Shown: positions 1-64,000 of the stretch, in pieces
Position numbering within the stretch: position 1 is the stretch's first letter
Layout of the letters: each line of letters opens with the position of its first letter
Assembly: GCA_002717365.1 (NCBI GenBank)
Contig: PBDJ01000034.1
Location: forward strand, 33,990 to 97,989
Reading direction: 5' to 3'
DNA from: Acidimicrobiaceae bacterium
Lineage (GTDB): Bacteria; Actinomycetota; Acidimicrobiia; Acidimicrobiales; MedAcidi-G1
DNA: 64,000 bases
Notes under the pieces: model-generated
Told to the model about the DNA's origin: nothing
The model's database searches: none
What the model saw: the letters and a program-made list of their open reading frames with translations, nothing else
Program-made: the position numbers and the translations under genes

Positions 1-1
1 C

Positions 2-322
<321 letters not shown>

Positions 323-347
323 GTCGTCTCGGTTGATCGCAGTCGGA

Positions 348-761
348 TCAGCCGTCGACCCGGAAGCACCAGTCGATAGTCGCCGTCCGGTCCGGATTAC
401 GGACCGACCAATAACGCATGGTGGTGCACACCTCCTGGGCTGGAAGCCGTTCGAGGGCGAGGTCGGCACCGGGTCGGAAGATCACCGAGTTGAGCGCCTT
501 CTCGATGCGCTGTTGGTCCACCGGAATAATCGTGCCTCCGATATGGAGGATTTCGCCCACCCACCCGGGAGCCAGGATTGCCCCGACGTTGGCTTGCGGG
601 AGGATGGTGTCACCGCGGGGCGGCAAGAGTTCCAGGATCGACGGGTTGGATTCCACAGAGACGTCACCCGGATTCCCGGTGGGCAACAGGACCGTGAGGA
701 CCAGGATTCCGGCTCCCAACCCGAGCAGGACGCTGATGACGAGGGCGTTCCGGCGAGTCAC
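348..761 (-). CDS. hypothetical membrane-anchored protein
   Basis: 137-aa ORF with one N-terminal hydrophobic helix (ALVISVLLGLGAGILVLTVLL). It fills the ligA-pknB gap. No recognisable domain. Confidence 0.5.
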   Translation of the reverse strand: MTRRNALVISVLLGLGAGILVLTVLLPTGNPGDVSVESNPSILELLPPRGDTILPQANVGAILAPGWVGEILHIGGTIIPVDQQRIEKALNSVIFRPGADLALERLPAQEVCTTMRYWSVRNPDRTATIDWCFRVDG

Positions 762-804
762 GGGCGCAGGCTATCCACGGGGTTTGCACGGGTAACCTCA
801 GGGG

Positions 805-2772
805 GTGACCGACGGACCGTTCGGGGGAGATCCCCGGTTTTCCGCCCACGACCCCACAGTGAACCCCGGGGGGCCGGGCGCGCCCAGAGAGAACATGGTG
901 GGTCGACTGCTGGGCGGCCGCTATCGCCTGGGTAATGCGATTGGGACCGGTGGGTCGGGCACCGTTTACCTGGCCGACGACCTCTCACTGGGACGCCAGG
1001 TGGCGGTCAAAGTGCTGCATTCCTCGTTAGTAGGTGACGAAGCATTCGTAGATCGCTTCCGGGCCGAGGCTCGCCTGGTGGCCTCCCTAGCCGACCCCCA
1101 TGTGGTGTCCATCTACGACTGGGGAGTCGACGGCCAGGCCTACCTGGTGACCGAATATCTCGGGGGCGGCAGCTTGCGGAGCATCCTTTCCTCGGGCCGC
1201 ACCCTGACCCCTTCGCAGATGCTGACGGTGGCCCTCGAGGCCTGCCGGGCACTGGATCATGCCCATCGGCAGGGCATCGTTCATCGCGACGTCAAGCCAG
1301 CCAACCTGCTCTTTGGCCAAGACTCACGCCTGCGGATCGCCGACTTTGGCTTGGCTGACGCCCTTACCGGGACTGCCAGTCGGGAGTTGTTCGGCGGCGG
1401 AGGGGTGATCGGCACGGCCCGCTACGCCTCGCCCGAACAAGCCCAGGGCTTGGCTTTGGATGGCCGGTCCGACGTCTACGCCCTGGCCCTCTGCATGGTC
1501 GAGGGCATCACCGGCCATCTCCCATTCGTGGCCGAGACCCTAGAGGGCACGCTGGCTGCCCGAATCGGGCAGGACGTGCCCATTCCCGACGCTCTTGGCC
1601 CTCTGGTTCCGGTGGTGGCCCACGCCGGTGTCGCTGACCCGGCGAACCGACCGACGGCTCGCGAACTGGGCCGGATGCTGCTGGACATCGCTGGCCGGAT
1701 GTCACGCCCTGAGCCCCTGCCGCTGGTCGGTCCGGGCGAGGTAGGTGTCTCGCCGGCGTTTGGCGAACCGACCCGGGCCACCCCGACTGTCTTCTCTTCA
1801 CCTACCGAACCGGCGATACCGGCCCCATCGTCTTCCCGCCCAGTCGGTCCCCGTCGCCGCTGGACCGGCTTGCTGCTGGCCGGGGTCCTGACCGTCGGAG
1901 CGGTGGTTGGTGGTGCCATGCTTTGGGAGGTCAGTCGGCCGTCCCGTCGGGCCGTCCCGTCTCTCGTGGGGTCCTCGGGCGACAGCGCCCGCTCGCTTCT
2001 CACCGAGTTGGGGTGGACAGTCGAGACCCGTGACGTCCGCCAAGACGGGAGCGATTCCGGGGAGGTACTCGGCATGCGTCCGGAGGCCGGGACCCGGTTG
2101 GCTGCCGGGGAGACTGTCCTGTTGGAGGTGTCGTTGGGTCCGTTGCGCCTGCCCGTCCCCGGTGGGCTGGTCGGGGTAAGCCTGACTGAGGCCGAGCGGG
2201 TTTTGACCGACGCCGGCCTGGAGGTGGGCGAGGTGACCCGCACCTCCGACGAGGACATGCCCGCCGGCCTAGTGCTGGAGGTACTGACCTCGGGGGAGCC
2301 GGTACCGCAGGGAACCGAGGTGGGCCTCCGGGTGTCCGCTGGACCGTTGCCCCGACAGGTCCCCGAGGGGCTGGTCGGTCTGATGCCGGCCGATGTGGTG
2401 GCTGAGCTGATCGCTCTGCGCCTAGCCCCCACCATGGGCGAGGAGTACGACGAGTGGGTGGTGGCCGGCCGGGTGTCCCGGATTGAACCCCCTGTTGGTA
2501 CTCAACTGTCGGTAGGTGACGACGTGCGGGTCGTCGTTTCGATGGGGGCCGTTCCAAGGTCAGTGCCGGCGATGGAGGGGCTAACCCTGGCCGTGGCTGA
2601 GAGCCGGCTTCAGGTGGCGGGGTTCCGCAACGTGGTCGTCGTGGGTTTGTCCGACAACGGTGGGGACCAGACAGTAGACCGCAACACTCTCGTGGTGGTG
2701 TCCCAGGATCCGGCATCGGGTCGGCAGAACCAGCCGGACATCGAAGTCACAATCGTTGTCCAGTCCGGCTGA
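805..2772 (+). CDS. pknB: Ser/Thr protein kinase with transmembrane helix and four C-terminal PASTA repeats (PknB-like)
   Basis: Kinase motifs GTGGSGTVY, AVK, HRDVKPANLL, DFG and SPEQ, a TM segment WTGLLLAGVLTVGAVVGGAML, then four about 65-aa PASTA-like repeats. The start may instead be ATG 895. Confidence 0.9.
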   Translation: MTDGPFGGDPRFSAHDPTVNPGGPGAPRENMVGRLLGGRYRLGNAIGTGGSGTVYLADDLSLGRQVAVKVLHSSLVGDEAFVDRFRAEARLVASLADPHVVSIYDWGVDGQAYLVTEYLGGGSLRSILSSGRTLTPSQMLTVALEACRALDHAHRQGIVHRDVKPANLLFGQDSRLRIADFGLADALTGTASRELFGGGGVIGTARYASPEQAQGLALDGRSDVYALALCMVEGITGHLPFVAETLEGTLAARIGQDVPIPDALGPLVPVVAHAGVADPANRPTARELGRMLLDIAGRMSRPEPLPLVGPGEVGVSPAFGEPTRATPTVFSSPTEPAIPAPSSSRPVGPRRRWTGLLLAGVLTVGAVVGGAMLWEVSRPSRRAVPSLVGSSGDSARSLLTELGWTVETRDVRQDGSDSGEVLGMRPEAGTRLAAGETVLLEVSLGPLRLPVPGGLVGVSLTEAERVLTDAGLEVGEVTRTSDEDMPAGLVLEVLTSGEPVPQGTEVGLRVSAGPLPRQVPEGLVGLMPADVVAELIALRLAPTMGEEYDEWVVAGRVSRIEPPVGTQLSVGDDVRVVVSMGAVPRSVPAMEGLTLAVAESRLQVAGFRNVVVVGLSDNGGDQTVDRNTLVVVSQDPASGRQNQPDIEVTIVVQSG

Positions 2773-2791
2773 GCCCTACCCTGCTCTTCCA

Positions 2792-3094
2792 ATGACTGAA
2801 CGGATCACCCGAGACCACGTAGCCCACGTGGCCGACCTAGCCCGGCTCACTCTGTCCGACGCCGAGCTGGACGCTTTCACTGGCCAACTGGCCGACGTGC
2901 TGGACCACGCGGCGGACCTTGAGGCCCTTGATCTGACCGACGTTTTGCCGACAGCCCATCCTCTGCCGTTGGTCAACGTGTTTCGGGCCGACGAGCCTGG
3001 TCCGACCAGCGACCGCGATGAGGTGCTGGCCGCCGCACCGGCGGTGGAGGAGGAGCAGTTCCGGGTGCCTCCTGTTCTTGGGGAGGAGCCGTGA
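2792..3094 (+). CDS. gatC: Asp/Glu-tRNA amidotransferase subunit C
   Basis: [33 protein letters not shown] is a GatC signature. The stop overlaps the gatA GTG start (GTGA). The track start at 2756 overlaps pknB and is probably too long. Confidence 0.9.
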
Positions 3095-4524
3095 GCGCCC
3101 GGGGTCTGGCGGCCGCTGTGCGTTCCGGGGAGCGGTCGGCCCGATCGGTGGTCGACGAGCACCTGGAGACCATTCGCTCTGGCGAGCCTGAGATCCACGC
3201 CTTCAACCTGGTGCTGGCCGACGAGGCGCTCGCTGCGGCCGACGAGGTAGACCGGCGGGTGGCGGCCGGCGAGGATCCTGGCCCGTTGGCCGGCGTTCCG
3301 GTGGCCCTAAAGGACAACTTGTGTACCCGCGGAGTGCCCACCACCTGCTCATCGCGGATACTGGAGGGCTGGCTCCCTCCCTACGACGCCACCGTGGTAG
3401 AGCGGCTGGCCGCTGCCGGGGCCGTCGTGGTCGGCAAGACCAACTTGGACGAGTTCGCCATGGGTAGCTCGACGGAGAACTCGGCGTTCGGCGTGACTCA
3501 CAACCCGTTAGACCCCACCCGAGTCCCTGGAGGTTCGTCCGGCGGGTCGGCTGCCGCAGTAGCCGCCGGTTTCGCTCCCCTCGCCCTGGGCAGTGACACC
3601 GGTGGGTCCATCCGCCAGCCGGCCGCCTTGTGCGGAGTGGTCGGTGTAAAGCCCACCTACGGGGCGGTGTCCCGTTATGGCCTGGTGGCCTTTGCCTCCA
3701 GCCTCGACCAGATCGGTCCACTCACTCGCACGGTCTCCGACGCAGCCATGCTCCTGGAGGCCATTGGAGGCCACGACCCTAGGGACTCCACCTCCATCCC
3801 GGAGCCGGCGGCGAGCCTCACCGAGGTCCTGGACCGAGGCGTTGAAGGCCTGAGGATTGGGGTAATCGAGGAGCTTTCCGGCAACGGCCTCGAGGGCATC
3901 GCCGACGATGTGCGGTCCCGCCTAGGCGAGGCCGCCTCGGTCTTGGACACGGCCGGTGCCACCGTCGAAACCACCTCGGTTCCGTCGACGGTGTACGGCC
4001 TATCGGCCTACTACGTGATCGCCCCGGCCGAGGCTTCATCCAACCTGGCTCGCTACGACGGCGTTCGATACGGGCTACGGATTGACGCTCCCAACACCGG
4101 CGATATGAACACGGCCACCCGGACCGCCGGATTCGGTAATGAGGTCAAGCGACGCATCATGCTTGGTACCTACGCACTGTCAGCCGGGTATTACGACGCC
4201 TACTACGGCAAGTCCCAAAAGGTCCGCACGCTGATCGTGCAGGACTTCGCCCGGGCCTACGAGGAGTTCGACCTTCTCCTCTGTCCGACCGCTCCCACCA
4301 CGGCGTTCCCCATCGGCGAAAAGACCGCCGACCCAATGACCATGTACCTGAACGACGTTTGCACCATCCCATCCAACCTGGCAGGGCACCCGGCCATGTC
4401 GGTGCCGTTCGGAGTAGGGGATGACGGCATGCCGGTTGGGGTCCAGATCTTGGCTCCGGCTATGGGCGAGCCCACCATGTTCCAAGCTGCCGCCGTGCTC
4501 GAGTCCGCTGGGAGCAGATCGTGA
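3091..4524 (+). CDS. gatA: Asp/Glu-tRNA amidotransferase subunit A (amidase)
   Basis: Amidase signature [14 protein letters not shown] with [11 protein letters not shown]. Sits between gatC and gatB. Confidence 0.95.
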
Positions 4525-5969
4525 ACGTCGAGGCCATTGCCCCGGAGACCGTCCCCGGCTGGGAGACAGTCATCGGCCTGGAGGTCCATGCGGAACTGGC
4601 CACGGCCACCAAACTGTTCAGTTCGGCCCCCAACCGGTTTGGTGGTCAGCCCAACACCAACGTCGACCCAGTGTCCCTCGGCCTGCCGGGCTCGCTGCCC
4701 GTACTCAACGAGCAGGCGGTGGAGTTGGCCATCCGGGTCGGCCTAGCCCTGAATTGCCAGGTCCAGCGGTCAGTGTTCTCCCGTAAGAACTACTTCTACC
4801 CAGACATGCCGAAGGACTTCCAGATCTCCCAGTACGACCTCCCGATCAACGGGGAGGGCTGGCTAGAGCTGCCCGATGGGCACCGGGTGGGCATCGAGCG
4901 GGCCCACCTTGAGGAGGACACGGGCAAAAGCACCCACGTAGGTGGGGGAGGTCGGATCCACGAGGCCGGATACTCGCTAGTCGACTACAACCGGGCCGGC
5001 GTTCCACTCATCGAGATCGTCGGTGCCCCGGACTTACGCTCGGCTGAGGAGGCTCGATCCTACGTAGCCGAATTGCGGGCCATCCTGGTGACCATTGGCG
5101 CCTCTGACGGGAAGATGGAGGAGGGCTCGATGCGGGTGGACTGCAACGTGTCGGTCCGCCCCGTCGGGCAGGCCGAGTTCGGGACCCGTTGTGAGATCAA
5201 GAACATCAACTCGCTGCGGTCCCTCGGGCGGGCCATCAGTTACGAAGCTCGTCGGCAGGTCGACTTGATCACCTCCGGAGAGAGAGTCGAACAGCAGACC
5301 CGCCACTGGAACGAGGACGAGGGCCGGACCCACAAACTGCGGTCCAAGGAGGAAGCCTACGACTATCGGTACTTCCCGGAGCCTGATCTGGTCCCGGTGG
5401 AACCGTCCGACGAGTGGATCGACGCCATCCGGGCTGCCCTTCCCATGCTTCCTCGGGAACGCCGTCTCCGCCTGGCCGAGGCGGCCAGTATCGACACTTC
5501 GGCAGCCGCCCTAACTGTGGAGCGGGGGTTGGACGACCTAGCCGTGGATGCCATCGCCGAGGGAGCCGATGCTCCCCGGGTCTTAGTCCACGCTGAGAAC
5601 AACCTGGCCGACGGTGCGGGGAGACTAGATGGTGCCTCGTTTGCCGCTCTGGTCAAGATGGAGACCGGTGGAGACCTGACGGCCACCCAGACCAAGACGG
5701 TGCTGGCCACTCTGGTGGCTGAAGGGGGAGAGCCGGCGATCGTGGCCGCCGATCTGGGCTTCGAGGCCATGGACATCGGAGAGATGGAGGTCCTTGTGGA
5801 CCGCCTAATCGCCGAGCACCCGGACGACTGGACGGCCTTCATCTCGGGCGACGAGCAGGAACGGAAGAAGAAGTCTGGCTTCTTCGTCGGTCAGGTTATG
5901 AAGGCCACCAACGGGAAGGCCGACGGTCGGGCCGTCAACGAGTTGCTGGCCCACCGAGCCCGTTCCTAG
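4521..5969 (+). CDS. gatB: Asp/Glu-tRNA amidotransferase subunit B
   Basis: [30 protein letters not shown] and AHLEEDTGK are typical of GatB. GTGA overlap with gatA. Confidence 0.95.
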
Positions 5970-7288
5970 CGCTCGGCACCCACCACCTGCCAACGGTGGC
6001 CGGCGAAGCGGCGAATGAACAGGGCTGAACGGGTGGCCATGAACAGCGAGATGGCAGCCCAGAGCCAGCCGATTCCGCCGCCGGCCAGCCGTCCGCCGAC
6101 CATGGCGGCCACAGCCAGGACCGCTGAGGTGCCCATAGCCCGGGCCATAAAGCGCTCGTCACCAGCACCGATTAAGATCCCATCCAGGGCAAATGCCACT
6201 CCACCGAGCGGTGCCATGAGGGCAACGTGAAGGAGTAGGAACCTGGCGAGGTCTACCACGTCGGGGTCGCTGGAGAACGTCCCAGCAACCAGTCCACGAG
6301 TCACCAGAAGTACCAGGCCGATCAAAGCACCCGTGGCCACTGACCAACCGATTACCCGTCGCCCCAGTCGACGGGTACCCGAAACCTCACCGGCTCCCAG
6401 GAGGTTCCCGACCATGGTCTGGGCGGCGATAGCTACGGCATCCATGATTAGGGCTGACGCCATCCAGATCTGGAAGGCGACCTGGTGGGCGGCCACGTCG
6501 GCCCGGCCGATCCGGGCCGCAACCGAGGTGCCAACCAGGAACGTTCCGGTCAACGAGAGGTTGCGAACCAGCAGGTGACCACTGACCACCAGCAGCCGTC
6601 GGATCGACCCGGCGTGGGGCACCAAGGAGGCGTGGTTCCGTCGGACCGCCCGTCCCACCCAGGTCAGGTAGCAGGCGGCACCCAGCCACTGGGCTACGAC
6701 AGTGGCGGCCGCTGAGGCGCCGATGCCGTACCCGAGGCCCACGATAAGAGCGAGTTCCATGATCAGGTTCAGGACGGCCGTGCCTACCGCTACCTGGAGG
6801 GGACGCATGGTGTCCTTGAGTCCCCGTAGGTAACCCACGCCGGCCAGCATGACCAGCATGGCCGGTGCACCCAGCAGGCTGATCTGCAGGTAAATGCCGG
6901 CCTGGTGGGCTACATCGCCTTCTGCTCCGACCAGGGCCACAATCCGGTCGGCCAAGGCGATGCCGGCGGCGGCCAGCACCACCCCGAGAGCGAGGGCCAG
7001 CCAGAGCCCCTGGACGGCCTGATCAGCGGCCCAGCGGTGCTCGCCGGCACCGCTCAGTCGGGCCACGGTGGCCGTCGTTCCGTAGGCCAAGAACACGCAG
7101 AGGCCATAGCCGAACATCAGGAAGCCCGATGCCACCCCCAGCCCGGCCAGCGGTGCCGTGCCCAGGTGGCCTACCACCGCAGTGTCGGCGAGCACATACA
7201 GCGGTTCAGCAACTAAGGCCCCGAGGGCCGGAACTGCTAGGCGGAACAGCTCCCGGTCGTCGGACCGAAAGTGGGGGCGGGCGACCAT
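5966..7288 (-). CDS. MATE family efflux transporter (DinF-like)
   Basis: 440-aa polytopic membrane protein. The N-terminus LAVPALGALVAEPLYVLADTAVVGHLG is typical of the MATE family. Convergent with gatB, with stop codons sharing CTAG. Confidence 0.85.
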   Translation of the reverse strand: MVARPHFRSDDRELFRLAVPALGALVAEPLYVLADTAVVGHLGTAPLAGLGVASGFLMFGYGLCVFLAYGTTATVARLSGAGEHRWAADQAVQGLWLALALGVVLAAAGIALADRIVALVGAEGDVAHQAGIYLQISLLGAPAMLVMLAGVGYLRGLKDTMRPLQVAVGTAVLNLIMELALIVGLGYGIGASAAATVVAQWLGAACYLTWVGRAVRRNHASLVPHAGSIRRLLVVSGHLLVRNLSLTGTFLVGTSVAARIGRADVAAHQVAFQIWMASALIMDAVAIAAQTMVGNLLGAGEVSGTRRLGRRVIGWSVATGALIGLVLLVTRGLVAGTFSSDPDVVDLARFLLLHVALMAPLGGVAFALDGILIGAGDERFMARAMGTSAVLAVAAMVGGRLAGGGIGWLWAAISLFMATRSALFIRRFAGHRWQVVGAER

Positions 7289-7394
7289 CGGGCAAGGGTA
7301 GGCTCGGTAGCCGGAGAGACTGCCGCACAGTGACGCCCGTGGATGGGTATTTCGACCGGGGGTGCGGCCCCCGGTGGGCGTAACCTACAGGTTC

Positions 7395-9089
7395 ATGACG
7401 GACGCCACCCATGAGGGAATGAAGCCCCGCAGTCACGAGGTCACCGACGGTCCCAGCCGTGCTCCCGCTCGGGCCATGCTCCGGGCCATCGGCATGACCG
7501 AGGACGACTTCTCCAAAGCCCAGGTGGGTGTGGCGTCGTCGTGGAACGAGGTCACCCCCTGCAACATGCCGCTGGACGGCCTGGCCAAGCGGTGCAAGGC
7601 GGGGGTAGTGGAGGCCGGCGGGTTTCCGATCGAGTTCAACACCATCGCAGTCAGCGACGGCATTTCGATGGGCCACGAGGGAATGCGGGCCAGTCTGGTG
7701 AGCCGCGAGATCATCGCCGACTCCGTCGAGGCGGTCATGCACGCTGAGCGCTTAGACGCCTTCGTGAGCTTTGCCGGCTGCGACAAGTCGCTCCCCGGAA
7801 TGCTTATGGCGTCGGCCCGCATCAACCTGCCGTCAGTCTTCGTCTACGGCGGATCAATCATGCCTGGCGAGCACCATGACGGCCGCAAGCTAGACGTGGT
7901 CAGCGTCTTCGAGGCGGTTGGCGCCCATGCTGTGGGAGATATCGACGACGACGAGTTACTGGCCATCGAGCGAGCTGCCTGCCCGACGATCGGTAGTTGT
8001 GCCGGTATGTTCACCGCCAACACCATGGCCTCGGTGGGTGAAGCCATCGGGATGTCGCTCCCCGGTTCGGCCTCGGCCGCTGCCATCGACGACCGACGAG
8101 CCGACGTGGCGTTCGCCAGTGGCCATGCCGTGATGAACCTCCTGCGTCAGGGCATCCGACCCCGCCAGATCATGACCAAGGGGGCTTTCGAGAACGCCAT
8201 CTCCGTAGTCATGGCCCTCGGTGGCTCGACCAATGCCGTGCTCCACCTGATGGCCATCGCCTTCGAGGCGGGGGTGGAGTTGGAGTTGGAGGACTTCAAC
8301 CGGGTAGCCGCCCGGGTTCCCCACCTGGCTGACACCAAGCCGCACGGGAATTACCACATGGTGGACATAGACCGGATCGGTGGCGTGCCGGTCGTCATGC
8401 AGATGCTCCTAGACGAGGGCCTCCTAAACGGCGAAGAGGTGACGGTCACCGGACGAACGGTGGCCGAGAACCTGGCCCTGCTGGACGTCCCAGCCCCCGA
8501 TGGGGAGGTCATCCACGCCTTCAATGATCCAATCAACGAGGTGGGTGGCCTGGCCATCCTGCGGGGAACACTGGCCCCCCAGGGTTCGGTGGTCAAGGTA
8601 GCCGGCCTGGACTTCGACCACTTTGAGGGTCGGGCCCGTGTGTTCGATGGCGAGGACCTGGCTATGGAGGCCGTGCTGGCCGACCGGATCGAGGCCGGTG
8701 ACATCGTGGTGATCCGCTACGAGGGACCCAAGGGCGGCCCGGGAATGCGCGAAATGCTGGCTATTACCGGGGCCATGAAGGGTGCCGGTCGCGGCGGCGA
8801 CGCGGCCCTAGTCACCGACGGCCGGTTTTCTGGGGGAACCCATGGGTTCTGTGTAGGTCACGTGGCACCAGAGGCCGTTGACGGCGGTCCGATTGCCTTG
8901 GTTGAGGAGGGCGACCGGATCCTCATTGACGTTGGGACGCACACCATCGATCTGCAAGTCGACGAGGCCACGCTGGCCAAGCGACGGGCGAATTTGAAGC
9001 CGTTCGAGCCGCGCTACCGGTCCGGCTTCCTAGCCAAGTACGCAGCTCTAGCCCAGGGAGCCGAGAAGGGGGCTGTCACCCAGGCCTAG
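7395..9089 (+). CDS. ilvD: dihydroxy-acid dehydratase
   Basis: [53 protein letters not shown] and [12 protein letters not shown] are IlvD/Edd family signatures. ATG 7395 is preferred over the track GTG 7362. Confidence 0.95.
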
Positions 9090-9108
9090 GCCAGCGGTTC
9101 CCCTCTAG

Positions 9109-9663
9109 TCAGGACCCGTCCCACAACCCGAAGGAACGGGCAGCGGAGAGCATGGTCCACGGCTCGGTTGCGGCGGCTGCCGTGGATGACTGCCGGGCCA
9201 CCCACCGAGGAACTTCGAGCAGCACCTCCAGGGGTACCTCCAGGCCATCTCGGGGGGCCACGGCACAGGTCGGGAGGCGAGATAGAGCCTTGGCCATAGC
9301 CGCCCCGTCCTCGTAGAACGAGGGGTCGTGAAGTTGATGCCACTTGTCAGCTCCCATGACCACCACGTCGTAGTCGTCGGCCAGGTCGGCAACAAGTCGG
9401 GCGTCGACCACGTTGACCGCTAGCCAGGCATGGTCGATGGCCACCCGGTCGAGCACTGTCCGGCGTTCTTCCACGGTGGTCCGGCCTCGTTCTTTGCCCA
9501 GCGGGTGGCGAGACAGTGTCCAGACCACACGATCCAGACTGTGGCGACGTCGGGCGGTGTCGGCCACGGTCAGGTGGGCCAGCGTCGGAGGATCAAATGA
9601 CCCCGGGTAGACACCTTGTCGCACGGCCCCATGGTGGTCGACGGGCACGTAATGGCGGGGCAC
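9109..9663 (-). CDS. cytidylyl/adenylyltransferase-fold protein (NadD-like nucleotidyltransferase)
   Basis: GSFDPPTLAHL resembles the (H/T)xGH nucleotidyltransferase motif, and there is a C-terminal SST motif. Substrate unknown. Confidence 0.6.
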   Translation of the reverse strand: MPRHYVPVDHHGAVRQGVYPGSFDPPTLAHLTVADTARRRHSLDRVVWTLSRHPLGKERGRTTVEERRTVLDRVAIDHAWLAVNVVDARLVADLADDYDVVVMGADKWHQLHDPSFYEDGAAMAKALSRLPTCAVAPRDGLEVPLEVLLEVPRWVARQSSTAAAATEPWTMLSAARSFGLWDGS

Positions 9664-9725
9664 CGGTGGTCCGATCGACCGGGCAGGTTGTGGTCACTAG
9701 GACTGTCGGCGCATAATTGCGGTCC

Positions 9726-9776
9726 ATGCAGGCGTTCCCGAGCTCCCCGACCTCCGAGGTAGCGGTACTGCCGTAG
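9726..9776 (+). CDS. candidate ilvB leader peptide MQAFPSSPTSEVAVLP
   Basis: 16-codon ORF ending 35 nt before a terminator-like hairpin. Both Val codons are GTA, which looks unusual for a GC-rich genome. A competing 16-codon frame from GTG 9666 encodes VRSTGQVVVTRTVGA. Confidence 0.3.
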   Translation: MQAFPSSPTSEVAVLP

Positions 9777-9810
9777 GCACGCGCCCCTCCGCCCGACGGT
9801 TGCGTGCCTC

Positions 9811-9846
9811 GACCTCCCGATGAGGGAGGTCATTTCGCTTTTCGCC
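9811..9846 (+). terminator. intrinsic-terminator-like hairpin in the ilvB 5' leader (attenuator candidate)
   Basis: GACCTCCC-gatga-GGGAGGTC is a perfect 8-bp stem followed by ATTTCGCTTTTCGCC. It lies 18 nt upstream of the ilvB ATG at 9864. Confidence 0.5.
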
Positions 9847-9863
9847 CGATTCCCAAAAAGATC

Positions 9864-11615
9864 ATGAGTCCCATGGCCACAGAACAGATGGACGGCGGTC
9901 GAGCATTGATCCGCGCCCTCGAGGAGGAGGGCGTTGAGGTCATGTTCGGGCTGCCCGGCGGAGCGATCCTGCCGGTCTACGACCCGATCATCGACTCGTC
10001 GATTCGCCACATCCTGGTCCGCCATGAACAGGGCGCCGGCCACATGGCCGAAGGCTACGCTCAGGCCACGGGCCGCCCCGGCGTGGCCATGGTGACCAGC
10101 GGGCCGGCGGCCACCAATATCGTCACCCCGCTGTGTGACGCCTACCTCGACTCGATTCCCATGGTGGTCATCACAGGTCAGGTTCCCTACCCGGCGATCG
10201 GCACTGACGCCTTCCAGGAATGCGACACCACGGGCATTACCCAGTCGATCACTAAGCACAATTTCCTAGTCACCGAGGCTCAGGACATCCCGCGCACCAT
10301 CAAGGAGGCATTCCACATCGCCACCACGGGCCGTCCAGGCCCCGTTCTGGTGGACGTCCCGAAAGACATCGTGGATCCCGGTAACCCGCGGTCGGCCATG
10401 ACGTGGACCGATGACATCCAGATCGACCTGCCTGGATACCACCCGGAGGTGGAGGTTGACCCGGAGGGCATCCGAGCCGCCGCCGATCTCCTGCGGGGGG
10501 CTGAGCGGCCGGTGTTGTACGTGGGCGGCGGGATCCTCAAGGCACGGGCCGTCGAGGCCCTTCGGGAGTTAGCCGAGTTGACGGGCATCGGCGTGGTTAC
10601 CACACTCATGGCTCGAGGCGCCTTCCCAGACAGCCACGAGCTGTGTCTGGGCATGCCCGGTATGCATGGAAACTTCACCGCAGTTACCGCCATGCAAGAG
10701 TCCGACCTGCTAGTCGCCCTGGGCGCCCGATTCGACGACCGGGTGACCGGCAAGCTGGACGGCTTCGCTCCGGACGCCAAGGTCGTCCACGTTGACATTG
10801 ACCCAGCCGAACTGGGCAAAGTCCGTCGTCCCGATGTGGCTATCCGCGGTGACGTCCGGGTGGCCATCGAGGCGTTGGTTGTCGAGTTGTTGGCCAACGG
10901 TACCGGTGACGTGGATCGGGGGGCCTGGCGTTCTCGGATCAGCGGTTGGCAGGAGCGGTTCCCTCTGGTCTATGAGCCGTGGGTGCCCGGTGAGGCCCTC
11001 AAACCCCAGCACGTTATTGAGTGCCTGCGAGACGCCACGCCGGACGACACCATCGTGTCCTCGGGCGTCGGCCAGCATCAAATGTGGGCTAGCCAATACT
11101 GGAAGTTCGATCATCCGTACACGTGGATCAACTCGGGTGGCCTGGGGACAATGGGCTTCTCCATCCCGGCGGCCATCGGCGCCAAGGTGGCCCATCCGGA
11201 TCGCATGGTGTGGGCTGTGGACGGCGACGGCTGCTTCCAGATGACCGGCCAGGAGCTGGTCACGGCCACGGTCGAGAACATCCCTATCAAGGTGGCGTTG
11301 CTCAATAACTCCTACCTGGGGATGGTCCGCCAGTGGCAGGAGATGTTCTACGAAGAGCGCTACTCGGAAGTGTTTCTATCCAAGGATGTCCCCGACTACC
11401 GGATGTGGGCTGAGTCCATGGGGTGTGAGGCCATGCGAGTCGACGATCCCGACGAAGTCGAGGGGGCCATCGCCAAGGCCAACGAGGTGGACGATCGCCC
11501 GGTGGTCATCGACTTCCGGGTGGCTGCCGAGGAGAAGGTTTACCCTATGGTTCCGTCCGGAGCCTCTAACTCCGAGCTGGTTGTGCCACCGTCCCAGCAG
11601 GGTCAACCCCGATGA
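9864..11615 (+). CDS. ilvB: acetolactate synthase large subunit
   Basis: GGRALIRALEEEGVEVMFGLPGGAILPVYD, a ThDP motif GGLGTMGFSIPAAIGAK...DGDGCFQM. Followed by ilvN and ilvC. The track start at 9804 would include the terminator hairpin. Confidence 0.95.
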   Translation: MSPMATEQMDGGRALIRALEEEGVEVMFGLPGGAILPVYDPIIDSSIRHILVRHEQGAGHMAEGYAQATGRPGVAMVTSGPAATNIVTPLCDAYLDSIPMVVITGQVPYPAIGTDAFQECDTTGITQSITKHNFLVTEAQDIPRTIKEAFHIATTGRPGPVLVDVPKDIVDPGNPRSAMTWTDDIQIDLPGYHPEVEVDPEGIRAAADLLRGAERPVLYVGGGILKARAVEALRELAELTGIGVVTTLMARGAFPDSHELCLGMPGMHGNFTAVTAMQESDLLVALGARFDDRVTGKLDGFAPDAKVVHVDIDPAELGKVRRPDVAIRGDVRVAIEALVVELLANGTGDVDRGAWRSRISGWQERFPLVYEPWVPGEALKPQHVIECLRDATPDDTIVSSGVGQHQMWASQYWKFDHPYTWINSGGLGTMGFSIPAAIGAKVAHPDRMVWAVDGDGCFQMTGQELVTATVENIPIKVALLNNSYLGMVRQWQEMFYEERYSEVFLSKDVPDYRMWAESMGCEAMRVDDPDEVEGAIAKANEVDDRPVVIDFRVAAEEKVYPMVPSGASNSELVVPPSQQGQPR

Positions 11616-12124
11616 ACGTCCCGGCGCCCGAGTACCGTTACCACACGCTGGTCGTGAAGGTGGAGAACAGATCCGGCGTGCTGGCCCGAGTGGCCTCCCT
11701 GTTTGCCCGGCGGGCCTTTAACATCGAATCGCTGGCCGTGGCACCGACCGATGACGAGAGGTTCAGCCGGATCACCGTGGTGGTCGACCTGGAGTCAGCC
11801 CCCTTAGACCAGATTGTCAAGCAACTGAACAAGTTGGTGAACGTGGTCGAGATTCGTGAGCTGCACCCCGGACACGCTGTGGAGCGTGAGCTCATGCTGG
11901 TCACGGTGACCGCCGAGCCAAATCGTCGAGATGAAATCGTGGAGCATCTGGACCGGGCCGGGGGCAAAGTGCTGAGCGTGGGAACCGACCACATGATGCT
12001 TTCTCTGGTCGGCCCACCCGGTCGGGTGGATGACTTCGAAAATCTGATGCGCCAGTTCGGGATCGTGGAACTGCAGCGGACCGGCCGGGTGGCCTTGGCG
12101 TCACTAGACGACGTCGCCGACTGA
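11612..12124 (+). CDS. ilvN: acetolactate synthase small (regulatory) subunit
   Basis: HTLVVKVENRSGVLARVASLFARRAFNIESLAV is an ACT domain. ATGA overlap with ilvB. Confidence 0.9.
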   Translation: MNVPAPEYRYHTLVVKVENRSGVLARVASLFARRAFNIESLAVAPTDDERFSRITVVVDLESAPLDQIVKQLNKLVNVVEIRELHPGHAVERELMLVTVTAEPNRRDEIVEHLDRAGGKVLSVGTDHMMLSLVGPPGRVDDFENLMRQFGIVELQRTGRVALASLDDVAD

Positions 12125-12209
12125 TTACCGGCCCGCCAGTCCGCCTTACCGGACCATGGGCCATTGAGAACCAACCAGAAACAATCCAGAGAACAGCCAG
12201 GAGAACCCC

Positions 12210-13241
12210 GTGGCAAATATTTACTACGAGACCGACGTTGACCGTTCGGCGATCGCCGAGCGAAAGGTGGCCATTCTGGGATACGGATCCCAGGGCCACG
12301 CGCACGCCCTTAACCTGAAGGAGTCGGGAATCGACGTGTGCGTCGGTTTGCGCGACGGCTCTTCGTCGGCGGCCAAGGCTGCTGAGGCTGGCCTGGAGGT
12401 GCGGTCTCTCTCCGATGCATCGGCCTGGGCTGATGTGATCATGATCCTGCTGCCCGACACCGATCAGGCCGCTGTCTACGAGGAGCACATCGCGCCGAAC
12501 TTGTCAGCCGGTGACGCCTTGGCCTTTGCCCACGGCTTCAACATCCGGTTCGATCTGATTGATCCGCCGACGGATGTGGACGTGATCATGATTGCCCCCA
12601 AGGGTCCCGGGCACCTAGTGCGCAGGACCTACGAGGAGGGTGGCGGCGTGCCCTGCCTGATTGCTGTGGAGCAAGATCCGACCGGGGGCGCTAAGGCCCT
12701 GGCTCTGGCCTACGCCGACGGCTTGGGTGGCGCCCGGGCCGGTGTGATCGAGACCACGTTTACTGAGGAGTGCGAAACCGACCTGTTCGGCGAGCAGGTA
12801 GTGCTGTGCGGCGGTATGACCGAGCTGGTTCGGAGCGCTTTCGACACCCTGGTGGATGCCGGGTACCAGCCGGAGATTTGTTACTTCGAATGCCTCCACG
12901 AGTTGAAGCTCATTGTGGACCTGATGTACGAGCAGGGCATCGGTGGCATGCGCTACTCGGTGTCAGATACCGCAGAGTACGGCGACTTGTCCCGTGGACC
13001 CCGTGTGGTAGACGACAAGGTACGGGCGACCATGAAGGAGATCCTGGGGGAGATCCAGAGCGGCAGGTTTGCTGAGGAGTGGGTGGCTGAGGCCCACGGT
13101 GGCCGCGAGAACTTCTACCGGCTGGAGGAGGAGGGCAAGGCCCACCGCATCGAACAGGTCGGCGCCGAACTGCGGGCCATGATGCCGTGGATCAGTGCTG
13201 GCAAGGTCTCAGTCCAGGAGGCCTCTGGCGGCCAGGGCTGA
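12210..13241 (+). CDS. ilvC: ketol-acid reductoisomerase
   Basis: [29 protein letters not shown] and GFNIRF are IlvC signatures. Confidence 0.95.
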
Positions 13242-13292
13242 TCCCGTCTTTCGCGTTTGAGATCTGGCCCACTGGGTTAGGTAGGTGGATGG

Positions 13293-14495
13293 TTAGCTCA
13301 ACCGCTGGACCACCATGGCCATACCCTGACCTCCGCCCACGCACATGGACTCCACGCCGAGTTCCTTGTCGGCGTCCTCCAGGCCATTGAGCAGAGTGGT
13401 CATGATGCGGGCGCCGGTCATGCCGAACGGGTGGCCGAGAGCAATGGCCCCGCCATTCACATTCAACTTGTCAAGGTCGATCCCGACCTCGTCGGCTGAC
13501 GGCAGAACCTGAGCGGCGAAGGCCTCGTTGATCTCGAACAGATCGATGTCGTCGGGGGTCATGCCGGCCCGACTGAGGGCCTGGCGGATGGCTTGGATGG
13601 GTCCGAGGCCCATGATCTCAGGGTTCAGGGACGATACGCCGGACGAGATGATGCGGGCCAGGGGTCTAATCTCCAGCTCCTCGGCCCGAGTTTCGCTCAT
13701 CACCACTACGGCTGCCGCGCCGTCATTGAGCGGGCATGCGTTGCCGGCTGTAACCGTGCCGTCGGGCCGGAACACCGGGTTCAACTGGGAGACCTTCTCG
13801 TAGGTGGTTCCGGCCCGGATGCCGTCGTCGGTGGCGGCCACTGAGCCATCAGGAAGGGTGTACGGCGAGATCTCCCGCTCGAAGAAGCCACGGTTCTGGG
13901 CGGCTTCGGCCCGGTTTTGGGATCGGACGCCCCACTCGTCCTGGGCCTGACGAGACACGCCCTTGTGCTGGGCCACGTTCTCGGCCGTTTGACCCATGGC
14001 GATGTAGATGTCGGGAAACCCCTCGGGGGTGGTCCAGTCGTCGACCTCCTCGCCGGACCGGTCGGCCGTGCGGGCCTCAGCATCGGCGAATCGGGGGTTA
14101 TGGGGACCGTTGTCAGACACGCCGTACTGGAAGCGGCTCACACACTCCACCCCGCCCGATACGAAGGCGTCACCCTCGCCGGCCCGGATTGCGTGGGCAG
14201 CCATGCGGATGGTCTGCAGAGAGGAGGAGCAATACCGGTTCACGGTGGTGCCCGGGGCCTCGAGCCCGGCCAGCAGTCCGGCTACCCGGCCCAGGTTGTA
14301 GCCCTGCTCACCGCCCGGTTGAGCGGTACCCCAGATGACGTCCTCGACCTGATCACGGGGAAACTCGGGGATCTTCCCGAGCACGTCGTCGATGATAAAG
14401 GCGGACAGGTCGTCGGGGCGGGCCTCGACGAGGCTTCCCTTACCGGCCCGTCCGATGGCGGTTCGGCTGGTGGCGACAATGACGGCTTCGGCCAT
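13293..14495 (-). CDS. acetyl-CoA C-acyltransferase (thiolase)
   Basis: [27 protein letters not shown] (active-site Cys), [19 protein letters not shown] and a C-terminal CVGGGQG. Confidence 0.9.
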
Positions 14496-14619
14496 GGGGG
14501 TGGTCCTCTCGCTGGGGACCGGCGAGTAGCGACGGTCCGATGGGCTACCGACCGGTAACCGTACCGATGTTATCTCCGGACCGTCCCTGCGTTCTCACCG
14601 GAGTCTGCCGGCCCGACGT

Positions 14620-15345
14620 TCACCGGAGCCGGATGAGAGACACCCCGTCCCCGATCGACAGGACTACCACGTCCACCCGTTCGTCGGAAACCGCCCGGTC
14701 GTTGAACTCCCGAAGGGCGACTGTATCGGCGTCGTCCACCGTGGGGTCCAGGACCCGGCCCGACCACAGCACGTTGTCCACGACGATCAGCCCATGGGGA
14801 GCCAGCCGGGGGACCAACTCCTCGTAATAGCCGAGGTAGCCGGTTTTGTCGGCGTCGATGAAGGCGAGGTCTACCACGGCGTTGGCGGGTAGGACCCGGA
14901 GGGTTTCGATAGCCGGGGCGATCACCAGGTCGATACGGTCAGCTACCCCGGCGGCCTCCCAGTGGCGTCGGGCCACGTCGGTCCATTCCTCGGACACGTC
15001 GCAGCACAGGAGACGGCCACCGTCGGGAAGCATCCGAGCGATGGCCAACGAGGAAGTGCCGGTGAACGTGCCCACCTCGACGGCTAGGCGAGGCCGGAGG
15101 GCAGCTGTCAACATAGAGAGAAAGGTGGCCTGGTCTCGGGCCACCTGCATCCTGGCTTGTGGCCCGAGGGCCGTGGTGGCCTCGGCTAGGGCGTCCTGCA
15201 CCTCGTCGGCCGGCGAGGTGTGGTCCAGCACGTAGCGGTAGAGGGCCTCTTCGAGAAAGAAGGAACGGTGGTCGGCCACGGGTCCCTCAGCGGTGGCCGG
15301 TGCCGCAGGGCGGTATCCGGCCCGGTTGCCGATTGGCGGACTCAC
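14620..15345 (-). CDS. class I SAM-dependent O-methyltransferase (caffeoyl-CoA OMT-like family)
   Basis: AVEVGTFTGTSSLAIA (SAM motif I), DLAFIDADK and GLIVVDNVLWSG are typical of this family. Confidence 0.8.
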   Translation of the reverse strand: MSPPIGNRAGYRPAAPATAEGPVADHRSFFLEEALYRYVLDHTSPADEVQDALAEATTALGPQARMQVARDQATFLSMLTAALRPRLAVEVGTFTGTSSLAIARMLPDGGRLLCCDVSEEWTDVARRHWEAAGVADRIDLVIAPAIETLRVLPANAVVDLAFIDADKTGYLGYYEELVPRLAPHGLIVVDNVLWSGRVLDPTVDDADTVALREFNDRAVSDERVDVVVLSIGDGVSLIRLR

Positions 15346-15552
15346 CGTCGTACACCAACCGTTTCTGGCGTACCGGCCAGTCGAACATGGGTTCCTCCGA
15401 CGGCACGGTCGGCCGCTCCACGACGGTAGTCACCGGTCCGGTGGGGGGCCGAACGGGGCGCCTCGGTACCCTCGGGGACGATTCATGACGCCGTGTCGTG
15501 TTCCCGTCCCCAAACGGCCTGGATCGGCGACCACCGAAGAGGAGCACCACCC

Positions 15553-17040
15553 ATGGGTGACACCCCGACGATCGACCGCCAGCCGGTCGACTCGCAGGAG
15601 GAATGGCGGCTGCTCATCGGTGGGGAGTGGACGGCGACCTCTGAGACTTACGAGATCGTGGATCCCAACACCACAGAGGTGGTAGGCCACGCTCCGGAGG
15701 GCACGGTGGCAGATGCCGAGGCGGCTATCACCGCCGCCAAGGCCGCCCTCCCAGGCTGGCGGGACACCTCGCCGACTGAACGAGGAGCGCTGCTGGAACG
15801 CCTGTCCGACATCCTCCGGGAACGGGCGCCAACCTGGTCGACCTTGGTACAGGCCGAGACGGGTTCTACCATCAACGTTGCCGAGACCATGCAGGTCGGG
15901 CCGAACCTGGCGGACCGCTACTCGCAGTACGCGGTTCCGCGAGACCTGGACCGGGCCGAACTTCCGGTCACACAGGCTGCCTCAGCTCTAGGGCCGGCTG
16001 GCTTGGTGGGGGCGGTGGCCCATCGGCAGCCGGCGGGGGTGGTGGCCTGCATCACGTCGTACAACTTTCCGCTGGTCAACGTGGCCGGGAAACTGGCCCC
16101 GGCCCTCGCCATGGGTAACACCTGCATCATCAAGCCAGCGCCTCAGGACCCGCTGGGTGTTCTGCGCCTCGGTGAGGCTGTGGTGGAGGCCGGGTTCCCG
16201 CCCGGTGTGGTCAACGTCCTGACCTCCTCGGGGGTTGATGCCCCAGCAGCCTTGGTTTCGTCTCCCGACGTCAACATGGTCAGTTTCACCGGATCCTCGG
16301 CCGTGGGGAAACGGATCATGGCTGATGGGGCGGCATCCATGACCCGGGTGCTGATGGAGTTGGGAGGCAAGGGCGCCCTGGTCATGACGGAGGACGCTGA
16401 CATTGGGAAAGCTGTCGGCGCTATTGCCAGTGTGTGGGGATTCCACAGCGGTCAGATTTGCACGGCACCCACCCGAGTTATCTGTCACCGCAGCCTCTAT
16501 GACGAGTTGGTGTCCACGCTGGCCAACGTGGTCGGCATGCTCAAGGTGGGTGACGCAATCGAGCGCGACACTTTGGTGGGTCCACTGGTCAGCGAACAGC
16601 AGCGCGACAACGTGGAGTCCTTCGTCCGAGGAGGGGTGGAGGCGGGCGCCACCCTGGTATGTGGCGGGGACCGTCCGGACCTGCCCGGTTACTTTGTGGC
16701 CCCCACGCTGCTGGCCGACTGCACGCCGGACATGCACGCAGTCCGTGAGGAGGCCTTCGGGCCAGTTGTCGTGGTGTTGTCTCACGACGGCGACGATGAG
16801 GCCGTTGCTCTGGCCAACGACTCGGCGTACGGGTTGTACAGCTATGTGTACGCAGGCGACATGGCCCGGGCCTACCGGATCGCCCGCTGCTTGGAGTCCG
16901 GTAACGTGGCCTTGAACAGCGTGGTGCCCCACCCCAACGCCCCGTTCGGCGGATTCAAGGAGTCGGGGATCGGACGGGACCGCGGAATCGCCGGCCTCGA
17001 GGCCTACAGCGAGGTGCAGGCCATTTCCTGGCTGGCTTGA
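15553..17040 (+). CDS. NAD(P)-dependent aldehyde dehydrogenase
   Basis: FTGSSAVGKRIM, LELGGKGA, catalytic-Cys region GQICTAPTR and EEAFGPV. GAGGAG RBS 9 nt before ATG 15553. Confidence 0.9.
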   Translation: MGDTPTIDRQPVDSQEEWRLLIGGEWTATSETYEIVDPNTTEVVGHAPEGTVADAEAAITAAKAALPGWRDTSPTERGALLERLSDILRERAPTWSTLVQAETGSTINVAETMQVGPNLADRYSQYAVPRDLDRAELPVTQAASALGPAGLVGAVAHRQPAGVVACITSYNFPLVNVAGKLAPALAMGNTCIIKPAPQDPLGVLRLGEAVVEAGFPPGVVNVLTSSGVDAPAALVSSPDVNMVSFTGSSAVGKRIMADGAASMTRVLMELGGKGALVMTEDADIGKAVGAIASVWGFHSGQICTAPTRVICHRSLYDELVSTLANVVGMLKVGDAIERDTLVGPLVSEQQRDNVESFVRGGVEAGATLVCGGDRPDLPGYFVAPTLLADCTPDMHAVREEAFGPVVVVLSHDGDDEAVALANDSAYGLYSYVYAGDMARAYRIARCLESGNVALNSVVPHPNAPFGGFKESGIGRDRGIAGLEAYSEVQAISWLA

Positions 17041-17143
17041 CCACCTAATGAGTGCCGCGTGGGTCGGCTGCCTCAGCCGTCGGTGTGAGCCGGATCGGGA
17101 CTAGGTTCCGCTCCGGCAGACGAACAGATTCGGGAGCACAGAC

Positions 17144-17593
17144 ATGTTGGAAGTTGGAACACCAGCTCCGGACTTCGCAGTGCCCGACCAAGACGGCAAG
17201 GTGGTCACCATGGAATCTCTGCGGGGTCACTGGGTGGCCCTGTGGTGGTACCCGATGGCCTCCACCCCCGGTTGAACGGTCCAGGGAGGGGGGTTCCGTG
17301 ACCGAACCCCGGAGTTCGAGGAGGCTGGCGCCGTGGTGCTGGGTGCGAGTTTCGACACCGTCGATGCACAGAAGCACTTCGCCGACGACCAGGGGTTTCC
17401 GTATCGCCTGTTAGCCGACACCACTAAGGAGGTCGGGCAGGCCTATGAAGTGGAGGCCGAACACGGCTTACCGTTGCGGGTTACGTATCTGATCGACCCG
17501 GAGGGCACCATCGTCCGGACCTACGATCTACGTGGCGAGGATCTGGAGGCTCACGCTGGTGTCGTCTTGGACGACATTCGAACCCTGTCCTGA
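17144..17593 (+). CDS. bcp: Bcp-type peroxiredoxin with in-frame TGA (17273-17275) at the peroxidatic Cys position; candidate selenoprotein (U44)
   Basis: ATG 17144 is in frame with track ORF 17333-17593. Translation is MLEVGTPAPDFAVPDQDGKVVTMESLRGHWVALWWYPMASTPG-TGA-TVQGGGFRDRTPEFEEAGAVVLGASFD..., matching the Bcp pattern YP..TPG[C]T....FRD. A hairpin lies downstream of the TGA. Confidence 0.75.
17290..17310 (+). promoter_or_regulatory. SECIS-like hairpin downstream of the bcp UGA
   Basis: GGGGUUC-CGUGACC-GAACCCC is a perfect 7-bp stem starting 15 nt after the UGA, with a GU dinucleotide in the apical loop at +26/+27. Confidence 0.5.
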
Positions 17594-17615
17594 GGCCCCT
17601 GCTCCTGAGGAGGAG

Positions 17616-18830
17616 ATGGTGACCGCTCCATTGGCTGGGCTTACGGTGGTGGAGGGCACGGCATTTGTGGCCGCCCCCACCGGGGGGATGGCCCTCGCCC
17701 AGTTGGGGGCTGATGTCATCCGTTTCGACCAGGTGGGCGGCGGGATCGATTACACCCGCTGGCCTCTCACCGCTGACGGTGTGAGCCTGTACTGGAACGG
17801 CCTGAACCGCGGCAAGCGGTCGTTGGCTGTGGATCTACGCGACCCAGAGGTCACAGACCTCATAACTGAGCTAGTCGCCCGGACAGGAAACTTTCTGACC
17901 AACTTCCCGGCCCGAGGCTGGATGGCCTACGAGGAGTTACGGGCCCGCCGGGAGGATCTGGTGATGGTGGTCGTTACCGGATCACACGACGGGACGACGG
18001 CGTTGGACTACACCGTCAATTGTGCCGTGGGTTACCCGAACCTCACCGGCCACCCGGACGATTCCCGTCCGGTCAACAACGTGGTTCCGGCCTGGGACCT
18101 GGTGTGCGGCCAGATGGCGGCCCTCGGCCTGGTATCAGCCGATCGGCACCGCATGAGAACCGGCGAGGGCCAGGTAGTGACTATCGCTTTGGCCGACGTG
18201 GCCATGGCCGCTGTGGGGTCGCTCGGCAACCTGGCTGAGGTTCAGGTCAACGGCCGCGAGCGAGAGGGGGTGGGTAATGCCATCTACGGGGCGTTCGGCC
18301 GGGACTTTGCCACCGCCGACGGCCGCCGGATCATGGCGGTGGCCATTACGGCCCGACAGTGGACGGCTCTGCAGGAGGCGACTGGGACCACGAAGGCCAT
18401 AGCCGAATTAGCCGTCGAGTTGGGAGCGGACTTCGCCGATGAGGGAGCCCGGTTCCGGGCTACCGACCGCCTGTGTGAGGTTCTGGCACCATGGTTTGTT
18501 GCTCGAACCCTGAACGAGGCGTCCGTTGCTTTGGACGCCCACGGCGTCTGCTGGGGGCCTTATCGCACGGTCACCCAGATGCTGGCCGAGGACCCGCGAT
18601 GCTCGACGGCCAACCCGCTGTTTGCTGAGTTGGACCAGCCAGGTGTGGGTACCCACCTGGTACCGGGTTCTCCCCTGGCCTTCGGCGGACCGCAGACCGT
18701 GGACCGGGGAGCCTCCGTGGCCCCGGTCCTGGGGCAGCACACCGAGGAGATCCTTACCCTTGAACTCGGCCTGTCGGCGGTAGAGGTGGCACGTCTGGTC
18801 GATCGGGGGGCGGTCGCAATCGCTGGCTGA
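17616..18830 (+). CDS. family III CoA-transferase (CaiB/BaiF-like)
   Basis: PLAGLTVVEGTAFVAAPTGGMALAQLGADVIRFD is the typical N-terminus. GAGGAGGAG RBS just before ATG 17616. The track start at 17532 overlaps bcp. Confidence 0.85.
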   Translation: MVTAPLAGLTVVEGTAFVAAPTGGMALAQLGADVIRFDQVGGGIDYTRWPLTADGVSLYWNGLNRGKRSLAVDLRDPEVTDLITELVARTGNFLTNFPARGWMAYEELRARREDLVMVVVTGSHDGTTALDYTVNCAVGYPNLTGHPDDSRPVNNVVPAWDLVCGQMAALGLVSADRHRMRTGEGQVVTIALADVAMAAVGSLGNLAEVQVNGREREGVGNAIYGAFGRDFATADGRRIMAVAITARQWTALQEATGTTKAIAELAVELGADFADEGARFRATDRLCEVLAPWFVARTLNEASVALDAHGVCWGPYRTVTQMLAEDPRCSTANPLFAELDQPGVGTHLVPGSPLAFGGPQTVDRGASVAPVLGQHTEEILTLELGLSAVEVARLVDRGAVAIAG

Positions 18831-18848
18831 CCGGTTGAGGTGGAGGGG

Positions 18849-19901
18849 TCAGGCGCCCCAGGTCACCAACCGCCAGTCCAGGACGGGTCGGGGAGGGTCT
18901 TCGCCCTCTTGGGCGTCAGCTTCGACCCGGATGGCTCGGAGCCGTCCCCCGGCTGCCGACCGCTCGTCGAGCAGCGTGTGGTGAAAGCTCAGGACGTCCT
19001 TCTCGAAAACTGGCGCAAGATGGTCACAGGTCTGCCACCCGAGCACGGTGGCCGTGTCGGGAAACATGCGGGTTAGGGAGGCCTGGGCCAGACCGATGGT
19101 GTGGCCGCCGTAGACGAGGCGCCGGCCGTCCGGGCCGAGCGCCGGGTCACGGTGCACGGGTGCCTGGTTGAGGGTGAGGCGGGCTAGGGCTACGGCATTA
19201 GTTACCGTGTCTCTCAGACCGTCGGTCCGTTGGGTCCCGACGTTCCAGTCCGACACGGAGACACCGGCGAGGGGGCTGGCGTCCCAGCCGACAGGGACGC
19301 GGTCGACCCAGGCCGCTAGGTCGATTTCGGCCTCTATCTCTCCTAGGTCGTCGTGGTGGTCGGTGACGGCATCGGGATCCCGGAACCGGAGCATTGCGCA
19401 CCGTTCGTAGTCGGCCACCGTGGCGTTGTCGTCCACCCGAATCGTGTGGATGCCGAGCAGAGCGAGGCCCCGGGCTGGGCGGTCGTCGCGGCGTGACAAC
19501 TCGAGGAGACCCCGAATCTCAACGGTGGTTCGGAGGGTCTCACCGTGGCGGACCGGTTGGTGCAGGACCACGCCGCGGTAGAAAAGGTTGGCAAAGACCT
19601 GCCGAGTGGCGACCGTGCTCTGTCCGATTGACACATGGAGGACGAGAGCCGGGTTGACCAGAGAGCCGGGCTGGCCGGTCACCGCCTCGGCCAGAGGCCG
19701 GCTGGCAGTCGTGGCCAGCGGATCGCCGCAGATTGCCTGGTAGATAGCGGCTTCGCCGGGGCCAATGGTGACGGCCGGAGCGGGGTCCAGAGTCTGGCCA
19801 ACAGCCAGGTCGTCGAAGTAGGGCCCGAGGTCGTGGTGCTCGGGGGCGAGGGCGGGGGTGGGATCGGGCACTGCGACACTCTGGCAGCAACTAGCGGCCA
19901 T
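18849..19901 (-). CDS. MaoC-family double hot-dog (enoyl/methylfumaryl/itaconyl-CoA hydratase-like) protein
   Basis: 350 aa. The size and the two hot-dog-like halves (FANLFYRGVVLHQPVRHGETL; YGGHTIGLAQASL) resemble mesaconyl/itaconyl-CoA hydratase-type proteins. Convergent with a CoA-transferase. Confidence 0.7.
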   Translation of the reverse strand: MAASCCQSVAVPDPTPALAPEHHDLGPYFDDLAVGQTLDPAPAVTIGPGEAAIYQAICGDPLATTASRPLAEAVTGQPGSLVNPALVLHVSIGQSTVATRQVFANLFYRGVVLHQPVRHGETLRTTVEIRGLLELSRRDDRPARGLALLGIHTIRVDDNATVADYERCAMLRFRDPDAVTDHHDDLGEIEAEIDLAAWVDRVPVGWDASPLAGVSVSDWNVGTQRTDGLRDTVTNAVALARLTLNQAPVHRDPALGPDGRRLVYGGHTIGLAQASLTRMFPDTATVLGWQTCDHLAPVFEKDVLSFHHTLLDERSAAGGRLRAIRVEADAQEGEDPPRPVLDWRLVTWGA

Positions 19902-20166
19902 CGCGTGGTCTTAGTCGAGCAAACGGAAACACCGTCGTTGTTATTACCCGGTAGTCATCGTAGAGAGGTATTCAATATAGGTAATAGTATCACTTATAAC
20001 GATAGATAGGTTCTCTAACAATTATCACGAGTCTCTGGAGCGCGGCGAAGACCGTTTCTACTATCTGACCCAACGGAGTAGGGGACGGCACAACGGAGTG
20101 GGACTAAGAGGGGCAACTCGTCCCATCTGATCAGTCCCTCCTCGGAGAACCGGAAGGGGACGAATC

Positions 20167-20505
20167 ATGTCGGATGCAGCGACGAACCTGTACGTCGACC
20201 CGCAGACCATGGGTTGGGTGGACGGGGCCCTGTGTGCAGGCAAAAGCGACCTGTTTTTTGCCCCATTCGCTGAACGTCCCGAGGCCCGGGTTCGACGCGA
20301 GGCACGGGCCTCCGAACTTTGTGCGGCCTGTCCGGCCATGGACACCTGCCGACAGCACGCCCGTGACCACCGGGAGCTGGGATTTTGGGGTGGCGAGTCA
20401 GAGGCAGAGCGGGCCACGGCCGGCTTCGCCCCAACTACCCCGATCATCGGACGCCGCCAAGTGGCCGCCCGCCGGGCCGCTGCTGCCCTGGCTGGGGTCG
20501 GCTGA
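20167..20505 (+). CDS. whiB: WhiB-family Fe-S transcription factor
   Basis: Four Cys with CAACPAMDTC (C-x2-C-x5-C) plus an upstream Cys, the GFWGG turn motif and a basic C-terminal tail. Confidence 0.9.
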   Translation: MSDAATNLYVDPQTMGWVDGALCAGKSDLFFAPFAERPEARVRREARASELCAACPAMDTCRQHARDHRELGFWGGESEAERATAGFAPTTPIIGRRQVAARRAAAALAGVG

Positions 20506-20563
20506 GCGGGCGACCATCCATTGCCGGTCACGGTTTCGGTAACCGGCCTCCGTCGACCGTCGG

Positions 20564-21334
20564 TCAGAGCCCCAGGAACCCACCTCCGTCCACCACCAAC
20601 GTCTGGCCGGTGACGTAGCGCGCCAGATCGCTAGCTAGGAACACCGCTGCCGAACCCACATCTTCAATGGGGTCACCGAGCCGCCCTAGTGGGGTTCGGC
20701 GCACCAGTCGTTCCTCGAGGACCGGGTTCGCTCTGCACGCTGCCGATAGAGCGTCGGTCAGCCCCAGCGGGGCGATGCAGTTCACCCGGATCCCGTCTGG
20801 GCCCCATTCGACAGCCAGTCCTTTGGCCAGGGTTCGTTGGGCGGCCTTCACCATGGCGTAGCCGGGGAGCGAGGCGCTCCCCTCTATGCCCGAAGCCGAA
20901 GTCATCACAACCATCGAACCGCCCGTCGCTCTTAGATGCGGGTAGGCGGCCCGGGCCCCGTCGAACACGGCACGCAGGGAGGTAGCCACCAGGGCGTCCC
21001 ACCGGTCGTGGTCGACTTCCTCTACGAGGCTCGGGGGGCCGGGCGAGGCCACAGCGTTGTGAACCAGGCAGTCCAACCGTCCATGGGTTGTCACGGTGGA
21101 CGCAACGGCGGCCTCGAGGTCCTCGGCCGATGTCACATCACACTGGACGCACCGGGCGTCATACCCGGCATCTCGGATAGCAGCGGCTGCCGGTTCACCG
21201 GTCTCCGGTCGGCGACAGGCCAGGACCACGACTGCCCCGTGGTGGGCCATGGCGGTGGCCATACCGAGGCCCAGACCAGAGCCGCCGCCGGTGATTAGGG
21301 CTACCCGGTCTCTAAGGAGGAGCGTTCCAGTCAC
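20564..21334 (-). CDS. short-chain dehydrogenase/reductase (SDR)
   Basis: ALITGGGSGLGLG, NAV and YAMVKAA (YxxxK). The GTG start overlaps the stop of the upstream gene (GTGA). Confidence 0.85.
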   Translation of the reverse strand: MTGTLLLRDRVALITGGGSGLGLGMATAMAHHGAVVVLACRRPETGEPAAAAIRDAGYDARCVQCDVTSAEDLEAAVASTVTTHGRLDCLVHNAVASPGPPSLVEEVDHDRWDALVATSLRAVFDGARAAYPHLRATGGSMVVMTSASGIEGSASLPGYAMVKAAQRTLAKGLAVEWGPDGIRVNCIAPLGLTDALSAACRANPVLEERLVRRTPLGRLGDPIEDVGSAAVFLASDLARYVTGQTLVVDGGGFLGL

Positions 21335-22011
21335 GGCGACATCCAGACGCCGCCGTCGGCGACCAGTGTGGCCCCGGTTAGGGCTGCCGAGGCCGGATCG
21401 GCCAGGAAGCTCAGGATCGGTGCTAGGTCGTAGATCGGATTACCCGGTCGGGCCAGGGCAGGATCGGCCAACGTGGTAGTAGCGGCCAGTGGCGCACCGG
21501 CGTCAGGTCCGAAGGCAACCTCAGGAGCCACGGCGAGGACCGCCGTTCCGATACCCTCGGATCCCCACTGGCGTGCTGCCCCCTTAGCTAGTGACCGAAT
21601 CCCCTCGGCAGCCGCCGCTGCCCCGGCAAATCCAGCGGCGCCTCCCAGAGCCACCGTGGGCACCACCCAGGTCAGCCGGGAGCCGCCGACCAGATGTGGT
21701 CGACATGCCCGGACCACGGCCAACGCTTCGGTCATCGGGGCTTCGCAAGCGGCCACCCAGTTAGATGTGGTCTGGTCAACCAGAGGAACAGGATCGATGG
21801 GTTGACGGGGAACGTGGACTACTAGGTCGGTCCGTCCCAGTAGGGCTACGGCGGTGTCGACGGCTGCTGTCAGGGCCTCTGGGTTTCCGAAGGAACGCGT
21901 GGCCACGGTGGCCACCATGTGTCCCCGGACGATCAGGCCTTCGTGTAGCCCTTCGGTTAGCGAGTCATCACCGACCAAAAGCGTCCGGACCTCACCTACC
22001 GTGGGCTCCAT
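21331..22011 (-). CDS. SDR-like protein with degenerate cofactor and catalytic motifs
   Basis: Rossmann-like layout, but TGxxxGxG is replaced by LLVGDDSLTEGL, and the YxxxK region reads FAGAAAAAEGIRSLAKG with no Tyr. Translationally coupled to the canonical SDR downstream. Confidence 0.6.
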   Translation of the reverse strand: MEPTVGEVRTLLVGDDSLTEGLHEGLIVRGHMVATVATRSFGNPEALTAAVDTAVALLGRTDLVVHVPRQPIDPVPLVDQTTSNWVAACEAPMTEALAVVRACRPHLVGGSRLTWVVPTVALGGAAGFAGAAAAAEGIRSLAKGAARQWGSEGIGTAVLAVAPEVAFGPDAGAPLAATTTLADPALARPGNPIYDLAPILSFLADPASAALTGATLVADGGVWMSP

Positions 22012-22063
22012 GCCTACCAGCTCAGTGCACAAGCCGTCGTGCCCGATCGGGACCCCTTGGGGA

Positions 22064-23329
22064 TCAGGGGAAGATGCCCCGCTGCTTGTAAACAACCTGG
22101 AGCCGACGCAGGGCGACCGCGTAGGCGGCGTCTCGCCGCGACGGCACCTCGAGTTCGGCGCGTAGGTCGGCCACTGAGTCGCAGGCCTGCCACAGGGTGT
22201 CTCGGAGTTTGAAGTCCACGTCCTCGTGGCTCCACCGTTGTGCTGAACGGTTTTGGAGCCACTCGAAGTACGAGACGATCACACCGCCAGCATTTACCAG
22301 AATGTCAGGTAGGACATCGATCCCCCGATCGGCCAGGATATGTTCGGCCTCCAGCGAGGTTGGGCCGTTGGCCGCTTCCACGACGACCCGGGCCTGGATC
22401 TGGTGCACGTTCTCGACCGTGATCTGGTTCTCCAGGGCGGCCGGCAAGAGGAGGTCGGCTGGGACGGCCCAGTAGTCGTCCGGGTCGATCCACATAGCCC
22501 TGGGGAAGCCGGCAACCGAGCCGTGCTCTCGGACCCAGTCGGTTAGTTCAAAGGCGTCGATGCCGTCCTCGTCGGCGATCGCCCCCCCGTGGTCGGCGAC
22601 GGCCACCACCCGGGCGCCGTGGACCTGGAGGATTCGACCAGCGGCTGAGCCCACGTTCCCAAAGCCCTGGAGGCTGGCCGTCGCTCCGACCAGATCAAAT
22701 CCCACCTCATCGGCCCAATGCTGGAGGCAGAACACCACACCCTGCCCGGTGGCCTTCTCCCGGCCGGGACTCCCCCCGGTTTCTAGTGTCTTACCGGTCA
22801 CAATTCGCTTGACGTTCTGACGCTCGGTCGTGCCGGTGGAGTTGGCGTAGGTATCCATCATCCACACCATTGACTGGGCGTTGCTGCCCAGGTCGGGGGC
22901 CGGGATGTCGTGGTCGGGCCCGATGTTTCCACCCAGTGCATGGGTGAACCGGCGTACCACCCGCTCTAGTTCGTCGACTTCCAGGGTGTTCGGGTCGAAC
23001 GAGATACCGCCCTTGGCCCCGCCGAATGGGATTTCACACAGGGCCGACTTCCAGGTCATCCACGAGGCCAGGGCCTTCACCTCGTCCAGGTCAACCAAGG
23101 AGTGGAAACGGACCCCACCTTTGTAGGGGCCAAGCAGATTGCTGTGTTGGATCCGGTAACCACGAAACACCCGGTAGGAGCCGTCGTTCATCCGAACTGG
23201 GAAGTTAACGATGACCTCGTTCTTGGGTTGTGAGAGGATCGATCGCAGGTCGTCAGGGAGGTCGATCAGGTCGGCTCCCCGTTCGAATTGGGCCAGCGCC
23301 GTGGCGAAGAGGCTGGTGGAGTCGGTCAT
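22064..23329 (-). CDS. gdhA: glutamate dehydrogenase (Glu/Leu/Phe/Val dehydrogenase family)
   Basis: GPYKGGVRFH, FGGAKGGI and GFGNVG Rossmann motifs. ATG 23329 (MTDSTSLF) is preferred over the long track ORF. Confidence 0.9.
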   Translation of the reverse strand: MTDSTSLFATALAQFERGADLIDLPDDLRSILSQPKNEVIVNFPVRMNDGSYRVFRGYRIQHSNLLGPYKGGVRFHSLVDLDEVKALASWMTWKSALCEIPFGGAKGGISFDPNTLEVDELERVVRRFTHALGGNIGPDHDIPAPDLGSNAQSMVWMMDTYANSTGTTERQNVKRIVTGKTLETGGSPGREKATGQGVVFCLQHWADEVGFDLVGATASLQGFGNVGSAAGRILQVHGARVVAVADHGGAIADEDGIDAFELTDWVREHGSVAGFPRAMWIDPDDYWAVPADLLLPAALENQITVENVHQIQARVVVEAANGPTSLEAEHILADRGIDVLPDILVNAGGVIVSYFEWLQNRSAQRWSHEDVDFKLRDTLWQACDSVADLRAELEVPSRRDAAYAVALRRLQVVYKQRGIFP

Positions 23330-23385
23330 CGGGATCCTTCGGACTTGGTGGGGATCGTCGTTGAAACCTGCCCCGAGAGGGGACG

Positions 23386-25734
23386 CTAGTCGCCTGTTCC
23401 GGTCCGCCGTCGGGCCAACCACCGGGGCACGGTGGCCACCAGGAGTCCACCCCCCACTGTGGCCATCGCGGCGACCAGCCAGACACGTGCATCGGGTACC
23501 ACAAGTTCGAAGTAATCCCGGGGGAAGTCCCACACCATGGTCAGTGCGTACCAGCCACCCATGGCGGCTGCCAGACCGACCTTCCAGGGCCGCAGGGGTC
23601 GGCTGATACCCAACAGAATGACCAGACTGATGGCCAGAAGCGTGAGGGTGGCAGCGGTGCGGGCCTCGGCCAGTGAGGCCTCGCTCCGTCGTACCACCTC
23701 GTAGGCGGTGAAGGTTGCCGCAGCGGCCACCGTTCCTACCGGCGCGGCGTAGCGCAACACACGGGGGAGGAACCCTGACCGGACCAGCGAGGCGTCGGGA
23801 GCCAGGGCCAGGAAGAAGCCGGGAACGCCCACGGAGATCGTCCCGATAAGGGTCAACTGCTTGGGTAGGAACGGAAACGGCACGCCGAAAAGGCCCACTA
23901 GGGCAGTTAACAGGACGGCGTAGGTGGCCTTGGCGATGAACAGGTTGGCCACCCGTTCCACGTTGTTGATGACCCGCCGACCCTCGGCCATCACTCGGGG
24001 CAAGGTGGCGAACTGATCGTCGAGTAGTACCAGCTGGGCCACGGCCCGGGTGGCAGAGCTACCCGACCCCATGGCGATGCCCATGTCGGCATCTTTGAGA
24101 GCCAGGACGTCATTCACTCCGTCTCCGGTCATAGCGACCGTGTGACCCCGAGCTTGCAGGGCGTCGACCATGTCCCGCTTTTGGTGAGGGGTAACCCGGC
24201 CGAAGACCGCCGAGCCGACTACCGCGTCAGCCAGAGCCTTCGAGTCGGCGGGGAGTGTGCGGGCGTCGACTCCCGTTTGTGCGTCGGGGATGCCGGCCCG
24301 TCGAGCTACGGCCGCTGCTGTCTCCGGGTGGTCGCCTGAGACGACCTTCAGGGTCACCCCCTGGTCGACGAACCAGGACAGGATTTCCGGGGCGTCCGGC
24401 TTCACGGTGTCCTCCAGGAGGACCAGACACATGGGTAGGCGGGCCGCCGGGAGCACATCGGGATCGCACGTTCCGGGGGCTGACCGGGTGAGGACCAGGA
24501 CCCGCTGTCCGGTAGCGGCCAGGTCGGCCACCCGATCCCGAGCCGTGGCCCACTCACCCTCGGGGAGTAGGACGTCCGGGGCTCCCAGATGCAGGGTGCC
24601 GTGGTCGCCGAAGTCTGTGGCTGCCCACTTGCGGGCCGAGGAGAAGGGCACCATGGCGTCAGCTGACCAGCCGGGGTCGTCCAGGGCGGCAACCAGAGCG
24701 GCCAGAGTGGCGTTGGGTGAAGGGTCGACTCCAGCCATGGCGCCGACCGCAACTGTCGCCTCGTTCTCGCTGGTAGCGCCGATGGTCTCCAGGCCGGCGA
24801 AAGCGATCTCCCCGGTGGTGATGGTGCCCGTTTTGTCGAGGCACAACACGTCGACCCGGGCCAGCAGTTCGACGGAGGCCAGCTCGCGGGCCAGGGCCCG
24901 TCGCCGGGCTAGGGCCACCACGCCCACGATGAACGAGAGGCTGGTCAGTAGGACCAGCCCGTCAGGGACCATGGCCACCGCGGCGGCCACTGTTCCCCGG
25001 AGGGCCTCTTCCCAACGGTCCTCGGTGACCAGCAGGCGGAGCAGGAGCAGGCCGGCGGCTGGAGGGATGATGAGGGTCAGCCACCACAGAATGACGTCAA
25101 CCCCCGAGCGGAGTTCGCTATCCACCAGCTTGAACCGTCGCGCCTCCTCGGCCAGAGAGGCGGCATACGAGCCGGCTCCGATCCGGGTCGCTCGGTAGTG
25201 GCCCGAACCTGCCGAAACGAAACTGCCCGAGAGGATCTCGTCGCCAACCGTCTTGTCGACCGGGTCGGCCTCTCCGGTTAGCAGGGACTCGTCGACTTCC
25301 AGCCCGGTGGCTGCCACGACCGTTCCGTCGACTACCACCTGGTCGCCCGGTTCAAGCGCCAGAAGCTCATCGGCCACTACCTCGGAGACCGGCACCTCGT
25401 TGGTAGCTGCCTCGCGGACTACTCGGGCCCGGGGGGCCGAGAGCACGGCCAAGGTGGTCAGCGTTCGTCGGGCCCGCAATTCTTGGAAGGTGCCGATCAC
25501 GCTGTTGGAGACAATGACTCCGGCGAATAGGGCGTCACCCGGGAAGCCGGCTACCAGGATGACGGCCAACAGGCTGCCCATGATGGCGTTGACCGGAGTG
25601 AGGACGTTGGCTCGCAGGATCTGTCTCGTGGTGCGGACCGGAGCATCGGGTACGTCGTTCACCCGGCCATCGGCCCGGCGAGCGGCGACGTCGGCGGCGC
25701 TCAGGCCGGCCATGTCGGGCGATGCAGAGTCCAT
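23386..25734 (-). CDS. cation-translocating P-type ATPase (P2-like; metal specificity not assignable)
   Basis: TGE, phosphorylation motif CLDKTGTITTGE, and hinge MTGDGVNDVLALKDADMGIAMG. About 10 predicted TM segments. Confidence 0.9.
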   Translation of the reverse strand: MDSASPDMAGLSAADVAARRADGRVNDVPDAPVRTTRQILRANVLTPVNAIMGSLLAVILVAGFPGDALFAGVIVSNSVIGTFQELRARRTLTTLAVLSAPRARVVREAATNEVPVSEVVADELLALEPGDQVVVDGTVVAATGLEVDESLLTGEADPVDKTVGDEILSGSFVSAGSGHYRATRIGAGSYAASLAEEARRFKLVDSELRSGVDVILWWLTLIIPPAAGLLLLRLLVTEDRWEEALRGTVAAAVAMVPDGLVLLTSLSFIVGVVALARRRALARELASVELLARVDVLCLDKTGTITTGEIAFAGLETIGATSENEATVAVGAMAGVDPSPNATLAALVAALDDPGWSADAMVPFSSARKWAATDFGDHGTLHLGAPDVLLPEGEWATARDRVADLAATGQRVLVLTRSAPGTCDPDVLPAARLPMCLVLLEDTVKPDAPEILSWFVDQGVTLKVVSGDHPETAAAVARRAGIPDAQTGVDARTLPADSKALADAVVGSAVFGRVTPHQKRDMVDALQARGHTVAMTGDGVNDVLALKDADMGIAMGSGSSATRAVAQLVLLDDQFATLPRVMAEGRRVINNVERVANLFIAKATYAVLLTALVGLFGVPFPFLPKQLTLIGTISVGVPGFFLALAPDASLVRSGFLPRVLRYAAPVGTVAAAATFTAYEVVRRSEASLAEARTAATLTLLAISLVILLGISRPLRPWKVGLAAAMGGWYALTMVWDFPRDYFELVVPDARVWLVAAMATVGGGLLVATVPRWLARRRTGTGD

Positions 25735-25778
25735 GGCCGCTGATGGTAGGTCGGCCGGGGCCGTTGACCCGGGCGTGA

Positions 25779-26528
25779 TCAGGTCCGGTCGTCCTGGAAG
25801 GAGTATCGGTCCTCAGCCATAGTCAGCCGATGTCGTGGTCCGGACCGTGACGGGTCGCCGTCCTCGTAGCCGGCGTCGCCTTCCCACATGGCCACCGGGC
25901 CGTCGTTGGTCCGGGCCATATGGGTCTCGTAGAGGGTCGGTTCGGTGGCGGTCAGGGCGGTCAGGGCGGCGGTGACATCACCGAACCCGTTTAGCCGGTA
26001 CAGGGTCATCCAGGTCGGCGGGGCCAACTCGATCTCCCCAGCGTCACGGCGGGCCAAGGCGTCGTCAGGTCGCATCCACTCGTGTTCGGTGATCTCGCCC
26101 TCGTCGACAGTAACCGTGCCTGCTGCGTCGTCCAGCCGGGCAGCGAAGAAGAAGGTGGCGTAGCGGCGGGGCATGACTGGTGGAGGCACCCAGTGGGCGA
26201 ACCAGACCAGGCCTTTTGGATCAACGACTACGGAGGCCTCCTCGGAGGCCTCGCGCACAGCGGCCGCAGCGGCCGTGGTCAACTCGTCGATCCGCCCGTC
26301 GGCGCCAGCCACGGTGTCTTCCTCGTCGATCCGCCCGCCCGGGAATACCCACATTCCGCCAAAGGCGATCTTCGAGTTCCTGTGGAGCATGAGGGCCTCC
26401 AGCCCGGTTGCGGCGTCCCGCAGGACGACCACGGTGGCCGCCGGGATGAGCTTCGAGTCCCCGAACTCTTCGTGGTTTCGGGCGTAGGCGTCGTAGCGCC
26501 GGTGGTCCCGGTGCTCGGACGACGTCAC
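25779..26528 (-). CDS. NUDIX hydrolase
   Basis: Nudix-box-like GGMWVFPGGRIDEEDT....AAVREASEEA. 4-nt overlap with the upstream CoA-transferase gene. Confidence 0.8.
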   Translation of the reverse strand: MTSSEHRDHRRYDAYARNHEEFGDSKLIPAATVVVLRDAATGLEALMLHRNSKIAFGGMWVFPGGRIDEEDTVAGADGRIDELTTAAAAAVREASEEASVVVDPKGLVWFAHWVPPPVMPRRYATFFFAARLDDAAGTVTVDEGEITEHEWMRPDDALARRDAGEIELAPPTWMTLYRLNGFGDVTAALTALTATEPTLYETHMARTNDGPVAMWEGDAGYEDGDPSRSGPRHRLTMAEDRYSFQDDRT

Positions 26529-27712
26529 CGAATCACGCCGGCAGATCGCAACCGTTTTATTTGGTCACCTCGTCCGGTCTCGGCGGTGACCTCGTCGGAG
26601 TGCTGTCCCAGGGTGGGCGCTGCCGGTTCCCGGAACTCCGCCGGGGTGCCGTGGAACCGGGTCGGCGACCGGTGGTGTCGGATCCGCCCGGCGGTCGGGT
26701 GATCGAACTCGGTGAATAGAGCGTTGGCCACTACCTGCGGGTCGTGGGCCACCTCGTCGACGTGCCGCACGATGCCGAATGGGACGCCGTTGTGTTCCAG
26801 ACGGACTTCAGCCTCCGCCGCGGTGAGTTGCCGGGCGTTTTCTCGGACCTGGAGGTGGAAGTTCCGGGTCTTGTCGGGGTGAGCCACCCGGTTCCTCACG
26901 GTGGCCAGGTCGGGGTCGGAGCTGTCCACGCCCATGGCCCGGGCGAGGCCGTGGAACTCCTCGTCGTCGGGAACGGCGACTGTGGCGAACCCGTCGCGGA
27001 AGGCAAACGGGGTGTTGTAGGCGGCCACGGCCTGGGGTCCTGAGTGGTCGCCATCCAGGATTACCTCGTGGTCGGCGGCGTCCACGAACATGAAGGCGAT
27101 GCAGGCGTCCAGCATGGACAGCTCTAGGTGCTGTCCACCGGAACCTCGCTCCCGGGCCAGAAGGGCGGCCGTGATTGCCTGGCAGGCCGTGTAGGCCGTG
27201 ACCTTGTCGCAGATCAGCTGTTTGATGAGCTTGGGTTGGTCGTCGTGGATACCAGTCTGGCTGGCCGCTAGTCCCGACTGGCCCTGAATCACTGTGTCGT
27301 AGACCCGGCGCTGGCTGTAGGGACCGTCGGGGCCGAAGCCGGTTAGGTCGGCATAGACGATGTCGGGGCGAAGGGCTCTGATGTCCTCGAAGGCCACGCC
27401 GAGGCGTTCGGCCACCCCGGGCCGGAAGTTCTGGACGAACACGTCAGCTTCGGCCACCAGGTCGTGCAGGATGGCCAATCCCTCCTCCTGGCGGAGATCC
27501 AGCACGATGGATCGCTTGCCCCGGTTAGCTATCTGGAACATGGCCGACACGCCGGCCATCGAGGTACCCAGCCAACGGATGACGTCGCCGATGGGAGCCT
27601 GCTCGATCTTGATGCATTCGGCGCCCTGGTCGACCAGCATCCCGGTGGCCAGCGGTCCGGTGAGGGCCACCGACAGGTCAACGATGCGGATTCCGTCGAG
27701 GGGGCCGGGCAT
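26525..27712 (-). CDS. family III CoA-transferase (CaiB/BaiF-like)
   Basis: GPLDGIRIVDLSVALTGPLATGMLVDQGAECIKIE is the typical N-terminus. About 395 aa. Confidence 0.85.
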   Translation of the reverse strand: MPGPLDGIRIVDLSVALTGPLATGMLVDQGAECIKIEQAPIGDVIRWLGTSMAGVSAMFQIANRGKRSIVLDLRQEEGLAILHDLVAEADVFVQNFRPGVAERLGVAFEDIRALRPDIVYADLTGFGPDGPYSQRRVYDTVIQGQSGLAASQTGIHDDQPKLIKQLICDKVTAYTACQAITAALLARERGSGGQHLELSMLDACIAFMFVDAADHEVILDGDHSGPQAVAAYNTPFAFRDGFATVAVPDDEEFHGLARAMGVDSSDPDLATVRNRVAHPDKTRNFHLQVRENARQLTAAEAEVRLEHNGVPFGIVRHVDEVAHDPQVVANALFTEFDHPTAGRIRHHRSPTRFHGTPAEFREPAAPTLGQHSDEVTAETGRGDQIKRLRSAGVIR

Positions 27713-27811
27713 GGTGCGACGGTAGCCGTGGCATCCGGCGGTGGATGAGCCGGACGGTGGGCGCCTACGGTCGGTGGACTCACAGGTATCCGGTGATCGG
27801 AGGGAGAGGCT

Positions 27812-28633
27812 GTGATCGAGCAGTTGGAGGGTCGGGTGGCCGTGGTGACCGGAGCGGCGTCGGGCATCGGGCTGGCCATGGTGGAGGCGTTCCTAGGTGA
27901 GGGGATGTCGGTCGTTTTGTCGGACCTGGACGGTCCCGAGTTGGATGCCCAAGTGGCCCGGCTGTCGGCCGACGGTGGTGACGTTTGTGGCGTGGTGTGC
28001 GACGTAGCCGATCCGGATGCCGTAGCCAGGCTGGCCGCGCAGTGCTGGGAGCGGTACGGCGACGTGCACGTCTTGTGCAACAACGCTGGTGTTGGGCCGA
28101 CCGGACCCATGCTGGCCACCACGCCGGCCGAGTGGCGGTGGACGATCGGCGTCAACGTGCTGGGGGTAGCTCATGGCGTTACGACGTTCGCCCCTCGGAT
28201 GGTGGAGGCGGGCGTCGGCCATATCGTCAACGTGTCGTCCCAGGCTGGCGTGATGACCTCCGAGCTCTTGGGCATGTACTGCGCGTCCAAGCACGCTGTG
28301 GTTGGCCTGTCCGAGGCTCTTTACCGCGAGTTGGAGTCGACGCCGGTAGGGGTGTCGTGCCTATGCCCGGAGTTCGTCCGGACGCAGGTTTTCGACGTGG
28401 CCCGGGTCCGTCCGGACTGGGTGGAGGTCGAGGACGGACACGACGCCATGATTCCCGGCCTGTCGGCTGTGCTTGAGGAGCGGGGCATCGAGCCGGCTGC
28501 CGTGGCCGCTCGGGTGGTGGACGCCGTCCGTGCTGACCGATTCTGGGTGTTCACCCATCCGTTTACCGTGGGGTTCGCCGAGAGGCGAATCGAGGACCTC
28601 CGAGCTGACCGAAACCCGGAGCCTCTGCGCTGA
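27812..28633 (+). CDS. SDR oxidoreductase
   Basis: VAVVTGAASGIGLA, NNAG and YCASKHAV. Confidence 0.85.
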   Translation: MIEQLEGRVAVVTGAASGIGLAMVEAFLGEGMSVVLSDLDGPELDAQVARLSADGGDVCGVVCDVADPDAVARLAAQCWERYGDVHVLCNNAGVGPTGPMLATTPAEWRWTIGVNVLGVAHGVTTFAPRMVEAGVGHIVNVSSQAGVMTSELLGMYCASKHAVVGLSEALYRELESTPVGVSCLCPEFVRTQVFDVARVRPDWVEVEDGHDAMIPGLSAVLEERGIEPAAVAARVVDAVRADRFWVFTHPFTVGFAERRIEDLRADRNPEPLR

Positions 28634-28666
28634 GGTCGGCCATCAAGGTTTCCAACCTCCGGGGGT

Positions 28667-29494
28667 TCAACCTCCGAGGTCGTAGCGCGAGAAGTCGACC
28701 TGACCGGTAGTCATGGCGGCCATGAAGCCCCCATCGATGATCAGGTTGACGCCGTTCACGTAGCTGGCCGCCCGGTCGCTACCCAGGAACAGCAGGGCCG
28801 GAGCCATTTCGTCAGGCGTGGCCGGTCGGCCGATCCCGGCGTCGGTGGCCATCTGGATAGCCCCCTCGCCCATGGCTTCTCGGAAGTCGACCAAGATCTT
28901 GGTGTCGGTTACGCCGGGGCAGATGCTGTTCACCCGCACTCCGGCCTTCACGGCGGTGGCCGACCGCCACATGGTCCAGTACTGGACGCACTCCTTGGAG
29001 AAGCTGTAGCCGTCGCCGAGTAGTTCCTCGCGGCCGTTCAGCCAAGAGTCACCGTCGGCGAAACTATCGGCGGCCATCAACTCGGAAAGTTCGGCCACGT
29101 GGTTGGTCCATCCGCCGCCAGCCAACGAGGCGACGCTGGTGATCGAGCCGCCAGGGGCGATGCGGTCGAAGATGGCCTCGGAGAGGTGGCGGAGGCCGAG
29201 GAAGTTGACCCTCATGACGGTGCGGGCGTCGAAGCGGGTGCCACCTGGGATCCCGGCGCAGTTCACCAAGGCGTGGATCCGGTCAGGCAGGTCGGCCAGC
29301 GCGATATCGATAGATGCAGGGTCGCCAATGTCCACGCGGTGGGCAGAGGCCACCGGGCCGGCGACGTCGACGATGTCCACGGCGTGGATCTCGGCGCCCA
29401 GGGTGTCCAGCAGGGCCACCGTCTCGGCGCCCATACCGGTGGCGGCGCCGGTGACCACCACGGTCCGGCCGTTGTAGTCGAGAGGATGGGCCAT
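28667..29494 (-). CDS. SDR oxidoreductase
   Basis: TVVVTGAATGMG and YSFSKE. ATG 29494 (MAHPLDYNGR) is preferred over the longer track ORF. Confidence 0.8.
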   Translation of the reverse strand: MAHPLDYNGRTVVVTGAATGMGAETVALLDTLGAEIHAVDIVDVAGPVASAHRVDIGDPASIDIALADLPDRIHALVNCAGIPGGTRFDARTVMRVNFLGLRHLSEAIFDRIAPGGSITSVASLAGGGWTNHVAELSELMAADSFADGDSWLNGREELLGDGYSFSKECVQYWTMWRSATAVKAGVRVNSICPGVTDTKILVDFREAMGEGAIQMATDAGIGRPATPDEMAPALLFLGSDRAASYVNGVNLIIDGGFMAAMTTGQVDFSRYDLGG

Positions 29495-29541
29495 GGTCGG
29501 TTCCTCTATCCCCGTTGGGTGGGGCATCGAGGGCGTGGCGG

Positions 29542-29967
29542 TCAGAAAGGAGCCCGGTCGAACCACGCTGACTCCTCGCGAAGTCGGTGGCTACGCCAGC
29601 CGTCAGCGGTGCGGACTAGGTCATGGTGGTACCAGCCGCCGGTGAACCAGGTATCGCCCCCGGCTAGGCGAAGCGGGTTGGTGAACACCGCCGTGACCCG
29701 GGCCTCGTCACCATCCACGACAGCGTCCACGTTGCCCACCAGATGCTGGGTCATCTCGAAGCCGGACAAGGTGGCGTCTAAGAAGGCCACCACCTCGTCG
29801 ACCGTCCCGGCGATGCCACCGGCCGACGTGTAGTCCACCTCAGCGTCAGCGGTGAACACCGACCGGTAAAGGTTCCAGTCCTGCCGATCCACGGCCGTGG
29901 CATAGCGAGTCAGTAGGTCCTCGATGGCTAGGCGGTCAGCGAGGGCGTCAATCCGGTCGTCGGGCAC
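29542..29967 (-). CDS. SnoaL-like / NTF2-fold protein
   Basis: LAIEDLLTRYATAVDRQDWNLYRSVFTADAEVDY is typical of SnoaL_4/NTF2-like proteins. The GTG 29967 start is tentative; the track ORF extends into the divergent P450 promoter region. Confidence 0.6.
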   Translation of the reverse strand: MPDDRIDALADRLAIEDLLTRYATAVDRQDWNLYRSVFTADAEVDYTSAGGIAGTVDEVVAFLDATLSGFEMTQHLVGNVDAVVDGDEARVTAVFTNPLRLAGGDTWFTGGWYHHDLVRTADGWRSHRLREESAWFDRAPF

Positions 29968-30044
29968 CCCCCCGAATCTAGGAGGTGGCCGGATCGGGAT
30001 CCGGATCGGGCCGCCGGCCGATCCTCGGCCTAGGTTCGAGGACC

Positions 30045-31292
30045 ATGGACCTGGCCGAGATCGACCTGTCGAACGTGGACCCGTTCTGGTCAGGGCCAGT
30101 GGCCGACCGGGAGGCCGGGTTCGCCACTCTCCGACGTGCGGACCCGATCCGGTTCTTCGCCGAGGTGGAGACCGAGTTCCTGCCGGCAGGACGCGGATAC
30201 TGGGCAATCACCCGTCATGCCGACGTGGTTGAGGCCAGCCGTCATCCTGAGTGGTTCTGTTCAGGAGAGGGCACCAACATCACCGACCTGCCACCAGAGT
30301 TCCGTGAGTTCTTCGGTTCGATGATTTCCATGGACGATCCCAAGCATGCTCGCTTGCGAAAGGTGGTCTCGGCGGGCTTCACGCCGCGGATGATGCGGTC
30401 CCTTGAGGAAGGCGTGGAGTCGACCGCAGCTGGGATTATCGACAGGGTGGCCGCCAGGGGCTCGTGTGACTTCGTGACGGAGGTTGCAGCGCGCCTGCCG
30501 CTGGCGATCATCTGCGACATGATGGGCATCGCTCCCGACCGCTATGACGAGGTCTTCCACCACTCGAACGTCGTTTTGAGCCAGGGGGATCCCGAGTACA
30601 TACCGCCTGATGCCGACCCGCTGGAGTCGCTTCTGGGTGCCGGGGCAGGCCTGGCGGCGATCATGCATGAGACATCTGAGTCCCGACGCGGTGGAGACGG
30701 TCAGGACCTGACGTCGTTGCTCGTCAACGCCGAGGTGGACGGAGAGAGGCTCTCGGCCGACGAGCTGGCGTCCTTCTTCGTACTGCTTTGCGTGGCCGGG
30801 AATGAGACGACCCGAAACGCAATCTCCTGGGGCCTGCACTACCTGACCAAAAATCCCGACCAGCGCGCCCTTTGGCAGGCCGACATCGATGGCGTTACGC
30901 CGACGGCCGTCGAGGAGATCGTCCGGATTTCCAGCCCGGTAATCCACTTCCGTAGGACGGTCACCACCGACGGTGTCCGCCTCGGAGACCACAAGTTCTC
31001 GGCCGGGGACAAGGTGGTGCTTTGGTACAACTCGGCTAATAGGGACGAGGAAGTATTCACCGATCCTGATCGCTTTGACGTCACCCGGGACCCCAACCCC
31101 CACGTCGGCTTCGGAGGCCCGGGACCCCACTTCTGCCTCGGAGCCCATCTGGCTCGTTGGGAGATAGGCGTGATGTTTCGCCAACTGCTGACCCGACTGC
31201 CCGACATTGAGGCCACCGGCGAACCGGACCGGCTCAGGACCAATTTTGTGAACGGGATCAAGCACCTGCCCTGCGCCTACACCCCAGCCTGA
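30045..31292 (+). CDS. cytochrome P450
   Basis: Heme-binding loop FGGPGPHFCLGAHLAR, I-helix AGNETT and an EEIVR (ExxR) motif. Confidence 0.9.
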   Translation: MDLAEIDLSNVDPFWSGPVADREAGFATLRRADPIRFFAEVETEFLPAGRGYWAITRHADVVEASRHPEWFCSGEGTNITDLPPEFREFFGSMISMDDPKHARLRKVVSAGFTPRMMRSLEEGVESTAAGIIDRVAARGSCDFVTEVAARLPLAIICDMMGIAPDRYDEVFHHSNVVLSQGDPEYIPPDADPLESLLGAGAGLAAIMHETSESRRGGDGQDLTSLLVNAEVDGERLSADELASFFVLLCVAGNETTRNAISWGLHYLTKNPDQRALWQADIDGVTPTAVEEIVRISSPVIHFRRTVTTDGVRLGDHKFSAGDKVVLWYNSANRDEEVFTDPDRFDVTRDPNPHVGFGGPGPHFCLGAHLARWEIGVMFRQLLTRLPDIEATGEPDRLRTNFVNGIKHLPCAYTPA

Positions 31293-31307
31293 GCAGGCGG
31301 ACGCCGG

Positions 31308-32225
31308 TCAGACAGAGTTGCCGTGGCGGGCGTCGACCGTGGCCACCATGCCGTCGCGCCACGCCACGGTGCACGGTCCAGTCAGTGATCGTCGACGGGT
31401 TGGGTCCGCTGCGCTGCCCGGCTGGCTGCCTGGTAGGTCGTAGTACGTGAGTTGCGGTTCGACGTCTAGGTGTTCTCCGAATAGGGCGCACCACTGCTCG
31501 GGAGTGACCACCTCGTCGCCGCACCAGTTCACGATGGTGGCCGGCGCCGCTGCAGCATCCAGGAGGGGCATCACCTGGGTGGCTAGGTCGTCCTCGTGGA
31601 TCGGACTGTAGGGGCCATCAACGGGATTGCGCAGCCAGACCGCCTTTCCGGTGGCCACCGCGTCGCCGTGGTAGGCGGGTAGGCCACCGTTGGGTCCGTA
31701 ACTGGCGTTGATGCGGGCGATGGTGGTGGGTAGGCCCAGAACCCGGGCCATGGTCCGAGCCACGGCTTCTTGGGAGACCTTGGAAACTCCGTAAGTGGGG
31801 CTGTGGGGTGCTCGGGGGTTGCCCAGTGGGTCGGTCTCCGTGTAAAGGTGCAACGGGTCCTCATGGGCCCGGTACACGGAGTTGGTCGATGCGATGAGGG
31901 CCGCCTCGGCGGACCGGCAGTGAGCCATGAGTAGGCCGGTGGCCTCGGCGTTGGCCCTCAGCGCCCGGTCGTGGTCGTCCTCGGCTCCCTGCCAGGCGGC
32001 AAAGTGCACGAGATGGGTGAAGTTGGTCGGCAGGTCCCCAAAGTCGCCGGTGGCTAGGTCTGCGACGTAGGGGCGGACGCCGATTCCCTCGGCCCGTTCC
32101 CGACTGCCGTCGGCCGAGTAGCGGGCCACCCCCCACACCTCGTTGTCCCGGGCCAGGAACCTGGCAACTGGGTGACCGATCTGACCAGTTAGACCGGTTA
32201 CGAGGATCCTGCGATCGGATAGCAC
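31308..32225 (-). CDS. NAD-dependent epimerase/dehydratase family protein
   Basis: RILVTGLTGQIGHPVARFL (GxxGxxG) and YGVSK (YxxxK). GTG 32225 lies 11 nt after the upstream gene stop. The rest of the 478-aa track ORF is out-of-frame overlap. Confidence 0.8.
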   Translation of the reverse strand: MLSDRRILVTGLTGQIGHPVARFLARDNEVWGVARYSADGSRERAEGIGVRPYVADLATGDFGDLPTNFTHLVHFAAWQGAEDDHDRALRANAEATGLLMAHCRSAEAALIASTNSVYRAHEDPLHLYTETDPLGNPRAPHSPTYGVSKVSQEAVARTMARVLGLPTTIARINASYGPNGGLPAYHGDAVATGKAVWLRNPVDGPYSPIHEDDLATQVMPLLDAAAAPATIVNWCGDEVVTPEQWCALFGEHLDVEPQLTYYDLPGSQPGSAADPTRRRSLTGPCTVAWRDGMVATVDARHGNSV

Positions 32226-32235
32226 GGTACCGACG

Positions 32236-33171
32236 CTAGGACGGGTTCGGCAGACGAGTGACACCCAGGGCGAATTCGCCGGCCGCAGCGTAGAAGAGCC
32301 ACCGTTCCTCTCCATCGTCGAACACGAACGGATCCCGGAGTCCATTCTGGGGTTGGAAAGCTGGCCCCCGGACAGTTGGTTCCACCGGCCGGTCGGCGCC
32401 CTCCCAGGGTTCCACCGGGCGGAGAACCTCGACTGGGTCAGTCGGTGTCCAGGTTGTCCAGTCGCCCCGGAGATCGACCTGAGCCTCCAGGATCCGCTCC
32501 GGGGCGTCGCCAGCCCTCGTGAACCAGATCCGGAGGTGGTGCCCCTCGACCAGCACGCCACTGTGTCGGATCTCGGGGTCGTCGAACAAAGCTGGCCCGT
32601 ACTCGTAGCCCGTGACCCCGTCGGCCGACCGGACCAGCTGGGACGGCATGGACAGCCCGTACCACCATCCGTCCCAGGTGAAGCTCCGGTGGTAGGAGGG
32701 TGAGATGGCCGGCCCATCGGCCAATGGGGTGAACCGTCTCCCATCAGAGGAGGTGGCCACCAGGGTGTGCTGGTCGTAGACCGGATAGATGCCCCACGAC
32801 GGCAGGTGGCCCGCGGACTCTGGTGACGCGTGGCCGTGGAAGGTCATCCGGAGGGTGCGGCCGGCGTCGTCAACCTGCACGTCGGGCGACGCCACATGGC
32901 GGTTGGGGTGGTCGACGGGCAGGGCTGGCGCCGCGTCATCCATGTGGAGGACGTCGGTCGACACGAGGCGCCAAGGGCCAGTCGGGTGCTCGGCGGCGGC
33001 CAGTCGGATTGACGCCCCGCGGTGGTGGGCGAAGTAGAGGAGGTAGGTGCCCGGAGGATTGGGGAGCCAGGTCGGGCAGCGCAGCACCGACGGACCTTGC
33101 ACGTTGAAGTCACCATGCTCGGTCGGCACGCCTTCCAAGCCTGTGGGGACAACCACCTGTCGTTCGGTCAC
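32236..33171 (-). CDS. hypothetical protein; possibly a beta-propeller, glycoside-hydrolase-like fold (weak)
   Basis: GGAGG RBS 4 nt before GTG 33171. The upstream 237 codons of the 548-aa track ORF are antisense to the SDR at 33239-34021. No catalytic motif recognised. Confidence 0.45.
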   Translation of the reverse strand: MTERQVVVPTGLEGVPTEHGDFNVQGPSVLRCPTWLPNPPGTYLLYFAHHRGASIRLAAAEHPTGPWRLVSTDVLHMDDAAPALPVDHPNRHVASPDVQVDDAGRTLRMTFHGHASPESAGHLPSWGIYPVYDQHTLVATSSDGRRFTPLADGPAISPSYHRSFTWDGWWYGLSMPSQLVRSADGVTGYEYGPALFDDPEIRHSGVLVEGHHLRIWFTRAGDAPERILEAQVDLRGDWTTWTPTDPVEVLRPVEPWEGADRPVEPTVRGPAFQPQNGLRDPFVFDDGEERWLFYAAAGEFALGVTRLPNPS

Positions 33172-33238
33172 CGCGCCTCCCGGGCAGTGGGCAGGGACGG
33201 TGGGGAAGTACCGTCGGCCCGACCGTACGGGAGGGGGC

Positions 33239-34021
33239 ATGACCATGCTGGATCGAGATGGGGTTGCCGCGCTGTACGACCTGACCGGCCGGGTGGCCGT
33301 GGTGACGGGTGGCAGCCGAGGTATCGGTCGGGCGGTGGCTGAGGCCTTTGCCGCCCAGGGCGCCTCGGTGGTGGTGGCCAGCCGCAAGGCCGAGGCTTGC
33401 GACGAGGCAGTAGCCGCTATACGAGCCGTCGGTGGCGAGGCGCTCGCCGTACCGACCCATGTAGGCAACCTGGATGACCTGCAGCGTCTGGCTGATTCGG
33501 CGGCTAGCGAGTATGACGGCATCGACATCCTGATCAACAACGCCGCTAACCCGGTAGCCCAGCCCATTGGGGGGATCACGGCTGAGGCCTTTGCCAAGTC
33601 GTTTGAGGTGAACGTACGGGGGCCGCTTTTCTTGTTCCAGGCCTGCCTGCCCCACCTACTGACCTCCGACCACGCCTCGGTGGTGAACGTAATCTCGGCT
33701 GGGGCCTTCCTGAGTACTCCAGGAGTCTCGATGTACGGGGCCGGTAAGGCGGCCCTCCTGTCATTCACCCGGTCCATGGCCGCCGAGTACGCAACCCGGG
33801 GGATCCGGATCAACGCCTTGGCTCCCGGAGCTACCGACACCACCATGGTTCGCAACACCGGACCGGAGGCGTCGGCCTCCATGGCCCGGGCCAGCCACCT
33901 GAAGCGTCTCGCCGACCCGGACGAGATGGTGGGGGCAGTTCTCTACATGGCTTCGGACGCCGGGAGTTTTATGACCGGCCAGTGCCTTACTGTCGACGGA
34001 GGGATGGTCCCCGCCCGGTGA
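33239..34021 (+). CDS. SDR oxidoreductase
   Basis: VAVVTGGSRGIGRA, NNAA and YGAGKAA. GGGAGGGGG RBS before ATG 33239. Confidence 0.85.
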   Translation: MTMLDRDGVAALYDLTGRVAVVTGGSRGIGRAVAEAFAAQGASVVVASRKAEACDEAVAAIRAVGGEALAVPTHVGNLDDLQRLADSAASEYDGIDILINNAANPVAQPIGGITAEAFAKSFEVNVRGPLFLFQACLPHLLTSDHASVVNVISAGAFLSTPGVSMYGAGKAALLSFTRSMAAEYATRGIRINALAPGATDTTMVRNTGPEASASMARASHLKRLADPDEMVGAVLYMASDAGSFMTGQCLTVDGGMVPAR

Positions 34022-34101
34022 CCGACCGGTAGGGTGGCTGCTTGATCTGACGGTCCGTCAGATTCTTGTTCGCCTCTTCGCCAACCCACCGGGAGCAGAC
34101 C

Positions 34102-35028
34102 ATGGCTGGCCACCTCGCAGGAAAGAACATCGCCGTCACCGGCGCCGGAAACGGCATCGGCCGGGCCATCGCCCTGGCCTGTGCAGCCGAAGGGGCCAAC
34201 GTGGTGGTGGCCGACTACGGCGTGTCCATAGAGGGCAGTGACCCGTCCAGCGAGGTGGCCGACGCCGTGGTGGCCGAGATCGCCGCCGCCGGTGGTACGG
34301 CGATCGCCGTGGCCGGAGACGTGTCCCAGATGGAGGTCGGCCAGCGCATCGTCGACACGGCGGTTGAGAACTGGGGGACCATCGACGGCGTGGCCTGCGT
34401 GGCCGGCATCGTCCGTGAGCGGATGCTGTTCAACATGAGCGAGGAGGAGTTCGACCACGTGGTAGCCGTTCACCTCAAGGGCCACTTCACCCTCTACAAG
34501 GCGGCCTCGGCGGTCATGCGCAAGCAGGATACGGGTGGCAGCCTGGTCGGCTTCACCTCCGGTGCCTTCGTGGCCTCCACCGCCCAGGCCAACTACTCGG
34601 CGGCCAAGGGCGGGATCGTCTCCCTCACCCGGAGCGCGGCGTTCGCCCTGCGCCGGTACGGCGTGAACGCCAACTGCATCGCTCCGGCCGCCATGACTCG
34701 TATGTCGGAGAACGTGCCGTTCGAGATCGAGGCCGGCGGCCCTGAGGCCATTGCCCCGCTGGCCGTATTCCTCATGTCGAACGCCGCCCGGGACATCACG
34801 GCCCAGATCTATACGTGCACCGGGAAGCGGATCGCCGTCTGGAACCAGCCAGAGGAATTACGCCACATGTTGGCCGCCGACGACGAGATGTTCACCGTCG
34901 ACGAGGTGGCCGAGAAGCTCCCGGCTGACATCGGCGTCGAGGAGATGCCGATGTTCGCCGACCTGGAACGCAGGATGAAGGAAATGGCCGAGAAGAAAGC
35001 AGCCGAGGAGTCCGGCGCGGAGTCCTAG
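34102..35028 (+). CDS. SDR oxidoreductase (long C-terminal extension)
   Basis: IAVTGAGNGIGRA and YSAAKGG. Confidence 0.8.
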   Translation: MAGHLAGKNIAVTGAGNGIGRAIALACAAEGANVVVADYGVSIEGSDPSSEVADAVVAEIAAAGGTAIAVAGDVSQMEVGQRIVDTAVENWGTIDGVACVAGIVRERMLFNMSEEEFDHVVAVHLKGHFTLYKAASAVMRKQDTGGSLVGFTSGAFVASTAQANYSAAKGGIVSLTRSAAFALRRYGVNANCIAPAAMTRMSENVPFEIEAGGPEAIAPLAVFLMSNAARDITAQIYTCTGKRIAVWNQPEELRHMLAADDEMFTVDEVAEKLPADIGVEEMPMFADLERRMKEMAEKKAAEESGAES

Positions 35029-35050
35029 GCGGCTGGCCTACCCTTCGATC

Positions 35051-35827
35051 ATGGGTGCACCCCCTTACGTGGATGGCCACGGCTTACTGGCCGACAAGAT
35101 CGTCGTAGTCACCGCAGCGGCCGGGGCCGGCATCGGCTCGGCCGTGGCCACCCGGGCTATCGAGGAGGGCGCCACGGTGGTCGTCTCCGATGTCCACGAG
35201 CGGCGCCTAGCCGAGGCCGCCGACGCCCTAGAGGCCCTCGGCGGGAGTCGACCGTTGGCTCGCCTGTGCGACGTCCGGGATGAGGCCCAGGTCCAAAACC
35301 TGTTGGATGCCGCGGTGGCCGAGCACGGTCGCCTCGACGTGCTGGTCAACAATGCCGGCCTAGGGGGTGATACTCGTCTCGTCGACATGGACGACGAGGA
35401 GTGGGGCCGGGTCCTAGATATCACCCTGACCGGCACCATGCGATGTACCCGGGCCGCCCTGCGGATCATGGAGACCCAGGGTCACGGCGTGATCGTGAAC
35501 AATGCCTCGGTGGTCGGCTGGAGGGCTCAGGCCGGACAGACCCACTACGCGGCGGCTAAGGCCGGCGTGATGGCCCTAACTCGGTGCTCAGCCGTGGAGG
35601 CCGCAGGCTCAGGCATCCGGATCAACTGCGTGTCGCCCAGCTTGGCCATGCACCCCTTCCTAGCTCGGACCAGCAGCGAGGAACTTCTGACGTCGCTGGT
35701 CGACGGCGAGGCGTTCGGCCGGGCCGCCGAACCTTGGGAGGTAGCCAACGTGGTGGTGTTCCTGGCCAGCGACTACTCGTCGTACATGACCGGCGAGGTG
35801 GTGTCGGTCTCCAGCCAGCACCCCTGA
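35051..35827 (+). CDS. SDR oxidoreductase (FabG-like)
   Basis: VVVTAAAGAGIGSA, NNAG and YAAAKAG. Confidence 0.85.
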   Translation: MGAPPYVDGHGLLADKIVVVTAAAGAGIGSAVATRAIEEGATVVVSDVHERRLAEAADALEALGGSRPLARLCDVRDEAQVQNLLDAAVAEHGRLDVLVNNAGLGGDTRLVDMDDEEWGRVLDITLTGTMRCTRAALRIMETQGHGVIVNNASVVGWRAQAGQTHYAAAKAGVMALTRCSAVEAAGSGIRINCVSPSLAMHPFLARTSSEELLTSLVDGEAFGRAAEPWEVANVVVFLASDYSSYMTGEVVSVSSQHP

Positions 35828-35842
35828 TCTGGTTGATTGGGT

Positions 35843-36802
35843 TCAGACGAGTTGCCAGTCGGACTTCCAGTCCGAGTCGTCATCGGCCAGCCTCTCGGCC
35901 CGCCCCGACCGCGACAGGGCCAGCAGGTGGGCGTACACCGAGGCACCGGCCGCCAGGTGCAACTTCTCGTCCACGTCGGCGTACATCTCGGCCACCAACG
36001 AGGTGATGTCCCGGGGGCCGTCGGCCAGAGCGTTGACGATCTGGCGCTCCCGCATCTCCCGGTGCTCCACGAGGGCCGCCACGTAGGGCACCGGATCAGT
36101 AATGGCCGGGCCGTGGGTCGGACGGTAGGTCGTCTCGCTCCGGTGCAGGAGCCGGCGCAGATTGGTCAGGTAGTCGTTTAGGTCGCCGTCGGGGGCCGGA
36201 ATCACCGAAGTCGACCAACCCATCACGTGGTCGCCGGTAAACAATGTGGCCTCCTCCCGGAGGGCGAAGCACAGGTGGTTGGAGATATGCCCGGGGGTGT
36301 GCAAGGCCTCGAAGGTGAAACCATCGCCGGCGATCACGTCGCCGTCGACGGTCGCCACGTCAGGTACGAAGTCAAGGTCTCCGGCACCCTCGCCGTCCTC
36401 TGACTCCGGTTCCTCGTCGGTCTCAAGGGCTCGGCGGACCCGTTCCTCGTGGGCCCGAACGGCCTCCTCCGGGTGGGGTCCGAACCCGTAGGCGGGGGCG
36501 CCAGTGGCCTCCCGCACGGCGGCCGTCGCCGGGGAGTGGTCGGGGTGGGTGTGAGTGACCAGCAGGTGGCTTACCCGCTGGCCTTCCACGGCCCGGAGCA
36601 CGGCGGCCACATGGTCGTCGTCGTCGGGCCCTGGATCGATAATCGCCACTTCGCCACCCGACGGCGGGCCCACGAGAAAGGTACCCGTGCCGTGGTAGGT
36701 GAACGGAGACGGGTTCCGGGCCACGACCCGTCGAACCAGAGGCGAAACCTGCTCGACCTCCCCGTAGGGAGGAGGGTCCTCAGTGCGGTAGGTGGGGGCC
36801 AC
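35843..36802 (-). CDS. MBL-fold metallo-hydrolase
   Basis: HTHPDHSP (HxHxDH) and a downstream His. Start GTG 36802 was chosen to lie after the sulfite reductase stop; the track ORF extends antisense or out of frame into that gene. Confidence 0.75.
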   Translation of the reverse strand: MAPTYRTEDPPPYGEVEQVSPLVRRVVARNPSPFTYHGTGTFLVGPPSGGEVAIIDPGPDDDDHVAAVLRAVEGQRVSHLLVTHTHPDHSPATAAVREATGAPAYGFGPHPEEAVRAHEERVRRALETDEEPESEDGEGAGDLDFVPDVATVDGDVIAGDGFTFEALHTPGHISNHLCFALREEATLFTGDHVMGWSTSVIPAPDGDLNDYLTNLRRLLHRSETTYRPTHGPAITDPVPYVAALVEHREMRERQIVNALADGPRDITSLVAEMYADVDEKLHLAAGASVYAHLLALSRSGRAERLADDDSDWKSDWQLV

Positions 36803-36860
36803 GACCCGATCCTGCCCGATGGGCGGGCCTACAGGGCGACACCGGCCCGGCCACCCAGCG

Positions 36861-38705
36861 TCAGGTGGCGCACTCCGACTCGCCGATCTCGGCCGCGTAG
36901 GGACCAGTCTCGTCGTAGTCCACGTAGAACTCGGGCGCCTCGTCCGGGGTGGGGAATTCGTCCAGGTCCTTGAGGTCGACAGCCACCTCCTTGGCACCAC
37001 CAGACCGTTCCAGCCAGTCCACGAAGCGTTCGCCGGCCCGTCGTTCACCGGCGAACCGGCGAACGATTCGAACCGTGGCCTCGGCGGCGTTCTTGGCCGG
37101 CAGGCGCAGCGCCTTTTGGCCAAAGTGGATCTGCTCCTGGCCGACGTAGCCGCCCAACAGCATCTGGTATCCGGGGGCGGGTTGGCCGTGGGCTCGGCGT
37201 TCGGCTCCGAAGAAGCCGATGTCGGCTGCGTGGTGCTGTCCGCAGCTGTTGGTGCAGCCCGAGATGTTCATCCTGACTCCGCCCACCTCGGCCAGGCCGG
37301 CCTCGTCGAGGGCGGCGCCGATGGCGCTGGCTAGGCCCCGGCTTTGGGTAACGGCCAGGTTGCAGGTGTCGGCACCGGGGCAGGCCACGACGTCCCGGGA
37401 CAGCTCGGCGCCCGGTTGGGCCATGTCGGCGGCCACCAGTCGCTCGTAGAGCGCCGGGAGCTGGCCCTCGGTGAGGTCCCGTAGCACCAGGTTTTGTCGG
37501 TTGGTGACCCGGACGTCCACGTCTAGATCCCGGATCATGGCCGCCACGGCCCGGAACTGATTCGAGGTGACGTCGCCCAACTCGCACCAGGCATACGCCG
37601 AGACGGTGCCGTTGGCGGCTCCCCGAACCACGTTGGCCTCCATCCAGCGGTCGTAGTCATCCTTGGCGCCCAGGGTCACTGGAGTCCCCTGGCCCATAGC
37701 CGTCGGGGTGACGCCGTCGGCCACACCGGCCGGATCGTCGCCCAATTCGGAGACCACGGGCGGTACGCCGCCCGGCCAGGTGGCCGAGGCGGGCAGCAGC
37801 TTGCGGGTGGCGACCACTCGGCGTCGAACCTCGTCGATGCCTAGCTGGTCAACGACCCACTTGAGGCGGGCTCGTAGCTTGTTGTCCCGGTTGCCGGTCT
37901 GCTCGAACACCCGGAGCACCGACTCAATTGTGGCAAGTAGGTCCTCGCGGGCGGTGAAGTCCTCCAGAGCGAGGGCCGGGAAAGGGGTGGTTCCCAGGCC
38001 GCCGGCGATGTACACCCGAAAGCCCCGTTCCATGCTGCCGTCATCGAACGTGCGTGTGGCGGCTACCACCCCGACGTCGTTGAACATGGCCTGGCCGCAG
38101 TCGGTGTCACAGCCCGAGAAGTTGATCTTGAACTTCCGAGGCAGACGCTGGGCCAGCGGGTTACGGATGAAGTGCCGGTAGGCCGCCTCGGCCCACGGCG
38201 TGACGTCCAGAATTTCGAGGGGGCAAGCACCGGCCAGGTGGCAGCCCTGCACGTTGCGCACCGTGTCTCCGCAGGCCTCCCGGGTGGTTAGGCCGACCTC
38301 GGCCAGTTTGCGCATCACGGTGGGGATCTCAGTCAGCTCCACGAAATGGAACTGGATGTTCTGGCGGGTCGTGATGTGGCCCCAGCCCCGACTGTGCTCG
38401 TCGATCACGTCGGCTAGCAGGTCCATCTGGCTGGCGGTCATGGCACCGTAGGGAACCTTGACCCGGACCATTTGGTTGGTGCCACCCTGGCGCTGGCCAT
38501 AGATGCCGTTGTTCAGCCGGAAGACGCGGAACACATCCTCGGGGACGCGTCCGGCCTGGTAGTCGGCGAGCATCTCCTCGAACTTGGTGATGTCGGCCGC
38601 CATCTCGGGATCGATGGGGGAGACCTCGGTGAGATCGGTGAACTGGGTCAAGGTCGGCTCTCCAGGATCAGTCAGGTCAGCGGATCGAGGGTTCGGCGAG
38701 AGCAA
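36861..38705 (-). CDS. ferredoxin-type nitrite/sulfite reductase (siroheme, 4Fe-4S)
   Basis: Duplicated NIR_SIR ferredoxin-like halves. Cys clusters CPGADTCNLAV and GCTNSCGQHH. Downstream of the siroheme biosynthesis genes. The exact start is uncertain (29-nt overlap with cobA as drawn). Confidence 0.85.
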   Translation of the reverse strand: MLSPNPRSADLTDPGEPTLTQFTDLTEVSPIDPEMAADITKFEEMLADYQAGRVPEDVFRVFRLNNGIYGQRQGGTNQMVRVKVPYGAMTASQMDLLADVIDEHSRGWGHITTRQNIQFHFVELTEIPTVMRKLAEVGLTTREACGDTVRNVQGCHLAGACPLEILDVTPWAEAAYRHFIRNPLAQRLPRKFKINFSGCDTDCGQAMFNDVGVVAATRTFDDGSMERGFRVYIAGGLGTTPFPALALEDFTAREDLLATIESVLRVFEQTGNRDNKLRARLKWVVDQLGIDEVRRRVVATRKLLPASATWPGGVPPVVSELGDDPAGVADGVTPTAMGQGTPVTLGAKDDYDRWMEANVVRGAANGTVSAYAWCELGDVTSNQFRAVAAMIRDLDVDVRVTNRQNLVLRDLTEGQLPALYERLVAADMAQPGAELSRDVVACPGADTCNLAVTQSRGLASAIGAALDEAGLAEVGGVRMNISGCTNSCGQHHAADIGFFGAERRAHGQPAPGYQMLLGGYVGQEQIHFGQKALRLPAKNAAEATVRIVRRFAGERRAGERFVDWLERSGGAKEVAVDLKDLDEFPTPDEAPEFYVDYDETGPYAAEIGESECAT

Positions 38706-39444
38706 GGTCGGAGACCAGGCGGTCCAGCCGGGCCTCGTCGGTTACGTCGAGCGCAGCCACCGACCCGATCACCAGAACAGCGGGTGCGTCGATTGGTTGC
38801 CCGTCCAGGTCGGAGAGGGTGGCACGAAGGGTGTGCTGGGCCTGGGTGGTGGCCGACTGGATAGCGGCTACCGGGGTATCGGGGTCCATGCCGGCGGTCA
38901 GCAGCCGTTCGGCGATGGCCCCGGCACGCGAAGCCCCCATCAGAACGACCAGCGTGGTGCCCAGCCGGGCTAGGGCATCCCAGTCCAAATGGCGGGCCGC
39001 CGCGGGGTCCTCATGGCCAGTAACCACGGTGAACCCGCTGGCGTGGCCTCGCATGGTGACTGGGATGCCGGCAGCGGCCGGACCGGCGATCGCCGAAGTA
39101 ATGCCAGGGACGACGGCCACATCTACGCCGGCCTGTCGTAGGGCCCCGGCCTCCTCGCCGCCCCGTCCGAATACGAACGGGTCACCGCCCTTGAGGCGAA
39201 CCACGGTGTTGCTCCGGCGTGACGCCTTGACCAGTACCTCGTGGATGCGGGCCTGGGCGTCGGCCGGGCCGCCGGGACGCTTGCCCACGTCGATGACCTC
39301 GGCCCACGGGGCAACCAGGTCCAGGACCCGGGGATCCACCAGGCGGTCATGGACAACCACGTCGGCGGATTCCAGCAAGCGCAGGGCTCGGACGGTTAGC
39401 AACTCCGGATCGCCGGGGCCGGCGCCCACCAGGTAGACGGTCAT
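38677..39444 (-). CDS. cobA: uroporphyrinogen-III C-methyltransferase
   Basis: VYLVGAGPGDPELLTVRALRLLESADVVVHD and RLKGGDPFVFGRGGEE. ATGA overlap with the upstream gene. Confidence 0.9.
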   Translation of the reverse strand: MTVYLVGAGPGDPELLTVRALRLLESADVVVHDRLVDPRVLDLVAPWAEVIDVGKRPGGPADAQARIHEVLVKASRRSNTVVRLKGGDPFVFGRGGEEAGALRQAGVDVAVVPGITSAIAGPAAAGIPVTMRGHASGFTVVTGHEDPAAARHLDWDALARLGTTLVVLMGASRAGAIAERLLTAGMDPDTPVAAIQSATTQAQHTLRATLSDLDGQPIDAPAVLVIGSVAALDVTDEARLDRLVSDLALAEPSIR

Positions 39445-40091
39445 CGCGACGCTCCGTCGACCAGTGGGCCGTCGAGACCCAAGGCGGTGCGTAGGCGTGC
39501 CCGAGCACCGTCCCGGTCGCCAGCCCGCACGAGATCCAGCAGGTCGTCGTCCAGGGCATTGGCCCAGGCAGGTGACTCGCTGGTGCCGGTGGACTCCCGG
39601 AGTTCGGCCCGGACCTCGGTAGCCAGGGCCAGCACGGTCCCGTGTTCTGGTCCGATGGCGCTGTCGATGGTGCGGCGGAGCCAGGCGGCTACGGCCGGGC
39701 TGCGGCCATTGGTTGATACAGCCACCTGCAGGTCGTCGCGTCTGCTCACAGCGGGCAGGGTGAACGAGCAGTGGGCGGGGTCGTCGGCGCTGTTTAGCCA
39801 CACGTCGGCCGCCTCGGCGTCCCAGTAGACCTGCTGGTCCACGGCCTCGTGTCCAGTGGCCGTCACGACTAGACGGTAGGCGGTGACCTCGCCGCGACGG
39901 TAGGGGCGCTGGTGCCACCGGACCCGGTGGTCGTCGGCGATCTCGTCGACCGCCTCGGGGGCGACCACGGTGACCTGGGCGCCGGAGGCCAGAAGGTCAG
40001 CGACCTTGCGCGCTGCCACGGAGCCCCCGCCCACCACCAGGGCGCGGCGGCCCCGGAGATCGAGGTTTACGGGGTACGGGGTGGCGTTCAT
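39441..40091 (-). CDS. precorrin-2 dehydrogenase / sirohydrochlorin ferrochelatase (SirC/Met8/CysG N-domain-like)
   Basis: LRGRRALVVGGGSVAARKVADLLASGAQVTVVAPE is an NAD-binding motif. First gene of the operon with cobA and the sulfite reductase. Confidence 0.8.
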   Translation of the reverse strand: MNATPYPVNLDLRGRRALVVGGGSVAARKVADLLASGAQVTVVAPEAVDEIADDHRVRWHQRPYRRGEVTAYRLVVTATGHEAVDQQVYWDAEAADVWLNSADDPAHCSFTLPAVSRRDDLQVAVSTNGRSPAVAAWLRRTIDSAIGPEHGTVLALATEVRAELRESTGTSESPAWANALDDDLLDLVRAGDRDGARARLRTALGLDGPLVDGASR

Positions 40092-40242
40092 ACGGGGAGG
40101 GGTTCGGTGAAACCTGATAGGTCTAGTCGGGATTAGGGTTAAACCTACCGGCGGCAGTTGGCCTATTCAACCAAAATGTGATCGGAATAGTCGGGATTCG
40201 TGGATCCGAGGCCAGTGGTCGACCACGGGTCAGACTTCCCGC

Positions 40243-40506
40243 ATGCGTCGCTCCATCGATGACTATCCCTTCGAGGCCGCCGACTACCCACCGGACTACG
40301 AGGAGGACGAGCTCACGCCCATCTCGTGGGCGGTGGGGATCAGCGACGACTACGCCGACGCCCAGCCTCGAGTTCTGCTGACCGTGGAGGAGGTGGGCCG
40401 GGCAGGACAGGGCCTGGTGGGTCACCTCTCGCCCGGCATTGCCCGGCGGCTCCGGGAGGCGCTGCGCGACGCCTTGGCCGAGATGGGAGAGGACACCGGC
40501 CGCTGA
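40243..40506 (+). CDS. hypothetical small acidic protein
   Basis: 87-aa ORF occupying an otherwise empty interval. No motif recognised. Confidence 0.4.
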   Translation: MRRSIDDYPFEAADYPPDYEEDELTPISWAVGISDDYADAQPRVLLTVEEVGRAGQGLVGHLSPGIARRLREALRDALAEMGEDTGR

Positions 40507-40524
40507 ACGACCGGGGCCGGGGGC

Positions 40525-41040
40525 CTAGTCGGCGGCCGCCCGCCGGATCTTTTCAGCGACGTACTCCACGAAGAACCCCTCATACCGGGCCTGCACTTCA
40601 GGCAGCCTCCAGTCCTCCCCGGTTACTGTTCCTCGGCAAGCCAACGTGCCGCACGCACACTCCAGGCGGTAGTCGTCGGTACGGTCCATGGCATAGTCGT
40701 GACACAGTTCCTCGTCGACCCCGATGTCGCGAATGGCCACGTAGAGGACCTGGCCCCGGAACCCCACGTTGGCGTCACACGAATGGTTGATCCGGATCGA
40801 CGTCTCGTCGACCTCGTCGGCTGTCCGGGGCGAGAGGTACAGGTCGTCGTGAATCTGGAGGCTCTGGTCGCCGATCTCGGCGGTAAGCCGGACCACCTCG
40901 TCGCGGTGGACGATGTGCCCGGCCTTGACAGCCACGATCTCCCCGGCGGCGACGGGCTCGCGGGCAAAGACCCCGAGGCCGGCTACCGAGCCGTCGCGGA
41001 CCTCAACCTTCGGCGACCGCCAACTCCGGATGGTGGGCAC
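40525..41040 (-). CDS. SET-domain protein (putative protein-lysine methyltransferase)
   Basis: GLGVFA, INHSCDANV (NHSCxPN-type) and ELCHDY, followed by a Cys-rich post-SET segment CACGTLACRG. Confidence 0.8.
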   Translation of the reverse strand: MPTIRSWRSPKVEVRDGSVAGLGVFAREPVAAGEIVAVKAGHIVHRDEVVRLTAEIGDQSLQIHDDLYLSPRTADEVDETSIRINHSCDANVGFRGQVLYVAIRDIGVDEELCHDYAMDRTDDYRLECACGTLACRGTVTGEDWRLPEVQARYEGFFVEYVAEKIRRAAAD

Positions 41041-41055
41041 GGGGCCGGGACTGTC

Positions 41056-41862
41056 CTAGTCGCCGGCGAGACCCGGGTCAGCGCTTCCGGCGTCCAGATA
41101 GGCGGGGCCCTCGCCGCCACCGTGGACCTCCACGCTGGTTCCGGTGACCCACCGGGCCAAGGGGGAGGCCAGGACCAGGCACATATCAGCTACGTCCGAC
41201 GGGTTGCCGAGCCGTCTAGCGGCCAGGTTGGCTGCGATGGCGCGGCGGCGCTCCTCGCCGCCGTAGAAGGCTCCCGCCTCTTCGGTCACGATCATCCCCA
41301 CGGTTACCGCTACCACCCGGATGGCCGGGCCCCACTCGTGGGCCAGGGTCCGGGTCATGTTCTCGAGGCCCGCCTTGGCGGCGCCGTAGGCAACACCCAG
41401 AGGGTTAGGCCGACCGCCGCTCACCGAGGAGATATTGAGAATCACCCCGCCCCCATCCTGGGCAGACATCACGGGGTAGACGGCCTGGGAGGCCGTCATC
41501 GGGGCGGTCAGGTTGAGGGCCAGGATCTTCTCATTGAAACGCGGCGACACGGTGGCCGAGGCGGCCGGTGGCGCCCCCCCAGCGTTGTTGACCAGAACGT
41601 CGACCCGCCCGGTCCGGTCCACCGCGGCGGCCACCACACCTGCCACTAGGCCGGGGTCCCGAACATCGGCCTGGACGAAGGCCGCCGTTCGCGACCCATC
41701 GGTCGATTCCATTGGCTCGTCAGGAGTCGAGCGTGCACAGGTGACGACATCGGCCCCGGCGTCCAAGAAGGTCCGGACGATGACCCGACCCAGTCCCCGA
41801 GTTCCCCCAGTCACCACGACCGTCCGGCCCGTGAAGTCCAGCGGATCAGAGGTCTTACTCAT
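41056..41862 (-). CDS. SDR oxidoreductase
   Basis: TVVVTGGTRGLG, NNAG and YGAAKAG. Divergent from the CoA-transferase operon. Confidence 0.85.
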   Translation of the reverse strand: MSKTSDPLDFTGRTVVVTGGTRGLGRVIVRTFLDAGADVVTCARSTPDEPMESTDGSRTAAFVQADVRDPGLVAGVVAAAVDRTGRVDVLVNNAGGAPPAASATVSPRFNEKILALNLTAPMTASQAVYPVMSAQDGGGVILNISSVSGGRPNPLGVAYGAAKAGLENMTRTLAHEWGPAIRVVAVTVGMIVTEEAGAFYGGEERRRAIAANLAARRLGNPSDVADMCLVLASPLARWVTGTSVEVHGGGEGPAYLDAGSADPGLAGD

Positions 41863-41995
41863 GGGCCGCACGCTACCGCCGACGCCGCGCGGGGGTTGTC
41901 GCCGGGTCCCGGGCCATCGGAGCCGTGACCGATGCCTCTTTCTGACACACCGTCAGGACTAGCCGTCCGGCCCGGCCTGACCTACCGTCGGGTCT

Positions 41996-42880
41996 GTGCC
42001 AGACAAGTTGATGACCGAAGACGACGTCGTCGCCGAGTTGGCGAGCGGGATGACCATCGGGATCGGCGGCTGGGGATCCCGTCGGAAGCCCATGTCGCTG
42101 GTCCGGGCCATCGCCCGCTCCAACCTGGAGGACCTGACCATCGTCACCTACGGCGGGCCCGACGTCGGGGTCCTATGCGCACTGGGCAAGGTTCGCCGGG
42201 CCGTCTACGGCTTCGTCTCCCTGGACTCGATCCCCCTCGAACCCCACTTCCGCAACGCCCGCCAGCAGGCGACCATCGAGTTCACCGAACTAGACGAAGG
42301 AGCCTTCTACCTGGGGCTCCTGGCTGCCGCCCACCGCGTGCCCTTCTACCCGACCCGGGCCGGTCTGGGCAGCGACATGCTGACCATGAATCCGGAACTG
42401 CGGACCGTGGCCTCCCCGTACCCGGACGAGGGTGGCGACCACGAGGAACTTGTGGCCATCCCGGCCTTCTGCCTGGATGCCGCCCTAGTGCACATGAACC
42501 GAGCTGACGCCGCCGGAAACGGCCAGTTTCTTGGACCCGACCTTTACTTCGACGACCTGTTCGCCAAGGCGGCCAGCCGGACCTACCTGTCGTGCGAGAA
42601 GGTGGTGCCCACCGAAAACCTGCTCGACGAGGGCACCGTCCACACCCTGAAGATCCCCCGAATCTTCGTGGACGGCGTGGTGGAGGCCCCCCGGGGTGCC
42701 CACTTCACCGAGTGTCCACCCGACTACGGGCGAGACGAGGCCTTCCAGCGGGAGTACGCGGCTACTGCACGCGACCCTGAGGCCTGGGAGGCCTTCCGGG
42801 AGTACTACGTGGAGGCCCCCGGCCACGATGAGTACCTGGCCCGGGTGGACGCCCGATCCGACGAGAAGAGCGAGTCGTGA
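41996..42880 (+). CDS. CoA-transferase family I alpha subunit, IpdA-like
   Basis: SGMTIGIGGWGSRRKP, VTYGGPD, YGFVSLDS and PDYGRDEAFQREY. From memory, and not checked by alignment here, these resemble the mycobacterial IpdA (Rv3551) type. Confidence 0.8.
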   Translation: MPDKLMTEDDVVAELASGMTIGIGGWGSRRKPMSLVRAIARSNLEDLTIVTYGGPDVGVLCALGKVRRAVYGFVSLDSIPLEPHFRNARQQATIEFTELDEGAFYLGLLAAAHRVPFYPTRAGLGSDMLTMNPELRTVASPYPDEGGDHEELVAIPAFCLDAALVHMNRADAAGNGQFLGPDLYFDDLFAKAASRTYLSCEKVVPTENLLDEGTVHTLKIPRIFVDGVVEAPRGAHFTECPPDYGRDEAFQREYAATARDPEAWEAFREYYVEAPGHDEYLARVDARSDEKSES

Positions 42881-43638
42881 TCCCGGTCGCCATCGACGAG
42901 GTTTGCGCGGTGGCTATCGCTGAGGCCTTCCGGGGCGACGGCGAGATTCTCTGCAATCCCATCGGCACCACACCGATCATTGGCGGACGTCTAGCCCGGG
43001 CCACCTTCGAGCCCGACATGGTCATGACCGACACGATCTCCGTGCTGGCCGCCAACACCCTGCCGGTCGGTGACCCTGACGCCGAACGGCTGGTCGAGGC
43101 CTGGATGCCCTACCGAGACATCTTCGACGTGGTGTGGTCGGGCCGTCGCCACATCGTCATGGGGGCCAGCCAGATCGACGCCCGCGGTAACCAGAACTTG
43201 GCTGCAATCGGCGACTGGCAGAAACCCAAGGCCCAGTTGCTGGGTCTGCGCGGTGCCCCCGGCAACCTGGTCAATCACGCGACTACCTACTGGGTGCCCA
43301 ACCACTCCACCCGGACCTTCGTCCCCGAGGTCGACGTGGTGTCCGGGCCGGGTTACGACCGGGTGGCCGGCTTATCGGCCGCCGTGCGGGACAACCACGA
43401 GATCCGGCGGGTGGTCTCCAATCTGGGCGTATTCGACTTCGCCAATGACGAGAAGCGAATGCAACTCGTCTCCGTGCACCCCAACATCACCGTGGACCAG
43501 GTGGTGGAGGCCACCGGATTCGAGTTGGTCGTCGGCGACGAAGTGGTCGAACCCCGCCTGCCCACCGACGAAGAGCTTCACCTCATTCGGGAAGTCATCG
43601 ATCCCCATGGCCTACGCAAGGCCGAGTTCGGTAGCTGA
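42877..43638 (+). CDS. CoA-transferase family I beta subunit, IpdB-like
   Basis: 4-nt overlap with the alpha subunit gene. Size and position match the beta subunit of a two-subunit CoA-transferase. Confidence 0.8.
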   Translation: MIPVAIDEVCAVAIAEAFRGDGEILCNPIGTTPIIGGRLARATFEPDMVMTDTISVLAANTLPVGDPDAERLVEAWMPYRDIFDVVWSGRRHIVMGASQIDARGNQNLAAIGDWQKPKAQLLGLRGAPGNLVNHATTYWVPNHSTRTFVPEVDVVSGPGYDRVAGLSAAVRDNHEIRRVVSNLGVFDFANDEKRMQLVSVHPNITVDQVVEATGFELVVGDEVVEPRLPTDEELHLIREVIDPHGLRKAEFGS

Positions 43639-43645
43639 GGCCCTG

Positions 43646-44740
43646 GTGTCCACCACGTCTTCCGGCACCCCCGACCGGCGCCTCCACACAGCGTTCTGCG
43701 ACCTGGTGGGTGTCAGGTACCCAATAGTCCAGACCGGCATGGGTTGGGTGTCCGGCTCCCGGCTTACCGCGGCTACCGCCCAGGCCGGCGGCCTGGGGAT
43801 CATTGCTGCCGCCCCGATGACCTTCGACCAGATGGTCACCGCCATCGACGAGGTCCGAGAGACCACCGACGCACCGTTCGGTGTCAACCTCCGGACTGAC
43901 GCCGGCGACATCGATCGACGGGTTGAACACCTCATCACCGCTGGGGTACGGGTGGCTTCGTTCGCCCAGGCGCCTGGCCGGGACACCGTGGAGCGTCTGC
44001 GGTCGGCTGGCGTGGTGGTGGTTCCCACCGTCGGCGCCCGCCGCCACGCCGAGAAGGTGGCCGAGTGGGGCGTGGACGCCGTGCTGGTCCAGGGCGCCGA
44101 AGGAGGAGGCCACACCGGCGTGGTGCCTACCGCCGTGCTTGTCCCTCAGGTGTTAGATGCCGTCGACGTTCCGGTCGTCGCCGCCGGTGGCATCACCGAC
44201 GGCCGCGGCCTAGCCGCCGCCTTAGCTTGGGGTGCTTCCGGGGTCGCCATGGGTACCCGCTTCCTGCTGACCAGCGACAGCGACGTCCCTGACGCCGTCA
44301 AAGCCCTCTACCTGGCCACCCCGGTGACTGGCACCGTAGTTACACGGGCCATCGATGGTGCTCCGCAGCGGGTGGTAGCCACCGACATGGTGGCCAGGCT
44401 GGAGCGGGCCCGTCTACTGGCCTTTCCTCGGGCAGCGGCAAACGCCTTGCGCTTCCGCCGGCTGACCGGGACATCCCTCCGGGACCTGCTGGCTGAGGGC
44501 CTACGGATGAAGCGGGGCAGTGACCTGACCTGGAGTCAGGTGGCCATGGCCGCCAACGCCCCGATGCTCACTCGGGCCACCATGGTGGACGGCCACCCCG
44601 AGGTAGGGATCCTGCCCACCGGACAGGGCGTCGGCGCCATTGACGACCTCCCCAGTTGTGCCGAACTGGTCGACCGCATGGTGTCCGGAGCTACCGACGC
44701 TCTCGACCGTCTGTGCGCCTCCGACTCCAACGGCGGCTAG
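43646..44740 (+). CDS. nitronate monooxygenase / FMN enoyl reductase family protein (IpdC-like position)
   Basis: YPIVQTGMGWVSGSRLTAATAQAGGLGIIAA and GAEGGGHTG. The first 190 codons of the 556-aa track ORF are an out-of-frame overlap of the preceding gene. Confidence 0.85.
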   Translation: MSTTSSGTPDRRLHTAFCDLVGVRYPIVQTGMGWVSGSRLTAATAQAGGLGIIAAAPMTFDQMVTAIDEVRETTDAPFGVNLRTDAGDIDRRVEHLITAGVRVASFAQAPGRDTVERLRSAGVVVVPTVGARRHAEKVAEWGVDAVLVQGAEGGGHTGVVPTAVLVPQVLDAVDVPVVAAGGITDGRGLAAALAWGASGVAMGTRFLLTSDSDVPDAVKALYLATPVTGTVVTRAIDGAPQRVVATDMVARLERARLLAFPRAAANALRFRRLTGTSLRDLLAEGLRMKRGSDLTWSQVAMAANAPMLTRATMVDGHPEVGILPTGQGVGAIDDLPSCAELVDRMVSGATDALDRLCASDSNGG

Positions 44741-44743
44741 CCG

Positions 44744-45910
44744 GTGGATCTCCGATTCAGCCCGTCCCAGGAGGCCTTCCGCGACGAGGTTCGCGGATGG
44801 CTGTCCGACAACCTCCCGGCCGAGCCGCTTCCTCCGATGGACACGCCGGAGGGCTTCGAACGGCACCGCCAGTGGGAGCGAGAACTGCACGAGGCCCGGT
44901 GGTCAGTGGTGGCCTGGCCCGAGGTCTACGGCGGCCGTGACGTCGGCCTGGTGGAGTGGCTGATCTTCGAGGAGGAGTACTACCGGTCAGGTGCTCCGGG
45001 CCGGGTCAACAACAACGGCATCTCGCTTCTCGGCCCAACCCTTTTTGCTTTCGGCACCGAGGTTCAGAAGAACCGCTTCTTGCCCCGCATGGCTTCCGGA
45101 GAAGAGATCTGGGCCCAGGGATGGTCAGAGCCCAACGCTGGTAGCGACCTGGCAGCCATCGCCACCAGGGGCGTCCGTGACGGCGAGTGGTTCGTTCTGG
45201 ATGGTCAGAAGACCTGGTGTTCTCGGGGAGCCTGGGCCGACTGGCTGTTCTGCATCGTCCGGACCGACCCGTCGGCCGAGCGCCACCGCGGCCTGTCATA
45301 CCTGCTGGTTCCGGCGGACTCCGAGGGCCTGGATCGTCGCCCGGTGGGTCGGCTCGACGGCGAGCCGGCATTCGCCGAACTGTTCTTCGACGGGTGTCGA
45401 GTTCACGAGTCCAACCTGCTGGGCGACGAGGGCGAGGGTTGGAACGTGGCCATGGCCACCACGTCTAGCGAGCGGGGCCTGAACCTGCGGGCTCCCGGAC
45501 GCTTCCTGGCCGCTGCCGACAATCTGGCCAACCTCTACCGGGAACTGGTAGAGGATGGCTCAACCAACTCCGACCTGGTTGACGAGGTGGTCCGGGCCTG
45601 GGTCGGAGCCCGGGCCTACCGGTGGCACACCTACGCCACGGCTGCTCGGCTGACCACCGGCGGCGACCTGGGATCAGCCTCCTCAATGATGAAGGTGTTC
45701 TGGTCGGAACTGGACGTTGAACTTCACGCCACGGCACTGCGCCTGCTTGGTGACCGGGCCGAACTGGTGGCCGGCGCCCCGGCCGCTGTGGACGGCGGTT
45801 CGTGGATGTCGGGCTACCTGTTCGCCCTGTCCGGTCCGATCTACGCCGGCACCAACGAGATCCAGCGCAACATCATCGCCGAGCGGGTGCTTGGCCTCCC
45901 CCGGAAGTGA
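44744..45910 (+). CDS. acyl-CoA dehydrogenase
   Basis: Full-length ACAD architecture, C-terminal GPIYAGTNEIQRNIIAERVLG. The MCAD-type YEG Glu position reads YAG. Confidence 0.9.
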   Translation: MDLRFSPSQEAFRDEVRGWLSDNLPAEPLPPMDTPEGFERHRQWERELHEARWSVVAWPEVYGGRDVGLVEWLIFEEEYYRSGAPGRVNNNGISLLGPTLFAFGTEVQKNRFLPRMASGEEIWAQGWSEPNAGSDLAAIATRGVRDGEWFVLDGQKTWCSRGAWADWLFCIVRTDPSAERHRGLSYLLVPADSEGLDRRPVGRLDGEPAFAELFFDGCRVHESNLLGDEGEGWNVAMATTSSERGLNLRAPGRFLAAADNLANLYRELVEDGSTNSDLVDEVVRAWVGARAYRWHTYATAARLTTGGDLGSASSMMKVFWSELDVELHATALRLLGDRAELVAGAPAAVDGGSWMSGYLFALSGPIYAGTNEIQRNIIAERVLGLPRK

Positions 45911-45921
45911 CAGGCCGGATC

Positions 45922-46950
45922 ATGGACGCCACCTTCTCCGACGACCAGCGCCTGTTCGCCGAGACCCTCCGCGGCATCTTGGACGGCACCTGCCCGCCAG
46001 AAGCCGTGCGGGCCTCCTGGGACGACCCTGTCGGTTGGGTCGACGGCCTGTGGGACACGTTGGCAGCGACCGGCGTACTGGGCCTCACAGCTCCCGGGTC
46101 GTGCGACGGGCTGGGCATGGATGAGGTCGACCTGGTCCTCCTACTGGAAGAACTGGGCCGTGCCGCCTGTCCAGAGCCGGTGGCCGAGCACGCAGCGGTT
46201 GCCGTTCCCCTCCTACGCGACCACGGTTCAGACAAGCTGGTCGAGGAGTGGCTTGGACGGGCGGCCACCGGCGACGCTGTCCTGACCGTTGCCTCGCCTG
46301 TCGACGAGCTTGTCCCGGCCGCCGCACAGGCCGACCTGATCCTGTTGGCCGCCGATGGTGCACTCCACGCCGTACCTGCCGACCGGCTGGCCTGCGTCGA
46401 ACAGGAGAGCGTGGACCGTTCCCGCCGCCTGGCCAGCGTGGACTGGATGCCGGCACCCGACACGCTGCTGTCCGACGATCCGGCAGTCGTCGACCGTTGC
46501 GTGGACCGCGGCGCCTGGGCGGCCGCCGCCCAGGCTGTCGGCGTGGCCCAGCGGCTCCTAGACCTGACCGTGTCCTACGTGGCTGACCGGGAGCAGTTCG
46601 GCAGGCCAGTAGGGGCCAACCAGGCCGTTAAGCACCACTGCGCCGACGTGGCCATCGCCCTGGAGTTCGCCCGGCCCCTCGTCCACCTGGCCGCCTGGTC
46701 GCTGGCCGCCGGGGAGAGCCCGGAGGAGGGCGGGTCGGTGGCCGTCGACGCGTCGATGGCCAAGGCCGCCGCCTCCGACGCCGTAGACCGGGCTTGTCGG
46801 TCAGCCCTCCAGTGCCACGGCGCCATCGGCTACACCATCGAGTACGACCTCCAACTGTGGCTGAAGCGGGGCTGGGTGCTGGCCGCCTCGTGGGGCGACG
46901 CCCGCTGGCACCGTCGTCGGATTGCCACCCGACTGGGCCTTTCCGCCTGA
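45922..46950 (+). CDS. acyl-CoA dehydrogenase family protein, short form (possible non-catalytic partner subunit)
   Basis: QCHGAIGYTIEYDLQLWLKR motif, but the protein ends about 25 aa later and lacks the terminal helix. ATG 45922 lies 12 nt after the preceding ACAD stop. Confidence 0.8.
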   Translation: MDATFSDDQRLFAETLRGILDGTCPPEAVRASWDDPVGWVDGLWDTLAATGVLGLTAPGSCDGLGMDEVDLVLLLEELGRAACPEPVAEHAAVAVPLLRDHGSDKLVEEWLGRAATGDAVLTVASPVDELVPAAAQADLILLAADGALHAVPADRLACVEQESVDRSRRLASVDWMPAPDTLLSDDPAVVDRCVDRGAWAAAAQAVGVAQRLLDLTVSYVADREQFGRPVGANQAVKHHCADVAIALEFARPLVHLAAWSLAAGESPEEGGSVAVDASMAKAAASDAVDRACRSALQCHGAIGYTIEYDLQLWLKRGWVLAASWGDARWHRRRIATRLGLSA

Positions 46951-47002
46951 CCTGGTCATCCGGCTGCGCCGTACGTTCCCCTAGGCGCCAGACTGCAGCC
47001 CC

Positions 47003-47698
47003 ATGGATGACCTCCCCGCCGACGGCGCGACGTCTCGCCGTGCCGGGTGGGACCTGGCCGACGAGATCCGGTCCCTGATCGCCGCCGTGAACCGGTCGGC
47101 AGCAGGCCCCGAGGCGCTGGAGGCGGCCCGCGAATACATCGCGGCGGCCCGTCGGGCCTTGGAGGCCCCCGACCGTCGCCGGTGGTACGAGGTCCCCGTC
47201 GACGAGATCGACGACGACCTAGCGGTCCGCCTGCGGGAGGAAGCCGGCGACCACAGCCTCTTCCGGGGGGACCGGAACCCACTGGCCCCGCCGCTGCGGG
47301 TGACCACCGGTACCGACGACGACGGCCAGCCGGTGATCGTGGGCGAGGTCCTCCTAGATCGCTCCCGAGAGGGTCCCCCAGCCCGGGTCCACGGCGGCTA
47401 CGTGGCCGGACTGTTCGACGACGTCCTGAGCGGGGTTCCCAGCCTGGTTGACGCCGGACCGGTGGTCACTGGACGCCTGTCCATCCGATACCGGCATCCC
47501 ACCCCGTTGGACGTCGACCTGCGGTTCGAGGCCCGGGTAGTCCGTCACTCCGGTCGCCGCTTAGTGGCTCGGGCCCGCTGCCTGGCCCCTAGGGTCGACG
47601 GAGGCCAGGAGGTCACAGCCGAGGCCGAAGCACTCTTCGTGTCCATCCCCCGGCGTTCCCAGGAGGTCGCCGGTGGGACCACGGAGGACGACGGGTGA
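47003..47698 (+). CDS. PaaI-family (hot-dog) thioesterase with N-terminal extension
   Basis: VHGGYVAGLFDDVL....TGRLSIRYRHPTP is a hot-dog thioesterase core. Confidence 0.7.
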   Translation: MDDLPADGATSRRAGWDLADEIRSLIAAVNRSAAGPEALEAAREYIAAARRALEAPDRRRWYEVPVDEIDDDLAVRLREEAGDHSLFRGDRNPLAPPLRVTTGTDDDGQPVIVGEVLLDRSREGPPARVHGGYVAGLFDDVLSGVPSLVDAGPVVTGRLSIRYRHPTPLDVDLRFEARVVRHSGRRLVARARCLAPRVDGGQEVTAEAEALFVSIPRRSQEVAGGTTEDDG

Positions 47699-48213
47699 CC
47701 GCCGACCGGCCCACCATCTGCTTCCTGTGCACCGGCAACGCTGCCCGCTCGGTGATGGCTCGGGCCATGTTCGCTGCCCGTGCACCTGGCTACCGGGCGG
47801 TGGGCGCCGGCACGCTGGTCCTGGAGGGCCTGCCCATGAGTCAGCGGACCCGCCAAGCACTGGCCGACCACGGGCTGTCCGACCCCGACCACCGGAGCCG
47901 CCAGTTCGGACCGGACGACGCCTCGGCCACCCTCGTAGTGGCCATGGAACCCAGCCAGGTGGCGTGGGTCCGACGGCACTTCCCGGAAGTAGCCGGCCGC
48001 ACGGCCACCCTGCCCCGCCTGGCCCGCCACCTCCCGACTGACGGCCCGTTGTCCGAACGGCTGGCGTCGATGGCCCTGGCCACCGTCGAGGTCGAAGAGT
48101 GGGAGGAGGTCGTGGACCCGGCATCCGGCGATCAGGGAGAGTTCGACGCCTGCGCGGCTGCTCTGACCACTCTGGTTGACCGGCTGGTCGATCGCCTGGG
48201 ACCGCCGTGCTGA
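47695..48213 (+). CDS. low-molecular-weight phosphotyrosine phosphatase / ArsC-type family protein
   Basis: P-loop ICFLCTGNAARS (CX5R-S). GTGA overlap with the preceding gene. Confidence 0.8.
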   Translation: MTADRPTICFLCTGNAARSVMARAMFAARAPGYRAVGAGTLVLEGLPMSQRTRQALADHGLSDPDHRSRQFGPDDASATLVVAMEPSQVAWVRRHFPEVAGRTATLPRLARHLPTDGPLSERLASMALATVEVEEWEEVVDPASGDQGEFDACAAALTTLVDRLVDRLGPPC

Positions 48214-48908
48214 ACCCCCGGCAGATGCCGCCGCACCGACGCGACGGCTTCCTGCTGGCTGCGGCCTGCTTCCTGATCGGCGTCACCTTCGGGGTGTTCG
48301 CTGACAGCACCGGCCTGGGACTAGCAAAGGCCGCAGCGCTCTCGGTACTGACCTTCACCGGGGCCTCCCAGTTCGCCGCCGTATCGGTAGTGGCCGGCGG
48401 CGGGACGACGGTGGCCGCCGTAGGCAGTGCCCTGCTGGTCGGGGCCCGCAATGCCCTCTACGGACCGGTGCTCTCCCCGTCACTGCGCGGCGGGCCACTA
48501 CGGCGGGCCCTAGCCGCCCACTTCGTGATTGACGAGACGACGGCGGTGGCCAGCATCCAACCGGACGCCAAACGGTCCCGGGACGCCTTCTGGTTCACTG
48601 GCCTATGGCTGTTCGCCTTCTGGAACGTCGGCACGCTCCTCGGAGTAGCTCTCGGTGGAACGTTCGACGACCCGGGTGTCTTGGGGCTGGACGCTGCCTT
48701 CCCGGCCGCCTTCGTGGCCCTCCTGGTGCCCCACGTTCGGACCCGGCCCGGGCGGACCGCTGCCCTGGGGGGAGGGGCCATCGCGGTGGTGGCCGTACCA
48801 ACCACGGCAGCTGGAGTACCCATGCTGCTGGCCGCCCTGGCCGTGTTGCCTGGGCTATGGATCCGACGGAGCCGGCCAGTGGGACCGGGCGGGGAAGACG
48901 AGACATGA
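48207..48908 (+). CDS. azlC: AzlC-family branched-chain amino acid exporter component
   Basis: Polytopic membrane protein with SVLTFTGASQFAAV. Followed by an overlapping small azlD-like gene. The start could instead be ATG 48225. Confidence 0.8.
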   Translation: MLNPRQMPPHRRDGFLLAAACFLIGVTFGVFADSTGLGLAKAAALSVLTFTGASQFAAVSVVAGGGTTVAAVGSALLVGARNALYGPVLSPSLRGGPLRRALAAHFVIDETTAVASIQPDAKRSRDAFWFTGLWLFAFWNVGTLLGVALGGTFDDPGVLGLDAAFPAAFVALLVPHVRTRPGRTAALGGGAIAVVAVPTTAAGVPMLLAALAVLPGLWIRRSRPVGPGGEDET

Positions 48909-49201
48909 GCTGGACGGCTGTACTGGTCATCTCCGGGGGCGCCTACGCGTTCAAACTGCTCGGCTTGGTGGCCGGCACCCGCTTTGCGGCGGCCCTCGAA
49001 CCGGCGACTGTGCTTCTGCCCCCCGCCCTCTTCTCGGCCATCATCGTGCTGATGACTGTGGCTGATGGGCCAGCCCTGGTGATCGACGCCCGTGTGGCCG
49101 GGGTAGGCCTGGCCACCGTCGCCGTGTGGAGGCGGGCCCCCTTCGTGGTGGTGGTGCTGGTGGCCATGGCGGCCACCGCTGTCGTCCGACTGGTCACCTG
49201 A
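48905..49201 (+). CDS. azlD: AzlD-family small membrane protein
   Basis: 98-aa hydrophobic protein. ATGA overlap with azlC. Embedded in a longer spurious track ORF (48605-49201). Confidence 0.7.
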   Translation: MSWTAVLVISGGAYAFKLLGLVAGTRFAAALEPATVLLPPALFSAIIVLMTVADGPALVIDARVAGVGLATVAVWRRAPFVVVVLVAMAATAVVRLVT

Positions 49202-49232
49202 GCCCCGGGAGTCGCCGTCTAAGTTCGACGGG

Positions 49233-49940
49233 GTGAGCCGGGTCGAGCCACCTCCCGACCCGAGGCCAGACCTCGGGGGCGTCTCTCCCTCCGTCCAACG
49301 CTCCCTAGTGCTTCCTCGACCCCGCTGGCGCGGCGTGATGCACCGGTTCGCCATTCCGGCCACTGTGATGGCCGGCGGTTGGCTGGTCTTGACGGCCCCG
49401 GCGGGTCTCGACCGGGTAGGGGCCGCGATTTTCGTGGCGGGCGCCCTCCTCATGTTCGTGGCCAGCAGCCTGGCTCACCTGCGGCGCTGGCCAATCCCGG
49501 TCTGGGAGGCGCTCTTCCGCTTCGACCACGCGGCCATCTTCGTGCTCATCGCGGCCAGCGCCACCCCAATCGGGGTGAGCGTCTTGGAAGGCCGGTCAGC
49601 CACCCTGCTCCTATGGGCGGTGTGGATCGGGGCGGCCATCGGGGTGGGCCTACGCCTGTTGCCCTTCCACCCTCCGAAGGGACTGATGAACTCCCTGTTC
49701 CTGGCCCTGGGCTGGGTACCGATCGTGGTTGCGCCGGACCTATTCCGCGGCCTGGAACCGCTGGCCATCCTGCTGTTGGTAGTGGAGGGGCTTTTATACA
49801 GCGGCGGTGCCCTGATGCTCGGCGCCCGGTGGCCTGACCCGTACCCGGAGGTATTCGGCTACCACGAGGTCTGGCACACACTGGTCATCACGGCGGTGGC
49901 CGCCCACTTCGGGGTGGTGGCCCTCGTGGTCACCGCCTGA
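49233..49940 (+). CDS. hemolysin III / PAQR family membrane protein
   Basis: Seven hydrophobic segments, DHAAIF and a C-terminal HEVWHTLV motif. Confidence 0.8.
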   Translation: MSRVEPPPDPRPDLGGVSPSVQRSLVLPRPRWRGVMHRFAIPATVMAGGWLVLTAPAGLDRVGAAIFVAGALLMFVASSLAHLRRWPIPVWEALFRFDHAAIFVLIAASATPIGVSVLEGRSATLLLWAVWIGAAIGVGLRLLPFHPPKGLMNSLFLALGWVPIVVAPDLFRGLEPLAILLLVVEGLLYSGGALMLGARWPDPYPEVFGYHEVWHTLVITAVAAHFGVVALVVTA

Positions 49941-49977
49941 CCGGACCCCTGGGGTTCCCGGCGGTACGGTCATCGCC

Positions 49978-50391
49978 GTGATCGTCGGCAACCCGGCAAA
50001 CCGGCTCGGGTGGTGGCGGACATCGGCTTGCGCCCTGCTTCTGGTTGTCGGGGTGGGTCCGGCATGCGGGTCGGAGCCGGTCACCGATCCGGTTCGCGCC
50101 ACGACGTGTGCCGAACTGGTGGACGCCGGTCGGGCCACTGCAGAGGAGGTCCTGGACCGGCTGGCCGACCGGACCCTGGTCGACCTGGAGGTCGAACACC
50201 CCGGCCGACCGTTCGCCGACCTGGACCCCGTGCTGCGCCGTGACGTCTTCGCCGCCCGGGCCGCCGACCTGGGCTGTGGGGAGACCGAGTTGGCCGATCT
50301 GGCCTGCACCGCTTTCCAGGGGCTGTCCCACCAAGCCCACGGCGACCTAGCTCGGGCCTACCTGACTCCCTATTTCACCGCCTGCGACTGA
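49978..50391 (+). CDS. hypothetical protein, possible lipoprotein
   Basis: N-terminal hydrophobic stretch ALLLVVGVGPACG with a lipobox-like Cys. No domain recognised. Confidence 0.45.
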   Translation: MIVGNPANRLGWWRTSACALLLVVGVGPACGSEPVTDPVRATTCAELVDAGRATAEEVLDRLADRTLVDLEVEHPGRPFADLDPVLRRDVFAARAADLGCGETELADLACTAFQGLSHQAHGDLARAYLTPYFTACD

Positions 50392-50559
50392 ACCCGTCGG
50401 GAAACTACCTCCTAGCCCCGTCAGGTATTCCAGGTGGTTATCACCCCGTGACCGGGGCTCAGGCGGGCCCCAACGGGCACACTGCCTAATCCGGTCGCCG
50501 ATCGGCCGCGACGGTGGCAGGCTTCTAGGGACCTCCCGAGTTCCTCGACTGGAGTCCCA

Positions 50560-51759
50560 ATGTCCACTGAACGCCTATCCCGACGCATCAGCGCCATTGC
50601 CGAGTCGGCCACCATGGCCGTCGACGCCAAAGCCAAGGCCCTAAAGGCGGCCGGTGAGCCGGTCATCGGCTTCGGCGCTGGCGAACCGGACTTCGCCACC
50701 CCAGCCCACATCGTGGAGGCTGCGGTCACCGCCTGCCTGGAGCCAGCCAACCACAAGTACACGCCAGCCGGCGGCCTGCCCGACCTCCGCGAAGCTCTGG
50801 TCGATAAGACGGAACGCGACTCGGGCTGGCGGCCTGAAGCGGCCCAGGTGTTGGTCACCAACGGAGGCAAGCACGCCGTCTACAACACGTGTGCCACCCT
50901 GCTGAACCCCGGCGACGAGGTACTGCTGCCTGCCCCGTACTGGACCACCTACCCGGAGTCCATTGCCCTGGCCGGGGGCGCGGCGGTGCCCCTGCCCACC
51001 GATACCGCATCCGGCTTCCGGGTCACCGTCGACCAACTAGAAGCAGCCCTTACCCCGGCCACCAAAGCTCTGATGTTCGTCTCGCCATCCAACCCGACCG
51101 GTGCCGTATACCCGGCCGACGAGATGGAGGCCATCGGCCGGTGGGCTGTGGAGCACGACATCTGGGTTATCGCCGACGAGATCTACGAGCACCTGATCTA
51201 CGACGATCACGTCCACCACTCGATGCGGGCCCTCGTCCCGGAGCTGGCCGACCACTTCGTGGCCGTCAACGGTGTGGCCAAGACATACGCCATGACCGGT
51301 TGGAGGGTCGGGTGGATGATCGGGCCGACCGACCTCATCCGGGCGGCCAGCAACCTGCAGTCCCACGGCACGAGCAACGTGGCCAACGTGTCCCAGCTGG
51401 CCGCCCTGGCCGCCGTTACCGGAGACCTGACCGCCGTCGAGGAGATGCGAGCCTCGTTTGACCGCCGCCGCCGCCGGATGGTCGACCTGCTGCAGGCCAT
51501 CGACGGTGTGGACCTGCTCACCCCGCAGGGTGCCTTCTACGCCTTCCCCGACCTGACGGCCTTCCTGGGGCGAGAGATCGGTGGCCGAGTGGCCACTACC
51601 ACCTCGGAGCTGGCAACCATCATCCTGGAGGAGGCCAAGGTAGCCATTGTGCCTGGTGAAGCATTTGGCGCCCCCGGCTACGCCCGGCTGTCGTTCGCCC
51701 TAGGTGACGACGATCTCGGCGAGGGCCTCACCCGCATGGGTGACCTTCTCACCTCCTGA
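50560..51759 (+). CDS. aspC: class I pyridoxal-phosphate aminotransferase (aspartate aminotransferase-like)
   Basis: GEPDF, NPTGAVY and [16 protein letters not shown] (the PLP Lys is the K in [10 protein letters not shown]). Confidence 0.9.
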
Positions 51760-51767
51760 CCGGGACC

Positions 51768-53732
51768 ATGGTCCGAGTCCTGCCTTACGGGAGCTGGCCA
51801 TCGCCCATCACCGCCGGGTCCTTGGTGGCCGGCGCGGTCGGCCTAGCCGAGGTGGTGGTCGACGGCCGGGATGTCTGGTGGGCCGAAGGCCGACCCGAGG
51901 AGGGTGGGCGGACCGTGGTGGTCCGACGCTCGCCCGACGGCACAGTGGCCGACATGGTCCCTTCGGGCGTCGACGTGCGGACCGGCGTACACGAATACGG
52001 CGGGGGAGCCTGGTGGGTGGCCAACGGCGTCCTCATCCACTCCGACCGGTCCCACGAGCGACTGGTACGCCGAACGCCGGACGGCGATTCCGTCCTACTG
52101 ACTCCAAAGCCCGCCGCCCCGAGAACCCTGCGCTACGCCGACGGCCGGACCACGCCAGACGGTCGTTGGTACGTGTGCGTTCGCGAAACCCACCCGACCG
52201 ATCTGGCAGCTGGTGAGCCGACCAACGAGTTGGTAGCCGTAGCCACCGACGGGTCGATGCGAACCGACGTGGTCGCCACCGGCGCTGACTTCGTGGCCTG
52301 GCCCCGAGTCTCCCCGGACGGAACCCGCCTGGCCTGGGTTCAGTGGAACCATCCCGACCTGCCGTGGGACAACACCGAGCTATGGGTGGCCGACCTGGCT
52401 GCTGACGACGAGGGGTGCACCCTGTCCAGTGCCCGATGCGTGGCCGCCGGGGGCGAGTCGTTCTTCCAGCCCGAGTGGCGGTCTGACGGGGAGTTGCACG
52501 TGGTTACCGACCGAGGAGGCTGGTGGCACGTACACCGGGTGGACCCCCATACCGGTTCTCTGGAGGCTCTGACCGGCGGCGAGGCCGAGATAGCCACCCC
52601 CCAGTGGGTGTTCGGCCTGTCCCGGTACGCCTTCGTCGGCGAAGACCTGTGGTTCGCCCGGCGGGAGGGCGGCGTCGACCGCCTGGCCGTGCAACGACCC
52701 GACGGCACCGTCGACGATGTGGCGGTCCCGTCGGGAGACGGGCCAGCCACCTCACTAGGGTCACTGGCCGCCCACGGGGACGGGATCATCGCCGTGGCCG
52801 CCGGGTGGACCACCGAGCCGGCCGTGGTGGCCATCGACCCATCCGGGGTCCGCACCCTACGGGCTCCCCGTGACCTAGGCCTGGACCCCGCCTGGTTCCC
52901 CCGCCCCGAACCGGTGGTCTTCCCGACCACGGGGGGCGAAGTAGCCCATGCCGTCATCCACCCGCCCACCAACCCCAACCACGAGGGCCCGGCCGGCGAA
53001 CGCCCCCCGCTGCTGGTACTCGTCCACGGCGGTCCCACCAGCTCGGTGCGTACCCAGATGCAACTGGCCATCGCCTACTGGACCAGCCGGGGATTCGCGG
53101 TGGCCGACGTGGACTACCGGGGTTCTACCGGCTACGGGAGGGAGTACCGACACCGTCTGCACGGCGGATGGGGGATCCTGGACGTCGAGGACTGTGTGGC
53201 CGTGGCCCGCCACCTAACAGACACCGACCGGGTCGACCCAGACCGCCTGGCCATCCGGGGCGGTAGCGCCGGCGGCTTCACCGTGCTGGCCGCCCTGACC
53301 TTCCACGACGTGTTCACCGCCGGGGCCAGCCGGTACGGGATTGGCGACCTGGCCGCCCTAGCTGCTGACACGCACAAGTTCGAGGCCCGCTACCTGGACC
53401 GCCTGGTCGGCCGGTGGCCTGAGGACGAGGCCATCTACCGGGAGCGGTCGCCCATTCACCACGTGGACCAGCTCTCCACGCCCCTCCTCCTTCTCCAGGG
53501 TTCGGAGGACGCCGTGGTGCCACCCGCCCAGGCTCACGCCATGGCCGGCGCTCTGCGCGACCGAGGCGTACCGTTCGCCCTCATCGAGTTCCCGGACGAA
53601 GGCCACGGGTTCCGGAAGGCAGCCAACGTGGTTCAGGCCTTGGAGGCCGAACTGGCCTTCTTCGCCGACCGCTTCGGGTTCGAACCCGCCGACGACCTAC
53701 CGGCCCTGGCCGTGGAGGGCGGTTCCCCCTGA
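51768..53732 (+). CDS. S9 family serine peptidase (prolyl oligopeptidase / acylaminoacyl-peptidase type)
   Basis: N-terminal beta-propeller region and a C-terminal alpha/beta hydrolase with nucleophile elbow GGSAGGF, an Asp (GSEDAVV) and a His (EGHGF). Confidence 0.85.
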   Translation: MVRVLPYGSWPSPITAGSLVAGAVGLAEVVVDGRDVWWAEGRPEEGGRTVVVRRSPDGTVADMVPSGVDVRTGVHEYGGGAWWVANGVLIHSDRSHERLVRRTPDGDSVLLTPKPAAPRTLRYADGRTTPDGRWYVCVRETHPTDLAAGEPTNELVAVATDGSMRTDVVATGADFVAWPRVSPDGTRLAWVQWNHPDLPWDNTELWVADLAADDEGCTLSSARCVAAGGESFFQPEWRSDGELHVVTDRGGWWHVHRVDPHTGSLEALTGGEAEIATPQWVFGLSRYAFVGEDLWFARREGGVDRLAVQRPDGTVDDVAVPSGDGPATSLGSLAAHGDGIIAVAAGWTTEPAVVAIDPSGVRTLRAPRDLGLDPAWFPRPEPVVFPTTGGEVAHAVIHPPTNPNHEGPAGERPPLLVLVHGGPTSSVRTQMQLAIAYWTSRGFAVADVDYRGSTGYGREYRHRLHGGWGILDVEDCVAVARHLTDTDRVDPDRLAIRGGSAGGFTVLAALTFHDVFTAGASRYGIGDLAALAADTHKFEARYLDRLVGRWPEDEAIYRERSPIHHVDQLSTPLLLLQGSEDAVVPPAQAHAMAGALRDRGVPFALIEFPDEGHGFRKAANVVQALEAELAFFADRFGFEPADDLPALAVEGGSP

Positions 53733-53802
53733 GCAGCCCAGCAGGCCAGCCAGAATCGACGGGTTGTCGCCGAGCCGACAGGGTCGTCTACACTGACCCC
53801 CC

Positions 53803-53838
53803 ATGCAACCCGTCCTCGACCTCCTGCTCCTGACCTAG
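53803..53838 (+). CDS. leuA leader peptide MQPVLDLLLLT
   Basis: 11-codon ORF with 5 Leu codons (4 consecutive). Its stop overlaps the first stem of a two-hairpin attenuator. Possible leaderless start downstream of TTGTCG-19 nt-TACACT. Confidence 0.65.
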   Translation: MQPVLDLLLLT

Positions 53839-53866
53839 GGCGAACGCCCCACATACGCGTTCGCCC

Positions 53867-53911
53867 GAACCTCCTGCGCCCACCGGGCCAGGAGGTTCTT
53901 CGGTTTTCGGG
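53867..53911 (+). terminator. attenuator terminator upstream of leuA
   Basis: GAACCTCCTG (53867-53876) pairs perfectly with CAGGAGGTTC (53889-53898), followed by TTCGGTTTTCGGG. It is preceded by a 10-bp hairpin GGGCGAACGC/GCGTTCGCCC (53838-53866). Confidence 0.65.
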
Positions 53912-53987
53912 AACCGCCCGCATAGGGGGCCCGCAGCCGGAACGAGACCGTTGTACCCACCAGACCAGACCAGAAACGGAACCAGCC

Positions 53988-55562
53988 ATGAGCGAGCAGA
54001 CGAAGACCGATCGGGTGATCATCTTCGACACCACCCTCCGCGACGGCGAACAGTCGCCGGGCATCTCCCTAGACGTCGGGGAGAAACTGGAGATCGCCGA
54101 TCAGTTGGCCCGTCTAGGCGTCGACTACATCGAGGCCGGGTTTCCCATCGCCAGCCAGGGCGACTTCGAGGCCGTCCACGCCATCGCTTCGTCCATAGAG
54201 GGGCCGACCATCTGCGGGCTTTCCCGAACCGCCCACAAGGACATTGACCGCTGCTGGGAGGCCATCCAGCCGGCGGCCCAGCGACGCATCCACGTCTTCA
54301 TCGCGACCAGCCCCACCCACATGGAACACAAACTCAAGATGAGCCCCGCCCAGGTGCTGACCGAGGCCGCCTCGGCGGTCACCCGGGCTCGGGAGTACAC
54401 CGACGACGTCGAGTTCAGCCCCGAGGACGCCTCGCGTTCCGACTTCGACTTCATGTGCGACGTGCTGCAGGCAGCGGTGGACGCCGGGGCCGGAACGCTG
54501 AACATCCCGGACACCGTGGGCTTCGCCACCCCAGTGGAGTGGGCGGCACGCATCCGGGCCATCCGGGAGCGGGTGTCGGGCGACTACGTGCTCTCCACGC
54601 ACTGCCACAACGACCTCGGCCTCGCCGTGGCCAACTCGCTGGCCGCCGTCGAGGCCGGGGCCCGCCAAGTGGAGTGCACCATCAACGGCATCGGCGAACG
54701 GGCTGGCAACGCGGCCATGGAGGAGATCGTCATGGCCATCCGAACCCGGCCTGACACCTACACCGACATTGAAGTGGACATCCGGACCGAAGAGCTAGCG
54801 AAATCCAGCCGGATTGTCAGCCGCCTTACCGGCTACCCGGTGCAGTACAACAAGGCCGTGGTAGGGCGCAACGCCTTCGCCCACGAGGCGGGCATCCACC
54901 AGCACGGCGTGCTGAACGAGCGCACCACCTACGAGATCATGGATCCGGCGGCCGTGGGCCAAGGCGAGAGCCAACTGGTACTGGGCAAGCACTCTGGCCG
55001 GGCCGCCTTCCGTGACGCTCTCCAGAAGCTCGGCCATGACATCCAGGGCGATGCCCTCAACGCGGCCTTCACCCGGTTCAAGGAACTAGCTGACCGCAAG
55101 GTGCAGCTCAGCGACGCCGACCTAGAGGCCCTGGCCATCGAGGAAGTGGGCGGCAGCGCCGACCACGCCTACGAGTTCGTGAGCCTGGACGTGCGGGGCG
55201 GCAGTGTCAGCATGCCGTCGGCCGACCTGGTGATGCGGGTGGACGGAGAGGAGGTCTCGGTGTCCTGCGAAGGCGACGGAATGGTGGATGCCTCTTGCAC
55301 GGCCATCAAGCAGGCCACCGGGGTTGAGGGTCGGATGACCGACTACAACGTCACCTCGGTAACCGGTGGGGTGGACGCCCTGGCTGACGTGGCGCTCACC
55401 TTCGAGAGTAACGACGGCGTCAAGGTTTCCGGTCGGGGCCTGTCCACCGACGTGGTGGAGGCGTCGGCACGGGCTTTCATCGGGGCCCTCAACAAGATCG
55501 CCCGGATCCGGGAGTCCGGCGAGGACCCCAACGCCGTGGACCGGCCCGGCCACATCGGCTGA
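53988..55562 (+). CDS. leuA: 2-isopropylmalate synthase
   Basis: [15 protein letters not shown] and [38 protein letters not shown], plus a C-terminal LeuA dimerisation/regulatory domain. Confidence 0.95.
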
Positions 55563-55573
55563 GGCGCCACCCG

Positions 55574-55969
55574 GTGATCGACGACCCCGAGTACAGCGAG
55601 TTCCCGCTTCGGACGTTTCTGGACTTCACCATCGACGACGGGATCGGCGGCGAGGCCGTGGCCGCGCTGGACGTTAGTGACCGCCACCTCAACCCGAACG
55701 GGGTGGTCCACGGCGGCGTGGTGTTCACCTTGGTCGACACGGCCATGGGGCGGGCCACCATGTCGGTGCTGGAAGAGGGGCGAATCTGCGCATCGATCGA
55801 GGTTGCGGTGCGCTACCTGCGTCCCATTACCGATGGCCGGCTGGTGGCTACAGCCTCGGTGCTGCGGGCCGGTCGCCGGATCGTGCACCTGGAGGGTCGG
55901 GTCACCGTGGACGGTGACGACCGGCCGGTGGCCGTCGTTCAGGCCTCCTTCGCAGTGCTGGAGGCCTAA
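55574..55969 (+). CDS. PaaI-family hot-dog thioesterase
   Basis: NPNGVVHGGVVFTLVDTAMG is the PaaI/YbgC-type core motif. Confidence 0.75.
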   Translation: MIDDPEYSEFPLRTFLDFTIDDGIGGEAVAALDVSDRHLNPNGVVHGGVVFTLVDTAMGRATMSVLEEGRICASIEVAVRYLRPITDGRLVATASVLRAGRRIVHLEGRVTVDGDDRPVAVVQASFAVLEA

Positions 55970-55975
55970 TCGGGT

Positions 55976-58285
55976 TCAGTTCAGGTCGACGACCTGTCGG
56001 CGGGTCAGGTCCTCCAGGTCGTTTTCCTGGAGGCGCTGGCGGGAGTATGACCACAGGCCGGTGCCGATGACCAGCGTGCGCTGGATGGGCTGTACGTAGT
56101 CGCCGTCCGGCCAGCAGACCACTACGTCGACGTCGGTGGGGATGGTGGATGGGTCGACCCCGAACTCCTCAGCCCACCAGTGGGCGTCGTCGCGGGGCAG
56201 CAGGTCGCACCAGTGGCCCTTCATGGTGGCTTTCGCACCCCGGTCGCAGAACATGACGACAGGGCCGCCCATCACCTTCAGGCGTGTCGCCTCGTCGGCC
56301 AGTTCGGCTGGGTCTACCTCGGGGCACGGCGGAACCGGCTCGGTGCCGGGATCGTCGGCGTGGTCGATACGGCCCACTTTCTCGAGGGAGCCGTCGTCCA
56401 CCCGCAGGACGACCGCTCCGTTCTCCTGGGCTTGCCAGTCGTTGAAGGGGAGTACCGCCAGGTCCTCCCAGGCGAGGAAGGCCCGGTGGTCCCACTCCAC
56501 GCCGCTGTGGCCGCCACCCTGGGCCCAGGTGGCCAAGTCTCGGGGTGCGTCCAGGTCCGACACGTCAAACAGGGTGACCTTGGTGCCGGTGGTCCGGCCC
56601 TCATCGGTGGCCTCCTGGCCGATGCCCAGCACCCGGTCGGGGCCGATGGGGTGCAGGTAGCTGCTGAACCCGGTGATCTTCAATTCGCCCCGCACGGTGG
56701 GTGCCGTGGGGTCCGAGAGGTCCACGGTGTAGAAGGGATCGGTCTGACGGAAGGTAACCACGTAGGCCACGTCGCCCACGTAGCGCACGGCGAAGATTCG
56801 CTCGCCCCGACCCATGTCGCCCACCTGGCCCACTACCTCCAAGGTCGCGTTGTTGCGGGCCAGCACGGTCACCATCGACTCGGCGTCCTCGTCGAACCGC
56901 CACGGGCCGCCGGTGGTGGTGGCCACCCTCAGGTAGCCACCGTGCTCAGACAGCGAAAACTGGTTCAAGAGGTGGCCCGGGACCTCACCGGAGGCCGTGT
57001 AGGTGGCGGCCGTCGGGTCGGTGATGTCGAACTGGTGGATGGCGGTGTCCCAGTTGTCATTCCACCACCGCATCCGAGACTCGTTCTCCATCTCCTCGGG
57101 ATCGACCCAGGCGTTGGTCGTCACATACAGGTTCTCGTGCCCGGCGTAGACGGTGGTTCCCTCGGCTAGCACGGCTGTGGTCGTTGGGGCGGCCAGCGGC
57201 TCATAGAGGGGCACGGTCAAGACCGACAGGGTGGAGAAGCCAGCAAAGTCCACCGGGCGAGACACGTCAGTGCAGGTGTTCAGAGACCCTTCGGCCACCG
57301 TGGCACCGGCGGATTCGAGGATGAAATCGGGCATCCAGTCGGCCAGGACGGTCTCAGCCACCACCTCGCGGTTAAACCGCTCGGCACGTTCCTCTCCGGC
57401 CGGGCTAGCCGGGTAGACGAAAGGAAGCTCGTTCGGCGCGGAGACCACGACGACACGGGCCGCCCCGCCCACCACCCGGCTACTGACGTGCCGGCCTTGC
57501 ACGGTTAGGACGCTGGCGATGCGCAGGTTGGCAGGATCAGAGAGGTCCACCTCAATCACACTGGTCAGCGGTGTCCAGGTACCAGGCGACAAGAGCCGGG
57601 CTAGGGCGGGCAATGGAACGTCAGCCGCCTGTTCGTCCATCTCCACGTCGTACGGTTCCAGGTCGCCGCCGCCCGGTAGGTGGGTGTCAGCGATTAAGAA
57701 TGCCCGGTTCCCGGCCAGCAACAGATCACGGCTCCAGTGGCCTTCCAGACGCAGCGTGCCAGTCGGCACCGCCGTCGGACCGGACACGTCCACGTGGTGG
57801 AGGTAGTCGTCTTCGACGACAACAATCCGCCGGCCATCGGTCTTGAGGATGTCGGGTTCGTCAATCCCGGCTTCCTGAACGTTGGTGCCTGAGTAGTCGA
57901 CGCCTTCCTCCATGGACCGGGCCACACCGACGGCCGGGGTGGTCATGGACCCGTCGGCCATCGCCATGTCCGTCGTCGCCATCTCCAAGGCCACCGGTCG
58001 ACCAAACCACCCGCCGTCTAGGCCGTAAGGCCCGACCCGCGCGGTGGCCTCAGCCCGAAAATGACGTAGCAACTCGTCGCATTCCGTGAATGGGACCAGC
58101 CCGGCGGTCAACTCGGTGCCCGATACGTCAACTACCCCGGTCGTCGACGGGGCCACCGTGGCGGTAGGCGCCGCAGGGGTTCCCGACCGGCCCAGCCCAG
58201 CCGGGTCAGTGCCGCACCCGACGACCATCAGGATCGCCACGGTGATCGCCAGGCCACGGCGCAAAGCCTGCTGCCCAGAGTTCAT
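55976..58285 (-). CDS. secreted beta-propeller domain lipoprotein (Beta_propel family-like)
   Basis: Signal/lipobox ITVAILMVVGCG. The central LNQFSLSEHGGYLRVATTTG and FAVRYVGDVAYVVTFRQTDPFYTVDLSDP segments recall the bacterial/archaeal secreted beta-propeller family. ATG 58285 overlaps the leuD stop (ATGA); ATG 58303 is the alternative start. Confidence 0.7.
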   Translation of the reverse strand: MNSGQQALRRGLAITVAILMVVGCGTDPAGLGRSGTPAAPTATVAPSTTGVVDVSGTELTAGLVPFTECDELLRHFRAEATARVGPYGLDGGWFGRPVALEMATTDMAMADGSMTTPAVGVARSMEEGVDYSGTNVQEAGIDEPDILKTDGRRIVVVEDDYLHHVDVSGPTAVPTGTLRLEGHWSRDLLLAGNRAFLIADTHLPGGGDLEPYDVEMDEQAADVPLPALARLLSPGTWTPLTSVIEVDLSDPANLRIASVLTVQGRHVSSRVVGGAARVVVVSAPNELPFVYPASPAGEERAERFNREVVAETVLADWMPDFILESAGATVAEGSLNTCTDVSRPVDFAGFSTLSVLTVPLYEPLAAPTTTAVLAEGTTVYAGHENLYVTTNAWVDPEEMENESRMRWWNDNWDTAIHQFDITDPTAATYTASGEVPGHLLNQFSLSEHGGYLRVATTTGGPWRFDEDAESMVTVLARNNATLEVVGQVGDMGRGERIFAVRYVGDVAYVVTFRQTDPFYTVDLSDPTAPTVRGELKITGFSSYLHPIGPDRVLGIGQEATDEGRTTGTKVTLFDVSDLDAPRDLATWAQGGGHSGVEWDHRAFLAWEDLAVLPFNDWQAQENGAVVLRVDDGSLEKVGRIDHADDPGTEPVPPCPEVDPAELADEATRLKVMGGPVVMFCDRGAKATMKGHWCDLLPRDDAHWWAEEFGVDPSTIPTDVDVVVCWPDGDYVQPIQRTLVIGTGLWSYSRQRLQENDLEDLTRRQVVDLN

Positions 58286-58875
58286 GCCGTGGTAGGAAGC
58301 CAAGACGGTCGGGTCGACTCGTAGCTAACGATGTCGTCCTCATGGCGCAGCGAGATGCCGATGTCGTCCAAGCCCTCCAGATAGCGCTCACGTGTGGCTT
58401 CATCCATCGGGAACGTGCAGGAGATCCCGGCGTCCGGGGCCTCCAGCGTCAAGTTGGCCAAGTCGATGGTGACCACCAGATCAGGGTCGGCCTCCACGGC
58501 GTCCAGCAGCGCAGCGCCCACCTCGGGTGTGACCTGCACGGGTATCAGGCCGTTCTTGGTGCAGTTATTCCGAAAGATGTCGGCAAACCGGGGCGAGACC
58601 ACGGCCCCGAACCCGTACTGCTGGATGGCCCACACGGCGTGCTCCCGCGACGAGCCGGTGCCGAAGTTGGGCCCGGTCACCAGCACTACGGCCTCGGAGT
58701 AGCGCTCATCGTTCAGCACAAAGTCTCGGTTGTCGCGCCACTCAGAGAACAGGCCCTTCTCGAAACCGGTGCGCTCCACCCGCTTCAACCAGTCACTGGG
58801 GATGATCTGGTCGGTATCTACGTCAGAGCGTCGGAGCGGCAGCGCGGTACCTGAGACGATCTGCACGGCGTCCAT
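58282..58875 (-). CDS. leuD: 3-isopropylmalate dehydratase small subunit
   Basis: DVDTDQIIP and GPNFGTGSSREHAVWA. Confidence 0.95.
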   Translation of the reverse strand: MDAVQIVSGTALPLRRSDVDTDQIIPSDWLKRVERTGFEKGLFSEWRDNRDFVLNDERYSEAVVLVTGPNFGTGSSREHAVWAIQQYGFGAVVSPRFADIFRNNCTKNGLIPVQVTPEVGAALLDAVEADPDLVVTIDLANLTLEAPDAGISCTFPMDEATRERYLEGLDDIGISLRHEDDIVSYESTRPSWLPTTA

Positions 58876-58885
58876 GTCGCCCTCC

Positions 58886-60289
58886 TCAGTCCAGGTCGGC
58901 CGGCGTAGCGAATGTGCCGGCGATGGCCGTGGCGGCGGCGACGGCCGGAGAGACGAGGTGGGTGCGCCCGCCCCGACCCTGCCGGCCCTCGAAGTTCCGG
59001 TTGCTAGTACTGGCGCAACGTTCGCCGGCCGTGAGCTTGTCGGGGTTCATGGCCAGGCACATGGAGCACCCGGGCTCCCGCCAATCGAAGCCGGCAGCGG
59101 TGAACATCTCGGGGAGGCCCTCGGCCTCGGCCTGGGCCTTGACTGCCCAGGAGCCAGGGACAACCAACGTGCGTATCCCGTCGGCCACCTGGCGGCCGTC
59201 GGCTACCTCAGCAGCGGCCCGCAGGTCCTCGATGCGGCTGTTCGTACATGAGCCGATGAACACGGTGTCGACGGCCACGTCACGGATTGGGGTCCCGACG
59301 GCCAGCCCCATGTAGTCCAGGGCCCGCTGGGCTGCCTCGGCCTGGCTGGGGTCAGCGAACGATCGGGGATCGGGCACGGTGCCGTCCATACGCATGACCT
59401 GACCGGGGTTGGTGCCCCAAGACACGTGAGGGACGATGTCTGCGCCATCTAGGACGACTTCCTGATCGAACACGGCATCGCTGTCGGTAGCCAGACTCCT
59501 CCAGTCGTTTACCGCGACGTCCCAGTCGGTGCCCGACGGAGCGTGGGGGCGACCGGCCAGGTATTCGAAGGTGGTGTCGTCGGGGGCGATCAGACCGGCC
59601 TTGGCTCCGGCCTCGATGGACATGTTGCAGACGGTCATCCGGCCTTCCATTGAGAGGTTGCGGATTACTTCGCCCCGGTACTCGATGATCGAGCCGATCC
59701 CGCCGCCCGTGCCCAGGCGGCCCACGATCGCCAGGATCACGTCCTTGGCCGTGGAGCCCTCGGGGAGGGTGCCGTCCACGGTGACGGCCAGAGTGCCCGG
59801 TACCTGCTGGGGCAGAGTCTGGGTGGCCAGAACGTGTTCCACTTCGCTGGTACCGATGCCGAAGGCCAGCGCTCCGAACGCCCCGTGGGTGCTGGTGTGG
59901 CTGTCGCCACACACCACGGTCATGCCGGGCAGGGTCAGGCCTTTCTCAGGGCCGATGACGTGCACGATGCCCTGTCCCGGATCTCCCATCGGGTAGAGCG
60001 GAACGTCGAACTCCTCGCAGTTGGTCCGTAGGGCCTCGACCTGGGCGCGGCTGACCGGGTCGGCAATGGGCTGGTCAATGTCGACCGTGGGAACGTTGTG
60101 GTCCTCGGTGGCCACCGTCAACTCCGGATGGCGGACCCGCCGTCCGGCCGTGCGGAGACCGTCGAAGGCCTGTGGAGAGGTGACCTCGTGGACCAGGTGC
60201 AGGTCGATGAACAGCAGGTCGGGCTGGCCGTCGGCCGACCGCACTACGTGGCGGTCCCAGACCTTTTGGCTCAGGGTCTTCCCGGACAT
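58886..60289 (-). CDS. leuC: 3-isopropylmalate dehydratase large subunit
   Basis: [21 protein letters not shown], and [11 protein letters not shown] as the aconitase-family Fe-S ligand region. GAGGAG RBS. Confidence 0.95.
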
Positions 60290-60362
60290 CGGGACTCCTC
60301 GTAGGGGTTGGGTCAGGACAGGATACGGGGTCGGCCGCTGGGGCCGCCCGCGCCGGCGGTGG

Positions 60363-60944
60363 TTAAGTGCCCATCGCCCGGGCGGCCTGAATCAGGTCGT
60401 CATAACCACCCGGTCCCGGGTCACCGGTTCGGGAGGCCACCGAGCCACTCGCGGTGACCACGGCCATGCCCGGTGTCCCGAAGACATCGAAGAGGATCCC
60501 CACCCGCCCGTCGTCAGCAATGTGTGAGAACCCGGTGATTCCCCATTCCTGGAGGATGGATGCTGACCACTCCGGGTCAGCGTCCGGGCCGATGGTGGAC
60601 ACTCCGACGACCGTGATGTCCGGTCGGCGGCTGAGCTCGGCGACCGCCGAGGCCTCTCTACGGCACGTCGCTCAGGTAGGAGTCCAGAACCAGAACAGGA
60701 CGTCCTGGCCGGCCAGATCAGCACCGTGGAGCATGTCGCCGCCAATCAGTGTCGCCTCGAACCCCAACTCGTCCGGCACCGCAGCGCCCCGTGCGTCGGC
60801 CGCTGACCCCAACTCGGAGGCGGCCGCCTCCGAGGCGGTCGTGGGGGCCGGTATTGGAACAGGGGCGGTCGTATCGACCGCGCCGCCACAGGCACCCGCC
60901 GCGAGCACCAGGACGGCCAGAAAGTCCGTCCTGATCGGGGTCAT
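60363..60944 (-). CDS. TlpA/ResA-like thiol-disulfide oxidoreductase lipoprotein with in-frame TGA (60672-60674) as first residue of the CxxC motif; candidate selenoprotein (U91, UATC)
   Basis: Track ORFs 60672-60944 and 60363-60602 are in the same frame and separated only by TGA. The joined translation is ...[43 protein letters not shown]...[16 protein letters not shown]..., which aligns with the FW..WC..C thioredoxin-fold pattern. The N-terminus is a lipoprotein signal (LAAGAC). Confidence 0.75.
60633..60656 (-). promoter_or_regulatory. SECIS-like hairpin downstream of the TlpA-like UGA
   Basis: RNA GAG(GC)CUCGGC-GGUC-GCCGAGCUC has a 6-bp perfect upper stem, a 2-nt bulge and a 3-bp lower stem. 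As I recall it, the apical loop GGUC matches the E. coli fdhF SECIS loop sequence. The loop lies at +30 to +33 from the U of UGA. Confidence 0.55.
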
Positions 60945-61016
60945 ACCACGACTCTACGGGGTACCGTCGGCGTCGTGAGCACCCGCGTCCTGATCATCTC
61001 GGCTCTGGTGTGCGGT

Positions 61017-61064
61017 ATGGCGCTACTGGTGGCCTTCACCGTGCAGGTAGTGGTGGCGCTGTGA
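61017..61064 (+). CDS. mini-ORF MALLVAFTVQVVVAL upstream of lpdA (may extend to GTG 60975, giving 29 aa)
   Basis: The stop TGA (61062-61064) overlaps the lpdA GTG start (61061-61063). The last 12 codons and the stop are identical to the second mini-ORF at 62468-62521. Confidence 0.35.
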   Translation: MALLVAFTVQVVVAL

Positions 61065-61066
61065 CC
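61025..61066 (+). repeat. 42-bp direct repeat, copy 1 (ACTGGTGGCCTTCACCGTGCAGGTAGTGGTGGCGCTGTGACC)
   Basis: Matches 62482-62523 at every base when compared by eye. Confidence 0.95.
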
Positions 61067-62464
61067 CTCCGTCACGACCTGCTGGTGGTGGGCGGTGGCC
61101 CGGCGGGGTATGCGGCGGCGCTCTACGGGGCGGCGACCGGACTTGACGTGGGCCTCGTCGAAGAGGGGCGGATTGGCGGGACCTGTCTCCACCTCGGCTG
61201 CATCCCGGCCAAGGAACTGTTAGAGACGGCCTCGGTGCTGCGCACCGTCCGGGACGCCTCCCAGTTCGGCGTGTCGACTGGTGACCACAAGCCAGTCGTG
61301 GACTTGTCGGTTAGCCAGCAGCGCAAGCAGGAGGTCATCGACAGCCTGGCCGGTGGGCTGAGTTCCCTGCTGGCCGGACGTGACGTCACCGTCTACGACG
61401 GGACGGGACGCCTTGGCGCGGACCATGTCGTCACCGTGGACGGTCCCAACGGGTCGACCGTGGTGGTTGCCGACCACATCGTTCTGGCCACCGGGTCGAC
61501 GCCCCGCACCATTCCCGGCTTCGAGGTCGATGGGACGCTGGTCGTGACCAGCGACGAGTTGCTGTCCCTGCTTGAGGTGCCGGACCGGGTAGCGGTGATC
61601 GGGGCCGGCGCCATCGGCTGTGAGTTCGCTTCGATGCTGGCCGACTATGGCTCGACGATCACCCTCCTGGAGGCCCTCCCGGAGATCCTCCCCGGTTGTG
61701 ATACCGACGTGGCCGGGGCTCTCCAACGCTCGTTTCACCGCCGTCAGATCTCCGTGCACACTGGGGTGGTCGTTCACGGCCACGACCCAGCTGGCGGCGT
61801 CACCACCGTCCGGTTCGGCAACGACGAGGCCGTCGAGGTCGACCTGGTCGTGATGGCTGTAGGCCGCCAACCCCGGGGTGATTCGGCGGGCCTAGTTGAC
61901 ACCCGAGTGGTGGTTGACGACCGAGGCTTCATCCAGGTTGACGGCCGCCTCCGAACCGGTGAGCCAGGCGTCTACGCAGTGGGAGACGTGGTGGCCACCC
62001 CGCAGTTAGCCCACGTTGGCTTCGCCGAGGGCATGTTTGTGGTGAAGGACATTCTCGGCGAAGCGCCGACTCCTCTCGACCCGACAACTGTGCCGTGGTG
62101 TATTTATAGCCACCCCGAGGTGGCGTTTGCCGGCCTGACTGAGGCAGCGGCCGTAGAGGCCGGACACGACGTGGTGGTTAGCAGCCACCGGTTCGCCGGC
62201 AATGGGCGGGCCCGAATCTTGGGCGACACAGATGGCCTGGTGAAGGTGGTGGCCGAGCGGGACTCCGCCGGTCGAGCTGGGCGGATCTTGGGGGTCCACC
62301 TAGTCGGACCGTGGGCGACTGAGCAGTTGGGACAGGGCTATCTGGCCGTCAACTGGGAGGCCACGGTGGACGAGGTAGCGGCGTTTATCCAGCCACACCC
62401 GACACTCAGCGAGATGTTTGGCGAGACGGTATTGGCCCTCACCGGCCGGGCGCTGCACGGCTAA
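61061..62464 (+). CDS. lpdA: dihydrolipoyl dehydrogenase (E3)
   Basis: DLLVVGGGPAGYAAALYGA, redox-active disulfide GGTCLHLGCIPAK, and the C-terminal HPTLSE interface motif. The GTG 61061 start is preferred. Confidence 0.9.
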   Translation: MTLRHDLLVVGGGPAGYAAALYGAATGLDVGLVEEGRIGGTCLHLGCIPAKELLETASVLRTVRDASQFGVSTGDHKPVVDLSVSQQRKQEVIDSLAGGLSSLLAGRDVTVYDGTGRLGADHVVTVDGPNGSTVVVADHIVLATGSTPRTIPGFEVDGTLVVTSDELLSLLEVPDRVAVIGAGAIGCEFASMLADYGSTITLLEALPEILPGCDTDVAGALQRSFHRRQISVHTGVVVHGHDPAGGVTTVRFGNDEAVEVDLVVMAVGRQPRGDSAGLVDTRVVVDDRGFIQVDGRLRTGEPGVYAVGDVVATPQLAHVGFAEGMFVVKDILGEAPTPLDPTTVPWCIYSHPEVAFAGLTEAAAVEAGHDVVVSSHRFAGNGRARILGDTDGLVKVVAERDSAGRAGRILGVHLVGPWATEQLGQGYLAVNWEATVDEVAAFIQPHPTLSEMFGETVLALTGRALHG

Positions 62465-62467
62465 GCC

Positions 62468-62521
62468 ATGGCAGACACCGAACTGGTGGCCTTCACCGTG
62501 CAGGTAGTGGTGGCGCTGTGA
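62468..62521 (+). CDS. mini-ORF MADTELVAFTVQVVVAL upstream of lipB
   Basis: The ATG lies 3 nt after the lpdA stop. The stop TGA (62519-62521) overlaps the lipB GTG start (62518-62520). Confidence 0.35.
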   Translation: MADTELVAFTVQVVVAL

Positions 62522-62523
62522 CC
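62482..62523 (+). repeat. 42-bp direct repeat, copy 2
   Basis: Identical to 61025-61066. Confidence 0.95.
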
Positions 62524-64000
62524 TCCGACTCTCATCCCCGACCGTTCCGGGTCCGATGGTTGGGCCGTGTTCGCTATCGCGACGCTCTAGCTCTCCAGCA
62601 GGGCATCCATGCCCCCGCCGGGTCAGCCAATCATCCGCAGGACCACCTACTCCTCCTCGAGCACCATCCCGTCTACACGCTCGGCGTACGGGCCTCCCTG
62701 GACAACCTGCTGCTTCCCCCCAACGAGGTGGGAGCAGACCTTGAGCGGGCCGACCGGGGCGGTGATATCACCTTCCACGGTCCCGGCCAGCTAGTCGGCT
62801 ATCCGCTTCTTCACCTCCCCGGCAAGCGGGGCGGCGGCATGGCCGACACGGTGGCCTACGTACGCTCGGTGGAGGACCTCCTCATCGACGTCTGCAGAGA
62901 CCTCGGCCTTGTTGATGTGGGCCGCCTGGACCGGTACCCCGGAGTCTGGGTAGAACCCGACGGCCCCCGGCCCCGGAAGGTGGCGGCCATCGGGGTGAAG
63001 TTAACCCGGAGCAGAACCATGCACGGTTTCGCCCTCAACGTGGACCCCGACCTTTCGTACTTCGACCGCATGGTCCCCTGCGGGATTGCCGGCTATGGAG
63101 TCACGTCGTTGGCCGCCGAGGGGATTGACGCGCCGATGCGCCGGGTCGTCGACCGTGTGGTCGACCGGGCCGTCGATCGATGGGCGGCTGGCCCAGTGGA
63201 CAGGGCCGACGTGGCGTGGACTTACCGGGCCGACGACCTGAGTGCCTTTAGCCGGGGTGGAGGGGCAGGGGGCCGTCCGCTGGTGGGTCGCAAGCCGGAG
63301 TGGATGAGGGTGCCGCTGGAGACGGGGCCCGACTACCTGCGCCTCAAGGCCGTGATGCGCAGCCGTCAGCTCACCACGGTGTGCGAGGAGGCTGGTTGTC
63401 CCAACGTGTTCGATTGCTGGAATGACGGCACGGCTACCTTCATGATCAACGGCGAGCGGTGCACCCGGGCCTGTGGCTTCTGCCTGGTCGACACTCGGAG
63501 GCCTGACGCCCCCGATCTCGACGAGCCCTACCGGGTGGCCGAGGCGGTGGCCGAGATGGGCCTGCGCCACGCCGTGGTGACCGCGGTGGCCCGAGACGAC
63601 CTACACGATGGCGGAGCGTCGGCCTTCGCGGCCACCATCACTGCTGTCCGGGACCGCAACCCGGGAACGGCCGTCGAGGTGCTAATCCCGGACTGCAAGG
63701 GCGACCCGGAGGCTCTTGGGGCGGTATTCGATGCCCGACCCGACGTCCTGAACCACAACGTCGAGACGGTGGCCCGCCTGCAACGGCGGGTCCGCCCGTC
63801 AGCGTCTTACGCCCGCAGCCTGTCGGTGCTGGCCCGGGCGAAGGCGGCAGGCCTGACTACTAAGTCATCGATCATCGTCGGTCTAGGAGAGACCGACGAT
63901 GAAGTGGAGGGCTGCCTAGCTGATCTAGCCGCCGTGGACTGCGACATCGTGACCATCGGCCAGTACCTGCGGCCTACCACCAACCACCTTCCGGTGGAAC
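62518..64000 (+). CDS. lipB-lipA: octanoyltransferase LipB fused in frame to lipoyl synthase LipA (3' end outside window)
   Basis: Not in the ORF track because the frame has no stop before the window end. I translated codon by codon from GTG 62518. LipB motifs: HHPVYTLG, GGDITFHGPGQLVGYP, RKVAAIGVK and MVPCGI. Then a Gly-rich linker SRGGGAGGRP, then LipA motifs KPEWMRV, CEEAGCPN and radical-SAM CTRACGFC. There is no stop codon between the domains. Confidence 0.8.
   Translation, partial: MTSDSHPRPFRVRWLGRVRYRDALALQQGIHAPAGSANHPQDHLLLLEHHPVYTLGVRASLDNLLLPPNEVGADLERADRGGDITFHGPGQLVGYPLLHLPGKRGGGMADTVAYVRSVEDLLIDVCRDLGLVDVGRLDRYPGVWVEPDGPRPRKVAAIGVKLTRSRTMHGFALNVDPDLSYFDRMVPCGIAGYGVTSLAAEGIDAPMRRVVDRVVDRAVDRWAAGPVDRADVAWTYRADDLSAFSRGGGAGGRPLVGRKPEWMRVPLETGPDYLRLKAVMRSRQLTTVCEEAGCPNVFDCWNDGTATFMINGERCTRACGFCLVDTRRPDAPDLDEPYRVAEAVAEMGLRHAVVTAVARDDLHDGGASAFAATITAVRDRNPGTAVEVLIPDCKGDPEALGAVFDARPDVLNHNVETVARLQRRVRPSASYARSLSVLARAKAAGLTTKSSIIVGLGETDDEVEGCLADLAAVDCDIVTIGQYLRPTTNHLPVE

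What the first reader, a model, noticed from the sequence alone, without database searches (positions are those of the whole stretch)
17144..17593. Bcp peroxiredoxin with UGA at the peroxidatic cysteine position: candidate selenoprotein missed by ORF calling
The ORF track shows only an 86-aa C-terminal fragment (17333-17593). Reading the same frame from ATG 17144 gives a complete 149-residue Bcp/AhpC-TSA fold interrupted by one TGA (17273-17275). That codon falls exactly where Bcp proteins carry the peroxidatic Cys: WWYPMASTPG-[TGA]-TVQGGGFRD against the canonical YP..TPGCT.E.C.FRD. The usual resolving-Cys position is Gly. A perfect 7-bp hairpin (17290-17310, loop CGUGACC) starts 15 nt after the UGA. 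This is the position and form expected for a bacterial SECIS. TGA is used as an ordinary stop by many neighbouring genes, so a reassigned genetic code is not the explanation. Sec-containing Prx-like proteins have been reported in metagenomic surveys. I believe selenoproteins beyond formate dehydrogenase are uncommon in Actinobacteria-type genomes, but I have not verified that.
Basis: partly seen in the sequence, partly recalled or inferred. Interest (0 to 1): 0.75.

Follow-up and report, generated by a model that had tools for sequence, protein, structure and literature searches.

The report
Selenocysteine peroxiredoxin missed by ORF calling
A small antioxidant enzyme gene (Bcp/PrxQ-type peroxiredoxin) of an uncultured marine Acidimicrobiales bacterium almost certainly uses an in-frame UGA plus a downstream RNA hairpin to place selenocysteine at its catalytic site; the call looks right, but this selenoprotein family has been known from ocean metagenomes since 2005.

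Summary
Window 17144-17593 (+) is one 149-codon AhpC-TSA/Bcp reading frame with a single TGA (17273-17275) at the peroxidatic TPG[C]T position. A perfect 7-bp hairpin follows at 17290-17310.

The selenoprotein reading is supported:
- The TGA is present in all 17 syntenic orthologues from Acidimicrobiales MAG species, and in 80 of the 80 best metagenome relatives (46-88% identity). None has another disruption.
- dN/dS is 0.13-0.31 on both sides of the TGA.
- The hairpin meets all four criteria of the published bacterial SECIS model. Its stem codons are frozen at synonymous sites, and it shows compensatory changes (U-A/U-G/C-G; G-C/A-U).
- Older Cys-form relatives have lost the hairpin. Recent TGC variants still carry it.
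- The gene is split identically (43 + 86 aa) in many independent assemblies, so it is not a sequencing error.
- TGA ends 40 of 62 ORFs in the window, so the genetic code is standard.

Not shown: selA, selB, selC and selD were not found in the window or in 940 kb of related DNA. Cultured members of the order (Ilumatobacter, Microthrix) do have them.

This is the known "Prx, TxxU" marine selenoprotein family. It is a correct find of modest novelty.

The parts
17144..17593 (+). Complete coding sequence of a Sec-containing Bcp/PrxQ-type peroxiredoxin: 149 residues (148 standard residues plus Sec44), with stop TGA at 17591-17593.
   Evidence: Translation. Pfam AhpC-TSA E=6e-35. Best solved relatives are Xanthomonas PrxQ/BCP at E~1e-21. 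An AlphaFold model of the 85%-identical natural Cys variant P0001 has pLDDT 96.9 and matches BCP/PrxQ/AhpE structures at TM 0.88-0.93. Syntenic orthologues are intact in 17 MAG species.
17273..17275 (+). In-frame UGA read as selenocysteine (residue 44), in the P37-x-x-x-T41-x-x-U44 peroxidatic motif.
   Evidence: It aligns to the invariant peroxidatic Cys. TGA is present at this codon in 18 of 18 genome loci and 80 of 80 metagenome loci. Natural TGC variants exist in a sister species.
17290..17310 (+). Bacterial SECIS upper stem-loop. The 5' arm is 17290-17296 (GGGGUUC), the apical loop is 17297-17303 (CGUGACC, with G17298-U17299), and the 3' arm is 17304-17310 (GAACCCC). It is encoded within codons G49-P56.
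   Evidence: It meets the four bSECIS model criteria: 7-nt loop, 7-bp stem, G at loop position 2 followed by U, 21-nt spacing, and -12.1 kcal/mol. Stem codons are frozen at synonymous sites. On 81 distinct sequences, 88.9% of cells are paired, there are 28 double-change cells against 9.2 in shuffles, and 0 of 500 shuffles reach the observed score. The hairpin is lost in the older Cys forms L114, L115 and L117.
17132..17136 (+). Shine-Dalgarno-like GGGAG, 7 nt upstream of ATG 17144.
   Evidence: Read directly from the sequence. Its function is inferred only.
17477..17479 (+). Codon of the conserved catalytic Arg112 (in LPLRVTYLIDPEG).
   Evidence: Invariant column R112 in the 39-sequence alignment. 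Its role is inferred from established peroxiredoxin active-site knowledge.

Best explanation
The locus encodes one polypeptide, a Bcp/PrxQ-type thiol peroxidase in which selenocysteine replaces the peroxidatic cysteine.

Decoding (inferred from the established bacterial Sec pathway): during translation, the mRNA hairpin 14 nt downstream of UGA-44 acts as a bacterial SECIS. SelB, loaded with GTP and Sec-tRNA(Sec), binds its apical loop (C-G-U-G-A...) and delivers Sec to the UGA in competition with release factor 2. Ribosomes that lose this competition release a 43-residue peptide.

Catalysis (inferred): the selenolate of Sec44 is activated by Thr41 and Arg112 and reduces H2O2 or an organic hydroperoxide, forming a selenenic acid. 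The protein has no cysteine, and both known resolving-Cys positions are Gly or Ala. It must therefore work by a 1-Cys-type (here 1-Sec) mechanism, in which an external thiol reductant regenerates the enzyme. A thioredoxin- or mycoredoxin-like partner is possible; its identity is unknown.

Shown here:
- the intact frame and the family assignment;
- the U/C alignment at the peroxidatic position;
- conservation of the UGA across about 100 relatives;
- purifying selection on both sides of the UGA;
- a conserved, covarying hairpin that fits the SECIS model.

Inferred, not shown: actual Sec insertion, peroxidase activity and the identity of the reductant.
For: 1. Frame and family.
2. The UGA is conserved in 17 syntenic orthologues from different Acidimicrobiales MAG species (62-98% aa identity), in one 43%-identity relative (L018), and in 80 of 80 best metagenome relatives with no other stops. 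The synteny aldehyde dehydrogenase / this gene / CoA-transferase III / MaoC-like / WhiB is conserved.
3. Median dN/dS is 0.135 for codons 1-43, 0.31 for codons 45-63 (between the UGA and the first possible restart codon) and 0.21 for the remainder. dS is 0.5-0.9.
4. The same 43+86-aa split appears in contigs from many independent assemblies, including Tara Oceans: 23 contigs were read and the index lists 36 blocks.
5. The bSECIS criteria are met.
6. Stem codons are fixed at synonymous sites: GGG 17/18, TTC 18/18, CGT 18/18, CGA 18/18, ACC 12/12. The loop codon GAY varies.
7. Compensatory changes occur in the stem: pair 22-34 is UA 39 / UG 20 / CG 17, pair 21-35 is GC 65 / AU 3, and pair 18-38 is GC 55 / AU 6 / UA 2. 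Some cost an amino-acid change (Thr to Ile or Ala, Phe to Leu).
8. Control: the older Cys forms L114, L115 and L117 lack this hairpin, and two of them (L114, L117) also use CGC or CGG instead of CGU for Arg52. The recently converted Cys forms L033 and L116 retain it.
9. Sec/Cys pairs exist within one species-level population at 96-98% nucleotide identity.
10. The code is standard: TGA ends 40 of 62 ORFs.
11. Cultured members of the order have SelD, SelA and SelB and 7-15 selenoproteins. Actinomarina, in the same class, has selA/B/C/D in all 84 complete genomes (preprint).
12. The family is described: Prx with TxxU, COG1225/pfam00578, with 43 genes in the Sargasso Sea and 253 in GOS. Relative L089 is on an AACY02 contig; I take that prefix to be the Sargasso Sea project (own knowledge; the paper cites AACY01 accessions).
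Against: - No selA, selB, selD or tRNA-Sec was found in the 64-kb window or in about 940 kb of related loci. The same-genome requirement is therefore untested.
- The hairpin's stability is unremarkable for 67% GC DNA (z=0.38). A similar hairpin follows 1.6% of TGA triplets by chance.
- Covariation counts are inflated by shared ancestry, and only three of the seven stem pairs show double changes.
- A minority of family members (the GHGFR group and the soil group) use a differently registered hairpin, so the single structure drawn here is not universal.
- Rfam gives no hit. This is expected, because it has no general bacterial SECIS model.
- There are no experimental data.
Confidence: 0.92

Rival explanations
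1. Pseudogene: a Bcp gene inactivated by a nonsense mutation at the active-site codon.
For: Gene callers report only fragments.
Against: The same TGA occurs in 17 orthologous species loci and in 80 of 80 metagenome relatives, with no second stop or frameshift. dN/dS is 0.13-0.31 on both sides. The gene's divergence matches that of its neighbours.
Confidence: 0.01
2. Sequencing or assembly error: the true codon is TGC or TGT.
For: Three TGC-form proteins exist in a sister species (P0001, P0121, P0123).
Against: The window's exact 86-aa fragment, always preceded by the 43-aa ORF, is found on contigs from many independent assemblies. All GTDB species representatives and all JGI/ENA metagenome contigs retrieved carry TGA.
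Confidence: 0.005
3. UGA is read through without selenium. Near-cognate Trp or Cys tRNA, or Cys-tRNA(Sec), would decode it, with the hairpin acting as a generic read-through stimulator. The product would be a Cys, Trp or otherwise substituted peroxiredoxin.
For: The Sec machinery was not seen in the DNA available. Within-species TGA/TGC exchange shows that Cys is tolerated at the site.
Against: TGA is the main stop codon here. The loop keeps the SelB-type G-U (C25, G26 and G28 invariant, U27 at least 90%) across 81 sequences. The geometry fits bSECIS. Cultured members of the order have a complete Sec trait and rich selenoproteomes. A catalytic-site Trp would kill the enzyme, yet the gene is under purifying selection.
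Confidence: 0.04
4. Two separate small genes: a 43-aa peptide, and an 86-aa protein starting at GTG 17333.
For: This is how automated annotation reads it.
Against: The 19 codons between the TGA and GTG 17333 are in frame, conserved and match the Prx family (TVQGGGFRDRTPEFEEAGA). Neither piece would contain a complete thioredoxin fold or the catalytic residue, whereas the full-length model folds at pLDDT 96.9. The GTG is not conserved as a start: relatives are called from different positions.
Confidence: 0.01

Closest known systems
Sec-containing peroxiredoxin 'Prx' family of marine metagenomes (COG1225/pfam00578, TxxU motif; Zhang, Fomenko & Gladyshev 2005, PMC1088965; Zhang & Gladyshev 2008, PMC2398784)
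   Same: Same Pfam/COG assignment. Same T-x-x-U motif with Sec at the peroxidatic position. Same bacterial-type SECIS just downstream, and the same marine habitat. Relative L089 (about 50% identity, TGA at the same codon) is on an AACY02 contig; I take that prefix to be the Sargasso Sea project.
   Different: Those surveys treated anonymous reads. Here the gene is placed in a syntenic chromosomal locus of Acidimicrobiales MAG species. I could not check that the individual published sequences are the same orthologue group.
PrxU of Eubacterium acidaminophilum (Sohling et al. 2001; NCBIfam NF040737), the experimentally verified Sec-peroxiredoxin
   Same: A peroxiredoxin with Sec at the peroxidatic position.
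   Different: It belongs to a different Prx subfamily. The window protein scores 51.7 bits against a cutoff of 270. PrxU is a protein of about 233 residues from a strict anaerobe. This one has 149 residues, is of the Bcp/PrxQ type and comes from oxic seawater.
Xanthomonas campestris PrxQ/BCP (PDB 3GKK, 5IIZ and others) and E. coli Bcp
   Same: These are the best sequence and structure matches (E~1e-21; TM 0.88-0.91). The P-x-x-x-T-x-x-C motif and the catalytic Arg are shared.
   Different: They use Cys48 plus a resolving Cys (Cys84, or CP+5). Here the peroxidatic residue is Sec and both resolving positions are non-Cys. The score of 89.5 bits is below the NCBIfam Bcp equivalog cutoff of 140.
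Mycobacterium tuberculosis AhpE (1-Cys peroxiredoxin, PDB 1XXU, 4X0X)
   Same: An actinobacterial peroxiredoxin of about 153 residues with no resolving Cys. The structural match is TM 0.92-0.93. It is the closest mechanistic analogue for a single-chalcogen cycle that needs an external reductant.
   Different: It uses Cys rather than Sec and is only about 30% identical. Its known reductant system (mycothiol/mycoredoxin, from my own knowledge) has not been shown to exist in these organisms.
E. coli fdhF SECIS (the paradigm bacterial SECIS)
   Same: A hairpin within the coding region immediately 3' of the UGA, with G-U in a small apical loop. It fits the consensus model quoted in PMC13188914.
   Different: There is no sequence similarity. 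From my memory of the E. coli numbering (G23/U24), the loop G-U here is about 3 nt further from the UGA. No bulged U is evident. SelB binding was not tested.

Membership tests
Peroxiredoxin, AhpC-TSA family (PF00578), Bcp/PrxQ subfamily | Profile-HMM match above the curated threshold over the full domain | tested here: met
   PF00578 scores 120.3 bits against a cutoff of 26, covering profile positions 1-122 of 124.
Peroxiredoxin, AhpC-TSA family (PF00578), Bcp/PrxQ subfamily | P-x-x-x-T/S-x-x-C(U) active-site motif and the conserved catalytic Arg | tested here: met
   P37, T41 and U44 are present, and R112 is invariant in 39 sequences.
Peroxiredoxin, AhpC-TSA family (PF00578), Bcp/PrxQ subfamily | Thioredoxin fold with the peroxidatic residue in the first turn of helix alpha2; the closest structures are BCP/PrxQ | tested here: met
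The model has pLDDT 96.9 and a helix at 42-53. Top Foldseek hits are BCP, PrxQ, BcpB and AhpE at TM 0.88-0.93.
Peroxiredoxin, AhpC-TSA family (PF00578), Bcp/PrxQ subfamily | Equivalog-level identity with E. coli Bcp (NCBIfam PRK09437) or Deinococcus-type PrxQ (NF053650) | tested here: not met
   Scores are 89.5 bits against a cutoff of 140, and 80.6 against 260. These are the best matches but are below the equivalog cutoffs, so this is a distinct clade within the subfamily.
Peroxiredoxin, AhpC-TSA family (PF00578), Bcp/PrxQ subfamily | Peroxidase activity | not testable with these tools
   This needs an enzyme assay.
Bacterial selenoprotein (SelB/SECIS-dependent UGA decoding) | In-frame UGA aligned with a conserved, redox-active Cys of homologues (Sec/Cys pair) | tested here: met
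.
Bacterial selenoprotein (SelB/SECIS-dependent UGA decoding) | UGA conserved in orthologues, with coding constraint on both sides | tested here: met
   18 of 18 genome loci and 80 of 80 metagenome loci carry it. dN/dS is 0.135, 0.31 and 0.21 across the three segments.
Bacterial selenoprotein (SelB/SECIS-dependent UGA decoding) | bSECIS consensus model: 3-9 nt loop, 4-16 bp stem, G in the first two loop positions, 16-37 nt from the UGA to the loop, MFE no higher than -7.5 kcal/mol | tested here: met
   Observed values are a 7-nt loop CGUGACC, a 7-bp stem, 21-nt spacing and -12.1 kcal/mol. The criteria are taken from PMC13188914.
Bacterial selenoprotein (SelB/SECIS-dependent UGA decoding) | Evolutionary support for the hairpin beyond what the coding sequence requires | tested here: met
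   Synonymous sites are frozen in the stem. There are 28 double-change cells against 9.2+-5.5 in shuffles, and 0 of 500 shuffles reach the observed score. The hairpin is lost in older Cys forms. Caveat: the sequences are phylogenetically non-independent.
Bacterial selenoprotein (SelB/SECIS-dependent UGA decoding) | selA, selB, selC (tRNA-Sec) and selD in the same genome | not testable with these tools
   They are absent from the window and from 940 kb of related loci, and the rest of the genome is not available. Indirect support: cultured Acidimicrobiales have them.
Bacterial selenoprotein (SelB/SECIS-dependent UGA decoding) | Selenium physically present in the protein | not testable with these tools
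   This needs 75Se labelling or mass spectrometry.
PrxU (NF040737, E. acidaminophilum-type Sec-peroxiredoxin) | Equivalog HMM score above the cutoff | tested here: not met
   51.7 bits against a cutoff of 270. It works like PrxU but is not a member.
Prx-like thiol:disulfide oxidoreductase selenoproteins (UxxC) | U-x-x-C redox motif | tested here: not met
   The motif here is T-P-G-U-T-V-Q, with no Cys anywhere in the protein.

The most novel reading that the evidence does not exclude
Beyond being another Sec-Prx, this clade could be a natural test case in abundant aerobic marine Actinomycetota.

- It is a cysteine-free '1-Sec' peroxiredoxin.
- Its catalytic codon is polymorphic (UGA/UGC) within a single species-level population, with the SECIS still intact in the Cys allele. 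That would allow a direct natural comparison of Sec and Cys fitness, for example under selenium limitation.
- Its SECIS visibly dictates protein sequence. The coupled Phe51/Leu and Thr55/Ala/Ile substitutions in the GGFRDRTP motif track RNA base pairs.

It may also point to a Sec trait across marine Acidimicrobiales that current MAG annotation largely misses.
Probability: 0.35. Interest if true: 0.4.

Novelty: new member of a known kind. Interest (0 to 1): 0.25.

Why it matters
- Annotation: this gene is split into a 43-aa ORF and an 86-aa ORF in every public assembly examined. An antioxidant enzyme of a widespread marine Acidimicrobiales group is therefore missing from gene catalogues, and the group's selenium dependence goes unrecorded.
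- Biology: it adds a well-anchored, syntenic, single-copy example of a Sec-Bcp. The locus offers about 100 sequence variants of one SECIS and natural Sec/Cys alleles, which is useful material for SECIS modelling and for asking when Sec pays off.
- Limits: it does not change the understanding of selenoproteins. Both the family and the mechanism are established.

Tried and rejected
- Rfam scans of the window and of six related loci gave no hit. This is uninformative, because Rfam has no general bacterial SECIS model.
- tRNA scans of the window and of all loci found no tRNA-Sec. The 98-nt 'tRNA-Ile' in L002 has no Rfam tRNA match and, from its offset, lies over the whiB gene on the opposite strand, so I judge it a false positive.
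- Pfam annotation of 30 further window ORFs found no SelA, SelB or SelD.
- A search for a second in-frame-TGA gene in the window by codon-position GC signal recovered only this gene plus antisense or gene-end artefacts.
- Thermodynamic significance of the hairpin was rejected as evidence (z=0.38).
The natural Cys variant P0001 was used instead.
- An NJ tree of Sec and Cys forms suggests a largely Sec clade with a few nested Cys forms. It has no support values, so it is used only qualitatively.
- I could not link any sel gene to the same MAGs. The single genome-contig scan and the single metagenome-contig scan were both spent on the peroxiredoxin itself.

Full report
**Observation**

The window sequence at 17144-17593 (+) translates as MLEVGTPAPDFAVPDQDGKVVTMESLRGHWVALWWYPMASTPG*TVQGGGFRDRTPEF...DDIRTLS*. 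The only internal stop is TGA at 17273-17275.

The mechanical ORF list shows just the two pieces: 17144-17275 (43 aa) and 17333-17593 (86 aa, starting at GTG).

With Cys substituted at the stop, the 149-residue protein matches Pfam AhpC-TSA at E=6e-35 over essentially the whole profile. Its best solved relatives are Xanthomonas PrxQ/BCP structures (E~1e-21). In those alignments the TGA falls on the peroxidatic Cys48, and the resolving Cys84 position is Ala. CP+5 is Gly, and there is no Cys anywhere in the protein.

The hairpin GGGGUUC-CGUGACC-GAACCCC is at 17290-17310 as described. TGA terminates 40 of 62 GC3-supported ORFs in the window, which is 67% GC, so the genetic code is standard.

**Is it more than chance?**

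For this one sequence, only weakly. The folding energy of the 63 nt after the UGA is ordinary for such GC-rich DNA (z=0.38). In the window, 1.6% of all TGA triplets are followed by a perfect hairpin of at least 7 bp with SECIS-like geometry. The case rests on comparison with relatives.

**Relatives**

A protein search returned many close relatives (66-97% identity) that are called only as C-terminal fragments of 85-87 aa. It also returned one full-length 150-aa Cys form, P0001.

A scan of one genome per GTDB species found 17 loci in marine Acidimicrobiales/Microtrichales MAGs (62-98% aa identity) and a more distant one (43%). All have TGA at the same codon and an otherwise intact frame. These are true orthologues. 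The order aldehyde dehydrogenase / this gene / family-III CoA-transferase / MaoC-like protein / WhiB is kept, and neighbour identities are similar to that of the peroxiredoxin itself.

The window's own 86-aa fragment occurs on contigs from many independent assemblies, including Tara Oceans. It is always preceded by the 43-aa ORF. That excludes a sequencing error.

A metagenome scan returned 494 relatives. All 80 of the best ones (46-88% identity; marine, sediment, freshwater and soil) carry TGA at this codon and no other stop.

**Selection**

Across 17 species, median Nei-Gojobori dN/dS values are as follows:

| Region | Median dN/dS | Median dS |
|---|---|---|
| Codons 1-43 (before the TGA) | 0.135 | 0.79 |
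| Codons 45-63 (TGA to the first possible restart codon) | 0.31 | 0.49 |
| Codons 64 to end | 0.21 | 0.94 |

The region between the TGA and the GTG is conserved as protein and matches the family consensus. Ribosomes must therefore read through the UGA. This excludes both the pseudogene and the two-gene readings.

**The RNA element**

The review PMC13188914 quotes the consensus bacterial SECIS model.

| Criterion | Model | Observed here |
|---|---|---|
| Apical loop | 3-9 nt | 7 nt (CGUGACC) |
| Upper stem | 4-16 bp | 7 bp |
| G in the first two loop positions, usually followed by G or U | required | G at position 2, followed by U |
| Spacing from UGA to loop | 16-37 nt | 21 nt |
| Minimum free energy | no higher than -7.5 kcal/mol | -12.1 kcal/mol |

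In the 18 genome sequences the stem codons are fixed at synonymous sites: GGG 17/18, TTC 18/18, CGT 18/18, CGA 18/18 and ACC 12/12. The two Arg codons used are CGT and CGA, out of six possible. The loop codon GAY varies freely, and flanking codons show normal synonymous diversity.

On 81 distinct UGA+50-nt sequences, the 7-bp helix is paired in 88.9% of cells. It has 28 double-change cells against 9.2+-5.5 in column shuffles, and 0 of 500 shuffles reach the observed covariation score. All slid registers score lower. The pair types are:
- pair 22-34: UA 39, UG 20, CG 17;
- pair 21-35: GC 65, AU 3;
- pair 18-38: GC 55, AU 6, UA 2.

Several of these changes cost an amino-acid substitution (Phe to Leu, Thr to Ala or Ile). 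RNA pairing is thus visibly shaping the GGFRDRTP peptide.

Loop bases C25, G26 and G28 are invariant, and U27 is at least 90% conserved. Two minority groups keep a hairpin in a different register: a soil group with GGGCCUG-CGUGA-CAGGUCC, and a GHGFR group with GUCACGG-GUU-CCGUGAU.

As a control, I examined the DNA of four older Cys-form homologues. Three of them (L114, L115, L117) have lost this hairpin, and two of those (L114, L117) use CGC or CGG for the same Arg. The fourth (L116) groups with the soil Sec forms and keeps a fossil hairpin.

The caveat is that the sequences are related by descent, so shuffle statistics overstate significance.

**Sec/Cys pairs**

P0001, P0121 and P0123 are full-length TGC forms from the species represented by L003, L037 and L038. 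The TGC contig L033 is 96-98% identical in nucleotides to those TGA contigs and retains the SECIS unchanged. Exchangeability of UGA and UGC at a catalytic residue is the classic signature of a selenoprotein.

**Structure**

It has pLDDT 96.9 and pTM 0.91, with residue 44 in the first turn of helix 42-53. Foldseek places it with E. coli BCP, Xanthomonas PrxQ, M. tuberculosis BcpB and the 1-Cys peroxiredoxin AhpE, at TM 0.88-0.93.

**What could not be shown**

No tRNA-Sec, SelA, SelB or SelD is encoded in the window.

Indirect support comes from the literature:
- Peng et al. 2016, Tables S1 and S2, list SelD, SelA and SelB as present. They count 15, 10 and 7 known selenoproteins for Ilumatobacter coccineus, I. 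nonamiensis and Ca. Microthrix parvicella. Acidimicrobium ferrooxidans has none. All belong to the order Acidimicrobiales.
- A 2026 preprint reports selA/B/C/D in all 84 complete Actinomarina genomes; Actinomarina is in the same class.

**Mechanism**

SelB-dependent recoding of UGA-44 is directed by the in-frame SECIS. The product is a Bcp/PrxQ-type peroxidase whose selenolate is activated by Thr41 and Arg112.

Because there is no resolving Cys, the selenenic acid intermediate must be reduced by an external thiol partner. This is a 1-Sec analogue of the 1-Cys cycle of AhpE.

The gene has its own Shine-Dalgarno-like GGGAG (17132-17136). It ends 22 nt before the CoA-transferase start, so co-transcription with that gene is possible but untested. 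The simple promoter and terminator scan found nothing relevant.

**Comparison with known families**

This is the 'Prx' selenoprotein family with COG1225/pfam00578 and the TxxU motif. It has 43 genes in the Sargasso Sea survey, where it is the second most abundant family, and 253 genes in GOS. Relative L089 is on an AACY02 contig; I take that prefix to be the Sargasso Sea project.

It is not a member of the experimentally verified PrxU equivalog (51.7 bits against a cutoff of 270). It is not an equivalog of E. coli Bcp either (89.5 against 140). Nor is it one of the UxxC 'Prx-like' selenoproteins.

**Verdict**

The kind of thing is well known. The value lies mainly in correcting the annotation and in providing a clean comparative data set. 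Interest is 0.25, and the novelty class is a new member of a known kind.

Noticed in passing
L033:459-911 (TGC) compared with L003:5717-6166, L037 and L038 (TGA): There is a Sec/Cys polymorphism within one species-level population. Three distinct full-length Cys-form proteins (P0001, P0121, P0123) exist. The Cys-form contig L033 is 96-98% nucleotide-identical to Sec-form contigs and still carries the intact SECIS hairpin.
   Followed up: partly
A3 alignment columns 16-40 (window 17288-17312 and the equivalent positions in L034-L113): The same gene family uses three SECIS architectures: a 7-bp stem with CGUGAYC loop (the majority), GGGCCUG-CGUGA-CAGGUCC (a soil group), and GUCACGG-GUU-CCGUGAU (the GHGFR group). 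The amino-acid pairs Phe51/Leu and Thr55/Ala/Ile co-vary because of RNA base pairing.
   Followed up: partly
L116:601-1065 (P0008, NCBI MAG GCA_030043315.1): This Cys-form homologue still carries a 7-bp soil-type SECIS-like hairpin after its TGC, apparently a fossil of a Sec-to-Cys conversion. Three other Cys forms (L114, L115, L117) have lost it.
   Followed up: partly
window 17616-18830 (+) and 18849-19901 (-): The gene immediately downstream is a family-III CoA-transferase. Its best match is 2-methylfumaryl-CoA isomerase TIGR04253, at 503 bits against a cutoff of 725. It is followed by a 350-aa protein with only a weak RipB/Ich enoyl-CoA hydratase match. The pair is syntenic with the Sec-peroxiredoxin in 17 MAG species and may form a C5-dicarboxylate (mesaconate or itaconate-type) CoA module. 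No functional link to the peroxiredoxin is evident.
   Followed up: no
window 32239-33882 (-), 38819-39433 (+), 45876-46463 (-), 49978-50388 (+): These are four high-GC3 ORFs (548, 205, 196 and 137 aa) with no Pfam match at E<=1e-5.
   Followed up: no
L024:10001-10454, and protein P0035: L024 (a soil 'Actinomycetes' MAG) has the TGA and the SECIS, but the frame breaks about 20 codons later. The NCBI-annotated P0035 (137 aa, 'hypothetical protein', Acidimicrobiaceae MAG) reads through the region in shifted frames. These are most likely indel errors in the assemblies, but they could be decayed copies.
   Followed up: no
L002:13302-13399 (-): ARAGORN calls a 98-nt 'tRNA-Ile(gat)'. From its offset it lies over the whiB gene on the opposite strand, and Rfam finds no tRNA there. 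I judge it a false positive, not a tRNA-Sec.
   Followed up: yes
window 1-64000: The rest of the window is ordinary housekeeping and lipid or CoA metabolism: PknB-like kinase, gatA/gatB, ilvD, ilvBNC, thiolase, many SDRs, P450, sulfite reductase plus sirohaem synthase, leuA and a beta-propeller protein. There are no mobile-element or selenium-related genes. Public gene calls split the peroxiredoxin into 43-aa and 86-aa ORFs in all six assembly loci examined (L027-L032).
   Followed up: partly

Follow-up and report, generated by a model that had tools for sequence, protein, structure and literature searches.

Two minus-strand open reading frames (ORFs) in the 64,000-nucleotide stretch of DNA analyzed here, which we refer to as the window, very probably form one selenoprotein gene. 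We found that the minus-strand frame from 60944 to 60363 is open apart from a single TGA (60674-60672), which divides an ORF of 90 amino acids with an ATG start (60672-60944) from an ORF of 79 amino acids (60363-60602). This bears out the original prediction of two same-frame ORFs split only by the TGA and of a joined 193-residue protein; the joined product starts at the ATG at 60944 and consists of 90 residues, the residue encoded by UGA (U), and a further 102 residues. In the window protein, the TGA stands in the context FWFWTPT-TGA-ATC. The first in-frame start past the TGA, at 60602, is a GTG and not the ATG that had been reported. The window has a G+C content of 67%, and TGA is the commonest stop among its ORFs with coding-like composition, which indicates that UGA is not reassigned genome-wide. 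The features of the locus are as follows.

60363..60944, minus strand: predicted selenoprotein gene, complete, with 193 codons and a TAA stop (60365-60363); based on the frame, an architecture common to 13 related contigs, and PDB matches
60888..60944, minus strand: putative lipoprotein signal peptide (residues 1-18) and lipobox Cys19 (60890-60888); read from the sequence, with C19 invariant in a five-member protein alignment (A2)
60366..60773, minus strand: thioredoxin-fold domain, approximately residues 58-193, with the cis-Pro loop GTP158G; based on alignments to DsbF and DsbE
60672..60674, minus strand: in-frame UGA (U91), predicted selenocysteine (Sec) and N-terminal nucleophile of the U-A-T-C redox motif; based on a TGA kept in relatives, alignment with the Cys of WCxxC, and published Sec forms
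60665-60663, minus strand: C94 of the U-A-T-C motif
60636..60651, minus strand: core SECIS-like hairpin CUCGGC-GGUC-GCCGAG, 6 bp; based on covariation, local fold, absence in three Cys homologues, and rarity

The lipobox of the window protein was called by inspection of its pattern. The hydrophobic N-terminus ends in a lipobox-like A-G-A-C19, with L-A-A-C and A-T-S-C as the counterparts in two relatives (L005 and L012, respectively), and the Cys is invariant. The thioredoxin-fold domain aligned to residues 10-149 of Mycobacterium tuberculosis DsbF and residues 3-135 of DsbE, and P158 (60473-60471), which is invariant in A2, aligned with the Q-P of both proteins. The invariant lipobox Cys and the profile matches to PDB sequences described below uphold the earlier reading of the protein as a lipoprotein signal followed by a thioredoxin fold.

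Conservation of the TGA and selection across it

The TGA was found at the same column in all 13 related contigs. Three of these (L002-L004) have an identical leuC gene, come from independent Tara and ENA assemblies, and carry the same TGA; a scan of genome and metagenome collections, with the last 102 residues as the query, gave eight further loci, and L001 came from an earlier protein match. L001-L004 and L006-L011 are about 86-100% identical to the window protein at the amino acid level (86-96% for L001 and L006-L011), and the motif of this close clade is FWFW[TA]PT-TGA-ATC. More distant are L012, which is 41% identical and reads LWFWAPW-TGA-PTC, and L005, which is 37% identical, reads LWFWAPW-TGA-SRC, and derives from the GTDB genome “Acidimicrobiales bacterium MAG-144.” In L005 and L012 the motif is that of a classic thioredoxin, W-C-x-x-C, except that its first Cys is replaced (W-U-x-x-C), whereas in the window clade the Trp before the catalytic residue is replaced by Thr, giving T-U-A-T-C.

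Nei-Gojobori estimates of pN/pS indicated purifying selection on both sides of the TGA. The ratio was ~0.3 upstream and 0.06-0.21 downstream, with values of 0.13-0.21 across the 100 codons downstream of the TGA and 0.06-0.15 in the 23-codon segment that separates the TGA from the GTG at 60602. For example, the four codons after the GCG that follows the TGA differ between L001 and the window by synonymous changes in every case (ACG>ACA, TGC>TGT, CGT>CGC, AGA>CGA). The frame is intact everywhere in the family, including in the relatives at 37-41% identity, in agreement with the original argument that the downstream frame speaks against decay.

A covarying hairpin downstream of the UGA

The bulged hairpin with a GGUC loop that had been proposed at 60633-60656 does fold locally, and its putative role as a SECIS is supported by covariation. 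The extended bulged hairpin (60656-60633, GAGGCCUCGGCGGUCGCCGAGCUC) gave a local fold with a GGUC tetraloop at -11.4 kcal/mol. The loop occupies 60645-60642, which corresponds to +30 to +33 when the U of the UGA is counted as 1. Hairpin stability did not differ significantly from that of shuffled sequences (z = -1.1 to -1.4, against a 67% GC background), and in a 66-nt context the minimum free energy (MFE) favored a competing fold over the hairpin, as it favored competing folds in high-GC family members. Folding energy is therefore uninformative, and it is covariation that supports the hairpin.

To assess covariation, we built an alignment (A3) of the 72 nt surrounding the TGA in the window, L009, L010, L011, L005, L012, and two published Sargasso Sea reads. 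The GGUC loop was invariant and its distance from the UGA fixed. Compensatory double changes were present in 3 of the 6 stem pairs, with 97.9% of cells paired; none of 500 shuffles reached the covariation score, and sliding the 3' arm by 1-3 columns reduced pairing to 25-62%. In the window clade the core stem is CUCGGC/GCCGAG; L005 and L012 have CUCUGC/GCAGAG, and the Sargasso read AACY01523057 has AGCGGC/GCCGCU. Some of the compensatory changes are synonymous third-position changes (TCG>TCT with GCC>GCA), while others alter the encoded peptide (EASAVAE to EAAAVAA) with the pairs kept. The lower stem contains a bulged GC in the window clade, but L005 and L012 have an uninterrupted stem of 8 bp. 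The peptide EA(S/A)AVA(E/A) is the translation of the hairpin and is confined to Sec forms; the three Cys homologues for which DNA was fetched encode EAPDV, EAPEI, and EAPDV at this site and have no GGUC-capped hairpin there.

GGUC-capped hairpins of at least 6 bp numbered 8 in 128 kb (both strands) versus 4.1 +/- 2.1 in shuffled sequence, and we estimate the chance of such a hairpin in the 22-nt slot after a given TGA to be about 1e-3. Rfam returned no match over the window at the gathering threshold, nor over 60300-61000 at E <= 10. The SECIS of E. coli fdhF has a GGUC loop at about +22 to +25. The window hairpin resembles it in lying within coding sequence just 3' of the UGA and in its GGUC apical loop; it differs in that the loop is ~8 nt farther from the UGA and the 6-bp core has no bulged U.

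Protein family and closest characterized relatives

We searched with a family profile built from the five members of A2, with U written as C, and recovered 353 homologues at E <= 1e-3. The best-scoring homologues listed were mostly 170-210 residues long and carried names such as “thiol-disulfide isomerase/thioredoxin” and “redoxin family protein.” Every one of the 12 full-length Cys homologues that we fetched has a lipobox (e.g., LLAACGG), a low-complexity linker, and LWFWAPW-C-x-x-C. The WCxxC of these homologues identifies the TGA column as that of the nucleophilic Cys, so the proposal that the TGA replaces the first redox Cys stands. With the joined protein as query, only one match had been found in 5.8 G proteins; this reflects a word-index limit, and given the result of the profile search we rejected the reading of an orphan family.

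When the family profile was compared with all PDB sequences, M. tuberculosis DsbF (Rv1677, 3ios) matched with an E value of 6.6e-38 over profile positions 52-192 of 195, and DsbE/Mpt53 (Rv2878c, 1lu4) with an E value of 3.3e-27 over positions 60-191; ResA, CcmG/DsbE, StoA, and TlpA followed at 1e-13 to 1e-6. The window protein alone matched DsbF (E 5.6e-15) and DsbE (E 9.1e-11), and U91-A-T-C94 aligned with the CPTC of DsbF. These PDB and profile results place the window protein in the superfamily. Its scores against curated models were lower than the cut-offs: 19.1 bits versus 26 for Pfam AhpC-TSA and, for NCBIfam, 27.3 versus 123 for DsbE, 23.2 versus 230 for TlpA, and 16.4 versus 170 for ResA. 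Across the NCBIfam TlpA/ResA/DsbE models, cut-offs are 123-359 bits and the window protein scored 16-27 bits. As every curated cut-off was missed, we rejected membership of the specific TlpA, ResA, and CcmG equivalogs. The original description of the protein as TlpA/ResA-like therefore holds at the level of the superfamily and fails at the specific level, where the nearest characterized proteins are the actinobacterial DsbE/Mpt53 and DsbF. Judged by sequence, the window clade is a divergent member of the DsbE/DsbF-type (TlpA-like, cd02966) family.

The two M. tuberculosis proteins are the best solved-structure matches and align across the full thioredoxin domain, N-terminal extension included. 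Like the predicted window protein, they are exported actinobacterial proteins, and the U-P-T-C of L012 mirrors the C-P-T-C of DsbF. Both oxidatively fold hirudin in vitro, and DsbD or the CcdA-like Rv2877c have been proposed as their partners (PMC3853704). They differ from the window protein in using Cys; the window protein has low identity to them, Thr in place of Trp, and no CcdA/DsbD neighbor. The TlpA/ResA/CcmG (DsbE) reductases of cytochrome c maturation and Cu sites share the superfamily and a membrane-tethered extracytoplasmic topology but are more distant from the family than DsbE/DsbF.

A second UGA-containing gene and the Sec machinery

The original prediction counted a second gene in the window in which a redox Cys is replaced by UGA, and we recovered this gene by tblastn with E. 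coli Bcp as the query.

17144-17593, plus strand: Bcp/PrxQ-like candidate selenoprotein ORF, whose TGA (17273-17275) falls at the position of the peroxidatic Cys (YPMASTPG*TVQ)

This gene contains a 7-bp hairpin at 17290-17310 with the loop CGUGACC, and it matches Sec peroxiredoxins with a TxxU motif that are already on record (PMC1088965, PMC2398784). A GC3-based screen of the window for further TGA-interrupted genes gave no discrimination.

Neither the window nor a set of 11 loci yielded a tRNA with ARAGORN. No selA, selB, or selD was detected with Pfam among the ~40 window ORFs scanned, and none of these genes or tRNA-Sec was found in ~8 kb past the right end of the window, in ~5.5 kb past its left end, or in the fetched contigs of relatives. 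In Actinomarinales, which belong to the same class (Acidimicrobiia), selA, selB, selC, and selD are reported to be present in all complete genomes (bioRxiv preprint). The second UGA gene and the machinery of Actinomarinales lend indirect support to the presence of Sec machinery here.

Alternative explanations for the interrupted frame

If a chance nonsense mutation or a sequencing error had struck an ordinary Cys-type TlpA-like gene, the locus would be a pseudogene. It is in keeping with such a history that gene callers treat the locus as fragments, giving only the 90-aa piece in L002 and the 79-aa piece in L003, and that Sec machinery was not seen locally in the window and its flanks. The identical TGA column, however, recurs in 13 contigs that were sampled and assembled independently, the relatives at 37-41% identity among them, and in the two Sargasso reads of 2005; together with the low downstream pN/pS and a frame undisrupted throughout the family, this leaves the pseudogene barely credible. 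A locus with two products would instead yield a 90-residue lipopeptide ending at the UGA and a 79-residue protein re-initiated at the GTG at 60602, and the presence of an in-frame GTG, with P0001 called from the corresponding internal start, is what speaks for it. Yet the 23 codons that such a protein would omit are the most constrained part of the gene and hold the resolving Cys94 and the conserved REASAVAE, and a fragment from 60602 would be without active site, strand beta-1, and export signal. The restart codon is also unconserved, as its column in A2 (the second V of TVVGV) is Phe in L005 and Ile in L012, and we consider two products very improbable. Conservation of the TGA and the low downstream pN/pS thus lead us to exclude gene decay and sequencing error, as well as an independent C-terminal product made by re-initiation.

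A full-length protein could also arise free of selenium, if a suppressor or near-cognate tRNA (Trp or Cys) read through the UGA independently of SelB and the hairpin only slowed termination. The unremarkable thermodynamics of the hairpin would suit such a mechanism. Against it, the recoded site is exactly the catalytic Cys column, a hallmark of Cys/Sec pairs, and the invariant GGUC, fixed spacing, and covarying stem point to a SECIS recognized by protein rather than to a generic roadblock. The second gene in the window likewise has its UGA at the peroxidatic Cys, and the family is already catalogued among selenoproteins. We regard read-through of this kind as quite unlikely, and we favor Sec decoding of a single gene.

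Relationship to previously predicted selenoproteins

In 2005, Zhang, Fomenko, and Gladyshev used the Sargasso Sea metagenome to predict a “thiol-disulfide isomerase-like” UxxC selenoprotein family (PMC1088965), and a 2026 review lists the same family as cd02966 (TlpA-like), UxxC (PMC13188914). The original prediction had considered an exported Sec oxidoreductase to be unusual. This does not hold, as DsbA-like and DsbG-like exported Sec oxidoreductases are listed alongside the UxxC family (PMC13188914) and lists of such forms go back to 2005.

Of the four reads published for the 2005 family, two belong to the same family as the window protein: AACY01523057, which reads LLWFWAPW-U-GGC-NREAAAVAAL, and AACY01075364. 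By BLASTP, the published Sargasso reads matched L012 with an E value of 4e-25 and the window protein with an E value of 3e-13. They share the Sec column, the GGUC-capped hairpin, and its spacing, but they are short single reads, one of them without the N-terminus, and have no organism or genomic context. The remaining two of the four (DWuTWC; SPWuGAC, with TPR-like tails) seem unrelated, as judged by eye. The window clade differs from the closest published read, to which it is ~29% identical, in having T-U-A-T-C with no Trp.

The window gene is a further predicted member of this already predicted selenoprotein family. To the 2005 prediction we add a full lipoprotein architecture (lipobox, linker, and DsbE/DsbF-like domain), a putative SECIS supported by covariation, a divergent T-U-A-T-C subclade, the signature peptide EA(S/A)AVA(E/A), and, by way of L005 as the one relative with a named genome, a position close to Acidimicrobiales. 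The gene is split or missed by gene callers, which makes the Sec form invisible in protein databases. The finding leaves the current understanding of selenoproteins unchanged; what it would imply is extracytoplasmic use of selenium in this population of marine actinobacteria.

Proposed mechanism and function

We propose that translation starts at the ATG at 60944 and that the UGA at 60674-60672 is decoded as Sec. Within the coding sequence, a hairpin lying 22-37 nt beyond the UGA would present the GGUC loop and enable Sec decoding; by analogy with E. coli fdhF, the loop would recruit SelB-GTP-Sec-tRNA(Sec). The product would be a pre-lipoprotein of ~19 kDa, presumably exported and lipidated on Cys19, as the signal sequence alone suggests. 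A Pro/Ala/Thr-rich linker would anchor the thioredoxin-fold domain on the outside of the membrane, and U91-A-T-C94, which would correspond to the CxxC of mycobacterial DsbE/DsbF, would carry out thiol-disulfide exchange via a selenenylsulfide. Sec would make the attacking nucleophile faster and, to judge from general selenoprotein chemistry, less prone to irreversible over-oxidation in oxic sea water.

The direction in which the enzyme works may be reductive or oxidative. A CcdA-like DsbD_TM gene is located directly downstream in 2 of 3 Cys homologues (P0003 and P0064; Acidimicrobiia), a likeness to the ResA and CcmG systems. No CcdA/DsbD gene adjoins the Sec form of the window or those of L005 and L012, and no resB, resC, ccm, or CcdA gene was found among the window ORFs scanned or in the Pfam list of the overlapping contig L002; a CcdA/DsbD partner elsewhere in the genome is possible. 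We lean slightly toward a reductive role, on the strength of the CcdA-like gene beside the Acidimicrobiia Cys homologues. An oxidative role, for which the in vitro behavior of the M. tuberculosis proteins argues, has somewhat less than an even chance.

In the T-U-A-T-C clade, which has no Trp at this position, the chemistry may differ from that of canonical members. On the basis of the loss of Trp before the catalytic residue and of CcdA linkage, there is a small chance that the window clade is no Dsb-type enzyme and would act in oxic sea water as a surface-tethered selenol peroxidase or scavenger, or as a reductant for extracytoplasmic repair. If true, such an activity would be novel in a lipoprotein selenoenzyme from a monoderm actinobacterium. 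The Dsb-type thiol-disulfide exchange outlined above is the function that we favor.

Genomic neighborhood

The window gene is followed on its own strand, 73 nt downstream, by leuC-leuD. No terminator-like site was found between it and leuC, and a promoter and terminator scan of 60200-61200 returned nothing. On its other side, the gene is divergent from a pyridine-nucleotide disulfide oxidoreductase gene (61061-62464), which in L002 is followed by a lipoate-related gene. L010 has the same gene arrangement as the window. The neighbors differ in the more distant relatives, with HlyIII and Ada/AlkA-type genes in L005 and a P-type ATPase and an HMA protein in L012. An upstream minus-strand ORF (60941-61192), whose TGA overlaps the ATG of the window gene (ATGA), is probably spurious: it has no Pfam match and no coding-like GC pattern, and the 5' end of the oxidoreductase gene lies across it on the opposite strand.

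A possible protein-level marker of the selenocysteine forms

All selenocysteine (Sec) forms of the DsbE/DsbF-like lipoprotein family, namely those of the window, of the distant contigs L005 and L012 and of the Sargasso Sea reads AACY01523057 and AACY01075364, carry the peptide E-A-(S/A)-A-V-A-(E/A) directly after U-x-x-C-x-x, a place at which the Cys forms read E-A-P-x-(V/I). This Sec-specific peptide is the translated SECIS hairpin (window 60633-60656, minus strand, and the equivalent codons in relatives). Because the hairpin encodes it, the peptide could flag hidden Sec forms of the family at the protein level.

Automatic gene calling broke up the Sec gene on three close-relative contigs sharing its TGA, leaving the following calls:

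L002 9346-9618: N-terminal 90-aa piece, alone retained
L003 4801-5139 and 5263-5502: an antisense 112-aa ORF and the C-terminal 79-aa piece, in that order
L001 104-436 (P0001): C-terminal piece extending to another 3' end

The antisense ORF of L003 is probably spurious; the different 3' end on L001 arises because an insertion alters the region around the stop.

A second candidate selenoprotein gene

A tblastn search with E. coli Bcp as query found a peroxiredoxin locus in the window:

17144-17593, plus strand: Bcp/PrxQ-like peroxiredoxin gene with TGA 17273-17275 in frame
17290-17310, plus strand: hairpin with a 7-bp stem and loop CGUGACC, beginning 17 nt past the UGA

The TGA occupies the peroxidatic Cys position (context YPMASTPG*TVQ), and the alignment with E. 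coli Bcp, at 36% identity, spans it. This locus is probably the second selenoprotein gene of the window, of the TxxU type.

Gene neighbourhoods

Divergent from the lipoprotein gene lies a redox gene:

61061-62464, plus strand: pyridine-nucleotide disulfide oxidoreductase (Pyr_redox_2 and Pyr_redox_dim)

Similar genes were found a few kilobases from two Cys homologues (L017 2660-3940; L019 218-1600), accompanied by ECF sigma/anti-sigma (zf-HC2) genes and glutaredoxin. The shared oxidoreductase may reflect a loose redox-stress neighbourhood or a coincidence. In related Acidimicrobiia-like contigs, a gene for a CcdA-like DsbD_TM membrane protein comes directly after the Cys-type homologue (L017 5596-6492; L019 5632-6585), a neighbour absent beside the Sec-type genes of the window, L005 and L012. 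Sec forms may work with another redox partner, or with a partner whose gene lies elsewhere.

On L012, whose Sec gene product is 41% identical, the region upstream of that gene (8-2239) encodes an HMA-domain protein as well as a P-type ATPase of the heavy-metal type. This context brings to mind the part that TlpA-type proteins play in the maturation of copper sites; it is not kept at the other loci.

Other open reading frames

60941-61192, minus strand: 83-codon ORF whose own TGA stop overlaps the ATG of the predicted selenoprotein gene (ATGA)
18849-19901, minus strand: long ORF, 350 aa
32236-33882, minus strand: long ORF, 548 aa, overlapping 31308-32744 in another frame

The 83-codon ORF is probably not a gene: it has neither a Pfam match nor a coding-like GC pattern, and it shares sequence with the 5' end of the oxidoreductase gene, which lies on the opposite strand. 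Neither long ORF had a Pfam match at E <= 1e-5, and 32236-33882 may be a shadow ORF.

What the first reader, a model, noticed from the sequence alone, without database searches (positions are those of the whole stretch)
60975..62523. Perfect 42-bp direct repeat placing the same Val-rich mini-ORF tail and GTGA stop/start overlap in front of both lpdA and lipB-lipA
ACTGGTGGCCTTCACCGTGCAGGTAGTGGTGGCGCTGTGACC occurs at 61025-61066 and again at 62482-62523. In both copies it encodes the identical peptide tail LVAFTVQVVVAL followed by TGA. That TGA overlaps a GTG that is the best start codon of the next gene (lpdA, then lipB). The two mini-ORFs differ only at their N-termini (MAL... and MADTE...). 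The second begins 3 nt after the lpdA stop, so the whole unit (uORF1-lpdA-uORF2-lipBA) looks translationally chained. The repeat RNA can also fold (CUUCACC...GGUGGCG) just 5' of the GTG. A duplicated cis element in front of two genes of the lipoyl-enzyme system suggests shared translational control, either termination-reinitiation coupling or a Val-sensitive leader (5 Val codons including a GTA). Alternatively it is the scar of a duplication or insertion that placed lpdA between a small ORF and lipB. I know of no described element like this.
Basis: seen in the sequence. Interest (0 to 1): 0.65.

Follow-up and report, generated by a model that had tools for sequence, protein, structure and literature searches.

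The report
Repeat marks a lost E2 gene
The perfect 42-bp repeat is real, but it is the scar of a rearrangement that removed the E2 acyltransferase gene from an lpdA–E2–lipBA operon and patched the gap with a copy of the tail of a conserved small ORF; it is not a shared regulatory element.

Summary
In detail: an exact 42-mer lies at 61025-61066 and 62482-62523, and both copies end in a TGA that overlaps a GTG start (lpdA, then a fused lipB-lipA).

Comparative data explain it. Copy 1 is the 3' end of a 28-30-codon small ORF (uORF1, 60975-61064). This ORF is conserved across Acidimicrobiales (77 copies, pN/pS about 0.29) and carries a conserved TANNNT box 7-8 nt upstream, which fits a leaderless mRNA. 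Most of the closer relatives (73% LipB identity or more) have uORF1-lpdA-E2(sucB-type)-lipBA.

In the window the E2 gene is gone. What remains is its start (ATGGCAGAC...) fused to a second copy of the uORF1 tail, giving a 17-codon relic ORF that bridges the lpdA stop to the lipB start.

Six assembled contigs from strains 94-98% identical (LpdA protein or DNA) have the same gene order, but copy 2 has 4-5 substitutions there, some of them non-synonymous. So perfect identity is one allele, not a requirement.

A sister species has uORF1 fused directly to lipB. A low-GC lineage has lpdA-lipB with no second copy. The repeat RNA folds no better than shuffled sequence, the Val positions are not conserved, and no copies occur at other loci.

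The relic probably keeps the ancestral translational relay into lipBA; that part is inferred. Interest is modest.

The parts
60962..60967 (+). TACCGT, a -10-like TANNNT box 7 nt upstream of the uORF1 start codon
   Evidence: A TANNNT box lies 6-9 nt upstream of the start codon in 53 of 61 distinct upstream regions from relatives, and almost none occur at other spacings. The inference is a leaderless uORF1 mRNA. The leftmost metatranscriptome contigs begin at 60993-61026.
60975..61064 (+). uORF1: a conserved 29-codon small ORF (VSTRVLIISALVCGMALLVAFTVQVVVAL), a predicted single hydrophobic helix, probably the first cistron of the operon
   Evidence: 77 copies and 56 distinct DNA sequences in Acidimicrobiales loci. 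Length 28-30 aa with no indels. pN/pS 0.29. L18, A20 and Q24 invariant (F21 in 55 of 56). GTG/ATG interchange at the start. No Pfam, NCBIfam or PDB match. Called only as a 29-aa 'hypothetical protein'.
61025..61066 (+). Repeat copy 1 (R1): the last 13 codons of uORF1, its TGA, and the overlapping GTG plus next codon of lpdA
   Evidence: Identical, or differing only at 61056 and/or the 61061 start codon (GTG to ATG), in all strains of the species complex.
61061..62464 (+). lpdA (dihydrolipoyl dehydrogenase, E3), GTG start in a GTGA overlap with the uORF1 stop
   Evidence: TIGR01350 scores 453 bits against a cutoff of 408.8, with matching Pfam domains. The start is supported by an ATG at the same position in L117/L118 and in RNA-run strains.
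62468..62481 (+). Relic of the E2 (sucB-type acyltransferase) start: ATGGCAGACACCGA (M A D T E), 3 nt after the lpdA stop
   Evidence: In the closest E2-bearing relatives (L002, L003, L053) E2 starts 4 nt after the lpdA stop, and 3-15 nt after it in the other relatives shown, with ATGGCCGAC... (MADVLLPQLGETV...). The E2 identity was confirmed by Pfam and NCBIfam on the L003 protein.
62468..62521 (+). uORF2: a 17-codon relic ORF (MADTELVAFTVQVVVAL) made of the E2 start plus a copy of the uORF1 tail; its TGA overlaps the lipB GTG
   Evidence: The frame and the stop/start overlap are kept in all strain variants while the peptide drifts: MADIELVAFTLQVVVAP and MADTELVAITLQVVVAP.
62482..62523 (+). 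Repeat copy 2 (R2): a paralogous copy of R1. The left junction falls at an ACTG(G) microhomology and the right junction at a (C)GTGACC microhomology shared by the lpdA and lipB starts
   Evidence: R2 is polymorphic in nature. It is identical to R1 in X1-X4. It carries four substitutions (62498 G>C, 62506 A>G, 62515 G>A, 62517 T>C) in X6, X8, L094, L104, L115, L117 and L118. L114 has five differences. An intermediate with only 62498 occurs in X5 and X7.
62518..64000 (+). Fused lipB-lipA ORF (octanoyltransferase plus lipoyl synthase), GTG start in a GTGA overlap with the uORF2 stop; it runs off the window end
   Evidence: Pfam LplA-B_cat, LIAS_N and Radical_SAM; NCBIfam LipB and lipoyl synthase. 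The full-length product is 550 aa in L117/L118. No other in-frame start lies upstream. L002 has ATG at the same position.

Best explanation
The repeat is the scar of a gene-loss rearrangement.

Ancestral state (shown by comparison). In the lineage's closer marine relatives the operon was uORF1 - lpdA (E3) - E2 acyltransferase (sucB type) - lipB-lipA. uORF1 is a conserved 28-30-aa hydrophobic small ORF. Cistrons were joined by 4-nt stop/start overlaps or gaps of a few nucleotides.

What happened (shown). In the lineage of the window the E2 gene body was removed. The gap now holds a second copy of the last 13 codons of uORF1 with its TGA/GTG overlap.

How the junctions formed (inferred). The left junction joins E2 codon 5/6 to uORF1 codon 17/18 at an ACTG(G) microhomology. 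The right junction uses the (C)GTGACC shared by the starts of lpdA and lipB.

Result. A 17-codon relic ORF begins at the old E2 start, 3 nt after the lpdA stop, and terminates on the lipB start codon.

Function (inferred, not shown). Ribosomes that initiate on a leaderless uORF1 mRNA are passed on by termination-reinitiation to lpdA, then to the relic ORF, then to lipB-lipA. On this view the relic keeps the coupling that E2 used to provide, and that is why this particular deletion product survived.

Perfect identity (shown to be allele-specific). The identity of the two copies is a property of this allele only, either low divergence plus one converting change or gene conversion from R1. Sister strains carry a diverged copy 2.
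For: Gene order
- Of the 80 genome loci found with LipB, the 19 closer relatives whose contigs reach upstream (L002, L003, L006-L010, L012, L013, L015-L017, L019-L025, L053) have lpdA, then about 1.3 kb, then lipB-lipA; 15 of these also show leuC upstream.
- That 1.3 kb is an E2 with lipoyl, E3-binding and 2-oxoacid_dh domains.
- E2 starts MADVLLPQLGE, 3-15 nt after the lpdA stop (4 nt in the closest relatives L002, L003, L053). The window keeps ATGGCAGAC at that position, followed by the repeat.

uORF1
- It precedes lpdA in relatives and is conserved as a peptide despite many synonymous changes.

Independent support for the structure
- The arrangement is seen in 8 metagenomes and 6 assembled contigs.
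- The assembled contigs have 4-5 differences in R2. These include V>L, L>P and F>I at the F21 position, which is conserved in 55 of 56 distinct uORF1 sequences. The frame and the TGA/GTG overlap are intact in all of them.
- uORF2 is the most diverged feature between the window and L104: 90.7% identity against 98.1% overall.

Other E2-less solutions that also keep tight coupling
- The sister species (L001, L093, L101, L106, L108, L110) has uORF1 fused directly to lipB with the same junction sequence.
- The low-GC L031 group has the lipB ATG 2-4 nt after the lpdA stop.
- The ancestral E2/lipB junction is a 4-nt overlap in 27 relatives.

Transcription
- Metatranscriptome contigs run continuously across lpdA-uORF2-lipB, for example X27 at 61676-62861.
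- No terminator-like site lies between the genes.
- The TANNNT box sits 6-9 nt before the uORF1 start in 53 of 61 upstream regions.

Literature
- Overlapping stop/start pairs couple translation by termination-reinitiation (PMC6728339).
Against: - No relative that still carries E2 exists inside the window/L001 clade. The exact ancestral E2 sequence at the left junction, and so the microhomology, is inferred.
- The order of events is unresolved. The window type could have come first and the sister type arisen by recombination between the two copies. Or the sister type could have come first and lpdA been re-acquired. Or the right junction could have formed twice, because a microhomology deletion gives the same junction each time.
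- Translational coupling and the leaderless start are inferred from sequence geometry and conservation only. The RNA data are assembled contigs without strand or 5'-end information and may contain DNA.
- With only 17 codons and a few substitutions, the survival of the uORF2 frame is weak evidence for selection.
- The clustering of 4 mismatches in R2 (Poisson P = 0.009 against the average rate) is not significant against a neutral rate. Gene conversion in the window's allele is therefore suggested, not shown.
Confidence: 0.8

Rival explanations
1. A duplicated cis-regulatory element, kept by selection in front of two lipoyl-system genes. It would act as a common translational control module or a Val-sensitive leader peptide / attenuator.
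For: Both copies place the same peptide tail and GTGA overlap in front of a gene, and they are 42/42 identical in the window. Leaderless short ORFs that act as amino-acid-responsive attenuators are known in mycobacteria (bioRxiv 10.1101/834739, listed).
Against: - The second copy occurs only in this species complex. All other relatives have E2 or nothing at that place, including lineages with the same lpdA-lipB order.
- R2 carries 4-5 substitutions, 2-3 of them non-synonymous, in strains 94-98% identical (LpdA protein or DNA).
- There is no RNA structure beyond shuffles, no Rfam hit and no terminator.
- The Val positions vary among V, L, I and M in 56 homologues, and low-GC homologues keep a single Val.
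- lpdA and lipBA are not valine biosynthesis genes.
Confidence: 0.04
2. Insertion of lpdA. The ancestral state in this clade was small ORF directly followed by lipB, as in the sister species. lpdA, with the first codons of E2, was then re-acquired from an E2-bearing relative. One homologous crossover lay upstream and one illegitimate join lay at the ACTG microhomology inside the small ORF, which duplicated its tail.
For: The sister species (L001 plus five metagenome contigs) has exactly uORF1 followed by lipB, with the same junction sequence. A single deletion between the two (C)GTGACC sites would give that state in one step. R2 in several strains keeps the CCG codon seen in the sister species' copy.
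Against: - It needs a donor that still had the ancestral arrangement and near-identical flanks.
- lpdA shows no foreign signal. It is 82-84% identical to the L002 group, in line with lipB at 82-85%.
- DNA identity to the sister species is similar on both sides, 88.2% and 89.9%.
- uORF1-lpdA-E2-start is collinear with the closer relatives that carry E2.
- This rival is still a scar explanation. It differs only in the order of events.
Confidence: 0.15
3. An assembly artefact: a chimeric or collapsed join in a metagenome-assembled contig created the repeat or the E2-less junction.
For: Two short contigs (L084, L116) that begin with the window's R1 and lpdA 5' end switch to a sequence about 80% identical and continue into an E2. 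These look like in-silico or natural mosaics. The species' representative genome has a contig break inside lipB (L011).
Against: - The junction lpdA-TAA-GCC-ATGGCAGACACCGA-repeat is crossed by contigs in four runs from three studies. In two of them the repeat is a stand-alone 42-nt unitig: 34.1 against 12-16 in X1, and 11.6 against about 7-8.6 in X4.
- Six independently assembled contigs show the same order with a diverged R2, which cannot be produced by repeat collapse.
- RNA contigs also cross the junction.
Confidence: 0.01

Closest known systems
Microhomology-mediated deletion or duplication scars in bacterial operons (illegitimate recombination, template switching, later deletion between short direct repeats)
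   Same: There are sharp repeat boundaries that coincide with 4-7-nt microhomologies: ACTG(G) on the left and (C)GTGACC on the right. The gene between is lost. A sister lineage has exactly the product expected from recombination between the two copies.
   Different: The junction is not a simple deletion. It carries a 37-42-nt templated copy of a sequence from 1.4 kb upstream, so at least two joins, or a duplication followed by a deletion, are needed. The product is an intact mini-ORF that keeps stop/start overlaps on its downstream side.
Translational coupling by termination-reinitiation at overlapping stop/start codons (ATGA/GTGA; PMC6728339, review PMC12548453)
   Same: There are GTGA overlaps at uORF1/lpdA and uORF2/lipB and a 3-nt gap at lpdA/uORF2. 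No strong Shine-Dalgarno was noted by eye upstream of these starts (not scanned formally). The E2/lipB overlap of 4 nt is the commonest state in relatives.
   Different: Coupling was not tested here. The upstream partner of lipB is a 17-codon relic with no conserved peptide, rather than a functional protein gene.
Leaderless short ORFs at the head of actinobacterial operons (PMC4633059; polycysteine attenuator sORFs, bioRxiv 10.1101/834739)
   Same: uORF1 is a short ORF with a GTG or ATG start, placed 7-8 nt after a conserved TANNNT box. It comes first in a polycistronic unit in an actinobacterial order.
   Different: uORF1 is conserved as a hydrophobic peptide under purifying selection. In some families (L062, L068, L069, L073) it is not followed by lpdA. 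So it looks like a real small membrane-protein gene rather than a codon-sensing leader. It has no run of a single regulatory codon.

Membership tests
Leader-peptide attenuator (amino-acid-sensing uORF) | A cluster of codons for the sensed amino acid, conserved across relatives | tested here: not met
   The positions that are Val in the window are V/L/I/M in 56 distinct homologues. Low-GC homologues end ...AFAIQVLLA, with one Val.
Leader-peptide attenuator (amino-acid-sensing uORF) | Alternative RNA structures or a terminator between the leader and the regulated gene | tested here: not met
   Folding z-scores are +1.24, +0.35 and +1.62 against shuffles. There are no terminator-like sites and no Rfam hit. 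The leader stop overlaps the next start, so there is no room for an attenuator.
Termination-reinitiation translational coupling | Co-directional ORFs with a stop/start overlap or a very short gap | tested here: met
   GTGA at 61061-61064 and at 62518-62521. TAAGCCATG at 62462-62470. A 4-nt E2/lipB overlap in 27 relatives.
Termination-reinitiation translational coupling | Both ORFs lie on one transcript | tested here: inconclusive
   Metatranscriptome contigs run continuously over lpdA-uORF2-lipB. However, they are assembled contigs without strand information and could include DNA.
Termination-reinitiation translational coupling | Translation of the downstream gene depends on translation of the upstream ORF up to the overlap | not testable with these tools
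   This needs reporter fusions with a premature stop in uORF1 or uORF2, or ribosome profiling.
Interspersed repeat (REP / MITE-like) | Many copies at unrelated loci | tested here: not met
   There are two copies in 64 kb. All 32 metagenome matches to a degenerate pattern lie at the orthologous uORF1 tail.
Mobile-element insertion with target-site duplication | A mobile element (transposase or integrase, terminal repeats) lies between the direct repeats | tested here: not met
   The 1415 bp between the copies are lpdA plus the E2 start, collinear with relatives.
Leaderless small-ORF-led operon (Actinobacteria) | The transcription start coincides with an ATG or GTG start codon | tested here: inconclusive
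   Support is indirect: TANNNT lies 6-9 nt upstream in 53 of 61 relatives, there is GTG/ATG interchange, and RNA contigs begin 18-50 nt inside uORF1 with none upstream. No 5'-end mapping is available.
Protein-coding small gene (uORF1 family) | Purifying selection on the peptide, fixed length, conserved start and stop | tested here: met
   56 distinct sequences, no indels in 27 codons, 28-30 aa, pN/pS 0.29, invariant residues that the search pattern did not impose. It is also present where lpdA is not adjacent.

The most novel reading that the evidence does not exclude
uORF1 defines an undescribed family of 28-30-aa membrane peptides, conserved across the order and translated from a leaderless mRNA. 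This peptide gene is the obligatory entry point for ribosomes into the lpdA-(E2)-lipBA operon. Because every downstream cistron is expressed only by reinitiation, E2 loss was tolerated only in forms that rebuilt a stop/start relay. The 17-codon relic ORF, the direct uORF1-lipB fusion in the sister species, and the E2-start/lipB juxtaposition in the low-GC lineage would then be three independent natural 'repairs' of translational coupling.
Probability: 0.3. Interest if true: 0.5.

Novelty: new member of a known kind. Interest (0 to 1): 0.3.

Why it matters
The repeat itself is an ordinary rearrangement footprint. It should not be pursued as a new regulatory element.

What is worth keeping:
- It dates and documents the loss of a 2-oxoacid dehydrogenase E2 gene, and in a sister species of E3 as well, from the lipoate operon of a widespread marine Acidimicrobiales lineage.
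- It uncovers an unannotated small ORF conserved across the order, with a conserved promoter-like box positioned for a leaderless transcript.
- It offers a natural comparison of three E2-less architectures that all keep lipB tightly joined to an upstream ORF. This is a testable case for selection on translational coupling during gene loss.

Tried and rejected
- Val-sensitive leader and RNA hairpin: rejected.
- REP-like repeat: rejected.
- Assembly artefact: rejected.
- Mobile-element target duplication: rejected, because only lpdA lies between the copies.
- Family assignment for the small peptide: no hit in Pfam, NCBIfam or PDB.
- Exact-sequence look-ups of the window's LpdA with two alternative starts: nothing found.
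- L084 and L116 first looked like E2-bearing members of the clade. They are mosaics, with a 5' part 100% identical to the window and the rest about 80%, and were set aside.
- The E. coli-type promoter/terminator scan found nothing. That says little for this high-GC actinobacterium.
- I tried to decide between gene conversion and simple low divergence for the perfect identity. The mismatch cluster in R2 is significant against the mean rate (P = 0.009) but not against a neutral rate. Polarising with the sister species shows only one site (62517) where the window's R2 moved to the R1 state. This stays unresolved.
- The first related-loci run failed for technical reasons and was repeated.
Full report
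1. Observation

The 42-mer ACTGGTGGCCTTCACCGTGCAGGTAGTGGTGGCGCTGTGACC occurs exactly twice, at 61025-61066 and 62482-62523. There are no further matches with up to 3 mismatches, and none in 100 shuffles. It is the only long exact repeat in the window, and identity ends abruptly on both sides.

Copy 1 is the 3' end of an ORF from GTG 60975 to TGA 61064 (VSTRVLIISALVCGMALLVAFTVQVVVAL). That TGA overlaps GTG 61061, which opens a 467-aa dihydrolipoyl dehydrogenase (TIGR01350, 453 bits against a cutoff of 408.8).

Copy 2 is the 3' end of a 17-codon ORF from ATG 62468 to TGA 62521 (MADTELVAFTVQVVVAL). It begins 3 nt after the lpdA TAA. Its TGA overlaps GTG 62518, which opens a fused LipB-LipA ORF that runs off the window end. 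The window is 67% G+C, and its relatives are marine Acidimicrobiales MAGs.

2. The structure is real

Logan k=31 contigs from eight marine metagenomes were laid on the locus. In X1-X4 the graph breaks exactly at the repeat. In X1 and X4 the repeat is a stand-alone 42-nt unitig: 34.1 in X1 against 12-16 for the flanking contigs, and 11.6 in X4 against about 7-8.6. In all four, contigs run from the end of copy 1 through lpdA and the ATGGCAGACACCGA junction into copy 2. Independently assembled contigs (L094, L104, L114, L115, L117, L118) show the same gene order.

3. What relatives show

A LipB-based scan of one genome per species returned 80 Acidimicrobiales loci.

- The 19 closer relatives whose contigs reach upstream (L002, L003, L006-L010, L012, L013, L015-L017, L019-L025, L053; LipB 73-85% identical) have lpdA, then about 1.3 kb, then lipB-lipA. 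Fifteen of them also show leuC(-) upstream, with or without a thioredoxin-like gene(-).
- The 1.3 kb encode an E2 acyltransferase with lipoyl, E3-binding and catalytic domains. Its best NCBIfam match is SucB_Actino.
- E2 starts 3-15 nt after the lpdA stop (4 nt in the closest relatives L002, L003, L053), with ATGGCCGAC... (MADVLLPQLGETV). Its stop usually overlaps the lipB start by 4 nt, in 27 loci.
- The small ORF in front of lpdA is present throughout.

So uORF2 of the window is the E2 start (ATGGCAGAC, plus two more codons) joined to a copy of the uORF1 tail. The E2 body is missing. There is no other E2 in the 64-kb window.

The left junction lies at ACTG(G). This is shared between uORF1 (GCG CTA CTG GTG) and the likely ancestral E2 (..GAA CTG ...; L104 reads MADIEL). 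The right junction lies at (C)GTGACC, which is common to the lpdA and lipB starts. These microhomologies are inferred, because no E2-bearing member of the immediate clade was found. The two candidates, L084 and L116, are mosaics.

4. Other E2-less arrangements

- The sister species (L001 and five metagenome contigs; 88-90% DNA identity) has uORF1 fused directly to lipB, with the same junction sequence and with neither lpdA nor E2.
- No LpdA in the 89-93% identity range exists among 5.8 billion proteins, so that species seems to have lost this lpdA.
- A low-GC lineage (L031, L034, L036, L038, L043, L044, L046, L057, L074) has uORF1, a 45-50-nt spacer, lpdA and then lipB. There the lipB ATG lies 2-4 nt after the lpdA stop, and there is no second copy.

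5. Perfect identity is allele-specific

The window and L104 are 98.1% identical over 4488 bp without gaps. Four of the 84 mismatches fall in copy 2, and uORF2 is the most diverged feature (90.7%).

The states of copy 2 seen in nature are:
- identical to copy 1 in X1-X4 and most of X5;
- one difference (62498) in part of X5 and X7;
- only 62517 T>C in the RNA-run strains;
- four differences in X6, X8, L094, L104, L115, L117 and L118;
- five differences in L114.

The changes include V>L, L>P and F>I at a position conserved in 55 of 56 distinct uORF1 sequences. The frame and the TGA/GTG overlap persist in every variant. Copy 1 is identical in the DNA contigs, apart from GTG>ATG at the lpdA start codon in L117/L118; the RNA-run strains also carry 61056 G>A.

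Polarising with the sister species shows that the L104 type gained three changes. The window's copy 2 changed at one site (62517, C to T), towards the state of copy 1. That fits gene conversion or a single parallel mutation, and the data cannot separate the two.

6. uORF1 is a real small gene

- There are 77 copies and 56 distinct sequences, 28-30 aa long, with no indels in 27 codons.
- pN/pS is 0.29. L18, A20 and Q24 are invariant (F21 in 55 of 56), and the search pattern did not impose them.
- Start codons are GTG (47) or ATG (9).
- In L062, L068, L069 and L073 the ORF is not next to lpdA; in L062 and L069 it lies near the thioredoxin-like gene.
- It has no Pfam, NCBIfam or PDB relative and appears only as a 29-aa 'hypothetical protein'.
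- A TANNNT hexamer, mostly TACCGT, lies 6-9 nt upstream of the start in 53 of 61 distinct upstream regions and almost nowhere else.

From my own knowledge (not checked here), TANNNT about 7 nt upstream of the transcription start is the actinobacterial -10 consensus. Shell et al. show that a 5' ATG or GTG is necessary and sufficient for leaderless translation in mycobacteria, and that small ORFs are common at the 5' ends of transcripts (PMC4633059). Metatranscriptome contigs start at 60993-61026, and none extends upstream. A leaderless uORF1 mRNA is therefore likely but not shown.

7. Rejected mechanisms

- RNA structure: the repeat alone and both contexts fold no better than shuffles (z +1.24, +0.35, +1.62). 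There is no Rfam hit and no terminator.
- Val sensing: the Val positions are not conserved as Val.
- REP-like repeat: all 32 metagenome matches lie at the orthologous site.
- Mobile element: nothing but lpdA lies between the copies.

8. Mechanism proposed

Shown: E2 was lost, copy 2 is paralogous to the tail of uORF1, copy 2 is polymorphic, and the stop/start geometry is as described.

Inferred: expression of the operon by a relay of termination-reinitiation events starting at uORF1 (concept: PMC6728339; review PMC12548453), with the relic ORF taking the place of E2 as the bridge into lipB-lipA. Three different E2-less architectures all keep lipB within 4 nt of an upstream stop, which is suggestive.

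Unresolved: the order of events. One route is duplication, then deletion, then loss of lpdA in the sister species by recombination between the copies. The other is deletion first, then re-insertion of lpdA.

9. Verdict

The repeat is a rearrangement scar with a plausible passive role in keeping translational coupling. It is not a novel regulatory element, so interest is modest (0.3). The by-products are the undescribed small ORF conserved across the order and the selenoprotein next door.

Noticed in passing
window 60363-60944 (- strand); in-frame TGA at 60672-60674; hairpin about 60634-60653: The divergent neighbour is a thioredoxin-like (TlpA/DsbE/AhpC-TSA-like) lipoprotein gene with an in-frame TGA in the motif WFWTPT-U-ATC, i.e. 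UxxC. The TGA is conserved in about 40 relatives, and only one has Cys there. It is followed by a hairpin with an invariant GGUC apical loop, and 4 of 7 pairs show compensatory changes, as in a bacterial SECIS. This is a probable selenoprotein that gene callers split into two ORFs of 90 aa and 79-82 aa.
   Followed up: partly
window 60945-60974 and relatives: The 30-bp gap between the divergent trx-like gene and uORF1 holds two back-to-back TANNNT boxes: TACCGT for uORF1 and, on the other strand, TAGAGT 6 nt before the trx ATG. This suggests a compact pair of divergent leaderless promoters. The trx side was seen by eye only.
   Followed up: partly
window 62518-64000; L117 5458-7110: LipB and LipA are fused into one 550-aa ORF in the window's group of closer relatives, where the lipA match directly abuts or lies within about 50 nt of the lipB match. 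In the more distant loci the two matches lie about 50-270 nt apart. NCBIfam has a model for an LplA-LipA fusion, which the LipA half of the window's protein matches below cutoff. No LipB-LipA fusion model appeared among the hits.
   Followed up: no
L031, L046, L057, L074 (lpdA/lipB junction): In the low-GC lineage the lipB ATG lies 2-4 nt after the lpdA stop. In L046, L057 and L074 LipB starts ATGGCAGAA (MAE...), which resembles the E2 start ATGGC(A/C)GAC of other lineages. E2 may have been lost there by an in-frame fusion of its start to lipB, independently of the window's lineage.
   Followed up: no
L084 (LULF01011530.1) and L116 (Logan contig of SRR13782137): Two short contigs begin with sequence identical to the window (uORF1 tail; in L084 about 200 nt of lpdA). 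They then continue at about 80% identity into a different lineage's lpdA and E2. They are either assembler chimeras at a conserved stretch of lpdA or natural recombinants.
   Followed up: partly
L011 (JAZADL010000151.1) and L113: The species-representative MAG has a contig that starts inside lipB. Another assembly's contig (L113) ends about 70 nt after copy 1. This is consistent with the repeat or strain variation fragmenting short-read assemblies here.
   Followed up: no
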